DNA from: an uncultured candidate division Zixibacteria bacterium
GTDB taxonomy: Bacteria; Zixibacteria; MSB-5A5; GN15; FEB-12
Reading direction: 5' to 3'
Length of the DNA stretch: 64,000 nucleotides
NCBI GenBank assembly: GCA_963735035.1
Contig: CAVTJJ010000004.1
Span: 832,001-896,000 of the forward strand
The notes under the pieces are model-generated. The model was given only the letters and a program-made list of their open reading frames with translations, did not search any database and had not been told where the DNA came from. Positions 1 through 64,000 of this stretch are shown in pieces (positions within the stretch are counted from its first letter, which is position 1; each line of letters begins with the position of its first letter). The position numbers were made by a program, and so were the translations under genes.

Positions 1-905
1 TCAATTCTCTCGCCGATCTGACCAGTTCGATAGACCCGCGTCATCTTAATCGTCGTACCCTCGAATCGCTAATTACGGCCGGGGCCTGCGATTCGCTCAA
101 AGGGCATCGGGCGCAGAAGATGGCGACAGTTGAGGTGACTCTCGAGTATGGCCACAAGGTGATGGAGAAGTCGAACAGCCACGATCTGTTCGCCGACTCA
201 GGCATAGCGGCCCAACGAGTCGAGCCGAAACTGCCCGACATCCCGGCATGGACTTCCTCAGAGGAGCTGGCGCACGAAAAAGAAGCTCTTGGGTTCTGGA
301 TTTCGGGCCATCCGTTGGATCGATATCGTGATGAATTGACTTCATTTACCACCGCCACCTGTGCCGGATTGGATCAAGTCGTTGACGGGCGCGAGGTTAC
401 CCTTGGCGGCGTGGTAGCCAGGATCAACAAGATGCCGGACAAGCGGGGGAATATGATGGCCTTTGCTACCCTGGAAGACTTTTCCGGACAGACGGAATTG
501 ATTATATTCTCTGATTGCTTCGAAAGAAGCAAAGATGACCTGGTGGCTGACCGGATGGTGTTGGTGTCCGGCCGGGTTTCGACGCGTGAAGGCGAGCGAC
601 CGAAAGTGATCTGCTCCGAGGTCATGCCTCTGGAGAAGCTTACGGAACGGTTCAACTGCCAACTGGTTATAAAGCTAGGCCCGGATTGCACCGAGAAGAC
701 CATAGAGCGGGCGCTGGCCACGTTGGAACAATATCATGGCCAGGTGCCGGTTCTGTTAGCGGCGCGAGAAAACGGTTCGGAAGTCTATATCAAGTCGAGC
801 CGTTATTCGGTGACCATGGATTTTGAATTGCTGAATCGCCTGAAAGAACTCCTGGGTGATTCGGCAGCGTATCTTCGCCCGGTCGGTCCGCGCGAAGGGA
901 AATAG
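1..905 (+). CDS. dnaE: DNA polymerase III alpha subunit, C-terminal part (5'-truncated by window)
   Basis: Frame open from position 3: LNRRTLESLITAGACD...EKEALGFWISGHPL, OB-fold MAFATLEDFSG; typical DnaE C-terminus. Confidence 0.95.
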   Translation, partial: NSLADLTSSIDPRHLNRRTLESLITAGACDSLKGHRAQKMATVEVTLEYGHKVMEKSNSHDLFADSGIAAQRVEPKLPDIPAWTSSEELAHEKEALGFWISGHPLDRYRDELTSFTTATCAGLDQVVDGREVTLGGVVARINKMPDKRGNMMAFATLEDFSGQTELIIFSDCFERSKDDLVADRMVLVSGRVSTREGERPKVICSEVMPLEKLTERFNCQLVIKLGPDCTEKTIERALATLEQYHGQVPVLLAARENGSEVYIKSSRYSVTMDFELLNRLKELLGDSAAYLRPVGPREGK

Positions 906-968
906 AGACTAACAAAGTTGCGAACCGATTGCCGTAAGAATCCTTTACCTTTTGCCAAGCAGAGACTG

Positions 969-1505
969 ATGAGAACAACTCGATACATTTTACTCGCCCT
1001 GTTGGTCGTATCGGCGTCACTCGTGTGGGGGGCGGATACCAAAAAGAAACCCAAAGAGCCGGTCAAGGATCCCAACGGAATTTCGTGGTACAACTACGAA
1101 GCCGGTTGGCAGAAGGCCAAGGCCGAAAACAAGCACATGTTTGTCGATTTCACGGCCACCTGGTGCGGCTGGTGCAAGCGACTCGAATCGGGCACGTTCT
1201 CGGATCCGCGTGTAATCGAATCCCTGACCAAGGATTTTGTGCCGGTCAAGGTCTGGGAAAAGAGCCCCGATACGCTTGATCTTGACGGTCTGAAGATTGC
1301 CGAGGAAGACCTGCGCATCAAAGAGTTTGGCGCCCAGTCGTTCCCGATGATGTGGTTTGTCAGCCCCAAAGCGGTGCGGGTCGGCCCGATCAGAGGCTAT
1401 GTTGACGCTAACACGCTGATGAAGTTTCTTGATGTGGTCAAGAATTACAGCTACGACACCACCCTTGACGCGTCGGGCAATCCCAAGACACCCGCCAAAC
1501 CTTGA
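969..1505 (+). CDS. Secreted thioredoxin-fold protein
   Basis: Signal peptide, VDFTATWCGWCKRL motif; ATG at 969 preferred over TTG 918. Confidence 0.85.
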   Translation: MRTTRYILLALLVVSASLVWGADTKKKPKEPVKDPNGISWYNYEAGWQKAKAENKHMFVDFTATWCGWCKRLESGTFSDPRVIESLTKDFVPVKVWEKSPDTLDLDGLKIAEEDLRIKEFGAQSFPMMWFVSPKAVRVGPIRGYVDANTLMKFLDVVKNYSYDTTLDASGNPKTPAKP

Positions 1506-1540
1506 AGAGCACTACCCCGAGAATTACAGGAACTACCAGG

Positions 1541-2116
1541 ATGATGAGACAGATTGTTCATATTACAGCTATACTGTTAATTTCGTTGCTGCTGTTGTCG
1601 TGTTCGAAGGAAGAAACGACGGCCAAGAATGAACTGTCACCGGTGGCGAAATCACAAGCGACAAATCCCGCCCGTGAGAATGCCGCCAGGCCGGCCGTAA
1701 AGTCAATGAATGCCTCGGCGGTCGATCTGGAAGGAAACAAACGTTTGATGTCGGAATGGGTGGGGAAGAAGCCGGTGGTTGTGAACTTCTGGGGTACCTG
1801 GTGTCCGCCGTGTCGTCGCGAAATACCCGATTTGGTCCGGCTGTATGATGAATATCACATCAAGGGTGTTGAAATTGTCAGTCTTGCTATCGAGAGAAGC
1901 GCCGGCCCGCAGGAAGTCAAAGCGTTCAGCCAGCAGGCCGGTATGAAGTGGGTGATGCTAATGGCGAACCAGGATGTGGCACAGGCGTTTAACGCGGGCG
2001 CTTCGGTGCCTACAACTATATTCTTCGACGCCGCCGGCAACGAAGTGGGCCGCTTTGTCGGCGCTCGCTCCTATCAAGATTTCAAACCGGTGTTTCAGAA
2101 GATTTCCGGCACCTGA
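1541..2116 (+). CDS. TlpA/ResA-family thiol-disulfide oxidoreductase, lipoprotein
   Basis: Lipobox LLSC, VVNFWGTWCPPCRREIP, cis-Pro VPTT. Confidence 0.9.
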   Translation: MMRQIVHITAILLISLLLLSCSKEETTAKNELSPVAKSQATNPARENAARPAVKSMNASAVDLEGNKRLMSEWVGKKPVVVNFWGTWCPPCRREIPDLVRLYDEYHIKGVEIVSLAIERSAGPQEVKAFSQQAGMKWVMLMANQDVAQAFNAGASVPTTIFFDAAGNEVGRFVGARSYQDFKPVFQKISGT

Positions 2117-2987
2117 GGCAGTGTGAATCTCGAATTTGTAGGCCGGTTCGTTGAAGACGAACCGGCTTTTTGTTGGTCGTAAGTGTCCGATGTGATTCAA
2201 GCCGAATCTTCGGTACCCACCCAACGGGTGGGAATTTGTAAACGGGGCGCTAGCCCCGTCATCCCGACGGAAGTCGGGACCCAGTTGTCTTGGTAAGTGC
2301 ACCAAAGCCAATGTTAGAACCGCCATGCGAAGGGAGTATTCGAACATTGATGAAATAATTCTGCAAACACAACTGGGCACCGGTTTTCACCGGTGTGACG
2401 GCCTCGCGGCCGTTTGAACACTATTACTTCTTGATGTGTATCTTCAGTACCCACCCAACGGGTGGGATCGTGATCGATCAGGTCACGCGTCACTGCTCCG
2501 TCATGCCCGACTTGGTCGGGCACCCATGACTACTCGCGATCGCAGTAGAGGGGGCCTCACAAGAGAAATGGAATTTGAACATCCTCTCCCGCCTTCGTCC
2601 TCATGTCGTCTCTTGCGGTGAGGCCAATGCGACAGCCCATGGATTCCCGGCCAAGCCGGGAATGATGGGGCCAGAAGGCGAAACTGACTGTGATACGTAG
2701 GTTGGGTTCACGAGTCTTGTAGCTCGGGATGCTTGTCATCCCGACATCGCGTTTGTCGGGACCTCGCCCCGGCGAGCAGGCACAAGGGTCCCGACCTGCA
2801 AGTGCGGTCGGATTTGTCGGTCGGGTTCACGAGGGTCTATCGAAGCGAGACGCGAGCAACCCGACAATCGCATCCTTGGGTGCCCCGCCTGAAGCGGGGC
2901 AAGAAAGTATCTACTTTGATCGGCAGGCCCCTGTGCCTGCCGAAGAGTACACGGCAGGGTTGGAACCCTGACGATCAAGAAGAATGG
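2117..2987. repeat. Mosaic of REP-like palindromes between convergent genes
   Basis: Hairpins cccacccaacgggtggg (twice), gtcatcccgacggaagtcgggac, gtcatgcccgacttggtcgggcac, attcccggccaagccgggaat, gccccgcctgaagcggggc, tgatcggcagg...cctgacgatca; several recur elsewhere in the window. Confidence 0.85.
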
Positions 2988-5402
2988 CTACTTCAGAATA
3001 ACCAGTTTCCCGATCTGCGTACGCGTCTCCGATTCGACCACCCAATAGTACAGCCCCGATTCCACTGCCAAACCGGATCGGCTTACCAGATTCCACCAGT
3101 CGTGCATCGACTCCGGACCGCCTTCGGGGAAATTGTGATCGATCGTGCCGATATGATCACCGTCGAGAGAATACACTTTGATCTTACATACGCGCGGGAG
3201 GTTGCCGAAATGGATCAGCCTCGAACGGTCCGGAATGATGTTCCCTTTGCGGTTCTCGTAGCCCCCGTCTTCATAGTTTGCGTCGACCCGATATGGATTG
3301 GGATAGACGTACGCGTCGAGGTTGTCTTCTTCGACAATTTCCGACGAAGTCTGCGCGTAACATTCGGTGACATTGTTGAGCGGGTTGGTCTCATCGGGCG
3401 GCATACTGCCGCGCCCGCCGGAGTAACCGAAGTCAAACACGGTCACGGCGACAAAATACGGCACGGTGGGCAACAGGTTGTCGATGATGTACTCGTATTC
3501 ATAGTATTTGGGAAGCTGGCGACCGTCGTGTTCGGTGGTGATGTCATTTTCTGTCCAGAGGGTCGAATCGGTACCGGGGTTGACCGCCTCCGGGTAAGCC
3601 TTGTGAATTCCGTTCGGAGAAGTAAGACTGTACACGTTGCCGTCGACAGCGGAGAAATAGAAGACGCTGTCACCCTGAAACAATGGCCGCTGGCGGGGAT
3701 AGTCATCGGGGTTGAGATCAGGATTGTTGTGGAGTATCCTGAGCGAGTCGAGGCTGAACGGCGGATCGCTATTGATCCAACGACCTTCACCTGATCCCAA
3801 CGCGTTGAACTTCCAGCGAAACCAATTCTGCTTGTCATAACTTGTCAGCAGAGAGAGGCTCGTCTTGCGGTCGTCCAGACCGCAATAAACCCGATATCCT
3901 TCGAAATCGACCAGTCCGGAGAAGATATCTTTGGTCGTCTCGGAAAGAAACCCGTTCCACCGTACAATGATCTTCCCAGGTTCCGTGTCATGCCTTGTGA
4001 ACGGAATGGGAGGTGGGGAGTTGCCGCGAAAATCGGGGACGCCGTCCCCTTTGTACCAGGTGGTCTCACCATCGCAGATGCGATACTCGCCGAAATAACC
4101 ATCACTGTCAGTGTCGACCCCGGGATTGTCGTACACCCACTGCGCCCATTGGGCGTTGCCGGCGAGTTCGGAGAAGTCGAGTTGATCGTAATACGACTGC
4201 GGGTCGGTTGGATCAAAGTAGGCATACGAATTGGTGTGAACGTTGTCACCGCCAATCACGGCCATTGTGAATCTGATCTTCTCGTGAACCCCGGCCTGGA
4301 AGGGACCAAAGTAATAGAACATGTCGAATGGCCAACCCGCGGCGATATCGGGTGCGAAGCCCCACGGCGGCATCCAGCCGAAATGGTCAACTGCGGCAGA
4401 CATCTGGTCATAGGCAATGTGGGGGTGGCTTAGAATATAGTACAGATTGCGGTCACTTCCGGGATATGCAAAATATGGATTGAAGGATCGAAACGGTTCA
4501 TCGGGCGTTGACTGTGGCCGCGGACCCCAGTCTATCGCATCGGAAGCAACCCAGACGTACCAGTTGTAACCGTATTCGAGAGAATCCGCTGAACTTCCGA
4601 GAAGCGTCAAGCCCACCGCGCCCCGGCGGGAGTTCCATCGGTATGATCCTTCAACCGGATCGCCGTCGTTGTCCATACAATAGGCAATATTGAGCGGCTG
4701 CCGGAAATCACATTCGTTGGGCCAAGCATAGTAGGGAAGGAAACCGGTCAGGTCATCATCATCATCCGGTGGCGTCCTAACAGTGTACGAGTAGCTATCA
4801 CACCAGTAACCGATCCACATATCCCTAAGCACTTCTTTGCCCACGTTCGTAAATTCGTAATCAAATAGCACGAAATCATCGACTGTAGATCCCGCCCAGG
4901 CCATGGATCGCTGTGTGCCGACAATTTCGAGCGGCACATACGGACCCCGTTCCCAATTTGTCCAATAGATTGTGTCATATGCGATGGTATCGGCTAATCT
5001 ATATTCAATATCCAAATCGGAATGGGCGGTAGGCGAGTAGTAGGTAAGGCCGGGATTCGACGAACCGATTTGCCACGGTTCGCCGCTCAGCGCGTACCAG
5101 TTAGCGATAGTGTCGCGACCGGAAATAGCCCCGAGCACCATTTGACCCTGCATGTACATGGCGCCACTCTCTCTCGGATAGACGCAACCGTAGACAGAAT
5201 CACCTGTGATGGCGTCGTAATACGGCAACCATTTCTTATCACTCCACCCCACTGACCCAAATTCCCCCGGACCAATCGTTAGCTGAAGATTGCCCTGGCT
5301 GTGCGCCCGCCGGTACCAGTAATCCTGTCCCGAAGCAATGGATACACATGATCCCAGAATCACGGCAGCTGCAATGAGAGTCAAGGTCAGGCGGTGTAGC
5401 AT
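2988..5402 (-). CDS. Large secreted protein (804 aa) with Fn3-like region and T9SS/FlgD-like C-terminal domain
   Basis: Signal peptide; DTDSDG/DNDGD acidic motifs; C-terminus YVYPNPY...IKVYSLDG...WNLVSRSG...SGLYYWVV...GKLVILK. Confidence 0.75.
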   Translation of the reverse strand: MLHRLTLTLIAAAVILGSCVSIASGQDYWYRRAHSQGNLQLTIGPGEFGSVGWSDKKWLPYYDAITGDSVYGCVYPRESGAMYMQGQMVLGAISGRDTIANWYALSGEPWQIGSSNPGLTYYSPTAHSDLDIEYRLADTIAYDTIYWTNWERGPYVPLEIVGTQRSMAWAGSTVDDFVLFDYEFTNVGKEVLRDMWIGYWCDSYSYTVRTPPDDDDDLTGFLPYYAWPNECDFRQPLNIAYCMDNDGDPVEGSYRWNSRRGAVGLTLLGSSADSLEYGYNWYVWVASDAIDWGPRPQSTPDEPFRSFNPYFAYPGSDRNLYYILSHPHIAYDQMSAAVDHFGWMPPWGFAPDIAAGWPFDMFYYFGPFQAGVHEKIRFTMAVIGGDNVHTNSYAYFDPTDPQSYYDQLDFSELAGNAQWAQWVYDNPGVDTDSDGYFGEYRICDGETTWYKGDGVPDFRGNSPPPIPFTRHDTEPGKIIVRWNGFLSETTKDIFSGLVDFEGYRVYCGLDDRKTSLSLLTSYDKQNWFRWKFNALGSGEGRWINSDPPFSLDSLRILHNNPDLNPDDYPRQRPLFQGDSVFYFSAVDGNVYSLTSPNGIHKAYPEAVNPGTDSTLWTENDITTEHDGRQLPKYYEYEYIIDNLLPTVPYFVAVTVFDFGYSGGRGSMPPDETNPLNNVTECYAQTSSEIVEEDNLDAYVYPNPYRVDANYEDGGYENRKGNIIPDRSRLIHFGNLPRVCKIKVYSLDGDHIGTIDHNFPEGGPESMHDWWNLVSRSGLAVESGLYYWVVESETRTQIGKLVILK

Positions 5403-5415
5403 CTGTCTTTCCGAT

Positions 5416-6095
5416 TCACCCTTCGACAGGCTCAGGGTGTGTAGATTGAAACCAGCTCGTCGCGGGCGGTCTCGACATCGTAAGACGGCAGTCGGCTCGT
5501 CGTACTTGCTCTTCTTCTGTCATACCTGCGGAGGCAGGTACCCAGCCAAGCTCGCAGAGCAATACTGCAGCAACATCTATGTGTTGCTCGCCATATAATA
5601 TCTTCTTGCCACAATCTCCATCACAGACCAGCCACCTTGACTGGGTTCCCGCCTTCGCGGGAATGACGAAACCTGCGGTTCTGTTTCTCAAGCACGACCA
5701 ACCACCCACACAGAGCGAGCTCTGTCCTACGAATCTGTTGTCGTTCCGGGACCCACAAGATACGGGGATGCCATGTCCTATGGGATAGGATAGTCTGCTT
5801 TCGCGTGCGATGCAATCACAAAAGCGACACTCACAAAGAAGCGGCAGGCCCGGAGGCCTGCCGATCACACACTTGGATGGCCCCGCGTAAAGCGGGGCAA
5901 GACAGACATGGAGCGGTAGTCGTACGAGTCGGCAGATGTGGGCATCTGCCGGGCACTTTTCAAAGGCGGTCGACCCCACAGCAAGCTGTGGGGTACCAAG
6001 CCTACAAGTCATGTAGGTCGGGATGCTTGTCATCCCGACATCGCGTTTGTCGGAACATCACCACGTCGAGCAGGCACAAGGGGCCCGCCCTACAA
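5416..6095. repeat. Intergenic REP-like palindrome mosaic
   Basis: cccttcgacaggctcagggt, ttcccgccttcgcgggaatgac, ggcagatgtgggcatctgcc, ccccacagcaagctgtgggg; 6013-6093 is a close copy of 2719-2800. Confidence 0.85.
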
Positions 6096-6101
6096 TACCC
6101 T

Positions 6102-7124
6102 TCAAGTGGTGCTCTTGTCGCCGGCAAAATACAAGCTGAGCATGTACCACACCGTTCCAATCGCCACCACAAACAGCACCAGGAAGATCAGGAAGATCGA
6201 CCACTGCGCATTCACGGGTAGATCTTTCGGTTCGAACGAATCGGCCAGGCGCAACAAGCGCACATGATGCCGGGTATAGACCATCGTTATCACCGACGGC
6301 ACCAACATGAACGCGGCGGGCAAGAAGCGTTTTCTATAGAAGAAATGGAGCGCGCCGAGTGACAGTACGATACCCACCGTCAGCGCCCAAATAGCGGGAG
6401 TCTTCATCAACGGCGCCAGATAGTCCCCCAGAGTCATCAAGTACACTAAACCAAATACCGACGCGACCGCCATGCCGCCGGTAAAGAATTGTTTCCCGGC
6501 GCGAAAGACCGAGTCATCGTTGCGTCCGACCCAGCCCACAAAGAACCCACCGACCGTAATCGCGCCCGTCACCATGTGCAACCAACGGAATATCCAGTTG
6601 CCGATGTCAGGATTGATTGTCCAGCCACTCTGGTTGGCTGCATAGGCGCTCTTGACCAGGGCGGTGTTCTCGGCCAGCGCGAACACCGAACTGTAAACGA
6701 GTGACACATAGAGCAAACAGACTGCAACTATTGTCAGATACCGCCCGCTCGTGACGTCAGGACGTTTGCTGAATGAGGCGCTGTAGAGCAGGTAATAGGC
6801 CAGTATCACTACGGGAATGATCATCAGCCAGAACCAACCGCTGACAATGGCGGCGCTGTAAAGCTCGCGATGATACACGATCTGTGCGAACAGCAGTGGC
6901 GCGACACCAAGCGTTACCGTCGTTGCGAGCGCAGTCGGCAGCATCTTGACATACCTGCGCACGGACTCGTTCGTCCAGCGTCCATCGATCTTGCCAAACA
7001 GAAGCACCACCAGGCCGCCGAAGACGAAATTCATCGCCACCAGATGGAGCGACAGCGTCAAGACATGCAGTACATTTATCAGCCAAAGCGGGGCCGAAAG
7101 GAAATTGTAGGTCGGCAGAATCAC
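6102..7124 (-). CDS. Polytopic membrane protein, probable partner subunit of the cytochrome bd-like oxidoreductase
   Basis: Many TM helices, His in helix I (LSLHLVAMN) and RWLHMV; overlaps the upstream gene's stop. Confidence 0.65.
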   Translation of the reverse strand: MILPTYNFLSAPLWLINVLHVLTLSLHLVAMNFVFGGLVVLLFGKIDGRWTNESVRRYVKMLPTALATTVTLGVAPLLFAQIVYHRELYSAAIVSGWFWLMIIPVVILAYYLLYSASFSKRPDVTSGRYLTIVAVCLLYVSLVYSSVFALAENTALVKSAYAANQSGWTINPDIGNWIFRWLHMVTGAITVGGFFVGWVGRNDDSVFRAGKQFFTGGMAVASVFGLVYLMTLGDYLAPLMKTPAIWALTVGIVLSLGALHFFYRKRFLPAAFMLVPSVITMVYTRHHVRLLRLADSFEPKDLPVNAQWSIFLIFLVLFVVAIGTVWYMLSLYFAGDKSTT

Positions 7125-8632
7125 TGGGCGCCTCCTTTCGGCAGCGTCTTCAAATACTCAATCATGGCCTTCCGCTCCTCAGGGGGTGCCGTGAAGGCGG
7201 GCATCTCTTCGGCGATGTCGCCGGCTCCATCGAGCATTTCATTGTATTCCATCTCTGAGAGTCCGGTCAGGGCGGGCGATTTGTCATTGAAACCGCCGAT
7301 CTGATGACACGCGCCACACCGGACTTCGTACACCTTGCGGCCGAGTTCGACACCTCTTAGTCCGTATATCTCGGCCAGTGAGCGATGATCGGTTTTCGAA
7401 TAGATATGCGCCGCGATAAGCTTCGATTCGGCTTCATTGCTGAGATAGGGCGGCATGTTGCCCCTCATGACTCCGGTGCCGCGAATCATCTTGGCGATAA
7501 AGGCTTCGTCGGTGCCGTCGAATTGTGGCGCGAGCGGTTTGTAGCCGCGCATCGTGTGACAGCTCCGACAGGTACGGTTGAACAGGTCGGCGCCGTCGTT
7601 ACCAGTGCGGAAAGCGATATGAGGCAGGAGGCCGTCGGTCTTCAATTCCTCCTTCGCAGCCACATCGATGCCGTTGCCGTACATGAAATCAACGATGACA
7701 TATGGTTTCCGGATGGCTTCGCGCATCCATTCGAACTGTCCGAACCAGATGAGCCCGAGACACATCATCACGATTCCCACAGCCCGAGTGTACAGGCGGG
7801 GCAAGACCAGACCGAGAAGAATCACGAGAACTATGAGAACCAGCCACGTGGCATAGGCTTGATTGATTCTGTCCATGACGGTCGGCATAGCCTCGGCAGC
7901 CTTTTCTCGAATCGAATTGGGGATGCTCTGGAAATACCATAGGCAGGTCGGCACCATGATGAGCAGTCCGGTCAAGGCCCATTTGGCATTGTAGCGAATC
8001 AGCGGGATGGTCGCGTTGTCCGGCCGCGAACGCGCAGCGACCACGAGAGCATACAGACCGGCCAGCATCACACAGGTGCCGGTGCGATACGCGAGCGATG
8101 GCCAGTAGGTCGGGTTGAAGAAACCGTCCCAGAAGTTCCCCGTCTGAAGCCAGACGCCCGGGGTCAGCATAAAACAGACGATACCGTTGATGACAACCAG
8201 CGAGAGCCAAGCGGCGGCGAAATAAATCCAGCCCACAATCATATGATTGCGCGCCGACATGGTTTTCCAGCCGTAGAAGTAGATCAGCGCAGCCGCGATC
8301 TCGATAATGAAGAAAGTCCACTCGGTCGCCCAGGCCCACACGAAATGGTGGATCAGGACTTCGGTAGCTTCGGGATTGATGAGGCCGATGATAAACCAGA
8401 TGCCCACCCCGGTAAGCGCTCCCGATACGACCGACACGAGAACGAAGAACTTACTCAGGCGCTGCAGGAATTCGAGGCGGAAAGTATCGTTGGCGCGACG
8501 GGCGGAGCGTTCAACCAGCACGAGGTAGAGGCCGCCGCCGATGGCGAAGTGCGCGATGAAGACGTGAATCACCGCGAATGCGCCCATCATCCAGCCGTAC
8601 CCGATATTGATATCCCAGAAAGGGTAATTCAT
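7121..8632 (-). CDS. Cytochrome bd subunit I-like protein with two C-terminal c-type heme motifs
   Basis: IHVFIAHFAIGGG, GALTGVGIWF, WATEWTFF, EWMREAIRKPY; CRSCH and CGACH. Confidence 0.85.
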   Translation of the reverse strand: MNYPFWDINIGYGWMMGAFAVIHVFIAHFAIGGGLYLVLVERSARRANDTFRLEFLQRLSKFFVLVSVVSGALTGVGIWFIIGLINPEATEVLIHHFVWAWATEWTFFIIEIAAALIYFYGWKTMSARNHMIVGWIYFAAAWLSLVVINGIVCFMLTPGVWLQTGNFWDGFFNPTYWPSLAYRTGTCVMLAGLYALVVAARSRPDNATIPLIRYNAKWALTGLLIMVPTCLWYFQSIPNSIREKAAEAMPTVMDRINQAYATWLVLIVLVILLGLVLPRLYTRAVGIVMMCLGLIWFGQFEWMREAIRKPYVIVDFMYGNGIDVAAKEELKTDGLLPHIAFRTGNDGADLFNRTCRSCHTMRGYKPLAPQFDGTDEAFIAKMIRGTGVMRGNMPPYLSNEAESKLIAAHIYSKTDHRSLAEIYGLRGVELGRKVYEVRCGACHQIGGFNDKSPALTGLSEMEYNEMLDGAGDIAEEMPAFTAPPEERKAMIEYLKTLPKGGAQ

Positions 8633-8769
8633 ACGTAATCTCCGGCAAGAGTTTGTCTATACATGCTACGCAGCCGGCCACGCTCATGTCAAGAAGAAGA
8701 GTAGTTGGTCCGATCAATTTGGACCGAATTGGTCCGCATAGTTAAAAGACGCGACCCGGTGAGGTCGGC

Positions 8770-9204
8770 TTAGAGGTCCGGCCGGGGGCGTTTGGTCCAG
8801 TATGTGATGGATCTCTCGCAACTATAACCGTTAGTCTCGAAGAGCTGCATCGACGGATAATTGGGATCCTCGATCAGCCCGCATACGACCACTTCGCCGA
8901 ACTGTTTGAGAAAATCTTCGCAACGACCTATCAGCGCCGATGCCAGGCCGAGGCCCCGATAATCCGGATCGACCGCCAACCGATTGATCCAGCCGCGCCG
9001 GCCGTCGTAATCGGTGATAACCACACCGACCATTCGTTCGGAATCAAAGGCTCCGAATGCGGCGCAATGATCCCGCGATAATTCTACTTCCAGCATCGCA
9101 CGACTATCCCGACCGCGTGGTTTAGTGGGAAGTCCCGCCACACTCCACACCTGAAGCATACTCTCATAATCGTCAATGGTCAGACGATGAAGGCCTACTG
9201 CCAT
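8770..9204 (-). CDS. GNAT-family acetyltransferase
   Basis: GWINRLAVDPDYRGLGLA acetyl-CoA motif; start MAVGLHR at 9204. Confidence 0.9.
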   Translation of the reverse strand: MAVGLHRLTIDDYESMLQVWSVAGLPTKPRGRDSRAMLEVELSRDHCAAFGAFDSERMVGVVITDYDGRRGWINRLAVDPDYRGLGLASALIGRCEDFLKQFGEVVVCGLIEDPNYPSMQLFETNGYSCERSITYWTKRPRPDL

Positions 9205-9865
9205 ACTTTTCCTCCAGGATATCTCGTAGCTGATCCATCGGAAATTCCGAGGCGCACGGTTGGTCGTTCCAGTGTTCGCAACCGCTGAAACTGAGCAGCA
9301 CGCCGCGGGTCGGCACACCGACTTCACGCGCTGTCCTCATTCCATTGGCCAGCATCATTAAGCATCCGATGCCAATGACACCCAGACGACCCTTCTTCTT
9401 GGCGTAATGTTCAATTTGTTCTTCCAGCTTCCGCTTGGAGAACACACATTCAACTCCATAAGTCTCGGCCAACCCTACGACTTGGGCCGCCTGACAGGAT
9501 TCAGTGCATTGCTCACACCGATCACCCCACTTTTCATCCGATTTCAGGCAGTTTGGGTTGTGTAGGCTGAGACAGTCCGGAAGGATGACCAGCGTTTCTT
9601 CGGCTTGATTGAAAGCTTCGCGATTGAGCCGATCGTAGATTTTGAACGCCACCGCTTCGAGCAGGTACCGCTCTTTTTCGTTTCGACGTAAATCGTGATC
9701 ATCACGATCGGATTGGTCGGCGTTGGCCCGGGCGACAAACGCTTCGATGCCGCCGAATTCATCGGCAAACCGGTCGAAACCGTCGCGGAGAAACTCATCG
9801 ACGAATCCGGTCAATTTCCGGTCGAAATCGGGACCCAGACAATATGTTGGCGCGCGTCTTGTCAT
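9173..9865 (-). CDS. DUF116-domain protein
   Basis: LVILPDCL...C...CEQC...C, GIGC, GVLL..GC pattern. Confidence 0.75.
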   Translation of the reverse strand: MTRRAPTYCLGPDFDRKLTGFVDEFLRDGFDRFADEFGGIEAFVARANADQSDRDDHDLRRNEKERYLLEAVAFKIYDRLNREAFNQAEETLVILPDCLSLHNPNCLKSDEKWGDRCEQCTESCQAAQVVGLAETYGVECVFSKRKLEEQIEHYAKKKGRLGVIGIGCLMMLANGMRTAREVGVPTRGVLLSFSGCEHWNDQPCASEFPMDQLRDILEEKYGSRPSSSDH

Positions 9866-10020
9866 AACCGAAATATAATGACCGAGACTTGAGCGGGGTA
9901 CTGATTATGACTCGTAGCCAAAGGAAGCTTGACCTTGGGCAACCTTTTGAATAGACAGGCGTATCAGGAGTAAGTAGCTTAGAAGATCATACGGCGCGCG
10001 GCGCCAAGAGGTTGCTATAA

Positions 10021-10230
10021 ATGCTTTCAAGACTCTCGAGAGATATCCCGTTCCAGGTGGCCATAGCCGTTGGCATGATCTGCCTTGTACTTTCCGATCT
10101 TACCGAACAGTTCTTGCCCAGGACCGACGGCATGGATTTTCTGGTTGGTATGTTGCTGGGACTGTCCCTTGTCATGAACATGTGGGGACTTCTGCGCTTT
10201 CGAGTGCAGAGAGTGCGGATCGACCGGTAG
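10021..10230 (+). CDS. Small two-TM hypothetical protein
   Basis: 69-aa ORF with two hydrophobic segments, followed by a hairpin. Confidence 0.5.
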   Translation: MLSRLSRDIPFQVAIAVGMICLVLSDLTEQFLPRTDGMDFLVGMLLGLSLVMNMWGLLRFRVQRVRIDR

Positions 10231-10379
10231 GTTATCCCCCTTCTTCACCAGGGGTGGGGCAGTTGGGTCGGGGACAAAGTCCACTTGTCCTTGTTTTCCA
10301 ATCAATTATTTGACGCCCCTATTGAGCACAGCTATAATCCTTCAAGAAGAAACGCCTCAACTCGGAAGGATTCGCCGTC

Positions 10380-11024
10380 ATGCGCCGTTCGGCTATCGCG
10401 CTCGTCTGGTTCGCCCTGCTGGTGTGTCTGGTTTCGTGCGTCAAGCGGAGGGAAACGAGACCGTCACAGGCCCATCTCGAACGCCTGGTGGCCTGGATGG
10501 CCGGTTCGTTTACGTCGCAAGAGCAGTCGATAGTTGACTCGGATTTTCTGGATGTCCGACTGCAGATGGTGCAAATCTGGCCGGATCGGATCGATGGACG
10601 CTGGTTGTATGTCGAGCAGGCGGCGGCTCTGACACTGGATAAACCGTATCGGCAGCGAGTCTACCGCCTATTTCGACGCAACGATACCACCCTGGTCAGC
10701 GCGGTATACGAATTCAAGGATCCGCTGAGACTGGCCGGTGCCTGGCGTATTCCGACGTCCTTTGACGCCATGTCTCCTGATTCACTCACGGCGCTTCCCG
10801 GCTGCGCCCTGATCCTGCATCCACGCGGCGACACCGCTTTTGTCGGAAGTACGGTCGACCGCCAATGCGCCAGCGACCATCCCGGCACCATGTACGCTAC
10901 TACTGAAGTCAGGATTACGGAGCTCGGGTTTTATTCCTGGGATCGGGGTTGGGACAAAGATGGGGTCCAGGTCTGGGGGACCGTCAAAGGGGGGTACATG
11001 TTCAAGAGAATCCGGGAGCCTTAG
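10380..11024 (+). CDS. CpcT/CpeT-family bilin-lyase-like lipoprotein
   Basis: WLYVEQA, PYRQRVY, SWDRGWD..G.QVWG..KGGY.F motifs; lipobox LVSC. Confidence 0.85.
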   Translation: MRRSAIALVWFALLVCLVSCVKRRETRPSQAHLERLVAWMAGSFTSQEQSIVDSDFLDVRLQMVQIWPDRIDGRWLYVEQAAALTLDKPYRQRVYRLFRRNDTTLVSAVYEFKDPLRLAGAWRIPTSFDAMSPDSLTALPGCALILHPRGDTAFVGSTVDRQCASDHPGTMYATTEVRITELGFYSWDRGWDKDGVQVWGTVKGGYMFKRIREP

Positions 11025-11130
11025 GATGGTCTAGTCCCAAGAAGGACAGTCGTTTAGGTCATCCGCTACAAAGCCTCGGAACTCTGATGGATGGCTCGCG
11101 TATAAATGTCTAACAATCTGGAGTGATATA

Positions 11131-11640
11131 TTGAAGCGAGTGGTCACAATCTTTGCGTTCATCGTATTTCTGATGAGTTCGACAGTTGGCGGTGTCCTGG
11201 TTGTTTTGTGCCCGCCTTCCGGTTGTGACGCTCAGGCTTCGAGTGAATGTGCGGCACAAGCTTCGACTGAATGCGCCTCGCAGGTTTCTACAGATTGCGG
11301 CACCCCGGCCCCTCAAGAATGCCGCCCCTGTTGCGGTGGAGAGTCCGCCTGTCCGGCGGAAGAACCTCCTTGTGAGACGATGCCGGATCAGACCCGAGTC
11401 ATCCTCATGCCTCTGCTCGCTATCAATTCGTGTAATGTGCAGCGCTGTGCTAACGCCTGTGGCAACGTCAGCCTGGGCGACTATCGGGAAGAACAGACAC
11501 CGCCTAATCCCGACCCCGGCTTGATCGCTGCAGTTGCGCCGAGCAGTTTCATTTGTGAAATATCCCCTCCGACCGATATAGGGACCTCGCGTCCCCCTGG
11601 TGTACATCCCCATCTTCAGACTGTGGTTCTTCGACTCTAA
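11131..11640 (+). CDS. Cys-rich membrane-anchored protein, DUF2946/HYC_CC_PP-like
   Basis: N-terminal TM, Cys repeats including CC, C-terminal RPP...VLRL. Confidence 0.55.
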   Translation: MKRVVTIFAFIVFLMSSTVGGVLVVLCPPSGCDAQASSECAAQASTECASQVSTDCGTPAPQECRPCCGGESACPAEEPPCETMPDQTRVILMPLLAINSCNVQRCANACGNVSLGDYREEQTPPNPDPGLIAAVAPSSFICEISPPTDIGTSRPPGVHPHLQTVVLRL

Positions 11641-11728
11641 TTCTCAGCAAGGGCCATGAACTCGCGTGGCCACAAGCGAAGACAGCTATTACAGTCTATT
11701 AACTCTGAATATCAAAAGGAGTGTTCAC

Positions 11729-12079
11729 ATGAGAACACGTTCTGTTCTTCTGACATTGTCACTGGCTTTGGTTCTAGTTGCAGCCGGTGTGTATGGTTTG
11801 ATGGCCGGTGAAAAAGCGACCGTGCCGGCCGGCGGCCCGTGCTCAATGGGTGCGGATGGTCAGTGCACGTCGTGCCCGGGTGGCCATTGTGTCGGCCAGG
11901 CCAACTGCGCTTCGAAGGCCGATTGTGATCCGTCGCAGTGCATGCCCTGCCCGCCAGGGGCTGACTGCAAGCCTTGCCCGCCCGGCGCCCAGTGCAAACC
12001 GAGCGCGGCCTGCTCACCGGCCGACTGTGCCGGAGCCAGGGCCTGCGGCGCGGCTTCGTCCGGCTGCGGCTCGATCTAA
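11729..12079 (+). CDS. Small exported Cys-rich (15 Cys) metallothionein-like protein
   Basis: AAGGAG RBS, signal/TM, repeats CMPCPPGADCKPCPPGAQCKP. Confidence 0.7.
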   Translation: MRTRSVLLTLSLALVLVAAGVYGLMAGEKATVPAGGPCSMGADGQCTSCPGGHCVGQANCASKADCDPSQCMPCPPGADCKPCPPGAQCKPSAACSPADCAGARACGAASSGCGSI

Positions 12080-12126
12080 GGATCGTTGATTCGTTTGTGA
12101 CGTTGCGGCCGTGAGGTCGTAGCGCG

Positions 12127-12158
12127 AGGGCTGCCCCGCAAGGGGCAGCCCTTCTTGT
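12127..12158 (+). terminator. Intrinsic terminator
   Basis: agggctgcccc-gcaa-ggggcagccct followed by T-rich tail. Confidence 0.75.
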
Positions 12159-12205
12159 TAGGTTAGCCGGATTGACTTTCTGGTTAACCACTCTATATTC
12201 CCCCT

Positions 12206-13027
12206 ATGCTTCTCGCGGTCGACATCGGCAATACCAACACCGTCGTGGGCGTCTACGACCAGGCCGCCCTCAAAGGGTCGTTTCGGGTGGCGTCGCAACA
12301 TCACATGACCGCCGACGAAGCCGGGTTCTTCGTGACCGGGCTGCTTACTCGCATGAATGTCGAACCGAGCACCGTAGACAAAGTGATCATAGGTTCGGTC
12401 GTGCCCCAGTTGACGACTGTTTTCGAGACCACCGCCCGTAAGTATTTCGGCTGTGAACCGATCACGGTTACGGCCCGAACGAAATTACCGGTGCGCGTCG
12501 AAGTTGACCGCCCCGATGAAGTCGGCGCCGACCGGATCGCCAACGCCGCCGCCGGGTTCAACCGGTTCGGCGGGCCGGTGATCGTGGTCGATTTCGGCAC
12601 CGCCACCACTTTCGATGTGGTCAACAAAGAGGGCGCCTATGTTGGCGGTGTGATTATTCCGGGACCGGAGACGGCGATGGCCGATCTGGCGCGCCGGGCC
12701 GCCCGCCTGTTCGAAATCCGCATCGAACCGCCCGACCGGGTGGTGGGGAAGACCACCGCCGGGGCGCTTAAGTCGGGGATGTTTTTCGGGACCGTGGGGC
12801 AGGTGGATTACATCATCGAGCGAATTCTCGACGAGCAGGGGTGGTTGATCGGCAGGCCTCCGCGCCTGCCGGAAGATAAGACGGCAGGGGTGGAAGCCTG
12901 CCGATCAGTAGTGGTGGTCGCCACCGGCGGCCTGGCGAGCGGCCTCGAGAAACACTCCCGCTATATCAAACTGGTAGACCCCAATCTGACGCTGGACGGC
13001 CTGCGCTTGATTGCGGAGATGAACTAA
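12206..13027 (+). CDS. coaX: Type III pantothenate kinase
   Basis: LAVDIGNTN, VGADRIAN, VVDFGTATTFD, ATGG, LTLDGL. Confidence 0.96.
   Translation: MLLAVDIGNTNTVVGVYDQAALKGSFRVASQHHMTADEAGFFVTGLLTRMNVEPSTVDKVIIGSVVPQLTTVFETTARKYFGCEPITVTARTKLPVRVEVDRPDEVGADRIANAAAGFNRFGGPVIVVDFGTATTFDVVNKEGAYVGGVIIPGPETAMADLARRAARLFEIRIEPPDRVVGKTTAGALKSGMFFGTVGQVDYIIERILDEQGWLIGRPPRLPEDKTAGVEACRSVVVVATGGLASGLEKHSRYIKLVDPNLTLDGLRLIAEMN
12846..12907. repeat. REP doublet embedded in frame within coaX
   Basis: tgatcggcagg...cctgccgatca, closely similar to intergenic 2917-2977. Confidence 0.85.
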
Positions 13028-13110
13028 GGGTTTCTCAAATCGGAACCCCTCTGTCCCTGGCGCATAGCGTTTTTGCGAGGCCCGAATTGGCAGGATGTGA
13101 GCTGCCTGAA

Positions 13111-15528
13111 TCAAGAGACTTTCGAATCGCTGGAAGCGGGTCTATTTTGAGACCGCCGTCTCCTCTTCTTTTCGAAGTAGTTATTCCAAGTCTGGTGCCA
13201 GGAGGGAATCCCCAAATGGATCCGCTGCGAAGCGTCACATAGTTCCAGTAGCTCATGCCGACCTGCAAACTCACTCGTCTGCGGGCTCTGCTGCCAAACC
13301 TGTGTCAAACTCCATCTGCTTAGAAGTTCACTTGAGGTCAGAATCAGAACTGGGTTAATAGGACGGTCGTCCTTCCAGTATCTATGCCCAGACAAAGCGA
13401 GCGGTGCTATTAGCCTTTTCTCTTTGGAATCAAGCTTGTCCTTCAGTGTACAAAACGCTATCACGGCACCTGGAAAGGCCCTCGCCAAGGACCTCATTCT
13501 TGTGACGTCTGACCTTTCGAACGAGTTGTAACTCTTACATTCGCCAAATAGAACACCATCCAGGGTCTTTCCATAGGTGGATTGCCTCCACAGTGCGCCA
13601 AAATCTGCCTCCAGTATGGCCCCAGAGTTGTGGCGCATGTTAAAGCTAAGGACCGGGGTGGTTTCAAGTCCAATAACCTGATGCTGCAGTACTTTTACGG
13701 CAAAAAGGGTGGTGAAGCCACCCTCCGCATGTTTGGGAACACTGATCGGACCGATTGTCCTATACCACCATTTGCTTTGGTCTATCTGGCCGACTGCCCC
13801 AAACTCATTTAGGCAGAGTGGACATGTAAGCGTTTCGCTCACAGCCTCGAGACTGTACCAAGAATATCTTTGACAACGCGGGCATTTGACCTTCGGTCCG
13901 ATCCTGAACACTCCCTTGGATACCAAATGCCCGTGCAAATCGGCGTACTCAGAAAGACCACTCAAACGTTTCTTGACCTCGCCCACCTTCTTTTCTTTTT
14001 CTTTCTCAGTTCCGCCAGCCATCTCTTCAAATATGGATAGAACTGTCTTGTCTGCCACGGCTTGGATTTCCCCACCGAGTTGTGAATAGAGTTGTTTGGC
14101 CACGGCCCCTGCGACTGACACTTCAGCCTCCCATCCCAAGTCCTTCAACCACGCAGAGAAAACGCTTTGAGCTGTAGGAACATCCCAGTATTGAGAATAG
14201 AAATGATCTTGGAGTGCTACTAACCCGTTTCTGCCAATTCTGCAGTCTGCTCCATAAGAAATCATGCTTGATGCAGCCCGCTTGACGTTGGGTCCGCCCC
14301 CTGTTGGTAACACTTGGGCGCGATATTCTATTGGGTCGTAGAAGCGAAATGTGATTTCGTTGGCACAACGAGGCTTGCCGTACCCCAAACCCGCGTTGAC
14401 AAGATCGGGTTTCATGCAGGAAAAGACAATACGTCGTCCAACTTCATTGAAGTCAATTGCCGTATCATCGTGTTGCAGGTCGCTGCAATCTGCGCCATCA
14501 CTGTATCGACCCGACTCTTCCCACATTCTCGGATACCAGTGCTGAACTGAGAATGCGAAGTGCTTCTTACTGGGGCCTTGCTTCACCTGTACCCGCTTGC
14601 CGATATGCTTGGTCACTTCCTGAAGTTCGTCAAAATCCGTGTTGTGCGAGCAAATGAATGATGAGGAGTGATATATGTCCTTATTGTGTCGCATGGGCCT
14701 GAATGTTGACTCAATTGCGGTAACAGCCAGGTCGCAAAATGACGGTTCTGTAGCAAGCTGCTTGGGAAGAGGTAGTACCTGTCTTCCGGCCGCTCGAAGG
14801 TTCCAGAAGTCGATTATGTCCATAACCGCCATTGGGTCCATATAGAAGATGTCGAAGTCACTGATAGGTGAAGATCTGGGGCGGCTTGTTATTGAATAGC
14901 TTGAAAGCCGTGTTGGATAAAGAACACCCTCTGACATGAGCTTTGATGCCGTGTTTGCATTGACGTCTGTTTGTCTCAGTTGCAGAGCTGTCGAATACCT
15001 CATTACCACAGAATCGTAAATTTGTGAGGGTAACGAACCAAACACACTTGACCAGAATAGGCCCAATCGACCTTCACACCTTGGCAGATCAATGATCGTA
15101 GGGAACCTCTCCACATATTGAAAGTGTTCGTCAAAGATGTGATCCAGAATTTCAAAGATCCCCGCGCCATATTGTGGTACACGCTCTGACGGATTACCCT
15201 CAAAGTATTTCCATATTTCCGAGGGGTCGATAATCTCTAGCCCTCGGGTGTTAAATGCTCTGGGCAGCTTTTTTCCGAAGCGAATAATGATATCGGGATC
15301 AAAGGTATCTAGGTAGCCGCCGACGATTTGCAGCCCGGTTGACCCAGTGACGCTCTTCTTCCTCCACTTCTTTGGAATTCGCCGATATAGCGGTATTATG
15401 GGGTTATATTTACCCCCCCAAAGACTTGAGTTCAACTCTACCGCAGACCTGAGAGCGTGTTTGTCTTCGGGATCGACTAGACATGCAAACCGCAATGGGC
15501 GGGTTCTTAACGACACATTTCCAAACAC
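13111..15528 (-). CDS. Hypothetical 805-aa protein with Zn ribbon and C-terminal PD-(D/E)xK-like motif
   Basis: CPRC-x17-CPLC; EADF...LFGECKS; visibly more AT-rich than neighbours. Confidence 0.7.
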   Translation of the reverse strand: MFGNVSLRTRPLRFACLVDPEDKHALRSAVELNSSLWGGKYNPIIPLYRRIPKKWRKKSVTGSTGLQIVGGYLDTFDPDIIIRFGKKLPRAFNTRGLEIIDPSEIWKYFEGNPSERVPQYGAGIFEILDHIFDEHFQYVERFPTIIDLPRCEGRLGLFWSSVFGSLPSQIYDSVVMRYSTALQLRQTDVNANTASKLMSEGVLYPTRLSSYSITSRPRSSPISDFDIFYMDPMAVMDIIDFWNLRAAGRQVLPLPKQLATEPSFCDLAVTAIESTFRPMRHNKDIYHSSSFICSHNTDFDELQEVTKHIGKRVQVKQGPSKKHFAFSVQHWYPRMWEESGRYSDGADCSDLQHDDTAIDFNEVGRRIVFSCMKPDLVNAGLGYGKPRCANEITFRFYDPIEYRAQVLPTGGGPNVKRAASSMISYGADCRIGRNGLVALQDHFYSQYWDVPTAQSVFSAWLKDLGWEAEVSVAGAVAKQLYSQLGGEIQAVADKTVLSIFEEMAGGTEKEKEKKVGEVKKRLSGLSEYADLHGHLVSKGVFRIGPKVKCPRCQRYSWYSLEAVSETLTCPLCLNEFGAVGQIDQSKWWYRTIGPISVPKHAEGGFTTLFAVKVLQHQVIGLETTPVLSFNMRHNSGAILEADFGALWRQSTYGKTLDGVLFGECKSYNSFERSDVTRMRSLARAFPGAVIAFCTLKDKLDSKEKRLIAPLALSGHRYWKDDRPINPVLILTSSELLSRWSLTQVWQQSPQTSEFAGRHELLELCDASQRIHLGIPSWHQTWNNYFEKKRRRRSQNRPASSDSKVS

Positions 15529-15804
15529 GATTCAGACGCTCTCATTTTTTGTCGCATGAGTCAAGAGTTCCTTGGGGCAACCCTCGTAAATCAACCTGAT
15601 AGCTGGGAAGCTACATACACCTTCCGCGAATAGCAATTCTAACTCGCTCAGTTCTGTCTTTGTCGGGGAGGTATAGAGTTCGTGTCGTAGTGACACCAGG
15701 CACCGCATGTATCACGAAACAGTGTCTCAGAGACATTAATCTGCCATAATGGCAGTATCTGGCAGAATAATCACCAAATCAATGCCATTTTTCGACGGAA
15801 CCTC

Positions 15805-15832
15805 TTGACAAATTCCGAGTTAAACATACATT
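15805..15832 (+). promoter_or_regulatory. Sigma70-type promoter of groESL
   Basis: TTGACA-16 nt-TACATT just upstream of CIRCE. Confidence 0.65.
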
Positions 15833-15840
15833 GAACGCGC

Positions 15841-15867
15841 TTAGCACTCACTTGCTATGAGTGCTAA
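15841..15867. promoter_or_regulatory. CIRCE element (HrcA operator)
   Basis: Perfect TTAGCACTC-N9-GAGTGCTAA. Confidence 0.97.
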
Positions 15868-15915
15868 CAAGCGAATGTAAGCACTTAACCATAGGTTGTA
15901 TACAGGAGAAGAGCT

Positions 15916-16209
15916 ATGAAAATGAAACCACTTGCTGACCGTGTCGTGGTCAAGCCGCTGGAAGAAATGGAAGTCAAGAAGGGCGGCATCATCATCCCCG
16001 ACACCGCCAAGGAAAAGCCGATGCAGGGCGAAATCATCGAGGTCGGCCCGGGTCGGTTGACCGACGACGGCAAGACTATCGCCATGCAGGTCAAGAAGGG
16101 CGACCGCGTCCTTTACGGCAAATACACCGGCACCGAAGTTTCCATGGGTACCGAAGAGTATTTGATCATGCGCGAGTCCGACATCTTCGCAGTCATTATG
16201 AACAGCTAA
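15916..16209 (+). CDS. groES: Co-chaperonin GroES
   Basis: [22 protein letters not shown]. Confidence 0.98.
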
Positions 16210-17865
<1,656 letters not shown>

Positions 17866-17955
17866 ACGACGTTGGCGGGTTTGAAGCAGACCCGCCCTAC
17901 TATCGGATTTGAATTCTTGTAGGGCAGAACCCCTTGTGGTTCTGCCAAGACTGTG

Positions 17956-17990
17956 CCCGGCAGATGTCCACATCTGCCGGGTTTCTTTTT
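17956..17990 (+). terminator. REP-derived hairpin likely acting as groEL terminator
   Basis: cccggcagatg-tcca-catctgccggg + tttcttttt; same hairpin recurs near 61451. Confidence 0.7.
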
Positions 17991-18293
17991 GCGTGTGTGG
18001 GCCCTGGCGCGGAATCTCACCCGTTGGGCCTGTTGATCCCCCCGAATGTTGTTGCGTCAGGTCTTGCGTCGCCAAAGGCGGCGTGTGACCTGACGCGTTG
18101 CAGCGACTTAGGGAATCGATATCGTGCGTGGAATGATGCGAATTGAGCCAACACAGCTATTGTAGGTCGGGATGCTTGCCATCCCGACATACGATCCCAC
18201 CCGTTGGGTGGGGTACGGGTTGTTACGTGCGTGGTGGACGTCCTCGTCTACCACGTTCTCGTTAGCGTAAGTTCGACAACCCTTGGGTGCCCC

Positions 18294-19327
18294 CCTAAGT
18301 TCACAAACGAAGTGCAACACCTGTTAAAGGTGTTGTCATGGAACGAACATATGCACAGATCAGTCTTGAAGAGCGGTGTGAGATTGCCCGCTTATGTGGC
18401 TCGGGGCGCTCGATTCGGCAAATTGCGGCAGCTTTGGATCGCGCGCCATCGTCCATTGCTCGGGAGATAACGCGAAATCGCAGCCGACAAAGCGGTTACC
18501 TGCCCGCCTGTGCCAACGACCAGAGCCGTGCCCGGCGTTGGACCGGCTCCAAATTGGATCGCCGTCCAGAACTGCGCGACATGGTAGTGATGGGACTATC
18601 TAATGGTTTGTCTCCGGAGTTGGTCGCGGGAAGGCTGGCCGTGGAGATGGGCCGGAAGGTGATTTCCTACGAAACGATCTACCGGTTTATCTACGCGCAG
18701 ATCGCCCGTACTAAGGATTACACTTGGCGGTACTTACTGATCCGTGGCCGAGCCAGACGTAGCTGGCGAGGGTGCAAGAGAGGTCGGTCGACGTCGTCTA
18801 TAGCCCTGCGGGGCCCTATCTCCGCGCGGCCGAAGAGCGCCAAGAGCCGGAAAACACCAGGACACTGGGAAGGTGATCTCATGAACTTCCGAATACCCGA
18901 TCAGAGCGTCCTTGTCCTTCATGAGCGGCGCTCACGCCTGATGATGGGGGTTAAGCTGCCAGCCAAAGATGCCGCCTCGGTTGCTAAGGCCATGTGCACT
19001 CTCCTGGCACCCTTGCCGCACGCGTGGCGACAGACCATCACCTTCGATAACGGCCCCGAGTTCGGCCAACACTACCAACTCCATGACCACGGTATCGAGA
19101 CCTACTTCTGTAACACCTACTCACCCTGGCAGAAAGGTGGCGTTGAAAATGGAATCGGTCGCCTCCGACGAGTACTGCCTCGCCATACCGACCTGACCAA
19201 ACTCTCGCCGAGACGGTTCGCAGACTTCTTTCAAATCTACAATAACACGCCTCGAAAATGCCTGGACTTCCTCACTCCAGCCGAGTTCTTTTGGCTCGAA
19301 CTGTTGCACTTCAAATGTGAATCCAGC
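18294..19327 (+). mobile_element. IS30-family insertion sequence, copy 1
   Basis: ~26-bp imperfect IRs cctaagttcacaaacgaagtgcaaca / gctggattcacatttgaagtgcaaca; flanking CCC duplication. Confidence 0.88.
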
Positions 19328-19336
19328 CCCGCCTGA
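18338..19336 (+). CDS. IS30-family transposase
   Basis: N-terminal HTH, GHWEGD, TITFDNGPEF, PWQKGGVEN, NNTPRKCL. Confidence 0.95.
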   Translation: MERTYAQISLEERCEIARLCGSGRSIRQIAAALDRAPSSIAREITRNRSRQSGYLPACANDQSRARRWTGSKLDRRPELRDMVVMGLSNGLSPELVAGRLAVEMGRKVISYETIYRFIYAQIARTKDYTWRYLLIRGRARRSWRGCKRGRSTSSIALRGPISARPKSAKSRKTPGHWEGDLMNFRIPDQSVLVLHERRSRLMMGVKLPAKDAASVAKAMCTLLAPLPHAWRQTITFDNGPEFGQHYQLHDHGIETYFCNTYSPWQKGGVENGIGRLRRVLPRHTDLTKLSPRRFADFFQIYNNTPRKCLDFLTPAEFFWLELLHFKCESSPA

Positions 19337-19450
19337 AGCGGGGCAAGACAGGAAGTAGACGAAGGGTACGAACACGAGTCGGCAGATGTGGACCCCGGAT
19401 CAAGTCCGGGGCAGGCTTTGCCGGGCACGTTTATACAGGAAGAGACTGAT

Positions 19451-19831
19451 ATGACAAATGCACCTGAACATTCCACCGTAGCTGTCCTGGGGGCATCGCC
19501 GAAGGAAGACCGCTATTCATTCAAGGCGGTGCGCATGCTCAAAGAACATCACCACCGCCCGATCCCAGTCCATCCGGCCGGGCATACGGTCGATGGCATC
19601 CCCGGCTTGAAATCGCTCGAGGATATCCGGGTGCCCGTGCACACGGTCACCTGCTATGTCAACGCCGCGATATCAGACGGAGAGTTTGACCGGATCGTCG
19701 CGCTCAAGCCACAGCGGGTGATATTCAATCCCGGCGCCGAGAACGAGAATCTGGCGGTGCGTCTTGAAGCTACCGGAATCGAAGTGGTCCGGGCCTGTAC
19801 TCTGGTGATGTTGCGCACCGGGCAGTTCTGA
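19451..19831 (+). CDS. CoA-binding protein (YccU-like)
   Basis: VAVLGAS, RVIFNPGAEN, ACTLVML. Confidence 0.9.
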   Translation: MTNAPEHSTVAVLGASPKEDRYSFKAVRMLKEHHHRPIPVHPAGHTVDGIPGLKSLEDIRVPVHTVTCYVNAAISDGEFDRIVALKPQRVIFNPGAENENLAVRLEATGIEVVRACTLVMLRTGQF

Positions 19832-19877
19832 GGTGATCACTTTCTGGTGGCCCACCCGCTGCTATGTACTGTGTCAA

Positions 19878-20070
19878 GGGCTTTCTGTTCAGGCATAGGA
19901 CTCGAACCAGTCTGCTATTCGTGGTCGCTGACTGGCAGCGCCACAGGCAATGTATCCGCTCGTGACCTGGCGAGGCAGGCAGACTTGCGGACGTGGTCTC
20001 GGTTGGCCCGAGCCACAGCGGGTGGGTCGCTGTTCTCGCGTTAGCTTGGTACGGTTCCGACTCCTTGGTT
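19878..20070 (-). ncRNA. Putative bridge/seek guide RNA of the IS110 element (boundaries approximate)
   Basis: Two parallel 24-nt GTGG...CCAC stems flanked by segments matching the target (20017-26, 19984-90) and the donor junction (19912-18). Confidence 0.8.
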
Positions 20071-20073
20071 ATC

Positions 20074-21132
20074 TTAGGCGGCCGCACACGGCTCATAGGC
20101 AACGTTATCAAGCAGAACCCGCCTGACTGCCAAGACCAGTCGTCGAGCTACCGCCACTATGGCTCGTTTGCCGCCGGCACGTTGCTTGATCCGGTTATAG
20201 ACCAGTTGTAAGTGTGGGTCCTTCCGAACGGCAATCCAGGACGATTCCACTAACAAGCCCCGAAGATAGCTGTTGCCCGTGCCGGTAATCCGACCCATCC
20301 GGACATGATCACCGCTGGAATACTGCGAAGGTGTCAGTCCCACATAAGCCGCCAATTGCTCAGCCCGTCCAAAACGACCGACCTCATGCAATTCCAACAG
20401 CAGAGCCATCGCCGTAATAACCCCTATGCCGGGAACGCTACTTAACAGCCGAACTCGATCACGATACTGTGGCAGTCGTGACAACTCCCGCAACAGTCGT
20501 GTCTGCAACGCCAGCTGGTTACTTACCAGATCGTACATCTCCAACAACCGCTCGTAGCTCGCCTGAGCCCAGACATCTGCCAAACACACCTGTCTCAGAC
20601 GCTCTAATAACGGACCGGTCCACCGACCCGTCCCACTGCACACTGAAATACCATATAAGGCCAACTCCGATTTGATCCGACTCTGAAGACGTACCCGATC
20701 TTGAACCAATTGACGACGACGACGTAAGACCTCTCGGTGACCCCGCTGACTCTCATCCGGAACCCAGACCTTCTTCAACAACCCTAACGACAGCAACCAG
20801 GCCAGCTTCCGGCTATCCCGCTTGTCCGTCTTCACCCGATTACCGTAGGCCATCGGCACCAAGCTCGGCGGCGTTACTACGCACTGACCACCCCACGCTA
20901 CCACACAGTCGTGCAGCCAAAAACCAGAAAAACCCGCCTCGTAAACCACGGACACACACCCAGGATCATACCGATCCAGCAAACACCGCAAAGACGCCCA
21001 ATCCCCGTTAATGCTGCCACAGAACAGTTCCACTTCTAACGTCCTCACCGTGACAAACCACTGACGCTTGTGAACATCCACGCCAACAAAAACAGCACTT
21101 CCCACTTCCGCTCCAACTTCGTACCTTCTCAT
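20074..21132 (-). CDS. IS110-family recombinase/transposase
   Basis: DEDD: VGVDVHK, YEAG, KTDKRDS; C-terminal GLTPSQYSSG, AVARRL. Confidence 0.96.
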   Translation of the reverse strand: MRRYEVGAEVGSAVFVGVDVHKRQWFVTVRTLEVELFCGSINGDWASLRCLLDRYDPGCVSVVYEAGFSGFWLHDCVVAWGGQCVVTPPSLVPMAYGNRVKTDKRDSRKLAWLLSLGLLKKVWVPDESQRGHREVLRRRRQLVQDRVRLQSRIKSELALYGISVCSGTGRWTGPLLERLRQVCLADVWAQASYERLLEMYDLVSNQLALQTRLLRELSRLPQYRDRVRLLSSVPGIGVITAMALLLELHEVGRFGRAEQLAAYVGLTPSQYSSGDHVRMGRITGTGNSYLRGLLVESSWIAVRKDPHLQLVYNRIKQRAGGKRAIVAVARRLVLAVRRVLLDNVAYEPCAAA

Positions 21133-21324
21133 CTCGAGCCTCCTGTTCTAAGGATTTATCGTTGTCTTCAGACCACGATACGATACCTTGTCCGAACAGA
21201 GGCTCAAATCACGAACAGTATCATAGTTACTTGCGGGTGGGGTGAGGTTTCACTTGCATAGAACGCACAGCAAGCTGTGGGGTACCAGGCATTTCATTGC
21301 GAATGGGGACGCATCCTCGTCCGC

Positions 21325-22035
21325 CTAGGTCTCGTCGTGATCCAGCCAGGTTAGCTTGGACATTTTGGCCTTGATGGCCACCGTCGCGGTGTCGACCATT
21401 TCTTCCACATCCATAAGGGCGGAGTTGAGAATCAGGTCGTAGTGATGCGGATCGTCGATGTTGTGGTTAAACAAATGCGCGACAAACTTGCGCCGGTCGG
21501 CATCAGATGCTTCGATCGACCGCTCGGCTTCCACCGGAGAAATCTGTTTGTACTTGACCAGGTTCTCGATCCGCTTGTCACGCGGGCAAACCACGCGAAG
21601 GTGAAAACCGCGCTGCGGTCCGAGGATGAAACTCCCGCCGCGTCCCATCAGCACCACGCCGCCGAGCTGCGACATCGACAGCACCGTTTGGCACAGGTGC
21701 TGGCCGTAGTCGCTGTAGTCGACCGATTGTCCCGTGAGAATTGTCTCGGCGAGTAGTTCGATCCGTCCGCGAAAGCGATCGTCGATCGATTCGATAATTC
21801 GTTTGCGAAGCCCCGATGATCGGCAGATCATGTCGATGGCTTCCCGATGCAGGCGCTGATAGCCGAGGCGTGAAGCGAGGCGCGATCCGAAATAGGAACC
21901 GCGACTGCCGGTCTGACGGCTGACCGTAATAATCGGCGCCGGATGAGGGCGACCCTGGATGGCCGGTTCGGTCTCTTTCTTCTCAAGTTCCCACTTGAGA
22001 AGCTGTCGATTTATGATGGCTTCTATCGAGGTCAT
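21325..22035 (-). CDS. Cytidylate kinase-like family protein
   Basis: IITVSRQTGSRG, VLMGRGG, SDADRRKF, YDLILNS. Confidence 0.88.
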   Translation of the reverse strand: MTSIEAIINRQLLKWELEKKETEPAIQGRPHPAPIITVSRQTGSRGSYFGSRLASRLGYQRLHREAIDMICRSSGLRKRIIESIDDRFRGRIELLAETILTGQSVDYSDYGQHLCQTVLSMSQLGGVVLMGRGGSFILGPQRGFHLRVVCPRDKRIENLVKYKQISPVEAERSIEASDADRRKFVAHLFNHNIDDPHHYDLILNSALMDVEEMVDTATVAIKAKMSKLTWLDHDET

Positions 22036-22160
22036 GGGCAGTACCTCCTGAGTAAAATATAGCGGATTGTTGAAAGTAGGCAACAACCTTGTAGAGTGCC
22101 ATTCCTGCCAATCTTGACACTTCACTCCCGGCTTTGGCCGCGCTATATTCCGGCAGCTCT

Positions 22161-23108
22161 ATGACTGAAGAACGTTTGCCCAAGCTCGATTTCGCGGTCG
22201 ATAAGGATTTTGCTCAAATCCTTACCAACCCGTTTATGGATATTGCCGCCCGGTTCTGGGACGAACCCCGCTACGAGGCGTTCCGGGTCTGCTATCGCAG
22301 CATGAGGCGGATTGACGATCTGGTAGACGACCGCAAGGTAGTTGGGGCTCCGCTCGGCGAAAGCGAACGCGTCCAGTATTTGGCAGCGATGAATCTCTGG
22401 TTGGACGTTGTCCGAAGCGGCCAGGCAACCGACGACTACACCCGCGAGCTGCTCGCTACCGTGCGTACGTTCTCCATTCCACTCTGGCCCTGGGAGCGGC
22501 TCTGCCGGGCGATGACCTATGATCTCGAGCATGACGGGTTTCGCAGCTATCGTACTTTCCTGAGATACTGTGAAGGGGCCGCGATAGCGCCGGCATCGGT
22601 CTTTGTGCATCTATGCGGGGTGGAGGAAGTGACTGAGGGGGTATTTCGCGCTCCTACTCTTGATATTCGACGGACCGCCCGACCACTGGCACTGTTTGCC
22701 TACCTGGTGCATATCCAAAGAGATTTCGTAAAAGATCAACTTCGAGGCCTGCATTATTTCGCCGACGATCTGATCGCAGCCAATGGGTTGACTCGTCAGG
22801 ATCTTCGCCACGCCGCCGAAACCGGCCGATTGACCTCGAATTTGCGCGCTTTGTTCGGTCGGTACCGTACCCTCGCGGGCTACTATCGGCGACAGTCCCG
22901 ATTAGTACTTGATAGGTTACCGGGTTCGGTGGCGCCGAGATATCGCCTCAGCCTGGAAGTCATTTACGGACTGTATGGCCTCGTCTTTGACCGGATCAAT
23001 CCGGATTCAGGTAGTTTCTCCGGTCGGGAACTGACGCCTTCTGCCGAGGAGATCAGAGAGCGGTTACAGAGCATAATTTCTGCCTTCAAGGCCGGCAATG
23101 ACTTGTAG
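22161..23108 (+). CDS. Squalene/phytoene synthase-family protein
   Basis: MRRIDDLVDD and HIQRDFVKD Asp-rich motifs. Confidence 0.8.
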   Translation: MTEERLPKLDFAVDKDFAQILTNPFMDIAARFWDEPRYEAFRVCYRSMRRIDDLVDDRKVVGAPLGESERVQYLAAMNLWLDVVRSGQATDDYTRELLATVRTFSIPLWPWERLCRAMTYDLEHDGFRSYRTFLRYCEGAAIAPASVFVHLCGVEEVTEGVFRAPTLDIRRTARPLALFAYLVHIQRDFVKDQLRGLHYFADDLIAANGLTRQDLRHAAETGRLTSNLRALFGRYRTLAGYYRRQSRLVLDRLPGSVAPRYRLSLEVIYGLYGLVFDRINPDSGSFSGRELTPSAEEIRERLQSIISAFKAGNDL

Positions 23109-23234
23109 GTAATCCGGAAGAATTCCTCTTCATTTCGGTAACTACTTCGAATAGAGCAACTTTTGGTTGATTCTGACCCTGGGAAAGGGACAGACTCCAA
23201 TAGTGTATAAAGACTTAGAGATGGAAGGTTGGTC

Positions 23235-24590
23235 ATGACAAAGACAGGATTGATCCTACTGGCGGTCGTCGCATCTGCCGGGATAGTATCGGCGGACGAA
23301 CTGGCGGTCACCGTGTACAACAGCAACCTGGGCGTGGTCAGTGAAACGCGCCAACTCGAATTCAGCAAAGGGATGGGCAAGCTGGCGTTCCGCGACGTAC
23401 CCTCGCTGATCGACGCCGCTTCTGTCCGGTTTGAACTGGTTAAGCCCGGGCACAAAGTGGATATTCTCGACCAGAACTATGCCTATGATCTGATTTCCCC
23501 CGGCAAGTTGTACGCGCGGTATCTGGATAGTCAAATAGAGCTGGTCGACAAGCAGGGGGGCCTCTATTCCGGAAAACTGCTCGCGCAGGTAGCTAATTCG
23601 GTGACACTGATGGATGAGTCGGGAAAGGTTAAGGTCATCTCTTTAGACGAAATGGTACAGACCAATTTTCCGGAACTCCCCGAAGGTCTGATTGCCCGCC
23701 CGACCTTGTTCTGGAACTATCTGTCTGATTATTCCGGCAAACTGGATTGCCGCGTCGGGTATCAGACGGTCGGACTGAACTGGGACGCCGAGTACGTCGG
23801 TCTGTTGGACGCCAAGGAGACCAACCTGGACTTGTCTGGATGGGCATCGATTGATAACAATTCCGGCAAGACGTACAGAGATGCCAAGCTGAAATTGATC
23901 GCGGGCGAGATCAACCGGGTCCAACCCACGAGAAAGGGGATGGACGAAGACATGTCAATCAGAGTGATGGGGTCCCCCATGGCGGCGGGGTTTGAAGAGA
24001 AGAGATTTTTCGAATACCACATGTACACGTTGCCTCGGACGGCTACGTTAGCTGACAACGAAAACAAGCAGATTTCCCTGTTCGAACCGGCCTCGACTAC
24101 GGTCAAGAAAGTATATTATTACCGCCCGGAACGGAGCGCGACCGACGTGCAGGTGGTAGTGGAATTTGTCAATTCAACCCAGACCGGTTTGGGGATGCCT
24201 CTGCCTGCGGGGCGGGTCAGGCTGTTCAAGGCCGACAGCGACGGCTCCCTGATTCTCCTCGGCGAAGATCAAATTGATCATACCCCCAAGGATGAGAAAA
24301 TGTCCCTGACAGTTGGCACTGCTTTCGACATCAAGGGCGAGGAGACGTTGGTGAATCAGACTCAGGTCTCCAAAAAGGTCGAGGATAGGGAGTTCAATTT
24401 GGAGTTGCGCAATCGCAAGGCGGAAGACGTCACGATTAAGATAGAAAAGGTCCTCTGGGGATTCTGGGAGATAACCCAGAGCACTCACGAGTATAAGAAG
24501 AAGGACGCCAATACGATCACGTTCGAAGTACCGGTGAAGGCCGATAGCACGGCAAACGTGAAGTATACGGTCAGGTTTACCAACCGGTAG
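23235..24590 (+). CDS. DUF4139-domain secreted protein
   Basis: VTVYNSNLGVV, WASIDNNSGKTY, EYHMYTL, GLGMPLPAGRVR. Confidence 0.85.
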   Translation: MTKTGLILLAVVASAGIVSADELAVTVYNSNLGVVSETRQLEFSKGMGKLAFRDVPSLIDAASVRFELVKPGHKVDILDQNYAYDLISPGKLYARYLDSQIELVDKQGGLYSGKLLAQVANSVTLMDESGKVKVISLDEMVQTNFPELPEGLIARPTLFWNYLSDYSGKLDCRVGYQTVGLNWDAEYVGLLDAKETNLDLSGWASIDNNSGKTYRDAKLKLIAGEINRVQPTRKGMDEDMSIRVMGSPMAAGFEEKRFFEYHMYTLPRTATLADNENKQISLFEPASTTVKKVYYYRPERSATDVQVVVEFVNSTQTGLGMPLPAGRVRLFKADSDGSLILLGEDQIDHTPKDEKMSLTVGTAFDIKGEETLVNQTQVSKKVEDREFNLELRNRKAEDVTIKIEKVLWGFWEITQSTHEYKKKDANTITFEVPVKADSTANVKYTVRFTNR

Positions 24591-24601
24591 CTTAAGACCG
24601 G

Positions 24602-24630
24602 TTGACAAGGGTCGGAGCGTCCTTTAGATT
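24602..24630 (+). promoter_or_regulatory. Sigma70-type promoter
   Basis: TTGACA-17-TAGATT upstream of TPR gene. Confidence 0.55.
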
Positions 24631-24672
24631 CGGGCAGTTTTTGAGATGGTGGTTGTGTCTAGGAGGTTATGA

Positions 24673-26097
24673 GTGAAGACGTTGTTGCGAGTGATAGTAG
24701 TGTCGGCTTTGATCACGGTGGCGGTTTCTACCGTCGTTTCCGCAGAGCAGCGAAAACTGCAACCCGGCACGTATATCTCAACGGTCAAGATCGAGATTCT
24801 CGGCTATGCTGAATCGAAAGAAGTAGCGCGCATAAACCTGGCAATGGCGATGCTGGATTCGCTGTTCATGTACTGGGGGCCTCACCCGGAAGGGTACTAT
24901 TGGTACAGCCAGATCAAGTGGGATCTGGCCAAAGAGAAGGGGAATTTGAAAGAGCGTCTCCCGATTGTCCGTCAGGCCGTCGCTTATGCCGATTCCCTCA
25001 AGTCCAGTTGCGCCAATGATAAGATCAAGAAGCCGTATCGCAAAGGATGCGAGAAGCTTGACGTCCAGATGGACTCCATCCGCGTGGCTGAATGGCGCGA
25101 TTACTACAACGCCGCCATAGGCCAGATCAAGGAAGTTGAGGATCAGGCGGAAGCGGTCAAGGTGGAGAAGGATTCAACGGCTCGCGCGTTTTATCAGACC
25201 CGGCTGGATGCCATCACAGACAGTTGCCAGGACAACATGGAGTTGGCTATTACGATCGACTCTACCGATTCCAGGCCGTTTGTGGGACTGGCGACCATCA
25301 ACGAGAAAGTCGGCAAATTTGATCAGGCTATAGAATTCTTCAAGCGCGGGATGCCGTACGCCGAAGATCGCAACCAGATGCTGATTTCGATCGCATACGA
25401 TTACATTCAGATGAACAAGTATTGCGAGGCAATCCCCTGGTTCACCGAATACGTTGACAGCATGACTTCCAAGACGGCGGTGATGCAGGATCCGACCAAT
25501 CGCGCGGCGGTCGTCGGCACCGCTCAGAACCTGGCCATCTGCTACAACAACTGCAAACAATTCGATAATGCGTACGCCTTGTTCAAACGCATCTTGAGTT
25601 TCGACCCGGAAAATGTCGATGCGTTGGTAGGCGAAGCCAGATATCAGCAGTTCCGTGGACGCGAGTCGGGCGACTCCGCCAAGGCCGCCCGTGAAGGTGG
25701 CCGCGAGAAAGACGCGACGACCTGGCAGCAGGCTCGTGACGCCAGATTTGACTCGGCTCGTGTCGTCCTCAAGCAGGCTTTCGCACTGGCTCCTGAGAAC
25801 GCCGACGTTGCCTCGGAGTACGGTCTGATGTCCGCCATTTTACAGAAATTTGACGAAGCCAAGATCGCATTTGTGCGCGCCTCTCAGCTATCCCCCAACG
25901 ACATCGACAACTGGACCTCGCTCGGCGACTGCAACTTGAGCCTGCGCGCCTGGGCGGATGCCGCTGCGGCGTACGAGCACGTGGTTGAATTGCAGCCGGA
26001 TAGGAAAGCGGTCTGGGAACGCCTCTCGGATCTCTATCAGGAAACCGGCAACACGGCCCGTCGCGAGGAAATTCTCAAGAAATTGAAGTCGATGTAG
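24673..26097 (+). CDS. Exported tetratricopeptide-repeat protein
   Basis: Signal peptide; multiple TPR-like units; AGGAGG RBS. Confidence 0.85.
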   Translation: MKTLLRVIVVSALITVAVSTVVSAEQRKLQPGTYISTVKIEILGYAESKEVARINLAMAMLDSLFMYWGPHPEGYYWYSQIKWDLAKEKGNLKERLPIVRQAVAYADSLKSSCANDKIKKPYRKGCEKLDVQMDSIRVAEWRDYYNAAIGQIKEVEDQAEAVKVEKDSTARAFYQTRLDAITDSCQDNMELAITIDSTDSRPFVGLATINEKVGKFDQAIEFFKRGMPYAEDRNQMLISIAYDYIQMNKYCEAIPWFTEYVDSMTSKTAVMQDPTNRAAVVGTAQNLAICYNNCKQFDNAYALFKRILSFDPENVDALVGEARYQQFRGRESGDSAKAAREGGREKDATTWQQARDARFDSARVVLKQAFALAPENADVASEYGLMSAILQKFDEAKIAFVRASQLSPNDIDNWTSLGDCNLSLRAWADAAAAYEHVVELQPDRKAVWERLSDLYQETGNTARREEILKKLKSM

Positions 26098-26119
26098 ATC
26101 GCAATCTAATGTGATGTCG

Positions 26120-26150
26120 AAAGGGCTGGCCGTGGGCCGGCCCTTTTCTT
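26120..26150 (+). terminator. Intrinsic terminator
   Basis: aaagggctggcc-gtg-ggccggccctttt. Confidence 0.7.
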
Positions 26151-26164
26151 ATATAGCACGGGCT

Positions 26165-28558
26165 ATGACTTCATTCCGGCGTCTGGTCAAAGTGGCCGTG
26201 GCAGGGCCGCTTCGACGCACCTTCACCTACCATCTCTCCGAGGAAACCGGTGATCTCGAACCGGGCCGACGGGTTCTGGTCGAGTTCGGCCGTCGACGTA
26301 CGGTCGGTTTCTGCCTCGGTGAAGGCGAGGCGGTCGCAGGTGTGGTCACCAAACCGATTATTCGCTGGCTCGATCCGGGGAGCTTCTTCCCGAAAGAACT
26401 GTTCGATCTCTGTCTCTGGATGGCGGACTACTACTTCGCCAACCCGGCCGATTGTCTGATATGTGCGCTGCCGCCGTCGCTCAAAGCCGCCAATCCGCTC
26501 ATATTGCGCTGGGCTGAAGAGCTTCCGGCGGAGACTCCGCCGAATGCGGTGCCGTTCTTTCGAAGCGGCAAGAAACTGACCCCGGCTACTGTTGAAAGCC
26601 TGCGTAAGGTCAGCCGTACGCTGCCGAACGAGTTGACCAGTCTCGGAGTGATTTGTGAAGAGTGGCCTGAGACTGCTCAGGGCAGCCGGCAAATCGTGCA
26701 TGCCTATCGCGCGACCGCAAGTGATAGATGGCCCGAGTTCTTCAAGGGACGTCGCTTTCAACCGGCGCCTTTCGGAGATGAACTCGACCGGGAAGCTCTT
26801 AACTGCCACGGATGGACTGACCACTACATCCGACTCGCACTCAAAGAAGGGCTGCTTGCGCCGTTGTTCGAATCGGCTGAGGACGATATTCTCGGCTTTG
26901 TTACGCCCCGATCAGGAGTTGGCGAATTATTACCCAACGCCGGCCAGCAAAGCGCGATTGACAGCCTGAATGCCACACTTGGTGGACCGTTCGGTGTTAC
27001 GCTGTTGCACGGTGTCACCGGCTCGGGCAAGACGCTCGTCTATTGTCATGCCGTAAAGAAAGCAATCGAGTCGGGCGGCTCGGCGCTGGTATTGACACCT
27101 GAGATTGCTCTTTCCGGTTCGACCCTGTCGTATTTTCGAGGGTTCTTTGGCGATATTGTGACAGTCATTCATTCCGCCATGACCGAGCGGGAACGATGGG
27201 AGAGCTGGCGGGGGATCAGGCAGGGGAAGTATCGGGTAGTAATCGGCCCGCGGTCGGCCCTATTCGCGCCGCTGGTCGATCTGAAATTTATCGTGGTTGA
27301 CGAAGAGCACGACTCATCTTACAAGCAGGTCGATCCGTCACCCCGATTTCACGGCCGTGACGCCGCCATCATGCGGGCGAAGATCAATCGGATTCCGGTG
27401 CTGCTCGGATCGGCGTCGCCGTCGCTCGAATCATACTATAACGCCCGTTCGGGGAAGTACCGCCTGTTAACGCTGGACGAGCGCCCGGCCGGGGCGACAT
27501 TGCCGCGTGTGACTATTTTGGACATGGCCACCCAGCGTTTGCAAGGGGACACGCAGTATCTGTCATTTGTTCTCAAGAAAGAAATTGATCGGCGATTGGA
27601 GCTCAATCATCAGGTGATTCTCTTTCTTAACCGGCGCGGCTATTCACCCCAATTGAAATGCGCCGATTGCGGTCATGTGCCCGCCTGTCCTCACTGCGAG
27701 ATCAAACTGACATATCACAAGATGGGTCCCAAGCTGGCCTGTCATTATTGCGGTCACACAGTGGTCGGATATCACACTTGCGAAAAGTGTGCCGGCAGCA
27801 ATTTCCTGTATCCCGGAGCGGGCACACAGAAGGTTGAGGAACATGTGGCGCGACTGTTTGTGCAGGGGAAGGTGCTCCGCTTTGATTCCGACACGGCGTC
27901 CGGCCGCACTAATGCGCATCGGCTTCTGCACGAATTCGCCCAGCGGCAGTACAACTTGTTGCTGGGGACACAGATGGTCACGAAGGGGCTCGATCTCCCC
28001 GGTGTGACGCTGGTAGGCGTGCTTTCGGCCGATCATGGCATTGACCTGCCCGATTTTCGCGCCTCGGAGAAGACTTTTTCGAGACTGCTGCAGGTAGCAG
28101 GACGCTCCGGGCGAGGCCAGAGTCCCGGCGATGTTTTCATCCAGACCTATTATCCGCAGAGTGCTGTTATCGTCGATGCCGCTCGACAGGACTTTGTCAG
28201 CTTCTACGAGCGCGAGATTGAATCGAGACGCCTGCACCGCTTCCCGCCGTTTAGTCGTTTGGTACGGGTGGTGGTAGCTTCGGCTGAGAAAGTGCAAGTC
28301 GAGTGGGCTATCGCGCAGTTCGCTTCTGAATTGGCCGACCGATGCGCCAAACAGGGGTTGAAAATCGATATTATGGGGCCGACCGCCTGCCCGATCAGTC
28401 TGTTGCGCGGGCTACACAGGCAGCATCTGCTCGTGAGGACTTCCCGGCCGCTCGATCTTGGGCGTCTGCTGACAGAATGGGAATCAGGAGTTTCTAAGTT
28501 TGGTTTCCCGGCCGCGATGAAGGTTTCGGTCGATGTCGATCCCGACGACATGATGTGA
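26165..28558 (+). CDS. priA: Primosomal protein N'
   Basis: GVTGSGKT, DEEHD, LGSASPS, Zn-finger Cys pairs, QVAGRSGR, DVDP. Confidence 0.97.
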   Translation: MTSFRRLVKVAVAGPLRRTFTYHLSEETGDLEPGRRVLVEFGRRRTVGFCLGEGEAVAGVVTKPIIRWLDPGSFFPKELFDLCLWMADYYFANPADCLICALPPSLKAANPLILRWAEELPAETPPNAVPFFRSGKKLTPATVESLRKVSRTLPNELTSLGVICEEWPETAQGSRQIVHAYRATASDRWPEFFKGRRFQPAPFGDELDREALNCHGWTDHYIRLALKEGLLAPLFESAEDDILGFVTPRSGVGELLPNAGQQSAIDSLNATLGGPFGVTLLHGVTGSGKTLVYCHAVKKAIESGGSALVLTPEIALSGSTLSYFRGFFGDIVTVIHSAMTERERWESWRGIRQGKYRVVIGPRSALFAPLVDLKFIVVDEEHDSSYKQVDPSPRFHGRDAAIMRAKINRIPVLLGSASPSLESYYNARSGKYRLLTLDERPAGATLPRVTILDMATQRLQGDTQYLSFVLKKEIDRRLELNHQVILFLNRRGYSPQLKCADCGHVPACPHCEIKLTYHKMGPKLACHYCGHTVVGYHTCEKCAGSNFLYPGAGTQKVEEHVARLFVQGKVLRFDSDTASGRTNAHRLLHEFAQRQYNLLLGTQMVTKGLDLPGVTLVGVLSADHGIDLPDFRASEKTFSRLLQVAGRSGRGQSPGDVFIQTYYPQSAVIVDAARQDFVSFYEREIESRRLHRFPPFSRLVRVVVASAEKVQVEWAIAQFASELADRCAKQGLKIDIMGPTACPISLLRGLHRQHLLVRTSRPLDLGRLLTEWESGVSKFGFPAAMKVSVDVDPDDMM

Positions 28559-28733
28559 CGCGTCCTGTCCGGTTTTCCGCACTGCGCTCGGGCGGGCGCT
28601 CGATCACCGTGCCCGGCCCGCCGCGGCGGGCCCACATCTGCCGTCTTCACCGAACCGTGTACGCCGGCCGGCGGTCTCGCTAATCATTTTTTTCCTTGGC
28701 GTTTGGTCCGTTGCGGAGCTATTATATTACAAT

Positions 28734-29357
28734 ATGACCACGACGGGAAACCTTGAGATTGAGATCAAGGTCCAACTCGAGTCGTTTACCGACTATTTGA
28801 AATTGCTCGGTCACCTCGGGCCGATCGACCGCGAAGAACATCATCACAACGCTTTCTTCGATTCGCCCGAGAAGGAACTGGCCGGGGCGGGGTATGTGCT
28901 TCGGGTCAGAGCAACCGACCGGTATGGTTCCATTACGCTAAAGAGCGCCGGTTCGCAGAAAGATGCGCTGGCAGTACGCGAGGAAATCATCGGCGAGATC
29001 GACTCGGGATTGGCGCGGCGAATCATCGAGGGACAAGCCGACCTGATGTCCGTCGAGACCGCCTCGATGCAGGTGGTACGACGCATGTTCCCCAAGTTGA
29101 AACCGCAGATGATGATTCAGTTCCGAAACGAACGACACATCAAGAAATACCAGCTCGGTGAATGTGACATCGAACTCGAGATCGACAAGACCGAATTCGC
29201 CGACGGTTCCAACGAGTATGAGATCGAAGTCGAGTTGGCCGATCTGAAACAGTTCGAGCCGGTGAACGCTTGTTTGATGCAATTACTGCACACGTTGTCG
29301 ATACCGTACGCGGGCCAGTCGAAGAGCAAGTTCGAGCGCGCGCTGGCGCACCGGTAA
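28734..29357 (+). CDS. CYTH-domain protein
   Basis: EIEIK, LRVR, YEIEVE, SKFER. Confidence 0.88.
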   Translation: MTTTGNLEIEIKVQLESFTDYLKLLGHLGPIDREEHHHNAFFDSPEKELAGAGYVLRVRATDRYGSITLKSAGSQKDALAVREEIIGEIDSGLARRIIEGQADLMSVETASMQVVRRMFPKLKPQMMIQFRNERHIKKYQLGECDIELEIDKTEFADGSNEYEIEVELADLKQFEPVNACLMQLLHTLSIPYAGQSKSKFERALAHR

Positions 29358-29394
29358 GCCTACTATCTAAGCGCAATACAGGAGGAGTCTCCGG

Positions 29395-30579
29395 ATGCTG
29401 ACATCACGAACAGTCATAGCTCTCATGTCATTCGTATTCACTCTTGCCTGTGTGCCGTTTGAACTACTTAAGGCCCAGGATGCAGCCGTCACGTTCTTGG
29501 GAATTGTTCATTCGGCCAGGGCGAACGGGATGGGATCGTGTGTTGTGACTATGGTCAGCGAGGAGTCGGCTTACTATAACCCTGCTTCAGCTGGGTTGCT
29601 GCATCTGGACAAGACTGTAGCGTTTGTTGCGCCGCACAGCACCAAATGGTTGCCAGAAACGGCGGATGACTTACGGCTCAAGAGCTGGAGCGCGAGCGTT
29701 TGCGTATCACGGAAACCGTTCCAGAAACAGGATCCCAAAGAGGCCAACTTCTCGGTCGGGCTGGCCTATTCGTATGCCACCCTGAATTATGGAATGTTTG
29801 AGAGTATTAACGAGAACGGGACTGCCATCGGTCAGTTTGAAGCCTATGATGCCGTCAAGTGTCTGACCGTGGGTTTGGGATATAGACATAAGGTACGCGT
29901 CGGTCTCGGTTATGCGATCAAGTTTATTGAATCACATCTGGCGCCCCAAGGTGCGGGAGCAGAAGCGGGCAGTGGAAGCGCCGACGGCACCGCTCATCAA
30001 CTCGGGCTGATAGCCGAGCTGCCGTTTCATGAGTTGGCGGCGGGAGATAGATCGAGCGATCAAACAACGGCCGGGCGCACCGAACTACAGGCCACTCCCA
30101 CTTTCGCGTATGTTCTCGACAATCTCGGAAAGGACTTAAACTACGCCGATGCTGCACAATCAGACAAGCTTCCCAGGCTGAGTCGGTTAGGCTTTTCGCT
30201 GCCGCTGGCCATCGTTTCTGACGGCAAGGAGTATTGCTCTTTCCGTGGCGTGATGGAATGGGAAAAGCTACAGGTCGACGATGTTCCCATCCTGGAGAAG
30301 AAAGGGCTGGAAGTTGGAATCCTGAGAGCGCTCTTCTTACGCATAGGTCAGTTCGATACTTACGGAGCGCCCGGGCAACTCTCCACCTATGGCGCTGGGT
30401 TTCGTCTGCGCGGCCTTCTCAACGGAGGACGTCAGTTCAATGAAACGAACGATAATGGCGACTTCGGAGTGTACTTGAAGCAGCATGTAGATCTTGCAGT
30501 CGATTACGCCAGGTATGGCAATCCGAAAGACAACAACTATTCAAAGACCTGGTTCTACGCCATCAGCGTATCGCTGTGA
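29395..30579 (+). CDS. PorV/PorQ-like outer-membrane beta-barrel protein
   Basis: FLGIVHSARANGMG, YYNPA, terminal beta-strands. Confidence 0.7.
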   Translation: MLTSRTVIALMSFVFTLACVPFELLKAQDAAVTFLGIVHSARANGMGSCVVTMVSEESAYYNPASAGLLHLDKTVAFVAPHSTKWLPETADDLRLKSWSASVCVSRKPFQKQDPKEANFSVGLAYSYATLNYGMFESINENGTAIGQFEAYDAVKCLTVGLGYRHKVRVGLGYAIKFIESHLAPQGAGAEAGSGSADGTAHQLGLIAELPFHELAAGDRSSDQTTAGRTELQATPTFAYVLDNLGKDLNYADAAQSDKLPRLSRLGFSLPLAIVSDGKEYCSFRGVMEWEKLQVDDVPILEKKGLEVGILRALFLRIGQFDTYGAPGQLSTYGAGFRLRGLLNGGRQFNETNDNGDFGVYLKQHVDLAVDYARYGNPKDNNYSKTWFYAISVSL

Positions 30580-30698
30580 GGTGGCGCGTGGAGATTCCGT
30601 GTGCCGACAATAGGAAGAACAAGTTCGAGCCGAAGTTAGTGAAAGTTAAGAGACAGTTTCAGCGGATTCGCAACGTCTTGTTTGGAGTGTGATTACAT

Positions 30699-31412
30699 AT
30701 GAGTCAGGGTGAGTATGGGAGCGCAGATATTAGCGCATGGGCTACGGCTGGTGCCACTTTTCTGCTCGCGTTTGTCGCAGTATTTCAGGATTGGATTAGA
30801 GCAAAGCTCTGGAAGCCCAAATTAGAGATAAGCTATTCACCGCAGCCTCCGGATGCGCATAGGACCTTTTTGGCGGGGTCGCATGTCCCATGTTACTTCT
30901 TCTTATTGCGAGTTAGAAATAGCGGCAAGTGCGGCGCAACAAATGTCGAGGTGTCAGCCAGGCGGTTGTTCAAGAAACACACTGATGGTACGTATGCAAG
31001 GGTGTCAACTTTTCTGCCACAGAACATAATGGAGTCGTTTTCAGGCAATGCGATGATTGAGACTGTAGCGCCGGGATTGGAGAAGCACTTCACGATTGGT
31101 CACGTTTTGCATCCGCCGTATCGAGTGGGTCAGTCAGATCTCGATCTGCCGGGAAGCGCTGGACTCAATGATACGGTATTCTCTATTGGAGTCCTATTCC
31201 CCTCCAATAACAAGAACCACTTGCTACCTCCAGGTGACTATGCCATTGAGATCGTAGCTGGCGCCGCTAACATGGCCAAGACGGTCACGCGAGTTGTCAC
31301 AGTATCTCATTCCAGATGGTTGGACGAAGAAATACCGATGGTTTCAGATGGAGTTAGAATAGCTGTTCGGCTTCCAGGAGATCTTCCTGGGCTTCAGCTG
31401 CCAAAAGAGTAA
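30699..31412 (+). CDS. Hypothetical protein with N-terminal TM helix
   Basis: 237-aa ORF, more AT-rich, convergent on gyrB. Confidence 0.7.
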   Translation: MSQGEYGSADISAWATAGATFLLAFVAVFQDWIRAKLWKPKLEISYSPQPPDAHRTFLAGSHVPCYFFLLRVRNSGKCGATNVEVSARRLFKKHTDGTYARVSTFLPQNIMESFSGNAMIETVAPGLEKHFTIGHVLHPPYRVGQSDLDLPGSAGLNDTVFSIGVLFPSNNKNHLLPPGDYAIEIVAGAANMAKTVTRVVTVSHSRWLDEEIPMVSDGVRIAVRLPGDLPGLQLPKE

Positions 31413-31460
31413 GACTGTTTTCTAACCGTTCGCTACTTCGCTGTATTCCCTAAAGGTGGC

Positions 31461-33747
<2,287 letters not shown>

Positions 33748-34062
33748 TCTGGTCGCCTTCTGACACCTATAACAACCTTATAGGATAACTGTTTTTGGCT
33801 CAAATGGCAAGCAAAAACAAGCATGTATCATTATGTCTTTCAATTAGTTGCGGAGGTTGGGCGACTTGTTTTTTTGATCCTAGTCAGAGTTCTCAAAACA
33901 CGTCCGAATCAGAGGTCGAGAGATCAGCTTTCGGGGCTTCCCAGGGGAAGGCCGAGTCTGCTAGCATGGGAAATTTGCGACGAAAAGTTTTGCAAATTCC
34001 GGCCCGGATCAACGTCTTTGGTTGCAATGGCACTGGGAAAACATCTCAACAAAGGTAAGAAT

Positions 34063-35328
34063 ATGCTGAAACGAATCATGCTGGCCGCTTCTCTGTCTTT
34101 GATAGTAGTGGCATCTGTGGCTGCGCAGGCCAATAACATTGTCGATACAACCTTCGCAGTCAGTAAAGTCAACGATCATCTTTTCGTGGTGACAGGTCGT
34201 GTCGGCCTGTCTGTTAATTTTGTCGTGTCGGCCGGAGCCGACGGAGTCCTGCTGGTCGACGCCGGTAGTTCAGAAACGGCCGGAAAGTTGAGCCGCTTCC
34301 TGGATTCGCTGACCGACGTGCCAATCAAGTATGTGATTACGACTCATCCCCACGATGACCACTATGCGGGTAATCAGAACTTCGGGCCGGATGTACGCAT
34401 CATGGCCGACAGCAACGCCGCCGCGAGAATGAGCGGCAAATATTGTTCGCTGCCGCCGTTGCCGGGCACTCGGGGTGTGGACATAGCCCTGTCGAAAGAC
34501 ACCTCGATATTCTTCAATGGCGAAGAAATACGATTGATTCATGTGCCGACGACCCACACCGACGGTGATCTGATGGTCTTCTTCTCCAAGTCCAAAGTGC
34601 TTTGCGCGGGTGATCTGGTCTTTGCAGACATTATCCCGTTCGTTGACCTGGCCTCGGGCGGCAATGTTCAGAATTACGTAGCCAACACCAAACACCTCAT
34701 GGATACGCTGCCAGCGGACGTCAAGATCGTACCCGGCCACGGGCGAATCTACAGCCGGGAAGACTTGAAAGCGGTCTACGAAATGATGACTTATACTACC
34801 GGGGCAGTGAACGAGGCAAGAAGTCAGAATCGGACGGCGGAGCAGGTCCTTCAAGATCCCGGATTGAGTCGCTGGGCGGCCTGGGATGGCTCTCAGCGAA
34901 TCACCCAGATGAGCTACTGGATTCCATGTATCTTCCGCAGCCTTGAAGGTGCTGGACCCGCGTCCAAACCATCGATCTGTGCGCCGTTGACAGAGGCCAT
35001 AGTTCACGGTGGGATCGACTCGGCCCTGGCGCTGTATAGTAGATTGAAGAAAGCTCAACCGAATGGATACGATTTCGAAGAGGATCAACTGAACATTCTT
35101 GGCTATGAATTGCTGAACCGGAAGATGATGCCTGAGGCGAAGGCCATTTTCAATCTCAACTGTACAGAGCATCCTGAGTCAGGCAATGCTTTCGACAGCA
35201 TGGGTGAGTTCTACATGAATACCGGCGAGCGCGATCTGGCGATTCAGTTCTATCAGAAGTCGCTTGAGAAGAATCCTGAAAACACCAACGCGGTAGCAAT
35301 GCTTAAGCGACTAATGAGCGGCCAGTAA
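34063..35328 (+). CDS. Exported MBL-fold metallo-hydrolase with C-terminal TPR
   Basis: THPHDDH, HTDGD, AGD, PGHG; LNILGY...NAFDSMGE TPR. Confidence 0.88.
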   Translation: MLKRIMLAASLSLIVVASVAAQANNIVDTTFAVSKVNDHLFVVTGRVGLSVNFVVSAGADGVLLVDAGSSETAGKLSRFLDSLTDVPIKYVITTHPHDDHYAGNQNFGPDVRIMADSNAAARMSGKYCSLPPLPGTRGVDIALSKDTSIFFNGEEIRLIHVPTTHTDGDLMVFFSKSKVLCAGDLVFADIIPFVDLASGGNVQNYVANTKHLMDTLPADVKIVPGHGRIYSREDLKAVYEMMTYTTGAVNEARSQNRTAEQVLQDPGLSRWAAWDGSQRITQMSYWIPCIFRSLEGAGPASKPSICAPLTEAIVHGGIDSALALYSRLKKAQPNGYDFEEDQLNILGYELLNRKMMPEAKAIFNLNCTEHPESGNAFDSMGEFYMNTGERDLAIQFYQKSLEKNPENTNAVAMLKRLMSGQ

Positions 35329-35335
35329 GTTCGGT

Positions 35336-35785
35336 CTAAGCAAAGGTGCGGTACTTAGCCGATTTCAAACGCGTCCGGTGGGGATGTTTCACCGACGGCA
35401 CGCAGAAGTCCGGGCCTTCGTGACGTCTCATTCGGACGGTCAGGTCCTGGCAGCCGCGACAGCGCCGGATACTTCCGAGTGCTTCAGCCTTGATCCGTCG
35501 CTTCTTTTCGTGGGTTGGAGCATAAACCGGATGCTTGACGATTTCGTAACCTTTAGAAGGGTCGTGGTCGTCGAGGAATCGTACCCCGGCTTCGATCTCG
35601 TTAGTGCCGTCCTTGTAGATCGTCGCGCCGGGACATTCAATGATAACATGATCATCGGTGGAAGATGTCTCGATGAAAATTTCGGACGCAGTCAGGAGTT
35701 CTGAATTACAGTCCAGGCAGACCAGGGTACCGTTTCTCTGAATCAGAGGGCGTCCGCAATTGATGCAGGTCGAGGTCGAGTTCAC
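35336..35785 (-). CDS. Hypothetical Zn-ribbon protein
   Basis: CINC...CLDC and CRGC; start uncertain (35785/35812). Confidence 0.7.
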   Translation of the reverse strand: MNSTSTCINCGRPLIQRNGTLVCLDCNSELLTASEIFIETSSTDDHVIIECPGATIYKDGTNEIEAGVRFLDDHDPSKGYEIVKHPVYAPTHEKKRRIKAEALGSIRRCRGCQDLTVRMRRHEGPDFCVPSVKHPHRTRLKSAKYRTFA

Positions 35786-35822
35786 TTTTGCACCTGTTTC
35801 TCGAAGTTTCATGAGAGATAGA

Positions 35823-35838
35823 TGCAAGCGGACTGCCG
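35823..35838 (-). promoter_or_regulatory. Putative sigma54 promoter
   Basis: CGGCAGTCCGCTTGCA, GG-N10-GC. Confidence 0.5.
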
Positions 35839-35909
35839 ACCGGGGTAGTTGACTCTAAGTGAATGTTGGCGTGTCTGTTGAGGGTCCCATTGTCACTTTG
35901 CAGAATAAG

Positions 35910-35939
35910 AAAAGCGGCCCGCCTCTGGGGCGGACCGCT
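35910..35939 (-). terminator. Intrinsic terminator
   Basis: GC-rich stem followed by T run on the minus strand. Confidence 0.6.
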
Positions 35940-35998
35940 ATACGCTGTAGGTAGCGTCCAACATCCGCGGAAATGCCAAGCCGCGGCAGGTTATCTAG

Positions 35999-36328
35999 TT
36001 ATCCTTTGAATAATAGCACCAATGAGCACAGGGTGACCGTCACCGGCAGCGCCACGCCGAAACTGACCGGCAATATGAGCGACGCCAGGAAAGCGAGCAC
36101 CAACGCTGGCACCACCAGGTATTTGATCGCCGCGATAGTCATCATCACCAGACGAGACACGACAAACACGATCAGCACGCCCAGCGTGATGTAGGCTGCG
36201 ATCAAGCCGGTCTGGCCGAAGTTGTCGAGGATGTATTGCCTTGCGGCAACAATCAACCCCGAGTAATCGCCTGCTTTGGCGATGGCTTCTTCAGCCAGAA
36301 TCTTCGCTTTTGTCAAAAGCTCAAACAT
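35999..36328 (-). CDS. Hypothetical membrane protein
   Basis: MFELLTK start overlapping the upstream gene; 2-3 TM segments. Confidence 0.7.
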   Translation of the reverse strand: MFELLTKAKILAEEAIAKAGDYSGLIVAARQYILDNFGQTGLIAAYITLGVLIVFVVSRLVMMTIAAIKYLVVPALVLAFLASLILPVSFGVALPVTVTLCSLVLLFKG

Positions 36329-36548
36329 CGGCCGCTTCTTCCAAAGGTTCAATGGTCAACGATGATTCGCCCACTCGACTCAGTCCCACCATTCGGTGGG
36401 TCAGGAAATTCTGAGTGGTAATCCACTTGTGGGACACGTCCATGATCTCATCCTGATCGACGTCGCTGATCCAGTCGAGAATGATATGATCGATGTTCTC
36501 TTCGTTCACGACGACGTCGTCCATGGTCAACACAAACTTTACTTTCAT
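36321..36548 (-). CDS. Small acidic hypothetical protein
   Basis: 75-aa ORF, protein-like composition, coupled to downstream gene. Confidence 0.7.
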   Translation of the reverse strand: MKVKFVLTMDDVVVNEENIDHIILDWISDVDQDEIMDVSHKWITTQNFLTHRMVGLSRVGESSLTIEPLEEAADV

Positions 36549-36592
36549 AACATACCGTTCCGGCTTTGTGTTTCTGTTCCGTTCCGGTACTG

Positions 36593-36608
36593 TGCAATGG
36601 GGATGCCA
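36593..36608 (-). promoter_or_regulatory. Putative sigma54 promoter
   Basis: TGGCATCCCCATTGCA, GG-N10-GC, ~45 nt upstream of the ATG. Confidence 0.6.
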
Positions 36609-36755
36609 CCCGCTGGAGATATCGCGCGGGGGTGCTTAAGCTGCTTCTGGTCAACGGGTTAGGGTGGGACGAACGGGATCGTCGGGCCACCCCTCAGCGG
36701 TGTCGAGCATGGGGCTGTCCGCCAGGTATGGGGGGAAGGCCATAGAGTGGGGAGT

Positions 36756-37171
36756 AACAATAAGACGGGCGGCCGGTTAGGCCGCCCGCTGGAAATCGAC
36801 TGCAGTAGTCAACCGAGAACTGGTAGACTCGGTTGCCCCAAGACAGGGGCCGGTTTCAGTCGCCGGTTGAAAGAACTACGACTCAGTGTCGTCGGTCAAT
36901 CAAAGCGACAAGGCTACCGGAAGGCCATGGCAGACGCGGAGGGGAACCTCGGCGCTGCTCCAAGTCCCTTTGGACTACCAAAATCCCGCTATCCCTCGCG
37001 GCAGTGACGGAGAACCGTCCGACGACCGAGAGATAACCTCACTCCATAAGCATTCCTCCATCCTTGAGATGTGCTCTACTAGCGGTGAGGTTACGAGACG
37101 GGGATTGCAGTGACTCTAGCGCCGGACCCGACGTTATTGGGCAGCCGGGAGACGGCATCGTCTGATCTCGT
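36756..37171 (-). ncRNA. Candidate structured non-coding RNA of unknown class
   Basis: TTGACA-17-TATGAT promoter (37206-37178), nested long-range stems, terminator hairpin 36766-36788, no credible ORF. Confidence 0.6.
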
Positions 37172-37259
37172 GCTTATATCATAGTTATGAAGGCCGTTGT
37201 TGTCAAGGGATTTGTGGTTATGAGGCGGGGGTGCCACACAGTAGCTCCGGTGGATCAGT

Positions 37260-37416
37260 CTTGTAGGTCAGGAGCCCTGAGGCTCCTGACGAAATGTTAG
37301 TTCAAATATACAAGTGTCAGGAGGCTAAGGCCTCCTGACCTACTAGACTCAAGGGGCAGACGAGGACGTCTGCCGCCCACTCAAAATTGGCGGGTTCGAA
37401 GACGGACCCACCCTAC
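37260..37416. repeat. GTAG-type REP doublet plus further palindromes
   Basis: gtaggtcaggagccctgaggctcctgac ... gtcaggaggctaaggcctcctgacctac (inverted pair). Confidence 0.8.
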
Positions 37417-37479
37417 GGGCCTTGACATTCGCGGCACATACGACTAAATTTTGACAAACATATCAGTCAGGCGGGCATT

Positions 37480-38109
37480 ATGATCATCAGGATAACCGTA
37501 AGCATAGTCGTGGCGCTGGTTTTCGCCGCGTCTTCATGGGCACAAGGGGTTATGCTCAATTTCAACGAAGATGGTTCGTACGTCGAAGCGGGGTATCTCT
37601 CCAACCGGTTCGGAGCCGGGGGCGGTGCCGGTCTGGGCTTTACCCGGGGAGCCCTGGATCTCGGAATAGAATGTGGTTTTATGGGGGGCGATTATGTGAG
37701 TTCCACAAGCATAGCGCAGGAAGCTGCATTTGATTTCACCCGTCTCTCCAAGTTCGAAAGTCCCGTGAGCTTTCAGCTCCGCGAAGCGGTGGGCTTGAGT
37801 ACAAACAGTAACATCACCCTGGCCCTGGGACCCGCCCTGTATCTGAGAGCCGTCGATCCTCTCGGAGCAACTTGTGTGGTCGGTGGTGGTGTGTCCGTCT
37901 TGCAGGGATTGTCCGGCGGGTCCACTCGGGAGGCGGTGTTTGTTTCTGACATGAGTCTTGCACTGGGATATCGTACAGGGGGAACTTGTGTCAGTGTGGT
38001 AGGTTCGGCGTCGTTTGGCGACTACCTTACGACGTATTCTCTTGGTCTGAATTTCAATTTCATCGGCAAGGAGGCTCGGTTCGGGAGGGTGTACGAGACG
38101 TGGGAGTAG
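37480..38109 (+). CDS. Hypothetical exported beta-strand-rich protein
   Basis: Signal peptide, Gly/aromatic alternating strands. Confidence 0.6.
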   Translation: MIIRITVSIVVALVFAASSWAQGVMLNFNEDGSYVEAGYLSNRFGAGGGAGLGFTRGALDLGIECGFMGGDYVSSTSIAQEAAFDFTRLSKFESPVSFQLREAVGLSTNSNITLALGPALYLRAVDPLGATCVVGGGVSVLQGLSGGSTREAVFVSDMSLALGYRTGGTCVSVVGSASFGDYLTTYSLGLNFNFIGKEARFGRVYETWE

Positions 38110-38261
38110 GGCAATGGAGCGGGGCGCTGAGGATGGGTGCGGGAATGACGATGGACGGGCCCTATTGCCGAATCTAATCCCACCGCAAGCGGTGGGGCGC
38201 CCGAGCTTGTAGGACCGTCAGAGACTACAATGATGGTCAATGTAGGGAAGAGAGGATTGAA

Positions 38262-38768
38262 ATGAGGCCACATTCGGACCCCAATGCACGTATCATGATG
38301 GCTGGATTGGGTTTCTTGTTGATGGCACTTGTGGTTGCACACCTGTCGTGCGCCACTGGACGTAGGATCGGAGAGCACGACAAGACCGTTGAAGGAGAGT
38401 TCACTGTACTCTGGGTAGACAGTACTATGCTGAACTATAACCTCGTCATTATGTGTTTGAGTGACAAGGGACCGTTCGCTGTAGTTTCGGCCAAGGACAG
38501 CACAGGTACACCCCAGATTCTCAGCGATTCATCAAAGCTTAGAGAGGGAATGAGGTGCCATTTGCAGATTCGCCTATGGGAGGTTATGGATCAGCCAATT
38601 ATCGAACCCATTCTTCGCGTTGCTAATTTGACAGAGGTCAACTTATATGGGGCATGTAGGGCAGGGACCGATTCACTCGCATTTCTCTGGTTAGGCCATT
38701 CGGTCAAGACTCGGCTATACCGCAGTGATGACATTGCTGGCCTGTATGTGCGGGCGCATGCCCGGTAG
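38262..38768 (+). CDS. Hypothetical lipoprotein
   Basis: Hydrophobic N-terminus ending HLSC. Confidence 0.55.
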   Translation: MRPHSDPNARIMMAGLGFLLMALVVAHLSCATGRRIGEHDKTVEGEFTVLWVDSTMLNYNLVIMCLSDKGPFAVVSAKDSTGTPQILSDSSKLREGMRCHLQIRLWEVMDQPIIEPILRVANLTEVNLYGACRAGTDSLAFLWLGHSVKTRLYRSDDIAGLYVRAHAR

Positions 38769-38944
38769 TTACATGGGGTAGAAGGGAACTTGTAGCCCAC
38801 AGCTGTGGGTTGTTAGACAGAGGTGCGCACTCCCATGTGTTACCTATGTGCTTGGACTATTGTGTTACCCATTTGCCCGGTTCTTGTTCGGCAGGGTTGG
38901 AACCCTGCCGATCAGGTTTGTGGGGCACCCGAGCGGATCCTGAC

Positions 38945-40492
38945 CTACTCCAACATCCTGAATACTTCCGGGAGGAAATCAATTATGTCGCCGGCGATCA
39001 TAGCGCGAGGAGTTAGAGCGTCAGCGGCCAGGTCGCCCGCTAGACCGTGGATGAACACACCGGCCGCGGCGGCTTCGTAAGGATCGTCACACTGCGCCAG
39101 CAGCGTCCCGATAACGCCCGACAACACGTCGCCCGATCCACCGGTCGCCATGCCGTGATTGCCGGTCGGATTGAGACAACAGCGACCGTCGGGTGACGCC
39201 GTCAGCGTGGGCGAACCCTTCAAGACTACAACTACGTTATTATCAGCCGCGAATTTCATGGCAACTTCGGCGCGTGCTTCAATGTCCTGCTCCGAAGGCG
39301 GTGTGACTCCAGATAGTCGAGCGAACTCGCCCGGATGAGGCGTGAGCACCAGCTTGGCTTTACAATCGCGCAGAATCTCAGAGTGACCTTCAAAGGCGTT
39401 CAATCCGTCAGCATCGATTAGGGTTGGTTTGTCAAGCTGACTCACCAGGCGATGCATCAGTTCCTGAGTCTCATGATGTCGCCCGATGCCCGGGCCCAGA
39501 ATCACAGAATCGTGTTCGCTGAACAGTTGTCTTATTTCTCCAAGCCCACGCAGGGCAAAGACGCCCTTGTTGCGGACATCTGGTATGGGACGGGTCATGA
39601 CTTCGGTAAGCTTGGTCGCCAGCACCGGCTGGGTTGATTTCGGGCAGGCCAGTTTAGCGAGGCCGCATCCGGCGCGAAGACTTGCCAGCGAAGCCAGCGC
39701 CGCGGCTCCGGTCATGCCGGTCGAACCGGCAACTGTCAGCACGCGGCCGAAATCACCTTTATGGCCGTCCGGTTTGCGCGGCGGAAGGATCTCCTCCACC
39801 CACTCGTATGTCGCTAAATCAATCTTCAGATTGAAACTATCGATCACATCATCCGGAATCCCGATTGGAACAACTTCGACCTCGCCGCTCGCTTCACGTC
39901 CCGGTGAAAGGAAGAGACCGAACTTGGGCAGTGCCAGCGTGTAGGTATAGTCGGCCTCGACTACCGCGCCCTCGCATGCACCGGTGTCGGCGTTCAATCC
40001 GGATGGCAGGTCGACCGCTACGATGATCGACTCAAGTTCGTTGATGTACTCAATCATGTCGGCCGCGACACCGTGTGGCTCACCGGAGAATCCGGTGCCG
40101 AATATGGCATCGATAGCGATGTCGCACTCAAGTGATGCGGGGAGATCATCGGATGACTTGACTTCATGAATCTTCAGATTCAATTCGACCGCGCGCTCGT
40201 AATTGCGTCGAGCATCCTGCGACAACTCTTCCGGCGGGCCGATGAAGTATATCTGAACGTCGGCGCCGGCCTGACTTAGTTGACGCGCGATGACAAACCC
40301 ATCACCACCGTTATTCCCCTTACCGCAGAAGACGGCCACTTTTGATTGCGCAGGGTTAGGAACGAGATCGCACAACAGGCGTTGAAAGATGCCGCCGCCC
40401 GCGCTCTCCATCAGCTTGTCAGAAGGGATGCCGCGCCGGTCAATCGTCTCGCGATCGATCAGGCGCATGATGGCCGACGTTACCAGTTTCAC
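38945..40492 (-). CDS. nnr: Bifunctional NAD(P)H-hydrate epimerase/dehydratase
   Basis: GKGNNGGDG, DAIFGTG, HKGDFG, LTPHPGEF, ATGGSGDVLSG. Confidence 0.96.
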   Translation of the reverse strand: MKLVTSAIMRLIDRETIDRRGIPSDKLMESAGGGIFQRLLCDLVPNPAQSKVAVFCGKGNNGGDGFVIARQLSQAGADVQIYFIGPPEELSQDARRNYERAVELNLKIHEVKSSDDLPASLECDIAIDAIFGTGFSGEPHGVAADMIEYINELESIIVAVDLPSGLNADTGACEGAVVEADYTYTLALPKFGLFLSPGREASGEVEVVPIGIPDDVIDSFNLKIDLATYEWVEEILPPRKPDGHKGDFGRVLTVAGSTGMTGAAALASLASLRAGCGLAKLACPKSTQPVLATKLTEVMTRPIPDVRNKGVFALRGLGEIRQLFSEHDSVILGPGIGRHHETQELMHRLVSQLDKPTLIDADGLNAFEGHSEILRDCKAKLVLTPHPGEFARLSGVTPPSEQDIEARAEVAMKFAADNNVVVVLKGSPTLTASPDGRCCLNPTGNHGMATGGSGDVLSGVIGTLLAQCDDPYEAAAAGVFIHGLAGDLAADALTPRAMIAGDIIDFLPEVFRMLE

Positions 40493-40515
40493 CGCGCCGC
40501 TCCGGTTATGAGACT

Positions 40516-42897
40516 TTACGCTTTCGCTCGTTGCGCTTTGGTCTTCACAGGGGAAGGTTTCCGAGTTGATTTGTCTAGCGCAAAGTTAATCGCCGAAAGG
40601 ACGTTGGAAAAGAACTTTAGCTTCAGCTTATGGCGAATTTCGGGAGAAATCTCCACGATGTCTTTCCGGTTTTCTTCTGGAAGTATCACCGTTTCGACTC
40701 CGGCCCGGGCTGCTGTCAGCAGTTTCATTTTGAGGCCGCCTATTGGCAGTAATTCGCCCCTCAGTGTGATTTCGCCGGTCATCGCCAGGCTCGATTTCAC
40801 CGGGGTCTGGGTCAGAAGCGACGCCAGCGCAACCGCCATCGTGATACCGGCGGAGGGGCCGTCTTTCGGGATTGCACCCGACGGCACATGGATGTGAATT
40901 TCCCGGTTTTCGAGGGCCGCGTCACTGACGCCAAGTATCTCGGCGTTTGAACGGATAAACGACATGGCCGCCTGTGCGGACTCTTTCATGACATCGCCAA
41001 GATGACCGGTCAGCGTCAGGGTCTGTTTACCCGGCATCGATGTTGCCTCGACAAACAGAATATCGCCACCGACCGCGGTATAGGCAAGCGCCGGGACGAC
41101 ACCGATCTGTCCGGTGCGACTGAGCACTTCACGCGTGAACTTGCGGGGGCCAAGAAGTCTGGCGATGTCTTTCTCATCGACCGATTGCTTTCCCTTGGTG
41201 CCGGTCGCCACACGTCGGGCGACTTTGCGGGCCACCGCGGCAATAGAGCGTTCGAGATTGCGGAGCCCCGCCTCGCGGGTGTAGCCGTCGATAATTGACC
41301 TGATCGCGTCGTCATTTATTGTCAGCACCGACTTGCTCAAGCCGTGGTTGGCGAGCTGCTTCGGGATCAAATGCCGCCGCGCGATTTGAAGTTTCTCCAG
41401 GTCGGTATAGCCGGGAAGACTGATGAACTCCATCCGGTCTTGAAGGACTGGAGGAATCGGGTCGGCCCAGTTGGCCGTCGTGATAAACATCACTTGTGAC
41501 AGGTCAAACGGCACGTCGAGATAATGATCCGAAAACGTGTCGTTTTGTTCCGGGTCGAGAACTTCGAGCAGGGCCGAGGCCGGGTCGCCACGGAAATCGC
41601 TGCCGAGCTTGTCGATCTCATCGAGCATGATGATCGGGTTATTCGTGCCGCAGCGCTTGATCGACTGAATGATCCGTCCGGGCATCGAGCCTATATAAGT
41701 GCGACGGTGGCCGCGGATTTCAGCTTCATCACGCATTCCGCCGAGCGAGACGCGGGAGAACTGCCGGCCCATGGCGCGGGCAATCGACTGTCCGAGCGAG
41801 GTCTTGCCGACTCCGGGAGGGCCGAGGAAGCAGAGGATCGGGCCTTTGACGTCCGATTTCAACTTGCGCACGGCGAGATATTCGAGAATGCGATCCTTGA
41901 CTTCGACCAGGTTGTAATGGTCTTCGTCGAGCGTCTTCTTGGCTTTCTTGAGGTCGAGGCGATCTTCACTGGACTTATTCCAGGGGAGGTTCACGAGCCA
42001 GTCGAGATAGGTGCGCGAGACCGTATATTCCGCCGATGACGGCTGCATGTGCGAGATACGTTCGAGTTCTTTGCGGGCGGCCTTTTCGGCCATCTCCGGC
42101 ATTTCGGCGGCTTTGATCTTCTCTTCGAACTCACCCAGTTCGCCGGTATCGTCGGCGTCACCCAATTCCTTTTTGATCGCCTTGAGTTGCTCGCGCAGAA
42201 TGTAATGTCTTTGGGATTTTCCCAGTTCGCTGGCCGCCTGTGACTGAATTTTCTGCGACAGCTCAAGCACTTCGATTTCTTTGTTGATGATCTGAAAGAG
42301 AATCTGTGCGCGGCGGGGGACATCGAGTTCGGCCAGGATGCGCTGCCGCTGGTCCTGCGACATGTTCAGGTTCGAGGCAATGAAATCAGTTAACTTGGAC
42401 GGCGAGTCCTGATTGACCGCCGATACGTGGAATTCTTCGTTAAGGTACGGCGCCAGTTCGACCAGTTTCTTCAGCCGTTCGATGAGGCTGCGCTGCAGCG
42501 CTTCCATCTTGATTGGGTCGCTGATCCGTTCTTCGAGTTCTTCTATTTCGGCCATCAGGTGCGGCGTTTCGGAAGTGAATCGCTTGATGCGGATTCGGCT
42601 CAGCCCCTGAATCAGGAAACGGACTGTTCCGTCCGGGAAGCGAAGCATCTTGAGGATATTTCCGGCAGTTCCTATGTGATAGAGTCCGTCCGGGCCGGGG
42701 CGCTCCTCGTTCGGGTCGCGCTGGAGAAACATCGCCACGCGTGAGCCGCGCATTAGAGCCTCGTCAACCAGACGCGTCTGGTCCGGCTGCTGGATCATGA
42801 GCGGCACTACCAGGAACGGATAGACCACGGTTCCTCGAAGTGGCAGCACCGGAAGTACATCGGCGCCTATGTGTGGCACGTTTTCGATCTTGTCCAT
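40516..42897 (-). CDS. lon: ATP-dependent protease La
   Basis: GPPGVGKTS, RRTYIG, PKDGPSAG, MTGE; start 42897 or 42909. Confidence 0.98.
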   Translation of the reverse strand: MDKIENVPHIGADVLPVLPLRGTVVYPFLVVPLMIQQPDQTRLVDEALMRGSRVAMFLQRDPNEERPGPDGLYHIGTAGNILKMLRFPDGTVRFLIQGLSRIRIKRFTSETPHLMAEIEELEERISDPIKMEALQRSLIERLKKLVELAPYLNEEFHVSAVNQDSPSKLTDFIASNLNMSQDQRQRILAELDVPRRAQILFQIINKEIEVLELSQKIQSQAASELGKSQRHYILREQLKAIKKELGDADDTGELGEFEEKIKAAEMPEMAEKAARKELERISHMQPSSAEYTVSRTYLDWLVNLPWNKSSEDRLDLKKAKKTLDEDHYNLVEVKDRILEYLAVRKLKSDVKGPILCFLGPPGVGKTSLGQSIARAMGRQFSRVSLGGMRDEAEIRGHRRTYIGSMPGRIIQSIKRCGTNNPIIMLDEIDKLGSDFRGDPASALLEVLDPEQNDTFSDHYLDVPFDLSQVMFITTANWADPIPPVLQDRMEFISLPGYTDLEKLQIARRHLIPKQLANHGLSKSVLTINDDAIRSIIDGYTREAGLRNLERSIAAVARKVARRVATGTKGKQSVDEKDIARLLGPRKFTREVLSRTGQIGVVPALAYTAVGGDILFVEATSMPGKQTLTLTGHLGDVMKESAQAAMSFIRSNAEILGVSDAALENREIHIHVPSGAIPKDGPSAGITMAVALASLLTQTPVKSSLAMTGEITLRGELLPIGGLKMKLLTAARAGVETVILPEENRKDIVEISPEIRHKLKLKFFSNVLSAINFALDKSTRKPSPVKTKAQRAKA

Positions 42898-43061
42898 TAT
42901 ATCCGCCAACTTTGCCTCATTTCACACAAGTGGAGTACAACAACTCTAGTTATCGGCGAGACTGCTCAATTTCTGAACAGGTCGCACACCGCTCACACCG
43001 GCTCCGGGCAATCTCGGGTGTGGCGCTGTCATAACGGTTAACGAGACCGAAAGTTCCACGT

Positions 43062-44114
43062 TTAGACGTTGAACCGGAACAAGATAACGTCGCCGTCCTG
43101 TACGATGTAGTCCTTGCCTTCAAGGCGATGTTTCCCGGCCGCCTTGATGGCGGGCATCGTCTCGAAGCGGTCGTAGTCGGCGTAGGCTACAATTTCGGCC
43201 CGGATAAAGCCACGCTCGATATCGGTGTGGATAACGCCGGCCGCGTGCTGGGCGTTAGTCCCCCTGGTGATGGTCCACGCGCGCACTTCCGGTTCGCCGG
43301 CAGTCAGGAATGAAATCAAGCCGAGCAACGCATACGATCTTTGAATCACCAGTTCGGTGGCGGGGGCGCTGATTCCGAGCTCGTCCATGAACGACCGCCG
43401 GTCCTTTTCTTCCAGGTCGACCAGTTCGGCCTCGACACTTCCAGACATCACTACCAGTTCGCGGCGCCCGGGGCTGACCAGTCCGGCGTGATGACTCAGC
43501 AGGGCAGCTCCTCCGGCGAGATCCTTCTCGGCGATATTCAGCACGATCAGGAGCGGCTTGAGTGATAGAAACTTGAATCCGCGCAACGGCTTGAATTCTT
43601 CTTCGGAAAAATCCAGATCGAGGAGCGGCTTTTCTTGATCGAGCGCCTCAAGACACCGCTTCATCAGTTCGAGTTCTTTCTGGCCGGCTTTGTCGCCGGT
43701 CAGCTTGGCTTTTCGTTCCCGCTTCTCGATGGCGCTGTCGATGAGAACGTGATCCAGCAGAATCATTTCTTCGACGAGGGCGCTCATCTCGGCTTCCGGG
43801 CGGGCGTCGGGGGAGAAAGCGTCCACGACCATGAGGAAAGCATCAGCCTGCCTCAGGTCGTCACTGATCTCGAGCGCGCCACTCTTCTTGCCCTGTCCGG
43901 ACAAACCGGGGGCGTCGAGGAACTCGATGGTAGCAGGGGTAATCTTTTTCGGGTTGTTCAGTTGGGCCAGACGGTCGAGACGGGAGTCCGGGACTTTGAC
44001 CAGAGCCCGATGGACCGTCTTGCTGAAATCGCCGACTGTGGCGTGTTGCCCGGCCGCCGCGTTGAAGACGGTCGTCTTGCCCGATTGTGGTTTGCCTATA
44101 ATAGCCAGTTTCAT
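43062..44114 (-). CDS. ychF: YchF-family Obg-like ATPase
   Basis: GKPQSGKTT, AAGVIHTDIERGFIRAE, EGKDYIVQDGD, FRFNV. Confidence 0.93.
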   Translation of the reverse strand: MKLAIIGKPQSGKTTVFNAAAGQHATVGDFSKTVHRALVKVPDSRLDRLAQLNNPKKITPATIEFLDAPGLSGQGKKSGALEISDDLRQADAFLMVVDAFSPDARPEAEMSALVEEMILLDHVLIDSAIEKRERKAKLTGDKAGQKELELMKRCLEALDQEKPLLDLDFSEEEFKPLRGFKFLSLKPLLIVLNIAEKDLAGGAALLSHHAGLVSPGRRELVVMSGSVEAELVDLEEKDRRSFMDELGISAPATELVIQRSYALLGLISFLTAGEPEVRAWTITRGTNAQHAAGVIHTDIERGFIRAEIVAYADYDRFETMPAIKAAGKHRLEGKDYIVQDGDVILFRFNV

Positions 44115-44164
44115 AGGCGCGCATAGTAGCGCATTTCAGAGCGATTCACAAGTGGGATTGAAGG

Positions 44165-45373
44165 TTACTTCCAGAGCGATTGGACGAGACCGGACATCGA
44201 GAAGAGAGCGCGCGGGTCAGCGGTTTCGGAGGCCAGACCGGCCAGTTGCTCCTGCAAGTGCGGGCTGTTGCGGATTCTTCGGGCCACCAGATCGACCGCC
44301 CAAGGCCGCGAGAACCATTTCTCGGCGATTGTATAGCCGAGATATCGAGGGCGAAGTTCGGTTTCGACACCCGTTGGGTACTCGTTCAGGGCTGATAGAT
44401 CGCCGAATTGAAGCACGCGTTTGATTGACTCAGCCGCAATCAACGCCGACTGCATCGCCTTGCCGATCCCTTCGCCGGTGAACGGAAAGGTGGTGCCGAT
44501 GACTTCGCCGATGCAGACCACGTTGTCTTTGACGATCTGACGCCAGCCATCGAGGCCGCACCGGAATGGCGCGCCCTGAAAATCGCTGACAAGGCGTCCT
44601 CGTGCGGCAACTTCACGGGCGATTGGAAAGTTGGCCAGAAATGATTCGGTGGTGGCGCGAAGGTTATCGCTGGGTTCGTTCTCCTTGCTGAACAGATGGC
44701 CACACCCAACGTTGAATAGATTCTTCTCCACGCGGAACACCCAGCCGTATCCGGGCAGAAGCGAACGATCGTATGAGAGGACGTTTTCTTCGAGCGGGTA
44801 GTCCGATTGGATATAAGCCCGCATCGCCACGGCGCTCGGGGCGCGACGTTCGATCAGACCGAGTTTGTCAGCCAGATGCACCGACGCTCCTGTGGCGATT
44901 ACGACTACCTGGGCAAGCAACGGCTCGGTGCGCTCTTGCACGTACACTTCGGCAGGACCTTTCGGCGATGCTTTGATGTCCACGACTCTGGCTTTGGCGA
45001 AAGTCGCCCCGGCTTCGATCTCCGCCTGGAGCAGCACCTGGTCGAAATCGCGACGCTTGATCCCGAGGTATTCGCAGCGGATCAGGAAATCGATTCGGCC
45101 AGGGCTGAAAACGCGGATGCCTTTACTGGCGAGGGCGAGCGGGCGGATGCGTTCGAGCAGGCCCAGTTGGGCGAGGACCTTGAGCGAGTCGGGGAGAAGT
45201 TGGTCGCCGCAGATTTTGTCGCGGGGGAAATCGAACTTGTCGAGAACGAGGACACTGTGTCCGGCGCGGGCGAGGGCAAGGGCACACACCGCCCCGGCCG
45301 GTCCGGCCCCGATGACGATGGCGGGCCAGGGGTGGCTGATTGGATTCCCCGCGTTCACTGCGAAATCATCCAC
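44165..45373 (-). CDS. Geranylgeranyl reductase-family FAD oxidoreductase
   Basis: GAGPAG, FPRDKICGD, PGYGWVF, PFTGEGIGKA. Confidence 0.88.
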   Translation of the reverse strand: MDDFAVNAGNPISHPWPAIVIGAGPAGAVCALALARAGHSVLVLDKFDFPRDKICGDQLLPDSLKVLAQLGLLERIRPLALASKGIRVFSPGRIDFLIRCEYLGIKRRDFDQVLLQAEIEAGATFAKARVVDIKASPKGPAEVYVQERTEPLLAQVVVIATGASVHLADKLGLIERRAPSAVAMRAYIQSDYPLEENVLSYDRSLLPGYGWVFRVEKNLFNVGCGHLFSKENEPSDNLRATTESFLANFPIAREVAARGRLVSDFQGAPFRCGLDGWRQIVKDNVVCIGEVIGTTFPFTGEGIGKAMQSALIAAESIKRVLQFGDLSALNEYPTGVETELRPRYLGYTIAEKWFSRPWAVDLVARRIRNSPHLQEQLAGLASETADPRALFSMSGLVQSLWK

Positions 45374-46219
45374 TCACTTCACCAATGACCGCAATACTTT
45401 CAGGTTTTCGATGTCCTCAGTCACGTCGTCTTCCTTCGGTGTCTCCAGAACCATCGGCACCTTCGCGAGTCGTTTATCGTTCACAAGATTCCGGAACCCT
45501 TCCAGACCGATATGTCCCTTCCCAATATGCTCGTGCCGGTCCTTTTTCGAACCGAACTCTTTCATGCTGTCGTTGACATGCACGACCCGAAGACGCTCCA
45601 GCCCGATGATCTCATCGAACTGCTTCATCGTCTTCTTATAATCTTTCGGGTCGATTATCGGATACCCGGCCGCAAAGATGTGACAGGTGTCGAGACAGAC
45701 CCCCACGCGCGCCTTGTCTTCGACCTTGTCGATCATATAGGCCAACTGTTCGAAAGTGCAGCCGAGATTGCTTCCCTGACCGGCCGTGGTTTCCAACAGA
45801 AGCATGACTTTGCCATTCGGAATGGCGGCGAAAATCTTATTCATGTTTTCGGCGATCCGGTTCATGCCCGGTTCTTCGCCCGTGCCGACATGCGATCCCG
45901 GATGAAACACCAGGTTGGGGATCTTCAGCGTTTCGCATCGCTCGACTTCTTCTTTGAGGGCCAGATACGACTTCTCGTTCAAGGCCGGGTCGGGGGAGGC
46001 GATATTGATCAGGTAGCTGGTGTGCGACACCGAAGCGGTCACGCCGGTCTCTTCGATCTGGCGGAAGAACTCGTCGATTTCCTTCGTCCCGAGCGGTTTG
46101 GCGCGCCACTGGTTGCTCGATTTGTTGAACATCTGGACCGTGTCGCAGGTCGCTTTCTGGCCGAGGATGATGGCGTTGAAGACACCGCCGGCGATTGATT
46201 CATGGGCTCCGAAAATCAT
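45374..46219 (-). CDS. nfo: Endonuclease IV
   Basis: GAHESIAGG, HPGSH, ETTAGQG, CLDTCH, HVNDS, DRHEHIG, LETP. Confidence 0.97.
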   Translation of the reverse strand: MIFGAHESIAGGVFNAIILGQKATCDTVQMFNKSSNQWRAKPLGTKEIDEFFRQIEETGVTASVSHTSYLINIASPDPALNEKSYLALKEEVERCETLKIPNLVFHPGSHVGTGEEPGMNRIAENMNKIFAAIPNGKVMLLLETTAGQGSNLGCTFEQLAYMIDKVEDKARVGVCLDTCHIFAAGYPIIDPKDYKKTMKQFDEIIGLERLRVVHVNDSMKEFGSKKDRHEHIGKGHIGLEGFRNLVNDKRLAKVPMVLETPKEDDVTEDIENLKVLRSLVK

Positions 46220-46408
46220 ACTGCCTCTTTGTTTTCACACGCGCTTTGTTCTTGATACGCAACAAACATAGACCAAGTCGAGTTCAAACACAATTGGGTA
46301 GAAACCACTTTCTGGTCTCACGGGGCAGGCTAGGCGACGGGTGTGGCGGATGTGTGGAACTTCTTTATGAGATCTTGGCCCACCGCTGTTCATTCCGCAA
46401 GAAAGTAC

Positions 46409-46436
46409 TTGACAAAATCCTCTCCCCGCATAGACT
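46409..46436 (+). promoter_or_regulatory. Sigma70-type promoter
   Basis: TTGACA-16-TAGACT. Confidence 0.55.
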
Positions 46437-46714
46437 TAGAGCGGAATCAATAGTGATGGCGCCAGAGGGCAGTTCCTCTTGAAAGGCGCCGGGGTTCGAT
46501 TTAATAAGTTGGTATAGACGAAGTGGGCTCTTCTCGCTAGGGATCGGGTGACTGGACCGAACATCGGTTCGTTTCCCGTGTGGAATTTGTGCACTGTGCG
46601 GAGCCGAGGGAGCCTGCATAACAGAGGTGCATACTCTTATGTTGCAAGCACGCCCGCGCAATTCCTCACAATTCGCGACGGGGCAACCGCAACCCTTCAC
46701 CGCATGGAGGATTC

Positions 46715-46792
46715 ATGCTCTACTGGATGCTCAAGTTTGGGGTCGTTATTGGCCTCTTCCTGCTCGATCACCCGTGGGGCGGCGACTACTAG
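46715..46792 (+). CDS. Putative 25-aa hydrophobic peptide MLYWMLKFGVVIGLFLLDHPWGGDY
   Basis: GGAGG RBS 4 nt before ATG; too short for the ORF track. Confidence 0.5.
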   Translation: MLYWMLKFGVVIGLFLLDHPWGGDY

Positions 46793-46858
46793 TCGCTCCT
46801 CGTTTCGCCTCCACCGGACACGCTGGTGGAGGTACCTACACTTGAAAGCAGGGTAGAT

Positions 46859-47716
46859 ATGGGCGGAATTCGCACGCGCGTCGCGCTGAAGACAAACACA
46901 ATTGTTATTATAGCAACTATGGTTGTCATGGCGTTGCTCCTGTTGGCGCCGATCGCCCGGGCTCAGGATGATGGGCGGAATAAGAGAGGCTGGGATGTAG
47001 ATATGAGCGAGCCTCCGCCGCCTGGCAATCCACCGAACCCGTCCAAGAAGCCGCTGAGTAATATCAGACCTTTCGCTTTCCTATTCTATCAGCCTTGCGA
47101 GCCTATGGGTGATAGGTTGGGCAACTCTGGAAGATGGTCGTTCGACATCTTGAGCGCTTACACATCGGTTGGATATGAGCACAGCGAGTCTGACTCACTA
47201 GTCGTTATAAAGCTGCAGCCGCGAAGCAGGGTCACACAGGATGCGCGAATCTGTTTTCCTGCGAAGCCATTTACTTTGCGCGTAATTCTTGTCCGAGATA
47301 CCGCTGTGTTCCAGATGGATTTGACCGCTGGGACGTTCGTCTACATTGACACCTCGAGGCTTTTACGCGTAGAGTCGCCGAAAGCAATTCCGGATGGCAT
47401 CGTCACAATGCAATTGACGGATAGTGATAAAGAGAGGGCCAGGGATTTCGCGAAGCAGGTCATTGAGAAATATGGCTCAGGTGTTGAACAATTTGTGCTT
47501 AGCGAAGGATATTATCCGTGTTTGCCCACACCGGGCATTCAGCGCACAAATATTGGCCGGAAGCAACTGCTCAATGAAACTGAGCAGGGATACCTTGTTT
47601 GTTTCCAGATAGTCGACCAGTCCCAGATGGCAGCAGTATCTACGTGGTTTGGAGAACAGCAGCTCGATGAACTCAAACGGGCAGCCAGTGAGCAGATTGG
47701 GATGAAAGGAAGGTAG
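46859..47716 (+). CDS. Hypothetical exported protein
   Basis: Signal peptide ending ARA, Pro-rich linker. Confidence 0.65.
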   Translation: MGGIRTRVALKTNTIVIIATMVVMALLLLAPIARAQDDGRNKRGWDVDMSEPPPPGNPPNPSKKPLSNIRPFAFLFYQPCEPMGDRLGNSGRWSFDILSAYTSVGYEHSESDSLVVIKLQPRSRVTQDARICFPAKPFTLRVILVRDTAVFQMDLTAGTFVYIDTSRLLRVESPKAIPDGIVTMQLTDSDKERARDFAKQVIEKYGSGVEQFVLSEGYYPCLPTPGIQRTNIGRKQLLNETEQGYLVCFQIVDQSQMAAVSTWFGEQQLDELKRAASEQIGMKGR

Positions 47717-47760
47717 CTACGAATACAGGCGATCAACGGGACTGCGGTTGTTCGAGCTTG

Positions 47761-48519
47761 ATGATCATGAAGCTCAGTCTCTTGGTCAGTATAATGCTGG
47801 TCTTTGGAATATCTGCAGCGCCTGTCGATCTTCAGGACAATAGCCGCGCAAGAGTCCGTGTTCCCGATGTCCAGTTAGTTCCGGCGCCGCCCGTGACCTG
47901 TAACAACTTTGAAGTAGTTGTAAACCAGAATTGCACGACCGGTGCAATGCAATTCATCGTCCGATGCGAACAGAATCTTGCCCCTTATGAGTCCAACGTG
48001 TCGGGAGATACGGTCTACGTCTGTTTGCTGCGTGAAGGAGCGCCAATAACGCCGTTTTCCGTACAGGTGACGGCAGATGTCGAGCGGCCGATCAGAATCT
48101 TCCCCTTATGCGTGGTCTTCGAGAACGATACGGTATGGTACGCCTTGGATTACAGTGCCGATTCGATCCATGTAGAGCAGATTGATGGCGGAGGATTTGT
48201 CAGAGTCCGGACCGCTTCCTCTTTGCCGGTTGGCACGTTATCGGAATATATAGTCTGCGCCAGGAAGGCCGGTCCGACGGACATCCAAAGAAAGATCAAG
48301 TCTATTAACGAGAGACTGAAAGGCATCGGGCGGTGTGTTGTTCTTCCACCCGATTTCTATCGATGCTTCGCCGAGCGAGTCGATACAACCCAACTGGCCC
48401 GGAAAGAGATGATTAATCTGATTGGAGCGCAAAGGGTGATCTTCATTGAACTGCAACAACCCAATAATGAGTCTCGCGAACAGGCGCTTCGCATTATCAG
48501 CGAAGTCAACGGCCGGTAG
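47761..48519 (+). CDS. Hypothetical exported protein
   Basis: Signal peptide; loosely similar C-terminal layout to the previous ORF. Confidence 0.65.
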   Translation: MIMKLSLLVSIMLVFGISAAPVDLQDNSRARVRVPDVQLVPAPPVTCNNFEVVVNQNCTTGAMQFIVRCEQNLAPYESNVSGDTVYVCLLREGAPITPFSVQVTADVERPIRIFPLCVVFENDTVWYALDYSADSIHVEQIDGGGFVRVRTASSLPVGTLSEYIVCARKAGPTDIQRKIKSINERLKGIGRCVVLPPDFYRCFAERVDTTQLARKEMINLIGAQRVIFIELQQPNNESREQALRIISEVNGR

Positions 48520-48550
48520 ACAATATTGCGATGTGCCGAGGTGACAATGT

Positions 48551-49654
48551 ATGAGACGGGCTTCGGAAATTGAGACGTTTCTGGAACAGATATTCCGGCC
48601 GACGGCAGTGTTTGGTGCCAGGGTTCTCACTCCGTTGGCCGCTCGCTTCAGAATTCTTCCCTGGCCGCAAATGACAATCTGGAGGCGCTATTGCCGATGG
48701 TTGCTTGCCGACGAAGTATCAAACGCCCGCGGCCTGTCTCAACGAGCATCCTATCAGAGAATAGTGATTTCCGCCCAGGTGGGAATCGGGCTGGTGGCGG
48801 CTATAATTGTCCTGATTGGTTATCTCCAACAACCGGAAATGGTGTCTCTTATGACCCAGCAACCCGTCACCCTTTGGAACCTGCGCGTTCCGGATAAGTC
48901 TAAGGCGGTCGCCGAATCATATCCAGGTGCCAGGCACAATATACCTCGCGATGAAAGACGAAATGGGTTTCTCGGCTTCGTGAACCTATCACCACAAGAG
49001 ACAAACCATGTTCCTGTGCCACAGGCACCGGCCCTTTCGGATATCTATAGGACTGAGCCCGACACTACTTTTCTGGCTGACCAGCCGGTTTCCTATTCGC
49101 CGTTCGACGGGGAATTGGATACAGTAATCATTCCGGCGAATGCAGTGTACCTTGATTCTCAGTTTGAACCGGCCCTGGCGCTGATAAATCAACCGCCATA
49201 CATAGTGAACAAGGAGGACCCGGCGTTTCCAGAAATATATCGGATGGACACTCTCATCGAGGGCTTTGTGTCTTTCACTGTGTCGATCGATGATCATGGC
49301 AAGATGGCTCGATTCGTACCAGTGCTTCCTGAAGGCAAGGCGCTTGACACGGTTTGGTACTTTGTCCAGGCAGAGTTCATTCGAGGCGGAAGAGCTAGTA
49401 GGGATGGTACTCGGACTTTCGGCGAATGGAAGATTGCTCACGACACTTATTTTGCGAGGAATATCGAAAAAGTCATACGGAATTGGGTATTTGGGCCCGC
49501 ACTTAAGGATAGTCGTCCCGTTAGTGGAGACTTGACCCTGGCCTACTACTTCTGCCTTGAATATCCTGATTGCGCTGAATTGACGCTGGATGCTATGATC
49601 GGTGAATTTGCTACCACGCTCAAACAAGTTCCCCGAGGAGATCGTGGGAAATGA
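48551..49654 (+). CDS. TonB C-terminal-like membrane-anchored protein
   Basis: TM, Pro-rich spacer, EGFVSFTVSIDDHG...WVFGPALKDSRPV. Confidence 0.55.
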   Translation: MRRASEIETFLEQIFRPTAVFGARVLTPLAARFRILPWPQMTIWRRYCRWLLADEVSNARGLSQRASYQRIVISAQVGIGLVAAIIVLIGYLQQPEMVSLMTQQPVTLWNLRVPDKSKAVAESYPGARHNIPRDERRNGFLGFVNLSPQETNHVPVPQAPALSDIYRTEPDTTFLADQPVSYSPFDGELDTVIIPANAVYLDSQFEPALALINQPPYIVNKEDPAFPEIYRMDTLIEGFVSFTVSIDDHGKMARFVPVLPEGKALDTVWYFVQAEFIRGGRASRDGTRTFGEWKIAHDTYFARNIEKVIRNWVFGPALKDSRPVSGDLTLAYYFCLEYPDCAELTLDAMIGEFATTLKQVPRGDRGK

Positions 49655-50453
49655 ACAGCGATTTGCAGCGTCGCTACCAACCGAACATGCTTCTTGGCCA
49701 CCTGATCGTGGCAGGCCTTGCGGTCGCCCTGGCGCTTGGCCTGAAATTCCAAGGCGAAGATCAGGTGACCATTCCCGTCACTCCGCGTACACTTGCTGAC
49801 CTCATTCAAAGTGATCGGCTTCGGGCTGAAGGTCGGGAGGGGAGACAAGGCAGCGTACCGGGATTCAGTGGGGGATTTTTCAGGAATCTCGTGACTATTC
49901 CAGATGGGTCGGTTGAGGTGACGCATTTCACTGTTCCGTCACCCGTTGTGTCTATTGCCGCACTATCGCCGGTTATGCTGGATAGTGGTCCGGTCCTGAA
50001 CGAAGGCCCTGAATTTGGCAAAGGTTCAGACGATGGTAATTACGGGTTCCCAGAAGCGTCTGTCGCGTACGCGGGATTGTCAACGAGCTCGGGAATCTAT
50101 GACTATCCCCGAACGTACCGTCACTCCCCCAAAGCCCGATCAGTTGGCCGTGATCAGTGACTTTGCGGATCCCATACCACCACGAAAAGCGCGGGGCGTG
50201 CGAGGCTCGGTTCAAGTCCAGTTTACCATTACTGAACAAGGTGAGCTCCGGAACTTTCGTCGTCCTGGCGGAAGACCCAAAGGGTCTGGGTCTGAGCCGG
50301 GCGCTTATCCAGCGACTTAACGATTGCAGTGTCTTTCCTTGTGTGAAGGGTGGTAAGAACGTGCCAACCACAATTACTTTCACGTATGAATACGGGACGA
50401 CTGGCGCTCAAGCGTTGAGCGTGACCGGAGATGTCAGCCTGACGATGCGGTAG
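49651..50453 (+). pseudogene. Energy transducer TonB-like gene with two +1 frameshifts
   Basis: TonB_C pieces GSVQVQFTITEQGEL and EDPKGLGL...PCVKGG in different frames; shifts near 50107 (cccc) and 50255 (ttt). Confidence 0.65.
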
Positions 50454-50785
50454 CAGATTCCCATTTCGAATCGGGGGGCAATTTTCACTGACAGCCCCTG
50501 TCAGTGCGTAATCTTATCCTGGCTGTCAAAGGGCGAGGCGTGGCGGTTTTCGGATCGGTCAGGCGGCTCGGTTCGAGATCACCACGGCCCCGCCCACTAG
50601 TAAGAGAGAAAGCGGTCTGAAGCGACGTGCCCGGCCCGCCGGCATAAGTCACCCTGAGCCTGTCGAAGGGTGCCTGCGAAACGGCCATGAGTAAGGCCTC
50701 GACCCTTCGGCAAGCTTAGGGCAGGCGGAGCTCAGCCTGACTTGGCGGTCGATGCCACTCTTGGTAAGATACCATAGGAGCGAAT

Positions 50786-51205
50786 ATGAAAACCAATATC
50801 ATGATTCGGGATACCGAAATTGCCGTTACAAAAATTCTGGGGCTTATTACCGAAGGCTATTCGTACAGCCAGATTCTCGACGCCAACCCGAAACTGATCA
50901 TGAGTGATATCATGGCCGCCGCCGAACTGGCCCGTCAGGTGATCGACGGGCTGAAAGACGATCAGGATCAGATCGAGATTCATCACGAAATCCGTTTTGC
51001 CTTTTCCCGCGGACAGTTCCTGACAATGGCCAAACTTCGCGAAAAACACCCGCGAGCGTACGTCGAATGGACCCCCCGCGAAGACGAGCGTCTGGCCGCG
51101 ATGTACCAGAAGGGGGCGACCGTCTACGATATCGCCAAACAGCACCAGCGTCAGCCGGGGGCGATTCATGCCCGACTGGTGCGTCTGAACCTGCTCAAGG
51201 AATAG
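50786..51205 (+). CDS. DUF433-like plus HTH protein
   Basis: ILGLITEGYSYSQILDANP; WTPREDERL...IAKQHQRQPGAIHARL. Confidence 0.7.
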   Translation: MKTNIMIRDTEIAVTKILGLITEGYSYSQILDANPKLIMSDIMAAAELARQVIDGLKDDQDQIEIHHEIRFAFSRGQFLTMAKLREKHPRAYVEWTPREDERLAAMYQKGATVYDIAKQHQRQPGAIHARLVRLNLLKE

Positions 51206-51477
51206 ATGCTCTATTCATCTTCAATGTTCTCGGTAGCCGGTGTGGGGAGCGTCCCATACCTGTGGGTGGGTACCGACGAAACCCCAATAGTATTGTATAA
51301 GCCGATCTATCGGGTACCCCTCTGCGATTTCCGTCAAGTTCACTGAGGGAGGGCAAGCTGTTTGAGCCCAGCACGTTAGCGTGGCGAAGTTCCCTGCATA
51401 CATATAGCGCTGCAGTCCGGCAAGCGCTTTACTTACCCCCTCATGGAAAATAGGCAAACGATTCAAAGGATCAGCAT

Positions 51478-51843
51478 ATGAAACTAAAGGTTCGGTTCAA
51501 TCAGCGCGGTATCTCGCTGCTGGAAGTGATGGTCGCAATGATCCTGACCAGCTTCTCACTTCTCATGCTCCTGCACATGGCGATGATCGCGCTGGACAGT
51601 AACGACTGGTCCAACAAAACGACGGTGGCCACCCAGGTCTTGCAGGAGAAGCTGGAGCAGCTTCGGGGCGGCGGAGCCGCAGTCCTCAACAGCGGGTCGG
51701 ACACGACCCAGGGACTGACGCGCACGTGGACGGTTACTACGATGAACGCCCACTTACGGCGAGTGGACGTTCAGGTGGCGTGGAATAACATCAATGCCGA
51801 GCAACACACCAACACCCTTACGGCGTATATCACGACCGAGTAA
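51478..51843 (+). CDS. PilV-like minor type IV pilin
   Basis: Prepilin motif RG/ISLLEVMVA. Confidence 0.85.
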   Translation: MKLKVRFNQRGISLLEVMVAMILTSFSLLMLLHMAMIALDSNDWSNKTTVATQVLQEKLEQLRGGGAAVLNSGSDTTQGLTRTWTVTTMNAHLRRVDVQVAWNNINAEQHTNTLTAYITTE

Positions 51844-51857
51844 GTATAGAGGTAGTC

Positions 51858-52676
51858 ATGAACACCCTTATGATATCTTTGAGAAATGAACGGGGGACGT
51901 CGCTGCTCGAAGTCTTGATAGCTCTGGCCCTAACCGGCATCGTCACGCTGGCTATCATGAACACCTACGTTATCCAGCACGAAAACTATCTGGTGCAGGA
52001 TGACGTAACCACGATGCAGCAAAGCGCGCGGTCCGCGATCGACGAAATTACGCGCCAGGTCCGCATGGCCGGACATCACTTACCGATCGGATTGTCAGCT
52101 ATCGAGGCAGCCAACTGCAACCCGGACACGCTGACGGTCTCATATCATGGTAACGACTGCGAGACTTATCTGTCGGCTACCATGGCTACGACCACGGCGG
52201 AATTAGCCTGCGGCTCGGCGGTGAGCTGTTTCTCGGCCAACCAGTGGGTCTATATCTGGCAGCCGGACTCGGCCAAGGGCGAGTGGTTCCAGTTGTCCGG
52301 AGTTCAAACGGGCACCAACACCCTGCAGCATGCCACGGCTCCGTTGAGTCGCAAGTACGAGACTAATTCCCAGATACTGGCGCTCAATCGGGTCAAGTTC
52401 TACATCGACAACACGACCAACCCGGCCAACCCGACACTTATGGTCAAAGTCAACTATGACGAGGCCCAGCCGTATGCGGACCATGTTACGGATCTTCAAT
52501 TCCGCTACAAACTGGACAACGGTACCACGGTCGATGTCCCGCTATTGATTACGGATGTTCAAGAAGTACAAATATCGGTGACGGCAGAGTCCGGTCTGGT
52601 ACAGACCGGAGATCAAGCGACTGTCAAGGACCGAACCTATTCGTCTTCGGTCAGTCTTAGGAACATCGGCGTTTAA
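51858..52676 (+). CDS. PilW-like minor type IV pilin
   Basis: RG/TSLLEVLIA; MQQSAR...VRMAG; VSLRN. Confidence 0.85.
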   Translation: MNTLMISLRNERGTSLLEVLIALALTGIVTLAIMNTYVIQHENYLVQDDVTTMQQSARSAIDEITRQVRMAGHHLPIGLSAIEAANCNPDTLTVSYHGNDCETYLSATMATTTAELACGSAVSCFSANQWVYIWQPDSAKGEWFQLSGVQTGTNTLQHATAPLSRKYETNSQILALNRVKFYIDNTTNPANPTLMVKVNYDEAQPYADHVTDLQFRYKLDNGTTVDVPLLITDVQEVQISVTAESGLVQTGDQATVKDRTYSSSVSLRNIGV

Positions 52677-52690
52677 CTGGAGAGTATACG

Positions 52691-54337
52691 ATGTTTACAC
52701 GCAAACTCACTTCTGAAAGTGGTGTGGCCACCCTGATAGCGCTGCTGATGATCGGCATGCTGCTGTTGATCGGGCTGGCTGCGCTGACAACCAGTGATGA
52801 TGAGAGCCAGATCGCGGGTAATGAATGGCGCGAGATGAAGGCTTTTTATGCCGCCGAGGCGGGTCTCGAGGAAGCCATGTCGACCCTGCAGACGGAATAC
52901 GACAGCACGGGCGTACCGCCGGTCATCCTTCCGGGTGGAGACGAGACCATCAATGGCTGCGCGGTAAATTATGTATCCACGGACGACGGTGCTGCGGTCA
53001 TGCGTCCGCTGACCTCAGGTACCCTCGCCGGGCTTAATGCCCTGGTGAAGTCGTTCAGTGTTGACGCTACCGCGGTCGACGCGGCCGACGGGTCAAAGAT
53101 ACAGATGTCGGAGACATTCGAAGTGGCTCTGGTGCCGGTCTTCCAGTTCGCCGTGTTCTACGGTAACGACCTGGAAATCGCGCCAGGCGCCGACATGAGT
53201 CTGATTGGCCGCGTTCACAGTAACGGCAATTTGTACCTGCAGTCCAATACCACCTTGAATATGGACAGTTACGTGACGGCATCAGGTCACGTCTACCATG
53301 GTCGTAAGGGACCGGGCGCTGCCGGCGCGGGCGATGTCAGAATCAAGAACGCCCAGGGCAACTATGTTTCCATGAAGATGGGAAGCAACTGGATGGATGG
53401 CAACTACAGCAAATGGTACGATTCATCGCTGGGTCGCTGGGGCGGCCGACTGAAGGACACCGCTCATGGCCAGCAGCAATTGAACCTGCCGCTATCCAGC
53501 TCGGACGACCCGCATGCCATTATTGAGCGTGCCTCCGGCGGCAATACTGATTCTTATGAGAACAAGGCCACGCTGAAGATTATCGACGGTGTAGTGACAC
53601 GGTTGGCCGATGACGGTACCTGGCAGAACATAACGGCCGCCGTGACCGCTGACGGAACGTATAAGTACACGGTTGACAAGTTCACTGACCAGCGCGAAGG
53701 CAAAAAAGTGGACTGCACCGAGCTCGACATCGCCAAGATGTACGCCAATGGCTACGCGCCCAAGAACGGTGTGGTGTATTTTTCGGACGCCGTATCTGGC
53801 GGAACCGATTGGCCGGGTCTCCGGTTGCTCAACGGCTCGACTCTGAATGCGGGTCTGACAATCGCCTCAGAAAACCCGCTGTACACCAAGGGCAATTTCA
53901 ACTCGGTTAACAAGAAACCTGCGGCGCTGATGGCCGACGCGGTGACATTCCTGTCGGGTGCTTTCAACGACGCCAATAGCGCGGCCAGCAAGACATTGCG
54001 AGTGGCCACAGCTACGACCGTAAATGCGTCGTATTTGTCAGGAAACGTTAGCACAACCGCCACGGATTACAGCGGTGGTTTCGAAAACCTTCCGCGTTTC
54101 CTGGAGAAATGGACCGCAGTCAACTTCACCTGGAAGGGCTCGGCGGTTAACCTCTGGAATTCGGTTCAGGCGACCGGCATCTGGAACGGCAACTATTATG
54201 ATCCGCCGAACCGTCTCTGGAGCTATGACACCGATCTTAACGACCCTAACAAGCTCCCGCCGGAAGCCCCGACGATTCGGTTATTCCAACGGACTGGCTG
54301 GATGCAGCAGTTTGTCGGCTACGCCAAGAGCAACTAA
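52691..54337 (+). CDS. PilX-like protein
   Basis: SG/VATLIALL without E5; AFYAAEAGLE; GRVHSNG. Confidence 0.8.
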   Translation: MFTRKLTSESGVATLIALLMIGMLLLIGLAALTTSDDESQIAGNEWREMKAFYAAEAGLEEAMSTLQTEYDSTGVPPVILPGGDETINGCAVNYVSTDDGAAVMRPLTSGTLAGLNALVKSFSVDATAVDAADGSKIQMSETFEVALVPVFQFAVFYGNDLEIAPGADMSLIGRVHSNGNLYLQSNTTLNMDSYVTASGHVYHGRKGPGAAGAGDVRIKNAQGNYVSMKMGSNWMDGNYSKWYDSSLGRWGGRLKDTAHGQQQLNLPLSSSDDPHAIIERASGGNTDSYENKATLKIIDGVVTRLADDGTWQNITAAVTADGTYKYTVDKFTDQREGKKVDCTELDIAKMYANGYAPKNGVVYFSDAVSGGTDWPGLRLLNGSTLNAGLTIASENPLYTKGNFNSVNKKPAALMADAVTFLSGAFNDANSAASKTLRVATATTVNASYLSGNVSTTATDYSGGFENLPRFLEKWTAVNFTWKGSAVNLWNSVQATGIWNGNYYDPPNRLWSYDTDLNDPNKLPPEAPTIRLFQRTGWMQQFVGYAKSN

Positions 54338-54395
54338 GGGCAGTTGCTGAGGCGATAAGATCGGATGATAGTTCGTCGGGTAAGGCGTCGCCCGC

Positions 54396-56813
54396 CTACT
54401 CGACGGACAGATCGAATGGAATTCGGGCGAAGATTGCAGGCTCCTCGGAGAGTGGCAGTGTGATGGTCGCCGCCTCCGGGGAGTTTCTGTTTCCGGTAAG
54501 AACCGCCATGACCGAGTTCCACAGTGAGAATTTGGGGAGGATAAACCAGGGGCGGTACTGCGGGTACATTTCTACTTCGTAATCTTTCACTTCTAATTCG
54601 GCTGCGAGATAGTCAAGGGCCTGATGAATTCCGCCCGTTTGGTCGGCGAGACCACACTTGATTGCCTCGCGGCCGGTCCAGACACGCCCCCGCCCCAGAG
54701 CGTCGACCGAGTCGGGAGAAAGCCGACGACTGGTCGCCACCAGTTCCACGAAGTGATCATAGAAAGCCTGAAGGTGCGAAAAGTACTTGGCGCGTTCATC
54801 ATCGGTGAACGGACGGGAATCAGTCAGCATTCCGGCGTAGCGACCGCGCGTATACAGCTCTTTCCCCATGCGTATCTTTTCATACGTGCCGCTCAGATCG
54901 GCTTTGCCGCCGTAGATGCCAATTGAACCGGTGACCGTAGCCGGGTCGACGAATACTTGTTTAGCGGGTGTGGCGATATAGTATCCGCCTGAGGCTGCGG
55001 AGTTGGCCATTGAAACGACCACGGGTTTGGTCTCGGCCGCTCGACTGACCGCACGATGAATATCCTCCCCGGCCAGAGCCCAGCCGCCGGGAGAGTTGAT
55101 CCTGAAGATCACGCCACGAATTCTCGGGTCGGTGCGCACCCGCTCGAACGCCTTGACAATCGGGGTGGGGCGGACGCCGGAATCTTGGTCGGTCCAACTA
55201 TTCGCACCCGCGTCCGGCTGAATTTCACCATCGGCCACGACCACCGCGATGACTGGGACAGGCTTCCAGGAATTGTCGATCAGCGTATCGGTCAGGTAGC
55301 GTTTGAAAGTTACACTCGGGAGGCCCTGGAAATAATCTTTGCACACCTGATCGCGGTAGCTGAGTCCGTCCACCAGGCCATAGGTAACGGCCTCGGCCGA
55401 AGTGAACGGCCCGCGGTCAATAATGGCCCGCAGGGAATCGACGGACAGCCCACGACCCTGGGCTATGGCCGTTACGAATTGATCGTACCAGTCGTCCATG
55501 AGCCGGTTGATTTGAGCCTTGTTCTCCTCGGTTGAGGCATCGCGTGTCCATGTCTCGGCGGCCGTCTTGTAGTCGCCGATACGCATCAAATCAATTTTCG
55601 CACCCAGCTTGTCGAGCGTCCCCGCCCAGAACGTAAGTTCGGCCCGCAGGCCGACTAGTTGCAGTTCACTAACCGGTGGGATGAGAATTGTGTTCGCGGT
55701 GCTGGCTACGAAATATCCGAGGTTATTGGGTGTGCTCAAATAACATATGATCCGTTTATCCCGGGAACGAAAATTTGTCAGCGCGTCGCGCAGTTCCTGG
55801 GCCCGCGCCATGCCTATCGCGAGATTGCCCAGATCGAGCTTCAGGCCTTCGATTGATGGATCATCGGCCGCCCGATATAGAGCAGTTATCAGCGACAAGA
55901 AGGGTGTTTCGCTCTGGCCGAAAATCGGCCGGGGGGGATTCTCGGAAACGCCGCCGGAAACCGCGAGATCCAGGCGACGGCCCGGCTCGTCGACTATCGA
56001 TGGTTGGCGAGAGTTAATGGCGCCCAGGTACACGGTAGTACGGCCGTTGTGTCCTTTCTTGTCGAACCGGCTCTGTGATCCCACGAGGTATTTCAACAAG
56101 TTGGCGCGCACGCCTATCTGGAAATTGCGGTCGGAGTCGATCAGACCGTTCACATACAACCCCGGGATCGGGTTGTACTCCGCATGGTAGGCGAAGTCCG
56201 CTCCGCTCAGATTGTCATGAGAAGACAAGAACATGTCAGCGGACAGAGTCAATTTCTGGCCGAATGGGCGATAACCCAGGGAATACCGCTCTTCCATGGC
56301 GGTACGCTTGCCGTCACTCTTGGCCCGATTCAGATTCGAGATCACGGCGGCGAAGGCGAATGAACCGAGGCGCTGGCTGCCCAGCCCGAAGTTCCATGAA
56401 TGTCGCTTGCGATATAAGTCGGGGCCGTTGCGAAAATAGCTATAGGACCCGCCTATATTCAGGGTAGGGCTGACCGGAAAGCCCAGGGCCGCCACCCACT
56501 CGTCGTAGTCGACGCCATCCGGGTTGTCGATGTGGCGAAACGCGGTCGCGCTCCCGTCGCGATACGCCACGCCTCCCCAGCTCTTGGCATAATCTCCGGC
56601 GTAGTAATCGGCCATCAATTCGAAACCGGCCATGCCGGGACGACTCAGCCCGGCCGGGTTGGTCCACGCTGCTTCCATGCCGAATGCGGTCGCGGCCGGG
56701 ACATAATAGAATACATCCGGTGGCTGCGGTACGCGGTCGGTGTCATCGGTGGTAGCTGCGCCGGCAGCGCTTCCGATGAGCATTATTATGAACAAGTATC
56801 GAATCGACCTCAT
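54396..56813 (-). CDS. sppA: Signal peptide peptidase SppA with long N-terminal extension
   Basis: RIGDYKTAAE, RINSPGG, AASGGYY, TGSIG, GRVWTG. Confidence 0.9.
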   Translation of the reverse strand: MRSIRYLFIIMLIGSAAGAATTDDTDRVPQPPDVFYYVPAATAFGMEAAWTNPAGLSRPGMAGFELMADYYAGDYAKSWGGVAYRDGSATAFRHIDNPDGVDYDEWVAALGFPVSPTLNIGGSYSYFRNGPDLYRKRHSWNFGLGSQRLGSFAFAAVISNLNRAKSDGKRTAMEERYSLGYRPFGQKLTLSADMFLSSHDNLSGADFAYHAEYNPIPGLYVNGLIDSDRNFQIGVRANLLKYLVGSQSRFDKKGHNGRTTVYLGAINSRQPSIVDEPGRRLDLAVSGGVSENPPRPIFGQSETPFLSLITALYRAADDPSIEGLKLDLGNLAIGMARAQELRDALTNFRSRDKRIICYLSTPNNLGYFVASTANTILIPPVSELQLVGLRAELTFWAGTLDKLGAKIDLMRIGDYKTAAETWTRDASTEENKAQINRLMDDWYDQFVTAIAQGRGLSVDSLRAIIDRGPFTSAEAVTYGLVDGLSYRDQVCKDYFQGLPSVTFKRYLTDTLIDNSWKPVPVIAVVVADGEIQPDAGANSWTDQDSGVRPTPIVKAFERVRTDPRIRGVIFRINSPGGWALAGEDIHRAVSRAAETKPVVVSMANSAASGGYYIATPAKQVFVDPATVTGSIGIYGGKADLSGTYEKIRMGKELYTRGRYAGMLTDSRPFTDDERAKYFSHLQAFYDHFVELVATSRRLSPDSVDALGRGRVWTGREAIKCGLADQTGGIHQALDYLAAELEVKDYEVEMYPQYRPWFILPKFSLWNSVMAVLTGNRNSPEAATITLPLSEEPAIFARIPFDLSVE

Positions 56814-56815
56814 TG

Positions 56816-57871
56816 TTACTCTCCCGATCTGCCTCGGATGTAAATGTTTCCTTTACCCTTGATCGTTACGCCGATATCCACGCGTCCGTCGCCTGATTGC
56901 AGGTTCAAACGATTGTGCTCCACCAGATCGGGAGTGAAGGGAAAGTTAGAGGCTTCAATGACACCTTCGTCATCGACCGCCAGACTGTAAAACGCCGACA
57001 ACGTGTCGGGGACCACTATCTCTATGTCTTCCTGACGATTGCTGACCACCAACTGACCTTCCTTCATTTCCAGGACTTCAATGGACACGGGTTCCGACGA
57101 GCCCCGGATGTAACTGCTCTGGCCTCGGGCGGTGAACTTCTCGACATTGATTCGACCGTAACTGGTCTTGATGTTCACCGATCCAACAACGCCGATCAAT
57201 TCGATGTCGCCACCCTCGTTTCGGAACCGGGCCTGGTCTTCGAGACACTTGATGTCTCTCGCGACGAGAGTTTCGCGGGTAGTCACTACCGAAATCTGGC
57301 CAGTGATATCTTTCAACGTTACGGCCCGGTTAGCTGTGGTGATGTTCAGACTTTCCGTGATGTTGGAGATATCCATCCCGCCCAGCGATTCGGGCACATC
57401 CAGTGCCCGAAGGGGTCCGACTGTGGTGACATCGAACGGCGGCGCGAGGATTTCTATTTCGGCGTCGGAGGGGGCGATGATTTCCAGCTCCACGCGTCCT
57501 GAATAGTCAGTTCCACTCCAGGGAGCGGGATTCGGGGCACGCATCTTGACCACCGGTGATTCCGGCCGGCCTTCGATGACCACCGAGATGAGGTCGATGA
57601 AGTCAATGGCTTGTGAACGGTCGGAGGCTTTGGCAGTTTTCACATATTTGATGTCGATCGTGTCGGACAGTTGCGTGGCAATTCGAATGGTGCCGGACAA
57701 ATTCACGGCGGCCACCAGTTGAATCTTCGCCCGGCTCCCGACTGCTTTGCGCATCGCAATCTTCTCAGTGGCGAATACTCCCGATTCTCTCTCGATAACT
57801 TCCTGGGCCGAAGCCGAAGCTGCCAGCAGGCCCAGCAGCGCCAGGGCGGATACCGCCAGTCTGAGTTTCAT
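56816..57871 (-). CDS. DUF4097-like beta-repeat exported protein
   Basis: Signal peptide, repeated G-x-I beta units. Confidence 0.65.
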   Translation of the reverse strand: MKLRLAVSALALLGLLAASASAQEVIERESGVFATEKIAMRKAVGSRAKIQLVAAVNLSGTIRIATQLSDTIDIKYVKTAKASDRSQAIDFIDLISVVIEGRPESPVVKMRAPNPAPWSGTDYSGRVELEIIAPSDAEIEILAPPFDVTTVGPLRALDVPESLGGMDISNITESLNITTANRAVTLKDITGQISVVTTRETLVARDIKCLEDQARFRNEGGDIELIGVVGSVNIKTSYGRINVEKFTARGQSSYIRGSSEPVSIEVLEMKEGQLVVSNRQEDIEIVVPDTLSAFYSLAVDDEGVIEASNFPFTPDLVEHNRLNLQSGDGRVDIGVTIKGKGNIYIRGRSGE

Positions 57872-58668
57872 GCTTTCCTCCGCATCCTGAAGTCGTGGCA
57901 TTGCTTCATGAGAATCGATCCGGCTATGGCCGAGTTCAGGGATTCAACGTTCTTGCTGTGACCGATTCGAACCATTTCCTGTGTCGCCTGGATCAAATCC
58001 GGCGATAAACCGTCGGCTTCCGAACCGATCGCCAGCGCCAGGGGACGGTTCCTTGTTCGGGCCAACACATCCTCAATCTTGTCCGAACCCTGCAATGCGG
58101 CGGCGATCAATGTCATCTTGTGTTTATCTCTCTCAGCCAGCATCTCGTTCAAGTTGGCCGAGACGACCGGCATTCCAAAAACCGCGCCGACGGAGGATCG
58201 CACGACTTTGGGCGAATAAGCCTCGGCACACTGTCCTACCAGGACGACCAGGTCAAACTCGAACGCCAACGCCGACCGGATGAGTGTGCCAACATTGCCC
58301 GGATCGGACAGATTCTCACACACCAATACATTACGGGTCGAAGGGCCAAGAAGTTCGGTGAGTCGTCTCTGGTGAATCTCGAATACGGCCGCCAGCCCCT
58401 GGCTTTGCTCGGTATCGCAGATTCGACCGAGCTCTCCGGCTGAGACCTGAGTCAAAGTCACTCCCTGGCGACGGAACTTCTCTACGATCTGCTCGGCCCG
58501 AGGGGACAACAAGGATGGAGTGTACAGCAGGCGTATCGGCTTCTGTTTGAACCGGAGCGCTTCTTCCAGCAGGCGCACTCCTTCCGCCAGGAACTGGTGG
58601 GCGGTGCGACGTCCCTTCTTGGCTTGCAGAGCGCGTAGATTTTTTATTTCCGAATGACTCAGTGGCAT
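57868..58668 (-). CDS. TrmH/SpoU-family RNA methyltransferase
   Basis: DPGNVGTLIRS, GSEADG, ESLNSAIAGSI. Confidence 0.93.
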   Translation of the reverse strand: MPLSHSEIKNLRALQAKKGRRTAHQFLAEGVRLLEEALRFKQKPIRLLYTPSLLSPRAEQIVEKFRRQGVTLTQVSAGELGRICDTEQSQGLAAVFEIHQRRLTELLGPSTRNVLVCENLSDPGNVGTLIRSALAFEFDLVVLVGQCAEAYSPKVVRSSVGAVFGMPVVSANLNEMLAERDKHKMTLIAAALQGSDKIEDVLARTRNRPLALAIGSEADGLSPDLIQATQEMVRIGHSKNVESLNSAIAGSILMKQCHDFRMRRKA

Positions 58669-58700
58669 CGTTAATTATCCGATTCGATTCTGATGACACA

Positions 58701-61347
58701 ATGAACCTGCTCGACCGAACTTGGCAAGTGAAAACTCTGCTGACACTTCTAATGCTTCTGTGGTTAGGCGGCCATGTGGCCGCCGATTCGACGCATATCA
58801 TAATCGGGGGGACCGACGGAATCGATCCGTATAGCACGACTTCACGCTGTCGTATCGGGCTGGCTCTCTCTGGAGGAGGCGCACGCGGGTTGTGCTCGGT
58901 TGGCATTCTAAAGGCGTTTGAAGAGAAGGGTATTGATGTCGCGGCGGTGGCCGGGACTTCCATCGGCTCGGTCATTGGCGGCCTGTACGCCTGCGGCTAC
59001 ACACCGGACGAACTAAGCCGGATCGTGCGCGGGATCGATATCGACGCCCTGGTGGCCAACCGCCCGTTGCGCTCGTCGATGTTTCTCACGCGCCGCCAGG
59101 AACGGGAAAAATACCTGCTCTCGGTCAGGTTCAACGGCTGGCATCCGGAGATTCCCAGCGCCTGGACCGGCGGACAGGAAATTTCGGCGCTGTTGACCAG
59201 GCTGACGGTCGAGGCGAACTACACCGCCGGACGCGACTTTACTCGTCTGCCGATCCCATTCAAGACGGTCGCCACCGATATCGTAACCGGGCAAGCGGTC
59301 GTTATCACCAACGGCTCACTGGCTGAGGCCATGCGTGCCAGCATGGCGTTTCCGCTGGCCTTCACCGGCGTCGAAAAGGGCGACAGCCTGCTCATGGACG
59401 GCGGCATGCTGATACCGGTGCCGGTCGAGATCGTCCGTAACATGGTTGAACCCCAGACAATAGTCGTAGCGGTCAACACGAGTAGCGCGCTGATGCCGCG
59501 AGACGAGCTTCAGACCCCGGTCGATATAGCCAATCAGGTCACTTCGATTATGACTTCCGATAAGTTGGCGTATCAGCTCGGTCTGGCCGACCTGGTGATT
59601 GCCCCGCTCGGTCCGAATCATGCCTCGACCAATTTTCACGATGCCGATAGTCTCGAAGCGCTTGGTTACAGGGCCGGCCTCGTAGCAGCCGACTCGATCT
59701 TGTCGCTACAATCGGCGCGCTGTCAGTCGACCCACTACAAAGTCTGCTCGCTTCGAATAGACTGTCCCGATTCGATTATCGCGGCCCGGATACAAGCATC
59801 CGGACTTGATCGACCCTTCACCCGCGCTCAACTGATCGAGGATATCAAGACCCTGGCGCGCACCGAACCGATCTTCAGGATCGCCGTCGATATCGAAACG
59901 AAATGTGATCCGGCCGAGGCCGGGTCCGGTGACGTTCCGGTTGCGCTAACTTTGAACGTCTGGCCCAGACCGAAAGTGGCCGACTTCGCTCTAAGATTCG
60001 AGGGGCACGCCCTGTATGACGATCTGACACTGGGGCGACTCTGTAATTTCCCGGACAGTCTGATATCGCCCGCCGACCTGAAGAATGCCCAAGAAAACAT
60101 CCGTGCCAAATATCGCCACGACGGTTATGATATGGCTGGAGTGCGGCGGGTGTCGGTCGATTGGAAAGCCCGGGAAATTGTGTTCGATATCGACGAGGTC
60201 CGCCTTGCCAGGGTCGATGTCGCACAGAACCAACGTACGCGCGACTGGCTGATTCGCTCCTATTTTCCCGACTAAGCGGGGAGAACCGTTTACGCGGACG
60301 AAAGCGATACGCGGAATGTCCGATCTGTACGGCACCGAACTGTTCGATCGCGTGGCGCTCGATCTGGAGCCGGGCGATTCAGGGGCGGTCATGACGGTGC
60401 GTGTGAAAGAAAAGAAGTATTCGCAGATGCGGTTCGGCTGGCACTGGCACGACGAATACCAATCGGAACAGTTTGTGGAGCTTCTCGATGACAACGTCAA
60501 CGGGATCGGCCTGGAATTTCTGACCCATGCCCAGTTTGGACCAGACCGCCAGAGCTATTTCACCGGGCTGAGATTGGATCGAATCTTCTCCACGTATCTG
60601 ACGGCTCGTCTGACGTTCTTCGACGATCTGCTCGATCGTAATCTATTTGACCTTCAAGGGGAGGAAATAGGCACTCGTCGCGAGCAGGGCTGGGGGGGCG
60701 CCTTCTATCTGGGGCAGCAGATTTCACGTTTGGGCCAGGTACAGGCGGGACTGCGGATAGAGCGTGTGAAGACGATCGATCATCTGAGTGACACCGAGCA
60801 ACGTTTCAATCTAAGAGCGCTGCATTTTGTGTCCGAAGTTGAGACTTTCAATCGATATCCATTCCCCACGACCGGGAATAAGCATCGGTTCGATGTCGAG
60901 TTCGCCGGCAAGTTGCTGGGCGGCGAGGTCGAGTACAGCAAGTTCTCCACGTCCATCGAGGCCTACTATCCCCTGGGCGAGTATATCAACTATCATCCGA
61001 GAGTGGCGGTCGGCCTGTCGCGACGGGGTCTGCCGCCGTCGGAAAAGTTCTACCTCGGCGGTTTGGAATCTTTCTTAGGCTATCGCGAGAGTGAGTTGTC
61101 GGGGGAGAAGATGTTCGTGACGAATCAGGAGCTTAGGTTGAAGCTGCCGTATCGATTCTATTTGACGGCGCGGTTCGACTATGGCGACATCTACGGCAGT
61201 GCTGAAGATATCAAGGTGGCGAAGTTTCGTCGGGGATTCGGTGGCAAGTTGTCCTTTGATACACCGCTGGGCCCGTTCGATTTCGGTTATGGTGTGGGAT
61301 CGTCGCCGAAGGACCGGTTCTACTTCTCGGCAGGGTTCAGGTTCTAG
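58701..61347 (+). pseudogene. Patatin-POTRA-Omp85 (PlpD-like) protein split by a +1 frameshift near 60268
   Basis: GGGARG, GTSIG, DGG; POTRA; barrel ending TPLGP...AGFRF; removing one base in ttttcccg joins the frames. Confidence 0.85.
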
Positions 61348-61537
61348 TAGATCGTGGGCAGTGCCCAGTAAATCGTACAAGTCTGATCGCACTATGTCTG
61401 ATCGCACTAGTCTGATCGGCAGGGTTCCACCCCTGCCGCATTGAGCGTGCCCGGCAGATGTCCACATCTGCCGGTTTGGTGAGGAATCAACGTACCCCAC
61501 CCAACGCGTGGGATTTGTCAACGGGGCAGCAGCCCCG

Positions 61538-62548
61538 TCATTCCGGCGGAAGCCAGGAGGTGGATTCACATTTGAAGTGCAACAGTTTCTCCCAGAATAC
61601 TTCGGCCGGTGACCGGTAGTCCAGACATTTTCTGGGGGTGTTATTGTACAGCTGTACGAGTTGCGCAAATTGGTGGTTGGTCAGGGCGGCCAGGTCCGTT
61701 TTTCTGGGCAGGAGGCGCCGCATGCGGCCGAGGGCATTCTCGATGCCCCCTTTCTGCCAGGGCGCATGAGCATCGCAGAAGTACGTTTCGGTGCCCAGCT
61801 CATGCAACTCGTAGTGATAGGCGAACTCGGTGCCGTTATCGAAGGTGACGGTCTGGCGCCAGACCAGCGGCAGAGGAGCGAGGATCGCCTTCATGTGCTG
61901 CGCGATCTCGTGCGCTTCTTTGCTCGGGGGCCGCACGGCCACGAGCAGGCGGGTCTGCCGTTCGTGCAAAAACAACAGCACCTGACCGTACTTACTAAAG
62001 CACATCAGATCCGCCTCCCAGTGGCCGGGCCTCTGGCGGTCTGAGGCGGCCGCAGGCCGGGCACTGATCGGACAGCGCAGGGCCATAAATGAGGTCGGGC
62101 TCTTGGCCTTCGTGACATAGCGACCACGTCGACCCTTGGCCCGTGGCAGGTAACGGCGCCACGAATAGTCCTGAGTGCGGGTGATCTGCGCATAGATAAA
62201 CCGGTAAATCGTCTCGTAGGAGATCACCCGTCGACCAGCCTTCCGGTTGAGGTGGGCCGCCACGATCTCGGGTGACCAGCCCAGCCCAAGACGTCGCAAC
62301 ACCGCCATCCGCAGCCGGGGATCGCGATCGAGCTTTGAGCCGCTCCAGCGGCGCGCTTGGCTCTGTAGGTTAGCGTACCAAGGCTGATATCTGTCCCTCG
62401 CGCTGGTGTTCCGCTTCAGTTCCCGAGCAATTGTCGATGGCGCGCGATCCAGACTTGCAGCAATTTGCCGCAGCGACGTCCCTTCGCCCGATAATAGGGC
62501 AATTTCACATCGCTCTTCAACACCAATCTGCTCATATCTTTGTCCCAT
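61538..62548 (-). CDS. IS30-family transposase, copy 2
   Basis: GHWEAD, TVTFDNGTEF, PWQKGGIEN, NNTPRKCL. Confidence 0.95.
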   Translation of the reverse strand: MGQRYEQIGVEERCEIALLSGEGTSLRQIAASLDRAPSTIARELKRNTSARDRYQPWYANLQSQARRWSGSKLDRDPRLRMAVLRRLGLGWSPEIVAAHLNRKAGRRVISYETIYRFIYAQITRTQDYSWRRYLPRAKGRRGRYVTKAKSPTSFMALRCPISARPAAASDRQRPGHWEADLMCFSKYGQVLLFLHERQTRLLVAVRPPSKEAHEIAQHMKAILAPLPLVWRQTVTFDNGTEFAYHYELHELGTETYFCDAHAPWQKGGIENALGRMRRLLPRKTDLAALTNHQFAQLVQLYNNTPRKCLDYRSPAEVFWEKLLHFKCESTSWLPPE

Positions 62549-62592
62549 ACCAACACCTTAATAAGGTGTTGCACTTCGTTTGTGAAGTGAGC
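61559..62592 (-). mobile_element. IS30-family insertion sequence, copy 2
   Basis: IR cores identical to copy 1 (ttcacaaacgaagtgcaaca / ttcacatttgaagtgcaaca); probable decayed 3-bp TSD gga/gta. Confidence 0.88.
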
Positions 62593-62980
62593 GTACCCAG
62601 TTGTGATGGCAAGAGCGCCAATGCTGATGTTTCGATCAATCCTGCGAAGGGAATCCTGGTCACTATGACAGTGATATTGCGGTCACAACTGGGCACCGGT
62701 TTGCACCGGTGTGACGGACTGGCGTCCGTTGACGTTTATAAGCGAGAGCAAACTACATTAGTTACAAGTGGGAGAGAGCAAGTCTGTCGAATGGCCCACA
62801 GAAAGCAACGGTATCGGGTCTCTGATTCAGGACGGCAGGCACGGAGGCCTGCCGATCAACATAGAAACTTACCGCAAGTGGTGGGGCGCTGAGTCATTCG
62901 CCGGCAGATGTGGGCATCTGCCGATCACTAATCAAATTTCGATCAGAATCCGAACCCACCGCAAGCGGTGGGGCACCCGA
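62593..62980. repeat. REP-like mosaic downstream of secA
   Basis: caactgggcaccggtttgcaccggtgtgacg (copy at 2370), cggcaggcacggaggcctgccgatca, cccaccgcaagcggtggg (copy near 38178). Confidence 0.8.
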
Positions 62981-62987
62981 TCACATA

Positions 62988-64000
62988 TTACACATGCGCG
63001 CCATGGCACTTCTTGTACTTCTTGCCGGAACCGCACGGACACGGAGCGTTCGGGCTGACTTTCGGTACCTCGCGACGCACGGTCGCGGCGCGTGTTCCGG
63101 CCTGCGAAGCCGCCGCCATCGGATTCGACTCGCCCGTTCCAGTCGGTCCCGCCGGTGGAGGAGTAGCCGCCGCGCCAGCATAGCCGAGATTGGTTGATTC
63201 CTGATGCGACGCCGTCATAGTCGGTGTTCGCTGTGTCTGGCGAGCCTGTTCGGCCACCTTTACCTGCAGCTTGTAGACCAGATTGACAATCTCGCGGTCG
63301 ATCGCCTTGATCATCTTCTCGAACATCCCGAACGCTTCGCTCTTGTAGATGTCGATCGGTTTGCCCATCTGGCCATGGTAGGCACGCAGGCCGATACCGG
63401 TGCGGAGTTCTTCGATCTCGGAAAGATGATCCCGCCAGTGGCGGTCGATAGTTGACAGGACGGCGTATCGTTCGAGCTGCCGCATGATATCGTCGCCGTA
63501 AGCCGTTTCTTTCTGATTATAGAATGAAGTGACAGCGCCGTGAATCATTTCGCGCAGTGATTCGCGGGTTAGCTTCGGAATATCTTCGTCCTTCAGGCGC
63601 AGGTCGAAAAGGAACACGGTGCGAAGGTCCTCGCGTAACTGTGCGATAGGCCAGTTTTCGGGCCATTCCTTTTCGGGGCAATGTTCGTCGATCAATTCAT
63701 CCAGCACGCTGTTGATCAGCTCGACAACCTCGTCTTTGATAGACGGCCGATCCAGCGCCGACAGACGACGTTCATAGATCCACTTGCGCTGGACATTCAT
63801 GACGTCGTCGTATTCGAGGGTGTGCTTTCTTATAGAGAAGTTCTGGGCTTCGATCTTCTGCTGCGCCCGCTCGATGGCGCGGGTCACCATCGGGTGCATG
63901 ATGACTTCGCCTTCTTTCACCCCGAGCTTATCCATGATGGTGCCGAGGCGGTCGCCGCCGAAAAGGCGCATCAGGTCGTCTTCGAGAGAAAGGAAGAACT
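62988..64000 (-). CDS. secA: Preprotein translocase SecA, C-terminal part (truncated by window)
   Basis: [47 protein letters not shown]. Confidence 0.98.

Follow-up and report, generated by a model that had tools for sequence, protein, structure and literature searches.

A predicted two-loop guide RNA and a hairpin-repeat target of an IS1111-type insertion sequence in a candidate Zixibacteria genome

Anatomy, copies and insertion site

The window analyzed here, a stretch of 64,000 nucleotides from an uncultured candidate division Zixibacteria bacterium, contains an IS110/IS1111-type insertion sequence at 19859-21231, which is intact. The element has CT at either end, carries its transposase gene on the minus strand and is inserted between two convergent genes. 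Its main parts are as follows.

19851..19858, plus strand: left half of the target hairpin (cccacccg), which is the right flank in the transposase frame; identical at 5/5 full copies
19859..19860, plus strand: core dinucleotide CT at the right-end junction, reading AG in the transposase sense; from junction comparison
19861..21229, minus strand: insertion-sequence body, flanked on both sides by the core; 1369 bp in the window copy and 1367 bp in the other four copies
20074..21132, minus strand: transposase gene, 352 aa, with a DEDD RuvC-like domain and a Tnp domain (open reading frame, Pfam/NCBIfam and alignment)
21230..21231, plus strand: core dinucleotide CT at the left-end junction, from junction comparison
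21232..21241, plus strand: right half of the target hairpin (tgcgggtggg), which is the left flank in the transposase frame, from junction comparison of the full copies

Read along the plus strand, the left junction is cccacccg-CT (19859-19860) and the right junction is CT-tgcgggtggg (21230-21231). As an earlier note on this DNA had stated, removal of the element restored cccacccgCTtgcgggtggg with CT at each junction, and the sequences and coordinates in that note were all located as given.

The genome contains five full copies of the element and one copy cut by a contig end. Genome-wide, all five full copies share one orientation and one 20-base hairpin, ggtggCCCACCCG-CT-TGCGGGTGGG, and carry the core dinucleotide at both junctions without target duplication beyond CT, as for site-specific insertion. 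A search of the genome with the 20-mer or the 15-mer found no unoccupied perfect target site; that is, every perfect target in the element's genome is already filled. The sites with one or two mismatches (26 rows, representing 25 distinct sites) were unoccupied without exception. Four of the five copies were identical, and the window copy differed from them at three positions: an extra base at 19978, which lies in an RNA stem, an extra base at 21135, and T for C at 21156. Base 19978 was also missing from the contigs of two DNA sequencing runs, matching the four-copy version. Comparison of the contigs of four DNA runs with 19700-21400 yielded short fragments only, with no joints and none across an empty site. 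The anatomy, copy number and target identity of the element were observed directly.

The target hairpin belongs to a repeat family. The related hairpin CCCACCGCAAGCGGTGGG is present at 38179 and 62955, as previously noted, and the genome contains 129 strict hairpins of the form CCCAY...RTGGG in a few sequence variants. One sister variant of the target reads CAGCA-AG-CTGTGGGG. The hairpin had been called a REP, a label that is loose: the repeat family was confirmed, but of the six genomic matches to PF01797 (Y1 transposase), the four best loci showed no bracketing of the Y1 (RAYT) gene by the hairpin, one locus having a single copy ~800 bp away. IS621 is reportedly targeted to a hairpin of REP type (Choi et al. 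2003, by title).

Transposase, element ends and junction promoter

The transposase matched PF01548 (E = 1.4e-12), PF02371 (E = 2.4e-25) and the NCBIfam model NF033542, “IS110 family RNA-guided transposase” (226.7 bits; cut-off 140), which upholds the assignment to the IS110 family made in the earlier note. The Tnp domain was alignable to the transposases of ISCro4 and IS621 at E ~1e-11 (1.5e-11 for IS621) with the SG motif in register, S273-G274 being aligned with the SG of ISCro4. Similarity to the IS621 protein was detectable in this C-terminal domain only. The segment KTDKRDS aligned weakly with KTDAVDA of ISCro4, and that domain alone gave no significant match. Residues D19, E65, D103, D106, S273 and G274 were unchanged in a 66%-identical relative; D19/E65/D103/D106/S273 may correspond to D11/E60/D102/D105/S241 of IS621.

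The translation reads VGLTPSQYSSGD, and the C-terminal domain contains the motif GL-P----S(t)G, a mark of the IS1111 group according to excerpts of Siddiquee et al. 2024 (PMC11187229). Non-coding DNA amounts to 213 nt downstream of the gene (19861-20073) and 97 nt upstream (21133-21229). The predicted RNA lies 3′ of the gene, as in IS1111-type elements and as the earlier note had proposed. The same excerpts describe a long non-coding region 3′ of the transposase gene and the GL-P----SG motif for ISEc11, ISPa11, ISKpn4 and ISPst6.

Relatives of the transposase were distant in the reference collections searched. The best plasmid match among those listed had 36% identity over 88% of the query; among the listed matches, none with coverage of most of the query exceeded 36% identity, and their names were just “IS110 family” or “IS110-like”. 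The scan of species-representative genomes yielded distant relatives only, with the best locus 45% identical. The related elements used below comprise one genome locus (66% protein identity) and twelve metagenome loci (55-90%). The features at the element ends are as follows.

19862..19872, minus strand: right subterminal inverted repeat (ACAGTACATAG), one base from the end, present in relatives
19872..19877, minus strand: TTGACA, candidate -35 half of a promoter that would form only on end joining in a circle (pattern in relatives)
21128..21215, minus strand: predicted 5′ leader hairpin burying the ribosome-binding site and start codon (-34.4 kcal/mol, z = -3.87, 1/200 shuffles as good)
21215..21226, minus strand: left subterminal inverted repeat (CTATGATACTGT), three bases from the end, holding the -10 half TATGAT at 21225-21220 (comparison with relatives)

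The inverted repeat, CTATG(A)TACTGT, stands three bases from the left end and one base from the right end. Its counterparts span ~9-18 aligned bases in 12/12 related elements, in which both ends vary in step. Subterminal inverted repeats, 7-17 bp in length and followed outward by short terminal extensions, distinguish IS1111 elements; both features were found here, as in ISEc11, ISPa11, ISKpn4 and ISPst6 (excerpts of PMC11187229). In contrast, the repeats of the IS110 group are 2-3 bp, as given in excerpts of Durrant et al. 2024 (PMC11208160). The core was AG at both junctions in 11 of the 12 related elements; the remaining element, L080, has GG at the right-end junction. Across the joined ends, all 12 elements conserve the pattern TTGAC(A/T), 17 nt, TATGNN, while a search of the integrated element found no sigma-70-like promoter.

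Predicted guide RNA and its target loop

The downstream non-coding region was predicted to encode a structured RNA with two internal loops. The following features concern its fold and the first, target-reading loop; all lie on the minus strand.

19897..20057, minus strand: predicted bridge/seek RNA region, ~161 nt with approximate ends (consensus fold, pair counts)
20053..20057, minus strand: 5′ strand of P1, GAACC, pairing with 19904-19908 (GGUUC); weak support, with 1/5 pairs changed on both sides
20029..20039, minus strand: 5′ strand of P2, the outer stem of the target loop (GCGAG..CAGC); compensatory changes in 6/11 pairs
20017..20026, minus strand: 5′ target guide CCCACCCGCU, pairing with the transposase-sense strand of the core and right flank at 10/10 positions; covaries with flanks in relatives
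19993..20016, minus strand: P3, the 24-nt inner hairpin of the target loop (GUGG, 5 bp, loop, 5 bp, A, CCAC); -14.2 kcal/mol, 0/200 shuffles as good, stem base conserved
19984..19990, minus strand: 3′ target guide CCGCAAG, with the sequence of left flank and core and pairing with the opposite strand at 7/7 positions; covaries with flanks in relatives
19970..19980, minus strand: 3′ strand of P2, with the extra base 19978 in the window copy (copy comparison, folding)
19960..19968, minus strand: 5′ strand of P5, the outer stem of the donor loop, pairing with 19897-19905 (duplex-energy permutation)
19921..19944, minus strand: 24-nt hairpin P4 inside the donor loop, of the same build as P3; -12.0 kcal/mol, 5/200 shuffles as good, compensatory changes in 4/9 pairs

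RNAalifold, run without guidance, recovered four helices, with compensatory changes in 12 of 31 pairs; for the conserved fold of the 213-nt stretch, the count was 12 of 29. Paired cells amounted to 96.6%, compared with 85.8 +/- 1.1% in shuffled alignments (0/500 as high) and 31-49% when the partner strand was slid. For P5, the cognate duplexes summed to -84.9 as against -53.3 +/- 6.9 with permuted partners, and 1/40320 permutations was as low; the rows were 8 of the 11 aligned RNAs, the near-duplicates L075, L076 and L078 being left out. The whole 213-nt 3′ region folded alone gave a weak signal (z = -1.45, 15/200 shuffles as good), and an Rfam scan of 19000-22000 at E <= 1 matched no family. 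The four-copy version folded at -30.7 kcal/mol (z = -3.49) and the window copy at -27.6 (z = -2.06); because of the extra base in P2 and this poorer fold, the predicted RNA of the window copy may be impaired. P1 and P5 have two bases in common and therefore cannot both form fully in this element.

Each of the two 24-nt stems described in the earlier note folded individually as predicted. Its further claim of duplicated scaffolds of equal length held for this element and a 90%-identical relative only, since in other relatives the target hairpin is longer or the donor hairpin contains a large insert. The GUGG...A-CCAC scaffold is confined to a small clade. Of 69 more distant loci whose downstream DNA was long enough, just 6 matched a simple pattern for it (GUGG...CCACG), and for this reason these loci were not used further.

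The target loop reads as the earlier note had proposed: minus-strand CCCACCCGCT at 20026-20017, the hairpin at 20016-19993, GT, and CCGCAAG at 19990-19984. A search for complementary words of at least 6 nt between the 213-nt 3′ region and the 42-nt reconstructed target gave five matches: the target 10-mer, a 9-mer, the CCGCAAG 7-mer, an unrelated 7-mer and one 6-mer. The 9-mer is the 10-mer segment again, matched against the other strand of the near-palindrome, and the unrelated 7-mer lies in the private flank of the window copy. The predicted RNA of the element appears to spell out the very hairpin repeat that receives the insertion.

Comparison with the relatives addressed whether the guides follow the flanks. 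In 11 related elements, changes in the two target guides go along with changes in the DNA on either side. In the nine non-redundant elements that were scored, 98 of 117 non-core positions of the guides fitted their own flanks, compared with 63.3 +/- 8.2 when flanks were permuted, and 2/100000 permutations were as high; this permutation ignores relatedness, and several of the targets are sister hairpins. Left out were L082 and L084, which have the same guides as L081 and L083, L085 and L086, in which the right flank or RNA is cut by a contig end, and L080, with only 3 bases of right flank before the cut. The targets of the relatives were diverse (CGGGTGGG, CGGTGGGG, CTGTGGGC, ACCTGAC., ACCCTCC.), and relatives with other targets had other guide segments, the opposite of the outcome that the earlier note had named as refuting. 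Individual elements fitted less well. The L063 guide matched its own right flank at 3/8 positions, and at 7/8 only on skipping a 3-base CAG repeat at the junction; the L081/L082 guide fitted at 6/8; and the L076 guide suited its own flank (7) less well than that of L079 (8). Opposite the first core base, L076 and L081/L082 have G, not U. The target loop of the earlier note is nevertheless upheld, since both guides covary with the flanks across relatives and the P2 and P3 stems covary.

The complementarity might have arisen by chance in a GC-rich, repeat-rich genome, and 6-nt words common to the RNA region and the element ends do occur at chance level. In contrast, a 10-mer and two 7-mers occupy equivalent places in two hairpin scaffolds. 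The single target shared by 5/5 copies, the guide permutation and the paired-cell test effectively refute this explanation, to which we assign almost no probability.

Another explanation supposes a relic at the DNA level: the hairpin target would have been captured or copied into the 3′ end, with no RNA guide, and the site would be chosen by protein or by DNA-DNA pairing as in IS200/IS605. A hairpin-like sequence inside the element would be unsurprising, since the target is near-palindromic and has many variants in the genome. However, the matching segments are split by a conserved hairpin, address opposite strands and overlap at the core, unlike a captured repeat; they follow the flanks even for very different targets (ACCTGAC., ACCCTCC.); and the neighboring stems show compensatory changes typical of RNA. 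The IS110 family has, moreover, been found experimentally to be RNA-guided. We therefore consider a DNA relic highly improbable and favor a guide RNA.

The order of the guides bears on the placement of this element. Segment 20026-20017 pairs with the transposase-sense strand and 19990-19984 with the opposite strand. IS1111 seekRNAs have this order too: in the excerpts of Siddiquee et al. 2024 (PMC11187229), top-strand complementarity comes 5′ of bottom-strand complementarity, and the RNA is encoded downstream of the gene. The bridge-RNA survey, as excerpted from Durrant et al. (PMC11208160), likewise agrees with this element in guide order and downstream RNA. The layout of IS621 had been proposed in the earlier note. 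Two predicted loops, with guides overlapping a CT/AG core, do agree with it, but the guide order is reversed relative to IS621 and equals the published IS1111 order (PMC11187229, in excerpt). On sequence features, the element belongs to the IS1111 group: it has subterminal inverted repeats, a predicted RNA downstream of the gene, the GL-P----SG motif and the matching order of guides.

Donor loop, proposed cycle and related systems

The second loop of the predicted RNA was compared with the element ends.

19945..19959, minus strand: 5′ segment of the donor loop (GCGGAUACAUUGCCU); putative, weak guide to the left end, 5/10 ungapped positions
19912..19918, minus strand: putative 3′ donor guide AUAGCAG, identical to the core and the five terminal bases of the right end; 7/7 positions, invariant in 11/11 aligned RNAs

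The second hairpin (19944-19921), GA and ATAGCAG (19918-19912) were found as described before, and AUAGCAG begins two bases after CCAC, in a register equal to that of the 3′ target guide. The proposed donor loop is, however, only half supported by these matches: the 3′ guide fits at 7/7 positions in the register of the target loop, by position only, whereas the putative 5′ guide is a poor fit (5/10 ungapped). The donor-loop 5′ segment contained no complementary word of at least 6 nt to the terminal bases of the left end, and a search of the whole 3′ region for a contiguous left-end guide found only 6-mers at chance level. This 5′ segment is nearly invariant among the relatives. Because both donor guides are invariant in the clade, covariation cannot test them, and because the 3′ guide and the right end are both invariant, their match amounts to a single positional coincidence. 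The L078 right end has one base mismatched to the 3′ donor guide. In L081/L082, the left end reads TCAC instead of TAAC and one base of the 5′ donor RNA segment is also altered; several pairing registers were tried for a compensatory reading of these changes, and none worked.

These observations bear on a narrower explanation, in which the first loop alone is the guide, as a seekRNA, while the second hairpin and AUAGCAG serve as a scaffold for protein binding or RNA processing and the ends are read mainly by the transposase via the subterminal inverted repeats. For ISEc11, a 70-100 nt seekRNA with target-matching regions only reportedly sufficed for transposition; the excerpts of PMC11187229 leave open what the longer RNA does. 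This precedent, the poor 5′ donor guide and the lack of covariation between anything in the donor loop and the element ends would suit such an arrangement, as would the inverted repeats, which covary between ends as expected if protein or DNA structure reads them. Against it, AUAGCAG equals the right end and core in the exact register of the 3′ target guide, two bases past CCAC; the donor hairpin and the outer stem P5 were kept through compensatory change; and donor-matching nucleotides are reported in predicted IS1111 bridge RNAs (Durrant et al., PMC11208160, in excerpt). On balance, we judge the narrow seekRNA unlikely.

We consider it very probable that the locus holds an active or recently active IS1111-type element of the IS110 family that follows an RNA-guided cycle. 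In this cycle, the element would leave the DNA as a circle, in which the right and left ends are joined via a single core dinucleotide, creating a strong promoter (TTGACA, 17 nt, TATGAT). Transcription from the junction would cover the transposase gene and then the structured RNA of ~160 nt. In the first internal loop, the 10-nt segment would pair with one target strand (core and 8 bases) and the 7-nt segment with the other (5 bases and core), so that both guides together would define the 15-base site CCCACCCG-CT-TGCGG within the hairpin repeat. The second loop, with the same GUGG...A-CCAC hairpin and a 7-nt match to the right end and core, probably holds the donor junction, and the DEDD/serine recombinase would then swap strands at the core. 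The covariation of guides with flanks, of stems and of inverted repeats and the conservation of the junction promoter are direct observations. Production of the RNA and its binding by the transposase are suggested by analogy with published work on ISEc11, ISPa11, ISKpn4 and IS621, and the same work is the model for the circle intermediate and the strand-exchange chemistry.

A more detailed form of this cycle is conceivable, though we hold it to be rather doubtful. The RNA may be an unusually regular IS1111 bridge RNA of a small clade. In the four-copy version, its loops, simple and symmetric, would measure 12 x 12 and 15 x 15 nt, and a single hairpin scaffold, duplicated, would underlie both; IS621 is organized alike, though its strand logic is the opposite. 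P1, as a long-range pseudoknot, would link the donor loop with the 5′ leader, and the left end would be read, rather than by a contiguous guide, either by bulged pairing (AUA-N-N-UUAC-N-U with TAT-C-AATG-A) or by protein via the inverted repeat. If true, this would offer a compact, easily re-programmed IS1111 scaffold and a natural case of one donor end read by RNA and the other by protein.

RNA-guided IS110/IS1111 recombinases are under development as genome-writing tools, and most mechanistic work concerns IS621 of the IS110 group. The present element is a clean new example of a known mechanism, first described in 2024, rather than a new mechanism. It adds an IS1111-type example with exactly defined ends and both target guides legible from sequence, and its naturally retargeted relatives follow sister variants of one hairpin repeat. 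It also provides comparative material for donor reading by IS1111 RNAs, leaving existing knowledge unchanged.

Several known systems resemble this element. Like IS621 (excerpts of Durrant et al. 2024, PMC11208160; Hiraizumi et al. 2024, PMC11208158), it is predicted to have two internal loops, each enclosed by an outer stem and an inner hairpin and each with two guides that address opposite DNA strands and overlap on the CT/AG core, those of the donor loop being putative; a DEDD and serine recombinase and a predicted junction promoter are further points of agreement. In IS621, as described in those excerpts, the RNA is encoded in the left end, upstream of the gene; in the present element it lies downstream, the strand-specific guide order is reversed relative to the transposase strand, and CT is on the opposite strand; the 5′ donor guide is also not convincing here. 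With ISEc11, ISPa11, ISKpn4 and ISPst6, it shares a predicted circle-junction promoter and natural retargeting among relatives (PMC11187229, in excerpt). It differs from them in the GUGG...A-CCAC scaffold, which is limited to a small clade, and in being known from sequence alone.

The ISPpu9 and ISPpu10 elements of Pseudomonas putida, as presented in excerpts of Pares-Guillen et al. 2025 (PMC12288879), are likewise multi-copy IS110-family elements at one position of a REP hairpin. ISPpu9 has its own native promoter and the extra small-RNA modules Asr9 and Ssr9, the latter a separate mobile unit. Unlike ISPpu9, the present element has no solo copy of its RNA region in the genome outside the five elements and no sigma-70-like promoter in the integrated copy. 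Both ISPpu9 and ISPpu10 recombine between a target AG and an element AG, and ISPpu10 has a strong hybrid junction promoter, which resembles the promoter predicted here at the joined ends.

An IS1111-type element and its transposase

The element is a well-documented further example of the already described IS1111-type RNA-guided system, whose mechanism, RNA position, REP-type targets, junction promoter and natural retargeting have been in print since 2024, as described in PMC11187229, PMC11208160 and PMC12288879. Every IS1111 feature tested is present, namely a downstream RNA, inverted repeats with terminal extensions, the GL-P----SG motif and the guide order. The 1369-bp body between the two CT dinucleotides contains a single long open reading frame.

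Features of the element (window positions)
19851-19869, plus strand: left junction, ...ggtggcccacccg-CT-gctatgtac...
21222-21241, plus strand: right junction, ...catagtta-CT-tgcgggtggg
20074-21132, minus strand: transposase open reading frame, 352 aa
21128-21215, minus strand: 5' leader
20026-20017, minus strand: 5' target guide, 10 nt
19990-19984, minus strand: 3' target guide, 7 nt
19918-19912, minus strand: putative 3' donor guide, AUAGCAG

The transposase carries the two IS110-family transposase domains (Pfam PF01548, E = 1.4e-12; PF02371, E = 2.4e-25) and scores 226.7 bits with the NCBIfam model NF033542, “IS110 family RNA-guided transposase”, above its cut-off of 140. In a comparison with solved structures, similarity was detectable in its C-terminal Tnp domain alone, with the ISCro4 and IS621 transposases (E about 1e-11), and the SG motif of this domain aligned with theirs. 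The protein is distant from all proteins in the reference collections searched; identity was 36% to a plasmid match that spans most of the query and 45% to the best locus in a scan of species-representative genomes. Subterminal inverted repeats, CTATG(A)TACTGT, lie 3 bases inside the left end and 1 base inside the right end. Such repeats were found in 12 of 12 elements, and their sequence changes jointly at both ends.

Target guides and the flanks of the insertion

Each minus-strand segment that the earlier note had read downstream of the gene was recovered at its coordinates. In the transposase and RNA sense (window minus strand), the core is AG. The 5' target guide is complementary to the transposase-sense strand across the core and 8 bases of the right-end flank. 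The 3' target guide has the same sequence as that strand across 5 bases of the left-end flank and the core, and therefore pairs with the opposite strand. The top-strand match thus lies 5' of the bottom-strand match, as PMC11187229 reports for every IS1111 seekRNA it tested; the same paper describes the IS110-type guide order as the reverse. The geometry had been likened to that of IS621, which it does resemble when viewed from the plus strand. This description is correct for the plus strand but hides the inversion seen in the transposase frame.

Guides and flanks were compared in relatives, comprising one genome locus from the same order (L063, 66% protein identity) and twelve metagenome loci (55–90%). 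The RNA layout is common to all, and the guide letters and flanks differ. The 8 non-core bases of each 5' guide were scored against the element's own flank, counting Watson-Crick pairs only.

Fit of the 5' target guide to its own flank
Window: 8/8
L075: 8/8
L084: 8/8
L076: 7/8
L079: 7/8
L078: 7/8
L083: 7/8
L081: 6/8
L082: 6/8
L077: 6/8; 8/8 counting G-U pairs
L063: 3/8; 7/8 skipping a 3-base CAG repeat at the junction

The 3' guide (5 non-core bases) fitted its own flank at 5 positions in five elements, at 4 in five and at 3 in L063. For nine non-redundant elements, the combined fit was 98/117 with own flanks and 63.3 ± 8.2 with flanks permuted among elements; 2 of 100000 permutations reached 98, in a test that ignores relatedness and in which several targets are sister hairpins. 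Two target groups (ACCTGAC. and ACCCTCC.) are quite different in sequence, yet the guides match their own flanks.

Misfits were also observed. The guide of L076 matches the flank of L079 better than its own. In L076 and L081/L082, which represent two lineages, the last position of the 5' target guide, opposite the A that is the first base of the AG core, is G and not U; AG is still present at all three junctions despite this G. The right junction of L080 is GG, and its flank is cut. The right junction of L063 (approximately 1262-1290, minus strand of the locus) reads ...catagcAGCAGCcatgggg, apparently through the gain of a 3-base repeat unit.

Predicted RNA fold and donor loop

From 11 aligned downstream regions, RNAalifold recovered four helices, and a fifth was located separately.

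Predicted helices of the downstream RNA
P1: GAACC with GGUUC; RNAalifold
P2: outer stem of the target loop; RNAalifold
P3 and P4: the two GUGG...A-CCAC hairpins; RNAalifold
P5: 19968-19960 with 19905-19897, minus strand; closes the donor loop; left unaligned by MAFFT

Across the 29 pairs of P1–P4, 96.6% of cells are standard pairs, compared with 85.8 ± 1.1 after shuffling (0/500 as high) and 31–49% with the partner slid, and 12 of these pairs show changes on both sides. The cognate P5 duplex energies of eight non-redundant RNAs sum to -84.9 kcal/mol, compared with -53.3 ± 6.9 for permuted partners, and the identity was the sole permutation of 40320 to reach this value. As in IS621, each guide pair is predicted to lie in an internal loop (P2/P3 and P5/P4). 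P1, in which one pair covaries, crosses P5 and shares two bases with it in this element; P1 is therefore a pseudoknot or an alternative fold. The predicted nested P1 model reproduces the picture of Durrant et al., who describe donor-matching bases in a multi-loop for many IS1111 RNAs (PMC11208160). In the sequence common to the other four full copies in the genome, the target loop takes the expected fold (-30.7 kcal/mol, z = -3.49, 0/200 shuffles). For the window copy, which has one additional base in P2, the value was -27.6 (z = -2.06), and its guide is partly hidden in the best fold.

The donor segment AUAGCAG reads as the final five bases of the right end followed by the core, and stands two bases after CCAC, as does the 3' target guide. 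All 11 aligned RNAs carry it unchanged, and the right end hardly varies (one mismatch in L078, a different junction in L080); the match is therefore positional and not a covariation result. Of the ten bases before P4, 5 fit the left end ungapped, and no compensatory change for the altered left end of L081/L082, the sole relative so changed, was found in any register tried. Thus, the caveat of the earlier note that the left donor guide matches essentially only the core stands. More speculatively, the left end might be read through a bulged pairing of UUA/UUG with TAA and of CU with AG. Alternatively, guiding might be done by the first loop alone, a reading in line with the report that the short ISEc11 seekRNA is sufficient (PMC11187229).

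In L085 (1210-1445), the P4 loop of the donor hairpin has an insert of approximately 45 nt, and the GUGG...CCAC base and AUAGCAG are kept. Two more distant metagenome loci, L088 and L096 (approximately 35–37% protein identity), have retained, downstream of the gene, a GUGG-stem-A-CCAC hairpin and, after it, UA-AUGGAAG, suggesting that the donor-type scaffold may be older than the clade analyzed here.

Predicted junction promoter, copies and target repeats

With the right end joined through one core to the left end, TTGACA (19877-19872) lies 17 nt upstream of TATGAT (21225-21220), and both hexamers and their spacing are preserved in 12 of 12 elements. The integrated element revealed no sigma-70-like and no terminator-like site. 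In the model presented in PMC11187229 and PMC12288879, a junction promoter yields the transposase mRNA with the RNA behind it, followed by processing; the predicted junction promoter and the lack of a sigma-70-like site in the integrated form fit this model. The 5' leader is predicted to form a long hairpin (-34.4 kcal/mol, z = -3.87) in which the ribosome-binding site and start codon are buried, and which looks like a translational control of the transposase. Its stem of approximately 15 bp pairs UUUGAGCCUCUGUUC with GAACAGGAGGCUCGAG. The leader segments GAGCCUC and GGAGGCUC recur in relatives, and compensatory changes appear to be present in the L083 hairpin.

The genome (3.6 Mb, 6 contigs) contains five full element copies and a sixth, diverged one that is truncated at a contig end. 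Each of the five full copies stands between ggtggCCCACCCG-CT and CT-TGCGGGTGGG, always with the same orientation. Four are identical over 1371 bp. The window copy alone among the five has two additional bases, one at 19978 in stem P2 and one at 21135 between the ribosome-binding site and ATG, and it carries T instead of C at 21156; contigs from two metagenome runs have the four-copy form at 19978.

The genome holds no unoccupied copy of the reconstructed site CCCACCCGCTTGCGGGTGGG or of its 15-base guide-covered part, and the sites with 1–2 mismatches to the target (26 rows, 25 distinct sites in the genome search) are all empty. The target hairpin belongs to a repeat family, of which a strict genome search returned 129 hairpins of the form CCCAY...RTGGG, including the two related sites already noticed, 38179 and 62955. 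The commonest variants are CCCACAGC(AA/TT)GCTGTGGG, with 40 copies, and CCCACCGC(AA/TT)GCGGTGGG, with 17; example variant sites in the window are 5975, 38179 and 62955. These two variants are the cognate targets of guides in the relatives L079/L076 and L075/L081. Those elements are absent from this genome, whose only such element aims at a rare variant that is now saturated.

Six matches to the Y1 transposase family PF01797 were found in the host genome (contig:position C4:1466644, C3:433887, C3:865329, C6:22391, C3:165272 and C4:8010), and no bracketing by the CCCAY...RTGGG hairpin was seen at the four best of the six. Approximately 500 bp from the element, an open reading frame of 332 aa (18338-19336, plus strand) contains HTH_38 and rve (integrase core) domains, which we take to be the IS30-type pair, so that it is probably another insertion sequence.

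Follow-up and report, generated by a model that had tools for sequence, protein, structure and literature searches.

Few large orphan RNAs are known whose conservation extends over many genera, and several of those described earlier have had unusual biochemistry. 6S RNA, which binds sigma-70 RNA polymerase and serves as the template for product RNAs, is a single irregular rod, some 180–200 nt long, that opens into a large bubble in the middle and has its 5′ and 3′ ends paired; we know of no 6S RNA that carries a ribosome-binding site with a mini-ORF. The CsrB/Rsm RNAs contain many repeated GGA motifs, mostly in hairpin loops. RNAIII of S. aureus is a multi-hairpin RNA of several hundred nucleotides with its own promoter and terminator, C-rich loops and a structurally gated internal ribosome-binding site; it encodes a functional 26-residue peptide. 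Very short reading frames are also known, bar of phage lambda being a two-codon minigene. Further examples are the start-stop or minimal ORFs yecJ and hslR of E. coli (Meydan et al., bioRxiv 10.1101/520783) and the two-codon axe-txe minigene (PMC8708949).

The RNA considered here, from an uncultured member of the candidate division Zixibacteria, is real and previously undescribed. It is an independently transcribed (its transcription being predicted), highly structured non-coding RNA of ~415 nt that founds a new family, and it occupies positions 36756–37171, minus strand, of the 64,000-nt stretch of DNA that was analysed (the window). The original prediction placed a promoter on this strand, and a near-consensus sigma-70-type sequence, TTGACA-17-TATGAT, does match 11 of the 12 consensus positions at 37206–37178; the transcript probably starts near 37171. 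A TTGAC-N15-19-TAnnnT box occupies the equivalent place at 25 of 30 family loci, as it does at 34 of 39 additional loci. The terminator proposed at the other end (cgggcggcc/ggccgcccg) is likewise found, as a hairpin of 10 pairs, nine of them G-C, at 36789–36765, then CTTATTGTT; with its U-rich tail this intrinsic terminator spans 36756–36789 (minus). Across 24 family sequences 95.8% of the cells in the terminator pair, with compensatory changes in 9 of 11 pairs, a level reached by none of 500 shuffles. The RNA is single copy within its own genome. Five short contigs from one metatranscriptome run, 80–93% alike, span 36820–37149; they come from relatives, could represent DNA carry-over, and provide a weak hint of transcription. 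Among public sequencing runs, none of the organism itself was found, the shares of all holders being at or below 0.11, and stretches that lack cover are uninformative. The earlier statement that the region has no ORF beyond ~28 codons is incorrect, as mechanical ORFs of 32, 39 and 48 codons occur on the same strand (and of 67–86 codons on the opposite, plus strand); the ORFs of the RNA region on either strand gave no Pfam match, and their conservation is no greater than nucleotide identity accounts for.

Homolog searches covered the phylum Zixibacteria. BLAST reached members of the same genus and failed beyond it, and a genus-level covariance model (R1) gave only weak matches, of 18–20 bits, in four other genera. 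The family was uncovered through synteny with a downstream gene for a 75-residue protein, the members in two taxonomic families (f1 and f4) being recognized by synteny together with motifs. A model of the 3′ motif and terminator (R2) has matches in 73 of 98 f1 genomes and in 11 of 33 f4 genomes, and 27 of the 30 best matches lie 200–230 nt upstream of the 75-residue gene; a match at 17929–17992 of the window is merely the terminator behind a GroEL-like gene. Its usual position is ~210 nt ahead of the sigma-54-driven operon that the 75-residue gene opens. Within a single order of Zixibacteria two families or more share the conserved RNA, with a related 3′ end in f2, and the unit of promoter, structured body and terminator is kept across many genera.

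The RNA is far more stable than expected from its dinucleotide composition. The minimum free energy of 36756–37180 (minus) is −179.6 kcal/mol, compared with −152.3 ± 5.6 for 100 dinucleotide shuffles, none of which was equally stable (z = −4.88); homologs folded minus the terminator have a mean z of −2.93, with 19 of 31 below −2. Both the minimum free energy structure and the genus consensus fold are multi-branched. Six nested pairings had been proposed for the body. Three of them (aatcccg/cgggatt, taacctcac/gtgaggtta and tctctcg/cgaggga) are present in a three-genome consensus fold, and the other three (atcagacga/tcgctttgat, ggctgcc/ggtagcc and cggcgct/agcgccg) are absent from it, the alternatives being that CGGCUGC pairs with GCAGUCG and that GCAGCGCC...GCGUCUGC forms a local hairpin. 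The 3′ hairpins gcccc/ggggc and caaccgag/ctcggttg, and the terminator, agree with the same consensus. These two 3′-domain hairpins, CCCC...GGGG and CAACCGAG...CUCGGUUG, lie at 36810–36849 (minus), with compensatory changes in the second. Two small conserved hairpins of the genus consensus fold, GUCC-AAAG-GGAC and GCAGCGCCGAGG...CCUCCGCGUCUGC at 36930–36975 (minus), show little covariation because they are nearly invariant. The 5′ hairpin at 37125–37147 (minus), CCCGG...CGGG with a CUGCCC loop, is specific to the genus of the window, which is without the CCUCAC 5′ loop hairpin; in many other genera the loop of the 5′ hairpin exposes CCUCAC(A), and the stems that close it, of 5–10 bp, are unrelated (e.g. 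in genomes G004, G015, G063 and G069).

Between the last of the 3′ hairpins and the terminator is a single-stranded motif, AUCCGCAAUACGA, at 36791–36809 (minus), where the family consensus is AUCCGCAAUACGAUU and the window has the diverged form ACUACUGCAGUCGAUUUCC. No consistent intramolecular partner was found for this motif, and in a k-mer search of the organism's own genome for complementary sites the 10-mer matches were at about background, none being above expectation. A helix closing the 5′ and 3′ ends is unsupported, the pairing of the 5′ end with the pre-terminator region having a mean z of −0.29 in 31 RNAs. No pairs came out of RNAalifold for any of three MAFFT alignments, which covered the 5′ domain, the initiation-region domain and the 3′ domain, and a segment-wise alignment of 59 sequences recovered the terminator and the pairs between the Shine-Dalgarno (SD) and anti-SD elements described below, and these only. 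With global alignments as poor as this and no RNAalifold pairs, most of the body is therefore without a family-wide structural model.

The best conserved part of the RNA is a ribosome-binding site, predicted to be hidden, and after it a frame of only two or three codons. In the window an SD sequence, GGAGG, is located at 37055–37059 (minus), and the mini-ORF AUG GAG UGA (Met-Glu-stop) at 37039–37047 (minus), the strong SD and the AUG together spanning 37059–37045. All but one of 69 RNAs (68 of 69) have GGAGG followed after 5–10 nt by AUG. This AUG does not vary; it is 7–8 nt from the SD in 52 of 68, and there is a U at −1 in 59 of 68; the core consensus is GGAGG, a spacer of 7–8 nt, and U-AUG-GA. 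The first reading of this DNA had overlooked the SD, the AUG and the two-codon ORF. As for the length of the frame, 41 of the 68 RNAs have an ORF of three codons or fewer and 29 one of two or fewer, compared with three or fewer for 39 of 322 (12%) of the other AUGs in those RNAs. Strict AUG-UAA accounts for two of the 68, one sense codon for 27 and two sense codons for 12; the stops of these mini-ORFs are UGA (16), UAA (14) and UAG (11). No conservation of a peptide is seen among the 68 RNAs, and the second codon is variable. The very short ORF is not obligatory, because the frame runs to 7–55 codons in 27 of the 68 (the full range being 1 to 55). The organism's 16S rRNA carries the canonical CACCUCCUUUCU at its 3′ end, and GGAGG precedes 6.8% of 1755 long ORFs, compared with 0.7% of random sites. 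Such a core suggests an RNA that engages ribosomes rather than one that codes for protein.

A C-rich, anti-SD-like element, CCUCACCGC at 37081–37090 (minus), is predicted to pair with the SD some 30 nt downstream and thereby mask it; in the family at large its consensus is UCACCGCC. No hexamer is more widespread than CCTCAC, which occurs in 18 of 21 non-redundant RNAs, and TCACCGCC is present with at most two mismatches in 46 of 68. In folding models of 31 RNAs the mean pairing probability of the SD is 0.80, compared with 0.60 across all bases, and in the alifold of 59 sequences CC.CC pairs with the GG.GG of the SD. As the SD never varies, this helix cannot show covariation, and its support is of a thermodynamic kind only. 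On the other side of the mini-ORF, hairpin P3 (GGUUAUCUCUCGG ... CCGCGAGGGAUAGC) at 36988–37037 (minus) begins 2 nt past the stop codon. Comparison of sequences gives moderate evidence for a hairpin at this place throughout the family. In all 68 segments taken downstream of the AUG, which open at +5, structure begins between +5 and +19 nt, and it comprises at least eight pairs in 65 of them; for the 41 mini-ORF RNAs the onset is at −6 to +10 nt relative to the end of the stop codon. In a 12-sequence alignment of the hairpin 71% of cells pair, compared with 34–56% when the sequences are slid, and the covariation score is 0.354 as against 0.15–0.20, the observed value being reached by 16 of 500 shuffles; the mean z of the post-ORF structure is −1.81 (mononucleotide shuffles). 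The sequence of the hairpin differs between all genera, its onset being at or adjoining the stop codon.

Comparison with Rfam gave 0 matches at gathering score over the whole window. At E≤10, positions 36300–37700 yielded five chance-level matches only, the highest score being 16.9 bits where the cut-off is 70, and a search of 20 homologous loci with Rfam 15 at E≤5 gave nothing recurrent. The suggestion of a new large class of non-coding RNA is upheld by this absence of Rfam 15 matches in the window and the 20 loci, together with the conservation of the unit over many genera, the compensatory changes in the terminator and the support for the post-ORF hairpin. It had been noted that hallmarks of tmRNA, RNase P and SRP RNA were absent, and in agreement none of these matches the region and ARAGORN reports no tRNA or tmRNA in the window; RNase P RNA (RF00010), tmRNA (RF00023) and SRP RNA (RF00169) score above their cut-offs at other sites in the genome, namely C3:153829 (273.8 bits), C3:964901 (183.7 bits) and C3:180114 (72 bits), respectively.

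What, then, might the RNA do? We give about an even chance to the proposal of a free-standing regulatory RNA whose action is gated when ribosomes dock on it. In this scheme a 30S or 70S initiation complex would assemble on the mini-ORF once the SD is unmasked, for which it would have to melt both the anti-SD helix and the basal part of the next hairpin, and termination would follow at once. Because termination would be immediate, the ribosome would be a ligand whose binding remodels or protects an RNA with a body that stays untranslated, and the output would be an altered action or lifetime of the remaining RNA; the C-rich CCUCAC loops, and the conserved single-stranded AUCCGCAAUACGA ahead of the terminator, are candidates for the working parts. 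A bolder form of the proposal, which we regard as doubtful, is that this is a dedicated 'ribosome-docking' RNA, abundant and concerned solely with the capture, at a start-(one codon)-stop site, of ribosomes that are initiating. Gated by the anti-SD switch, it would sense or buffer free ribosomes or initiation capacity and relay this to further RNAs or to proteins via the C-rich loops and the 3′ motif, as a translational counterpart of 6S RNA.

An alternative is that the RNA, as transcribed from the sigma-70 promoter, is a cis-acting 5′ leader or attenuator of the neighbouring operon, in which translation of the mini-ORF decides between termination at the terminator and read-through. The first gene of this operon (36321–36548, minus) encodes the 75-residue protein, a conserved hypothetical protein that 266 of 285 Zixibacteria genomes contain; each of its 719 homologs carries the name hypothetical, neither Pfam nor NCBIfam has a family for it, nothing above 0.75 was found for it in the protein atlas, and its structural model (pLDDT 80.8) has no PDB fold match at E≤0.001. 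RNA and operon share an orientation and, as described above, a nearly constant spacing among the best R2 matches, and a short ORF with a terminator resembles the layout of leader-peptide attenuators. However, the original prediction also gave the downstream genes a sigma-54-like promoter of their own, and this is confirmed: TGGCAT-N5-TTGCA is located at 36608–36593 (minus) with its GGCAT/TTGCA core invariant in 4/4 aligned genomes, and the pattern recurs ~65 nt ahead of the ATG in 25 of 30 family loci and in 9/9 f4 loci. Thus, a conserved promoter separates the terminator from the next gene, as does a conserved inverted-repeat-like element, TATGGC-N-CCCCATA (36727–36744, minus), which is probably an activator (enhancer-binding protein) site of the operon, outside the RNA. 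The mini-ORF is, moreover, ~250 nt from the terminator and without fixed codons. With regard to an alternative, antiterminator pairing, for 24 clean terminator calls each terminator strand paired with its own upstream sequence better than did other species' strands in only 14/24, which gives no clear signal. Two genomes (G064 and G105) hold a complete copy of the RNA with no 75-residue gene within ~1.6 kb downstream, which, like the conserved promoter, supports the earlier view of it as stand-alone, and in the f10 family the operon retains the sigma-54 promoter where the RNA is absent. Control in cis accordingly appears unlikely.

It is also possible to regard the masked initiation region as a decoy, mimicking target ribosome-binding sites and titrating CsrA or another repressor as CsrB and RsmZ do. 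The genome has a csrA gene, the core contains two GGA motifs ~12–14 nt apart (GGAGGA ... AUGGA), and the strong promoter and terminator are CsrB-like. A CsrB-like sponge was nevertheless rejected, GGA being enriched only 1.4-fold over 24 RNAs (231 observed, 167 expected), far below the repeats of CsrB/Rsm RNAs, and occurring nine times in the RNA of the window compared with 6.3 ± 2.2 in shuffles; a protein decoy would leave the invariant AUG and the selection for an early in-frame stop unexplained, and we consider it improbable. Much the same shortcoming affects the idea of a plain trans-acting, base-pairing RNA of the RNAIII or RoxS type, in which the CCUCAC loops or the 3′ motif pair with mRNAs and the SD and AUG are merely part of an internal helix, the binding of ribosomes being irrelevant. 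The frequency of CCTCAC, often in hairpin loops on unrelated stems, and a single-stranded 3′ motif flanked by hairpin and terminator are what would be expected, but the optimally spaced invariant AUG and the excess of ORFs of 1–3 codons are not accounted for, in the genus of the window the 5′ loop hairpin is missing and the 3′ motif has diverged, the genome (96.9% complete) yielded no Hfq gene, and no complementary target stood out there; this explanation seems unlikely. A divergent 6S-like RNA, binding RNA polymerase holoenzyme, was one of the original suggestions. The candidate is stand-alone and structured, and RF00013 at E≤1 finds no 6S RNA genome-wide, which leaves the role without an assigned RNA. 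Yet RF00013 (membership threshold 46.4 bits) has no match at gathering score in the window and none in the region even at E≤10, and the RNA is roughly double 6S RNA in length, is multi-branched with neither a rod nor a central bubble family-wide, and has a ribosome-binding site as its conserved core, so that this identity is very improbable. An mRNA for a small protein overlooked by annotation would account for the strong SD and AUG, and in a few genomes the ORF does reach 41–55 codons; with dissimilar peptides over the whole range of lengths, no Pfam match for the other ORFs of the region and length differences between homologs that are not multiples of three, it can scarcely be entertained. 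A dual-function sRNA of the RNAIII/SgrS type was rejected as a candidate, there being no conserved peptide and lengths of 1 to 55 codons.

Docking of ribosomes, which we prefer, would be of interest because the RNA carries its own mechanistic clue, namely a perfect ribosome-binding site, predicted to be masked, with an ORF too short to be coding in most lineages. That a ribosome is the ligand of a non-coding RNA can be tested in vitro with ordinary ribosomes, despite Zixibacteria being uncultured. A literature search for a Zixibacteria-specific RNA motif or non-coding RNA found no paper; if the proposal is true, this would be the first family-specific RNA described for Zixibacteria, and the start-stop or minigene idea would move from a curiosity within mRNAs to an organizing principle of a stand-alone RNA family.

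Set against the known systems, the Zixibacteria RNA resembles 6S RNA in being stand-alone, structured and non-coding with its own promoter, and differs from it in failing the covariance model, in size and architecture, and in having a ribosome-binding site. With the CsrB/RsmZ sponges it shares a size range, its own promoter and terminator, and GGA-containing purine motifs, but not the repeated GGA loops. RNAIII is similar in its multi-hairpin size class, its own promoter and terminator, its C-rich loops and its structure-controlled ribosome-binding site (predicted here); however, it belongs to another phylum with no relation in sequence or Rfam, the ORF in Zixibacteria is of 1–3 codons or random, and the pairing of C-rich loops with targets, known for RNAIII, is hypothetical here. 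Leader-peptide attenuators (trp, his) also have a promoter-proximal short ORF (predicted to be translated in the present case), an intrinsic terminator and a downstream operon in the same orientation, whereas the Zixibacteria mini-ORF has no regulatory codons, is separated from the terminator by ~250 nt of structured RNA, and precedes an operon driven by a separate conserved sigma-54 promoter, two copies of the RNA being unlinked to it. The likeness to start-stop elements and minigenes is that an SD-like sequence and AUG are followed by a stop at once or one codon later, and that such elements are thought to work via ribosome binding rather than via a product, as is proposed here. By the definition of a start-stop element, only 2/68 of the Zixibacteria RNAs have a strict AUG-stop. 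The described elements sit in or beside protein-coding mRNAs and tune that gene; the Zixibacteria mini-ORF, with an SD that is predicted to be masked, is instead the conserved centre of a dedicated, terminated RNA of ~415 nt that is found in many genera.

Transcription of the candidate RNA, which is ~415 nt long and occupies 36756..37171 on the minus strand, would start from a sigma-70-type promoter, TTGACA-17-TATGAT (37206..37178, minus strand; 11 of 12 positions match), and end at an intrinsic terminator (36789..36765, minus strand) of 10 pairs, nine of them G-C, followed by CTTATTGTT. Both elements belonged to the original prediction, as did a structured RNA between them, and all three have stood: the intervening sequence has a minimum free energy (MFE) of -179.6 kcal/mol, compared with -152.3 +/- 5.6 kcal/mol for dinucleotide shuffles (z = -4.88), and none of the 100 shuffles folded as well. 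Three promoter-like sites were found in the 2-kb region against 1.1 expected. Of six long-range pairings proposed at the same time, three were recovered and three are absent from the three-genome consensus fold of the genus. The proposed limit of ~28 codons on any ORF was wrong; the strand of the RNA has mechanical ORFs of 32-48 codons and the opposite strand has others of 67-86, none of them with a family. Two REP-like hairpins, GTCAGGAGGCC..GGCCTCCTGAC and GTCAGGAGCC..GGCTCCTGAC, lie just upstream of the promoter (37257-37348, minus strand). Public runs were searched for the source organism itself and none was found. A freshwater-sediment metatranscriptome (X9) contains five short contigs, 80-93% alike, spanning 36820-37149, and another that spans the first gene of the downstream operon, which encodes 75 amino acids; these are sequences of relatives present in an RNA library, and provide a weak hint of expression.

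At gathering score, no Rfam 15 family matches anywhere in the window, and five matches between 36300 and 37700 at E<=10 are all at chance level; ARAGORN found nothing. RNase P RNA, tmRNA and SRP RNA are each located elsewhere in the genome, above the Rfam cut-offs, in agreement with the earlier view that the RNA has no hallmark of these. The candidate is single-copy in this genome (3.6 Mb in 6 contigs, 96.9% complete), in which no Hfq (PF17209) was detected and csrA is found at C4:1519983. Literature searches on non-coding RNAs and RNA motifs of Zixibacteria turned up no paper about such an RNA, judging by title and abstract, and a wider search brought up no Zixibacteria paper among the ten listed. 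The family is real and is new relative to Rfam 15, as one of the two identities first offered for it, a new large ncRNA class, had anticipated. We count it provisionally among the ribosome-sensing or leader-like regulatory RNAs.

BLAST matches to the RNA stay within the genus, which has two further genomes: G002 aligns over the full length at 72-76% identity and G001 in patches. Promoter, terminator and a core are shared in the three-way alignment, and compensatory changes affect 17 of the 89 pairs in its consensus fold. When 108 genomes of the family were searched with R1, a covariance model of the genus core, two other genera gave matches, both weak (~20 bits); at both loci, a promoter and a terminator stand at corresponding distances. 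The RNA could be traced further because the 75-aa gene (36321..36548, minus strand) served as a synteny anchor. Of 30 loci in the same family (f1), 25 have a TTGAC-N-TAnnnT promoter 563-741 nt ahead of the ATG of this gene, 29 have a terminator near -250..-212 (two of these calls are doubtful) and 25 have a GGCA[CT]-N5-TTGCA sigma-54 promoter near -65. A second family, f4, has the same layout, with the sigma-54 promoter and terminator at 9/9 loci and the Shine-Dalgarno (SD)-AUG pair at seven, one of the nine being masked by N. In f2, a related 3' motif and terminator are retained at a greater distance from the 75-aa gene, and at the loci examined in f3, f5, f9, f10, f16 and f20 the RNA is absent from this position. 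A second model (R2), built from the 3' motif and terminator of 24 f1 sequences and used within the phylum at E<=0.01, matched 73 of 98 genomes in f1, 11 of 33 in f4, 5 of 14 in f3 and 2 of 5 in f2. Among its best 30 matches, 27 sit 200-230 nt upstream of a match to the 75-aa gene; the other three are at a contig end (G107) or located elsewhere (G064 and G105). A few weaker matches are not the candidate RNA. The search of related genomes thus called up the RNA unit across f1 and in f4.

The most widespread elements are CCUCAC, which 18 of 21 non-redundant RNAs have at ~50-90 nt from their 5' end; GGAGGA, then UAUGGA; and CGCAAUACGA, a conserved single-stranded motif immediately 5' of the terminator. 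The 3' module (CCGYAAURCGAUU, then the terminator) is also found in two other genomes directly after the stop codons of unrelated protein genes (L126, G052:C5, 559-625; L127, G043:C86, 1592-1654; R2 scores of 35-36 bits); the module may have a wider role at 3' ends, as a protein-binding site for instance, and not be private to the candidate RNA.

A textbook translation-initiation region, GGAGG-(5-10 nt)-AUG, with its SD at 37055..37059 in the window, is present in 68 of the 69 RNAs examined. Its AUG never varies, the spacer measures 7-8 nt in 52/68, U stands at -1 in 59/68 and G-A directly follows the AUG in 46/68. The organism uses SDs: the 3' end of its 16S rRNA carries the canonical anti-SD, and GGAGG precedes 6.8% of 1755 long ORFs, with crude start calls, against 0.7% of random sites. 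The frame opened by the AUG comprises at most three codons in 41 of the 68 RNAs and at most two in 29 (strictly AUG-UAA in two), as opposed to an equally short frame for only 39 (12%) of 322 other AUGs in the same RNAs; in the window it reads AUG GAG UGA (37047-37039, minus strand). Termination is by UGA (16), UAA (14) or UAG (11), the second codon is variable, and among the 27 longer ORFs (7-55 codons) the peptides show no similarity. The start site is conserved and short frames are in excess while the peptides vary, so it appears that the shortness of the ORF is selected and its product is not.

Base pairing is predicted to mask the initiation region. When 31 full RNAs were folded by partition function, pairing probability averaged 0.80 for the five bases of the SD and 0.60 for all bases; the usual MFE partner of the SD is an upstream CCUCC or CCUUC, and RNAalifold, on a segment-wise alignment of 59 sequences, pairs CC.CC of the conserved UCACCGCC with GG.GG of the SD. 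Directly 3' of the mini-ORF is a hairpin, P3 (36988..37037), the sequence of which varies from genus to genus (GGUUAUC/GAUAAC, GUCUUCAGC/GCUGAAGAC, GUCUGUUUCC/GGAAACAGAC, GUCCGCCGGGGAUU/AAUCCCGGCGG). When the 85 nt that follow AUG+5 were folded by MFE, structure began between +5 and +19 relative to the AUG in 68/68 windows (median +10) and had at least 8 pairs in 65; counted from where the stop codon ends, it began at -6 to +10 nt in the 41 mini-ORF RNAs. Relative to mononucleotide shuffles, these windows have a mean z of -1.81, with 28/68 below -2. In a 12-sequence MAFFT alignment, 71% of P3 pairs are formed, against 34-56% after sliding by 1-3 columns, and the covariation score, 0.354, compares with 0.15-0.20 after sliding and is matched by 16/500 shuffles. 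The cleanest helix is the terminator, in which 95.8% of cells pair (24 sequences) and 9/11 pairs show compensatory changes, matched by 0/500 shuffles. Even without terminators, the RNAs fold better than dinucleotide shuffles in 31/31 cases (mean z -2.93; 19 below -2). Across the family, reliable alignment did not extend beyond these elements.

Downstream on the same strand follow an inverted-repeat-like element, the sigma-54 promoter, the 75-aa gene, a small membrane protein and a basic zinc-ribbon protein, with dciA and gyrB farther on, an order retained in G002, G001 and G072. The promoter, TGGCAT-N5-TTGCA (36593-36608, minus strand), is near-perfect and conserved across families. The element, TATGGC...CCCCATA (36727-36744, minus strand), is conserved ~120 nt upstream of it, in f4 as TATCCCA...TATGGG, and looks like an enhancer-binding-protein site. 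Of 285 genomes of the phylum, 266 encode the 75-aa product, at 57-93% identity; it is acidic, with an invariant block WI..NFL..M.GL..VGESSLTIEP, has no Pfam or NCBIfam family, and its 719 database homologs are all unnamed. The organism names recorded for homologs assign the source genome to Zixibacteria. Its AlphaFold model (pLDDT 80.8) has a long beta-hairpin, two helices and a small sheet, and matches no PDB fold at E<=0.001. The next two genes (35336-35827 and 35999-36352, minus strand) are conserved in synteny and have no family: one encodes a small protein with hydrophobic helices, the other a protein of 163 aa, possibly a nucleic-acid binder, that has a CxxC...CxxC zinc ribbon at its N-terminus and is very basic in its C-terminal half. 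Between the operon and dciA-gyrB, the source genome alone has a metallo-beta-lactamase-fold/TPR gene (33823-35328, plus strand), absent from the corresponding place in G002, G001 and G072. The linkage of RNA and operon is strong but not absolute. Two draft genomes (L123, G064:C51; L124, G105:C29) carry a complete RNA, with promoter, initiation region, 3' motif and terminator, and no 75-aa gene within ~1.6 kb downstream; the gene is on another contig in both, and these may be relocated copies, second copies or assembly artefacts.

Such linkage might suggest a cis leader of the downstream operon, which we consider unlikely. A simple attenuator is disfavoured because two draft genomes have a complete copy unlinked from the 75-aa gene, because the operon has its own conserved sigma-54 promoter and because the terminator strands pair better with their own upstream RNA than do those of other species in only 14/24 cases, for each strand. 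A decoy for a translational repressor and a plain antisense RNA are improbable to the same degree, and each would have to accommodate the invariant AUG. The 6S-like identity, also part of the original prediction, is very improbable. No 6S RNA (RF00013) was detected at E<=1 in the whole 96.9%-complete genome. Least probable is an mRNA for a small protein; the initiation region is what such an mRNA would have, but its product does not appear to be conserved.

There is an even chance, in our estimation, that the RNA works through ribosome docking, since it is difficult to see why the AUG should be invariant and optimally spaced if no initiation complexes formed at it. An early stop of any of three kinds would most simply mean that ribosomes really start and must be kept from running on into the structured body. 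To occupy the mini-ORF, a ribosome would have to open both the anti-SD helix and the foot of P3, and it could therefore switch the state of the RNA, be it its conformation, the accessibility of the C-rich element or 3' motif, or its stability. The bolder reading, an RNA dedicated to ribosome docking, is rather doubtful. There are partial precedents: ribosome binding has been demonstrated, and a regulatory role proposed, for start-stop sites in E. coli mRNAs (bioRxiv 10.1101/520783), and a two-codon minigene regulates a toxin-antitoxin operon (PMC8708949). As these sources present them, neither is a stand-alone RNA, unlike the candidate described here.
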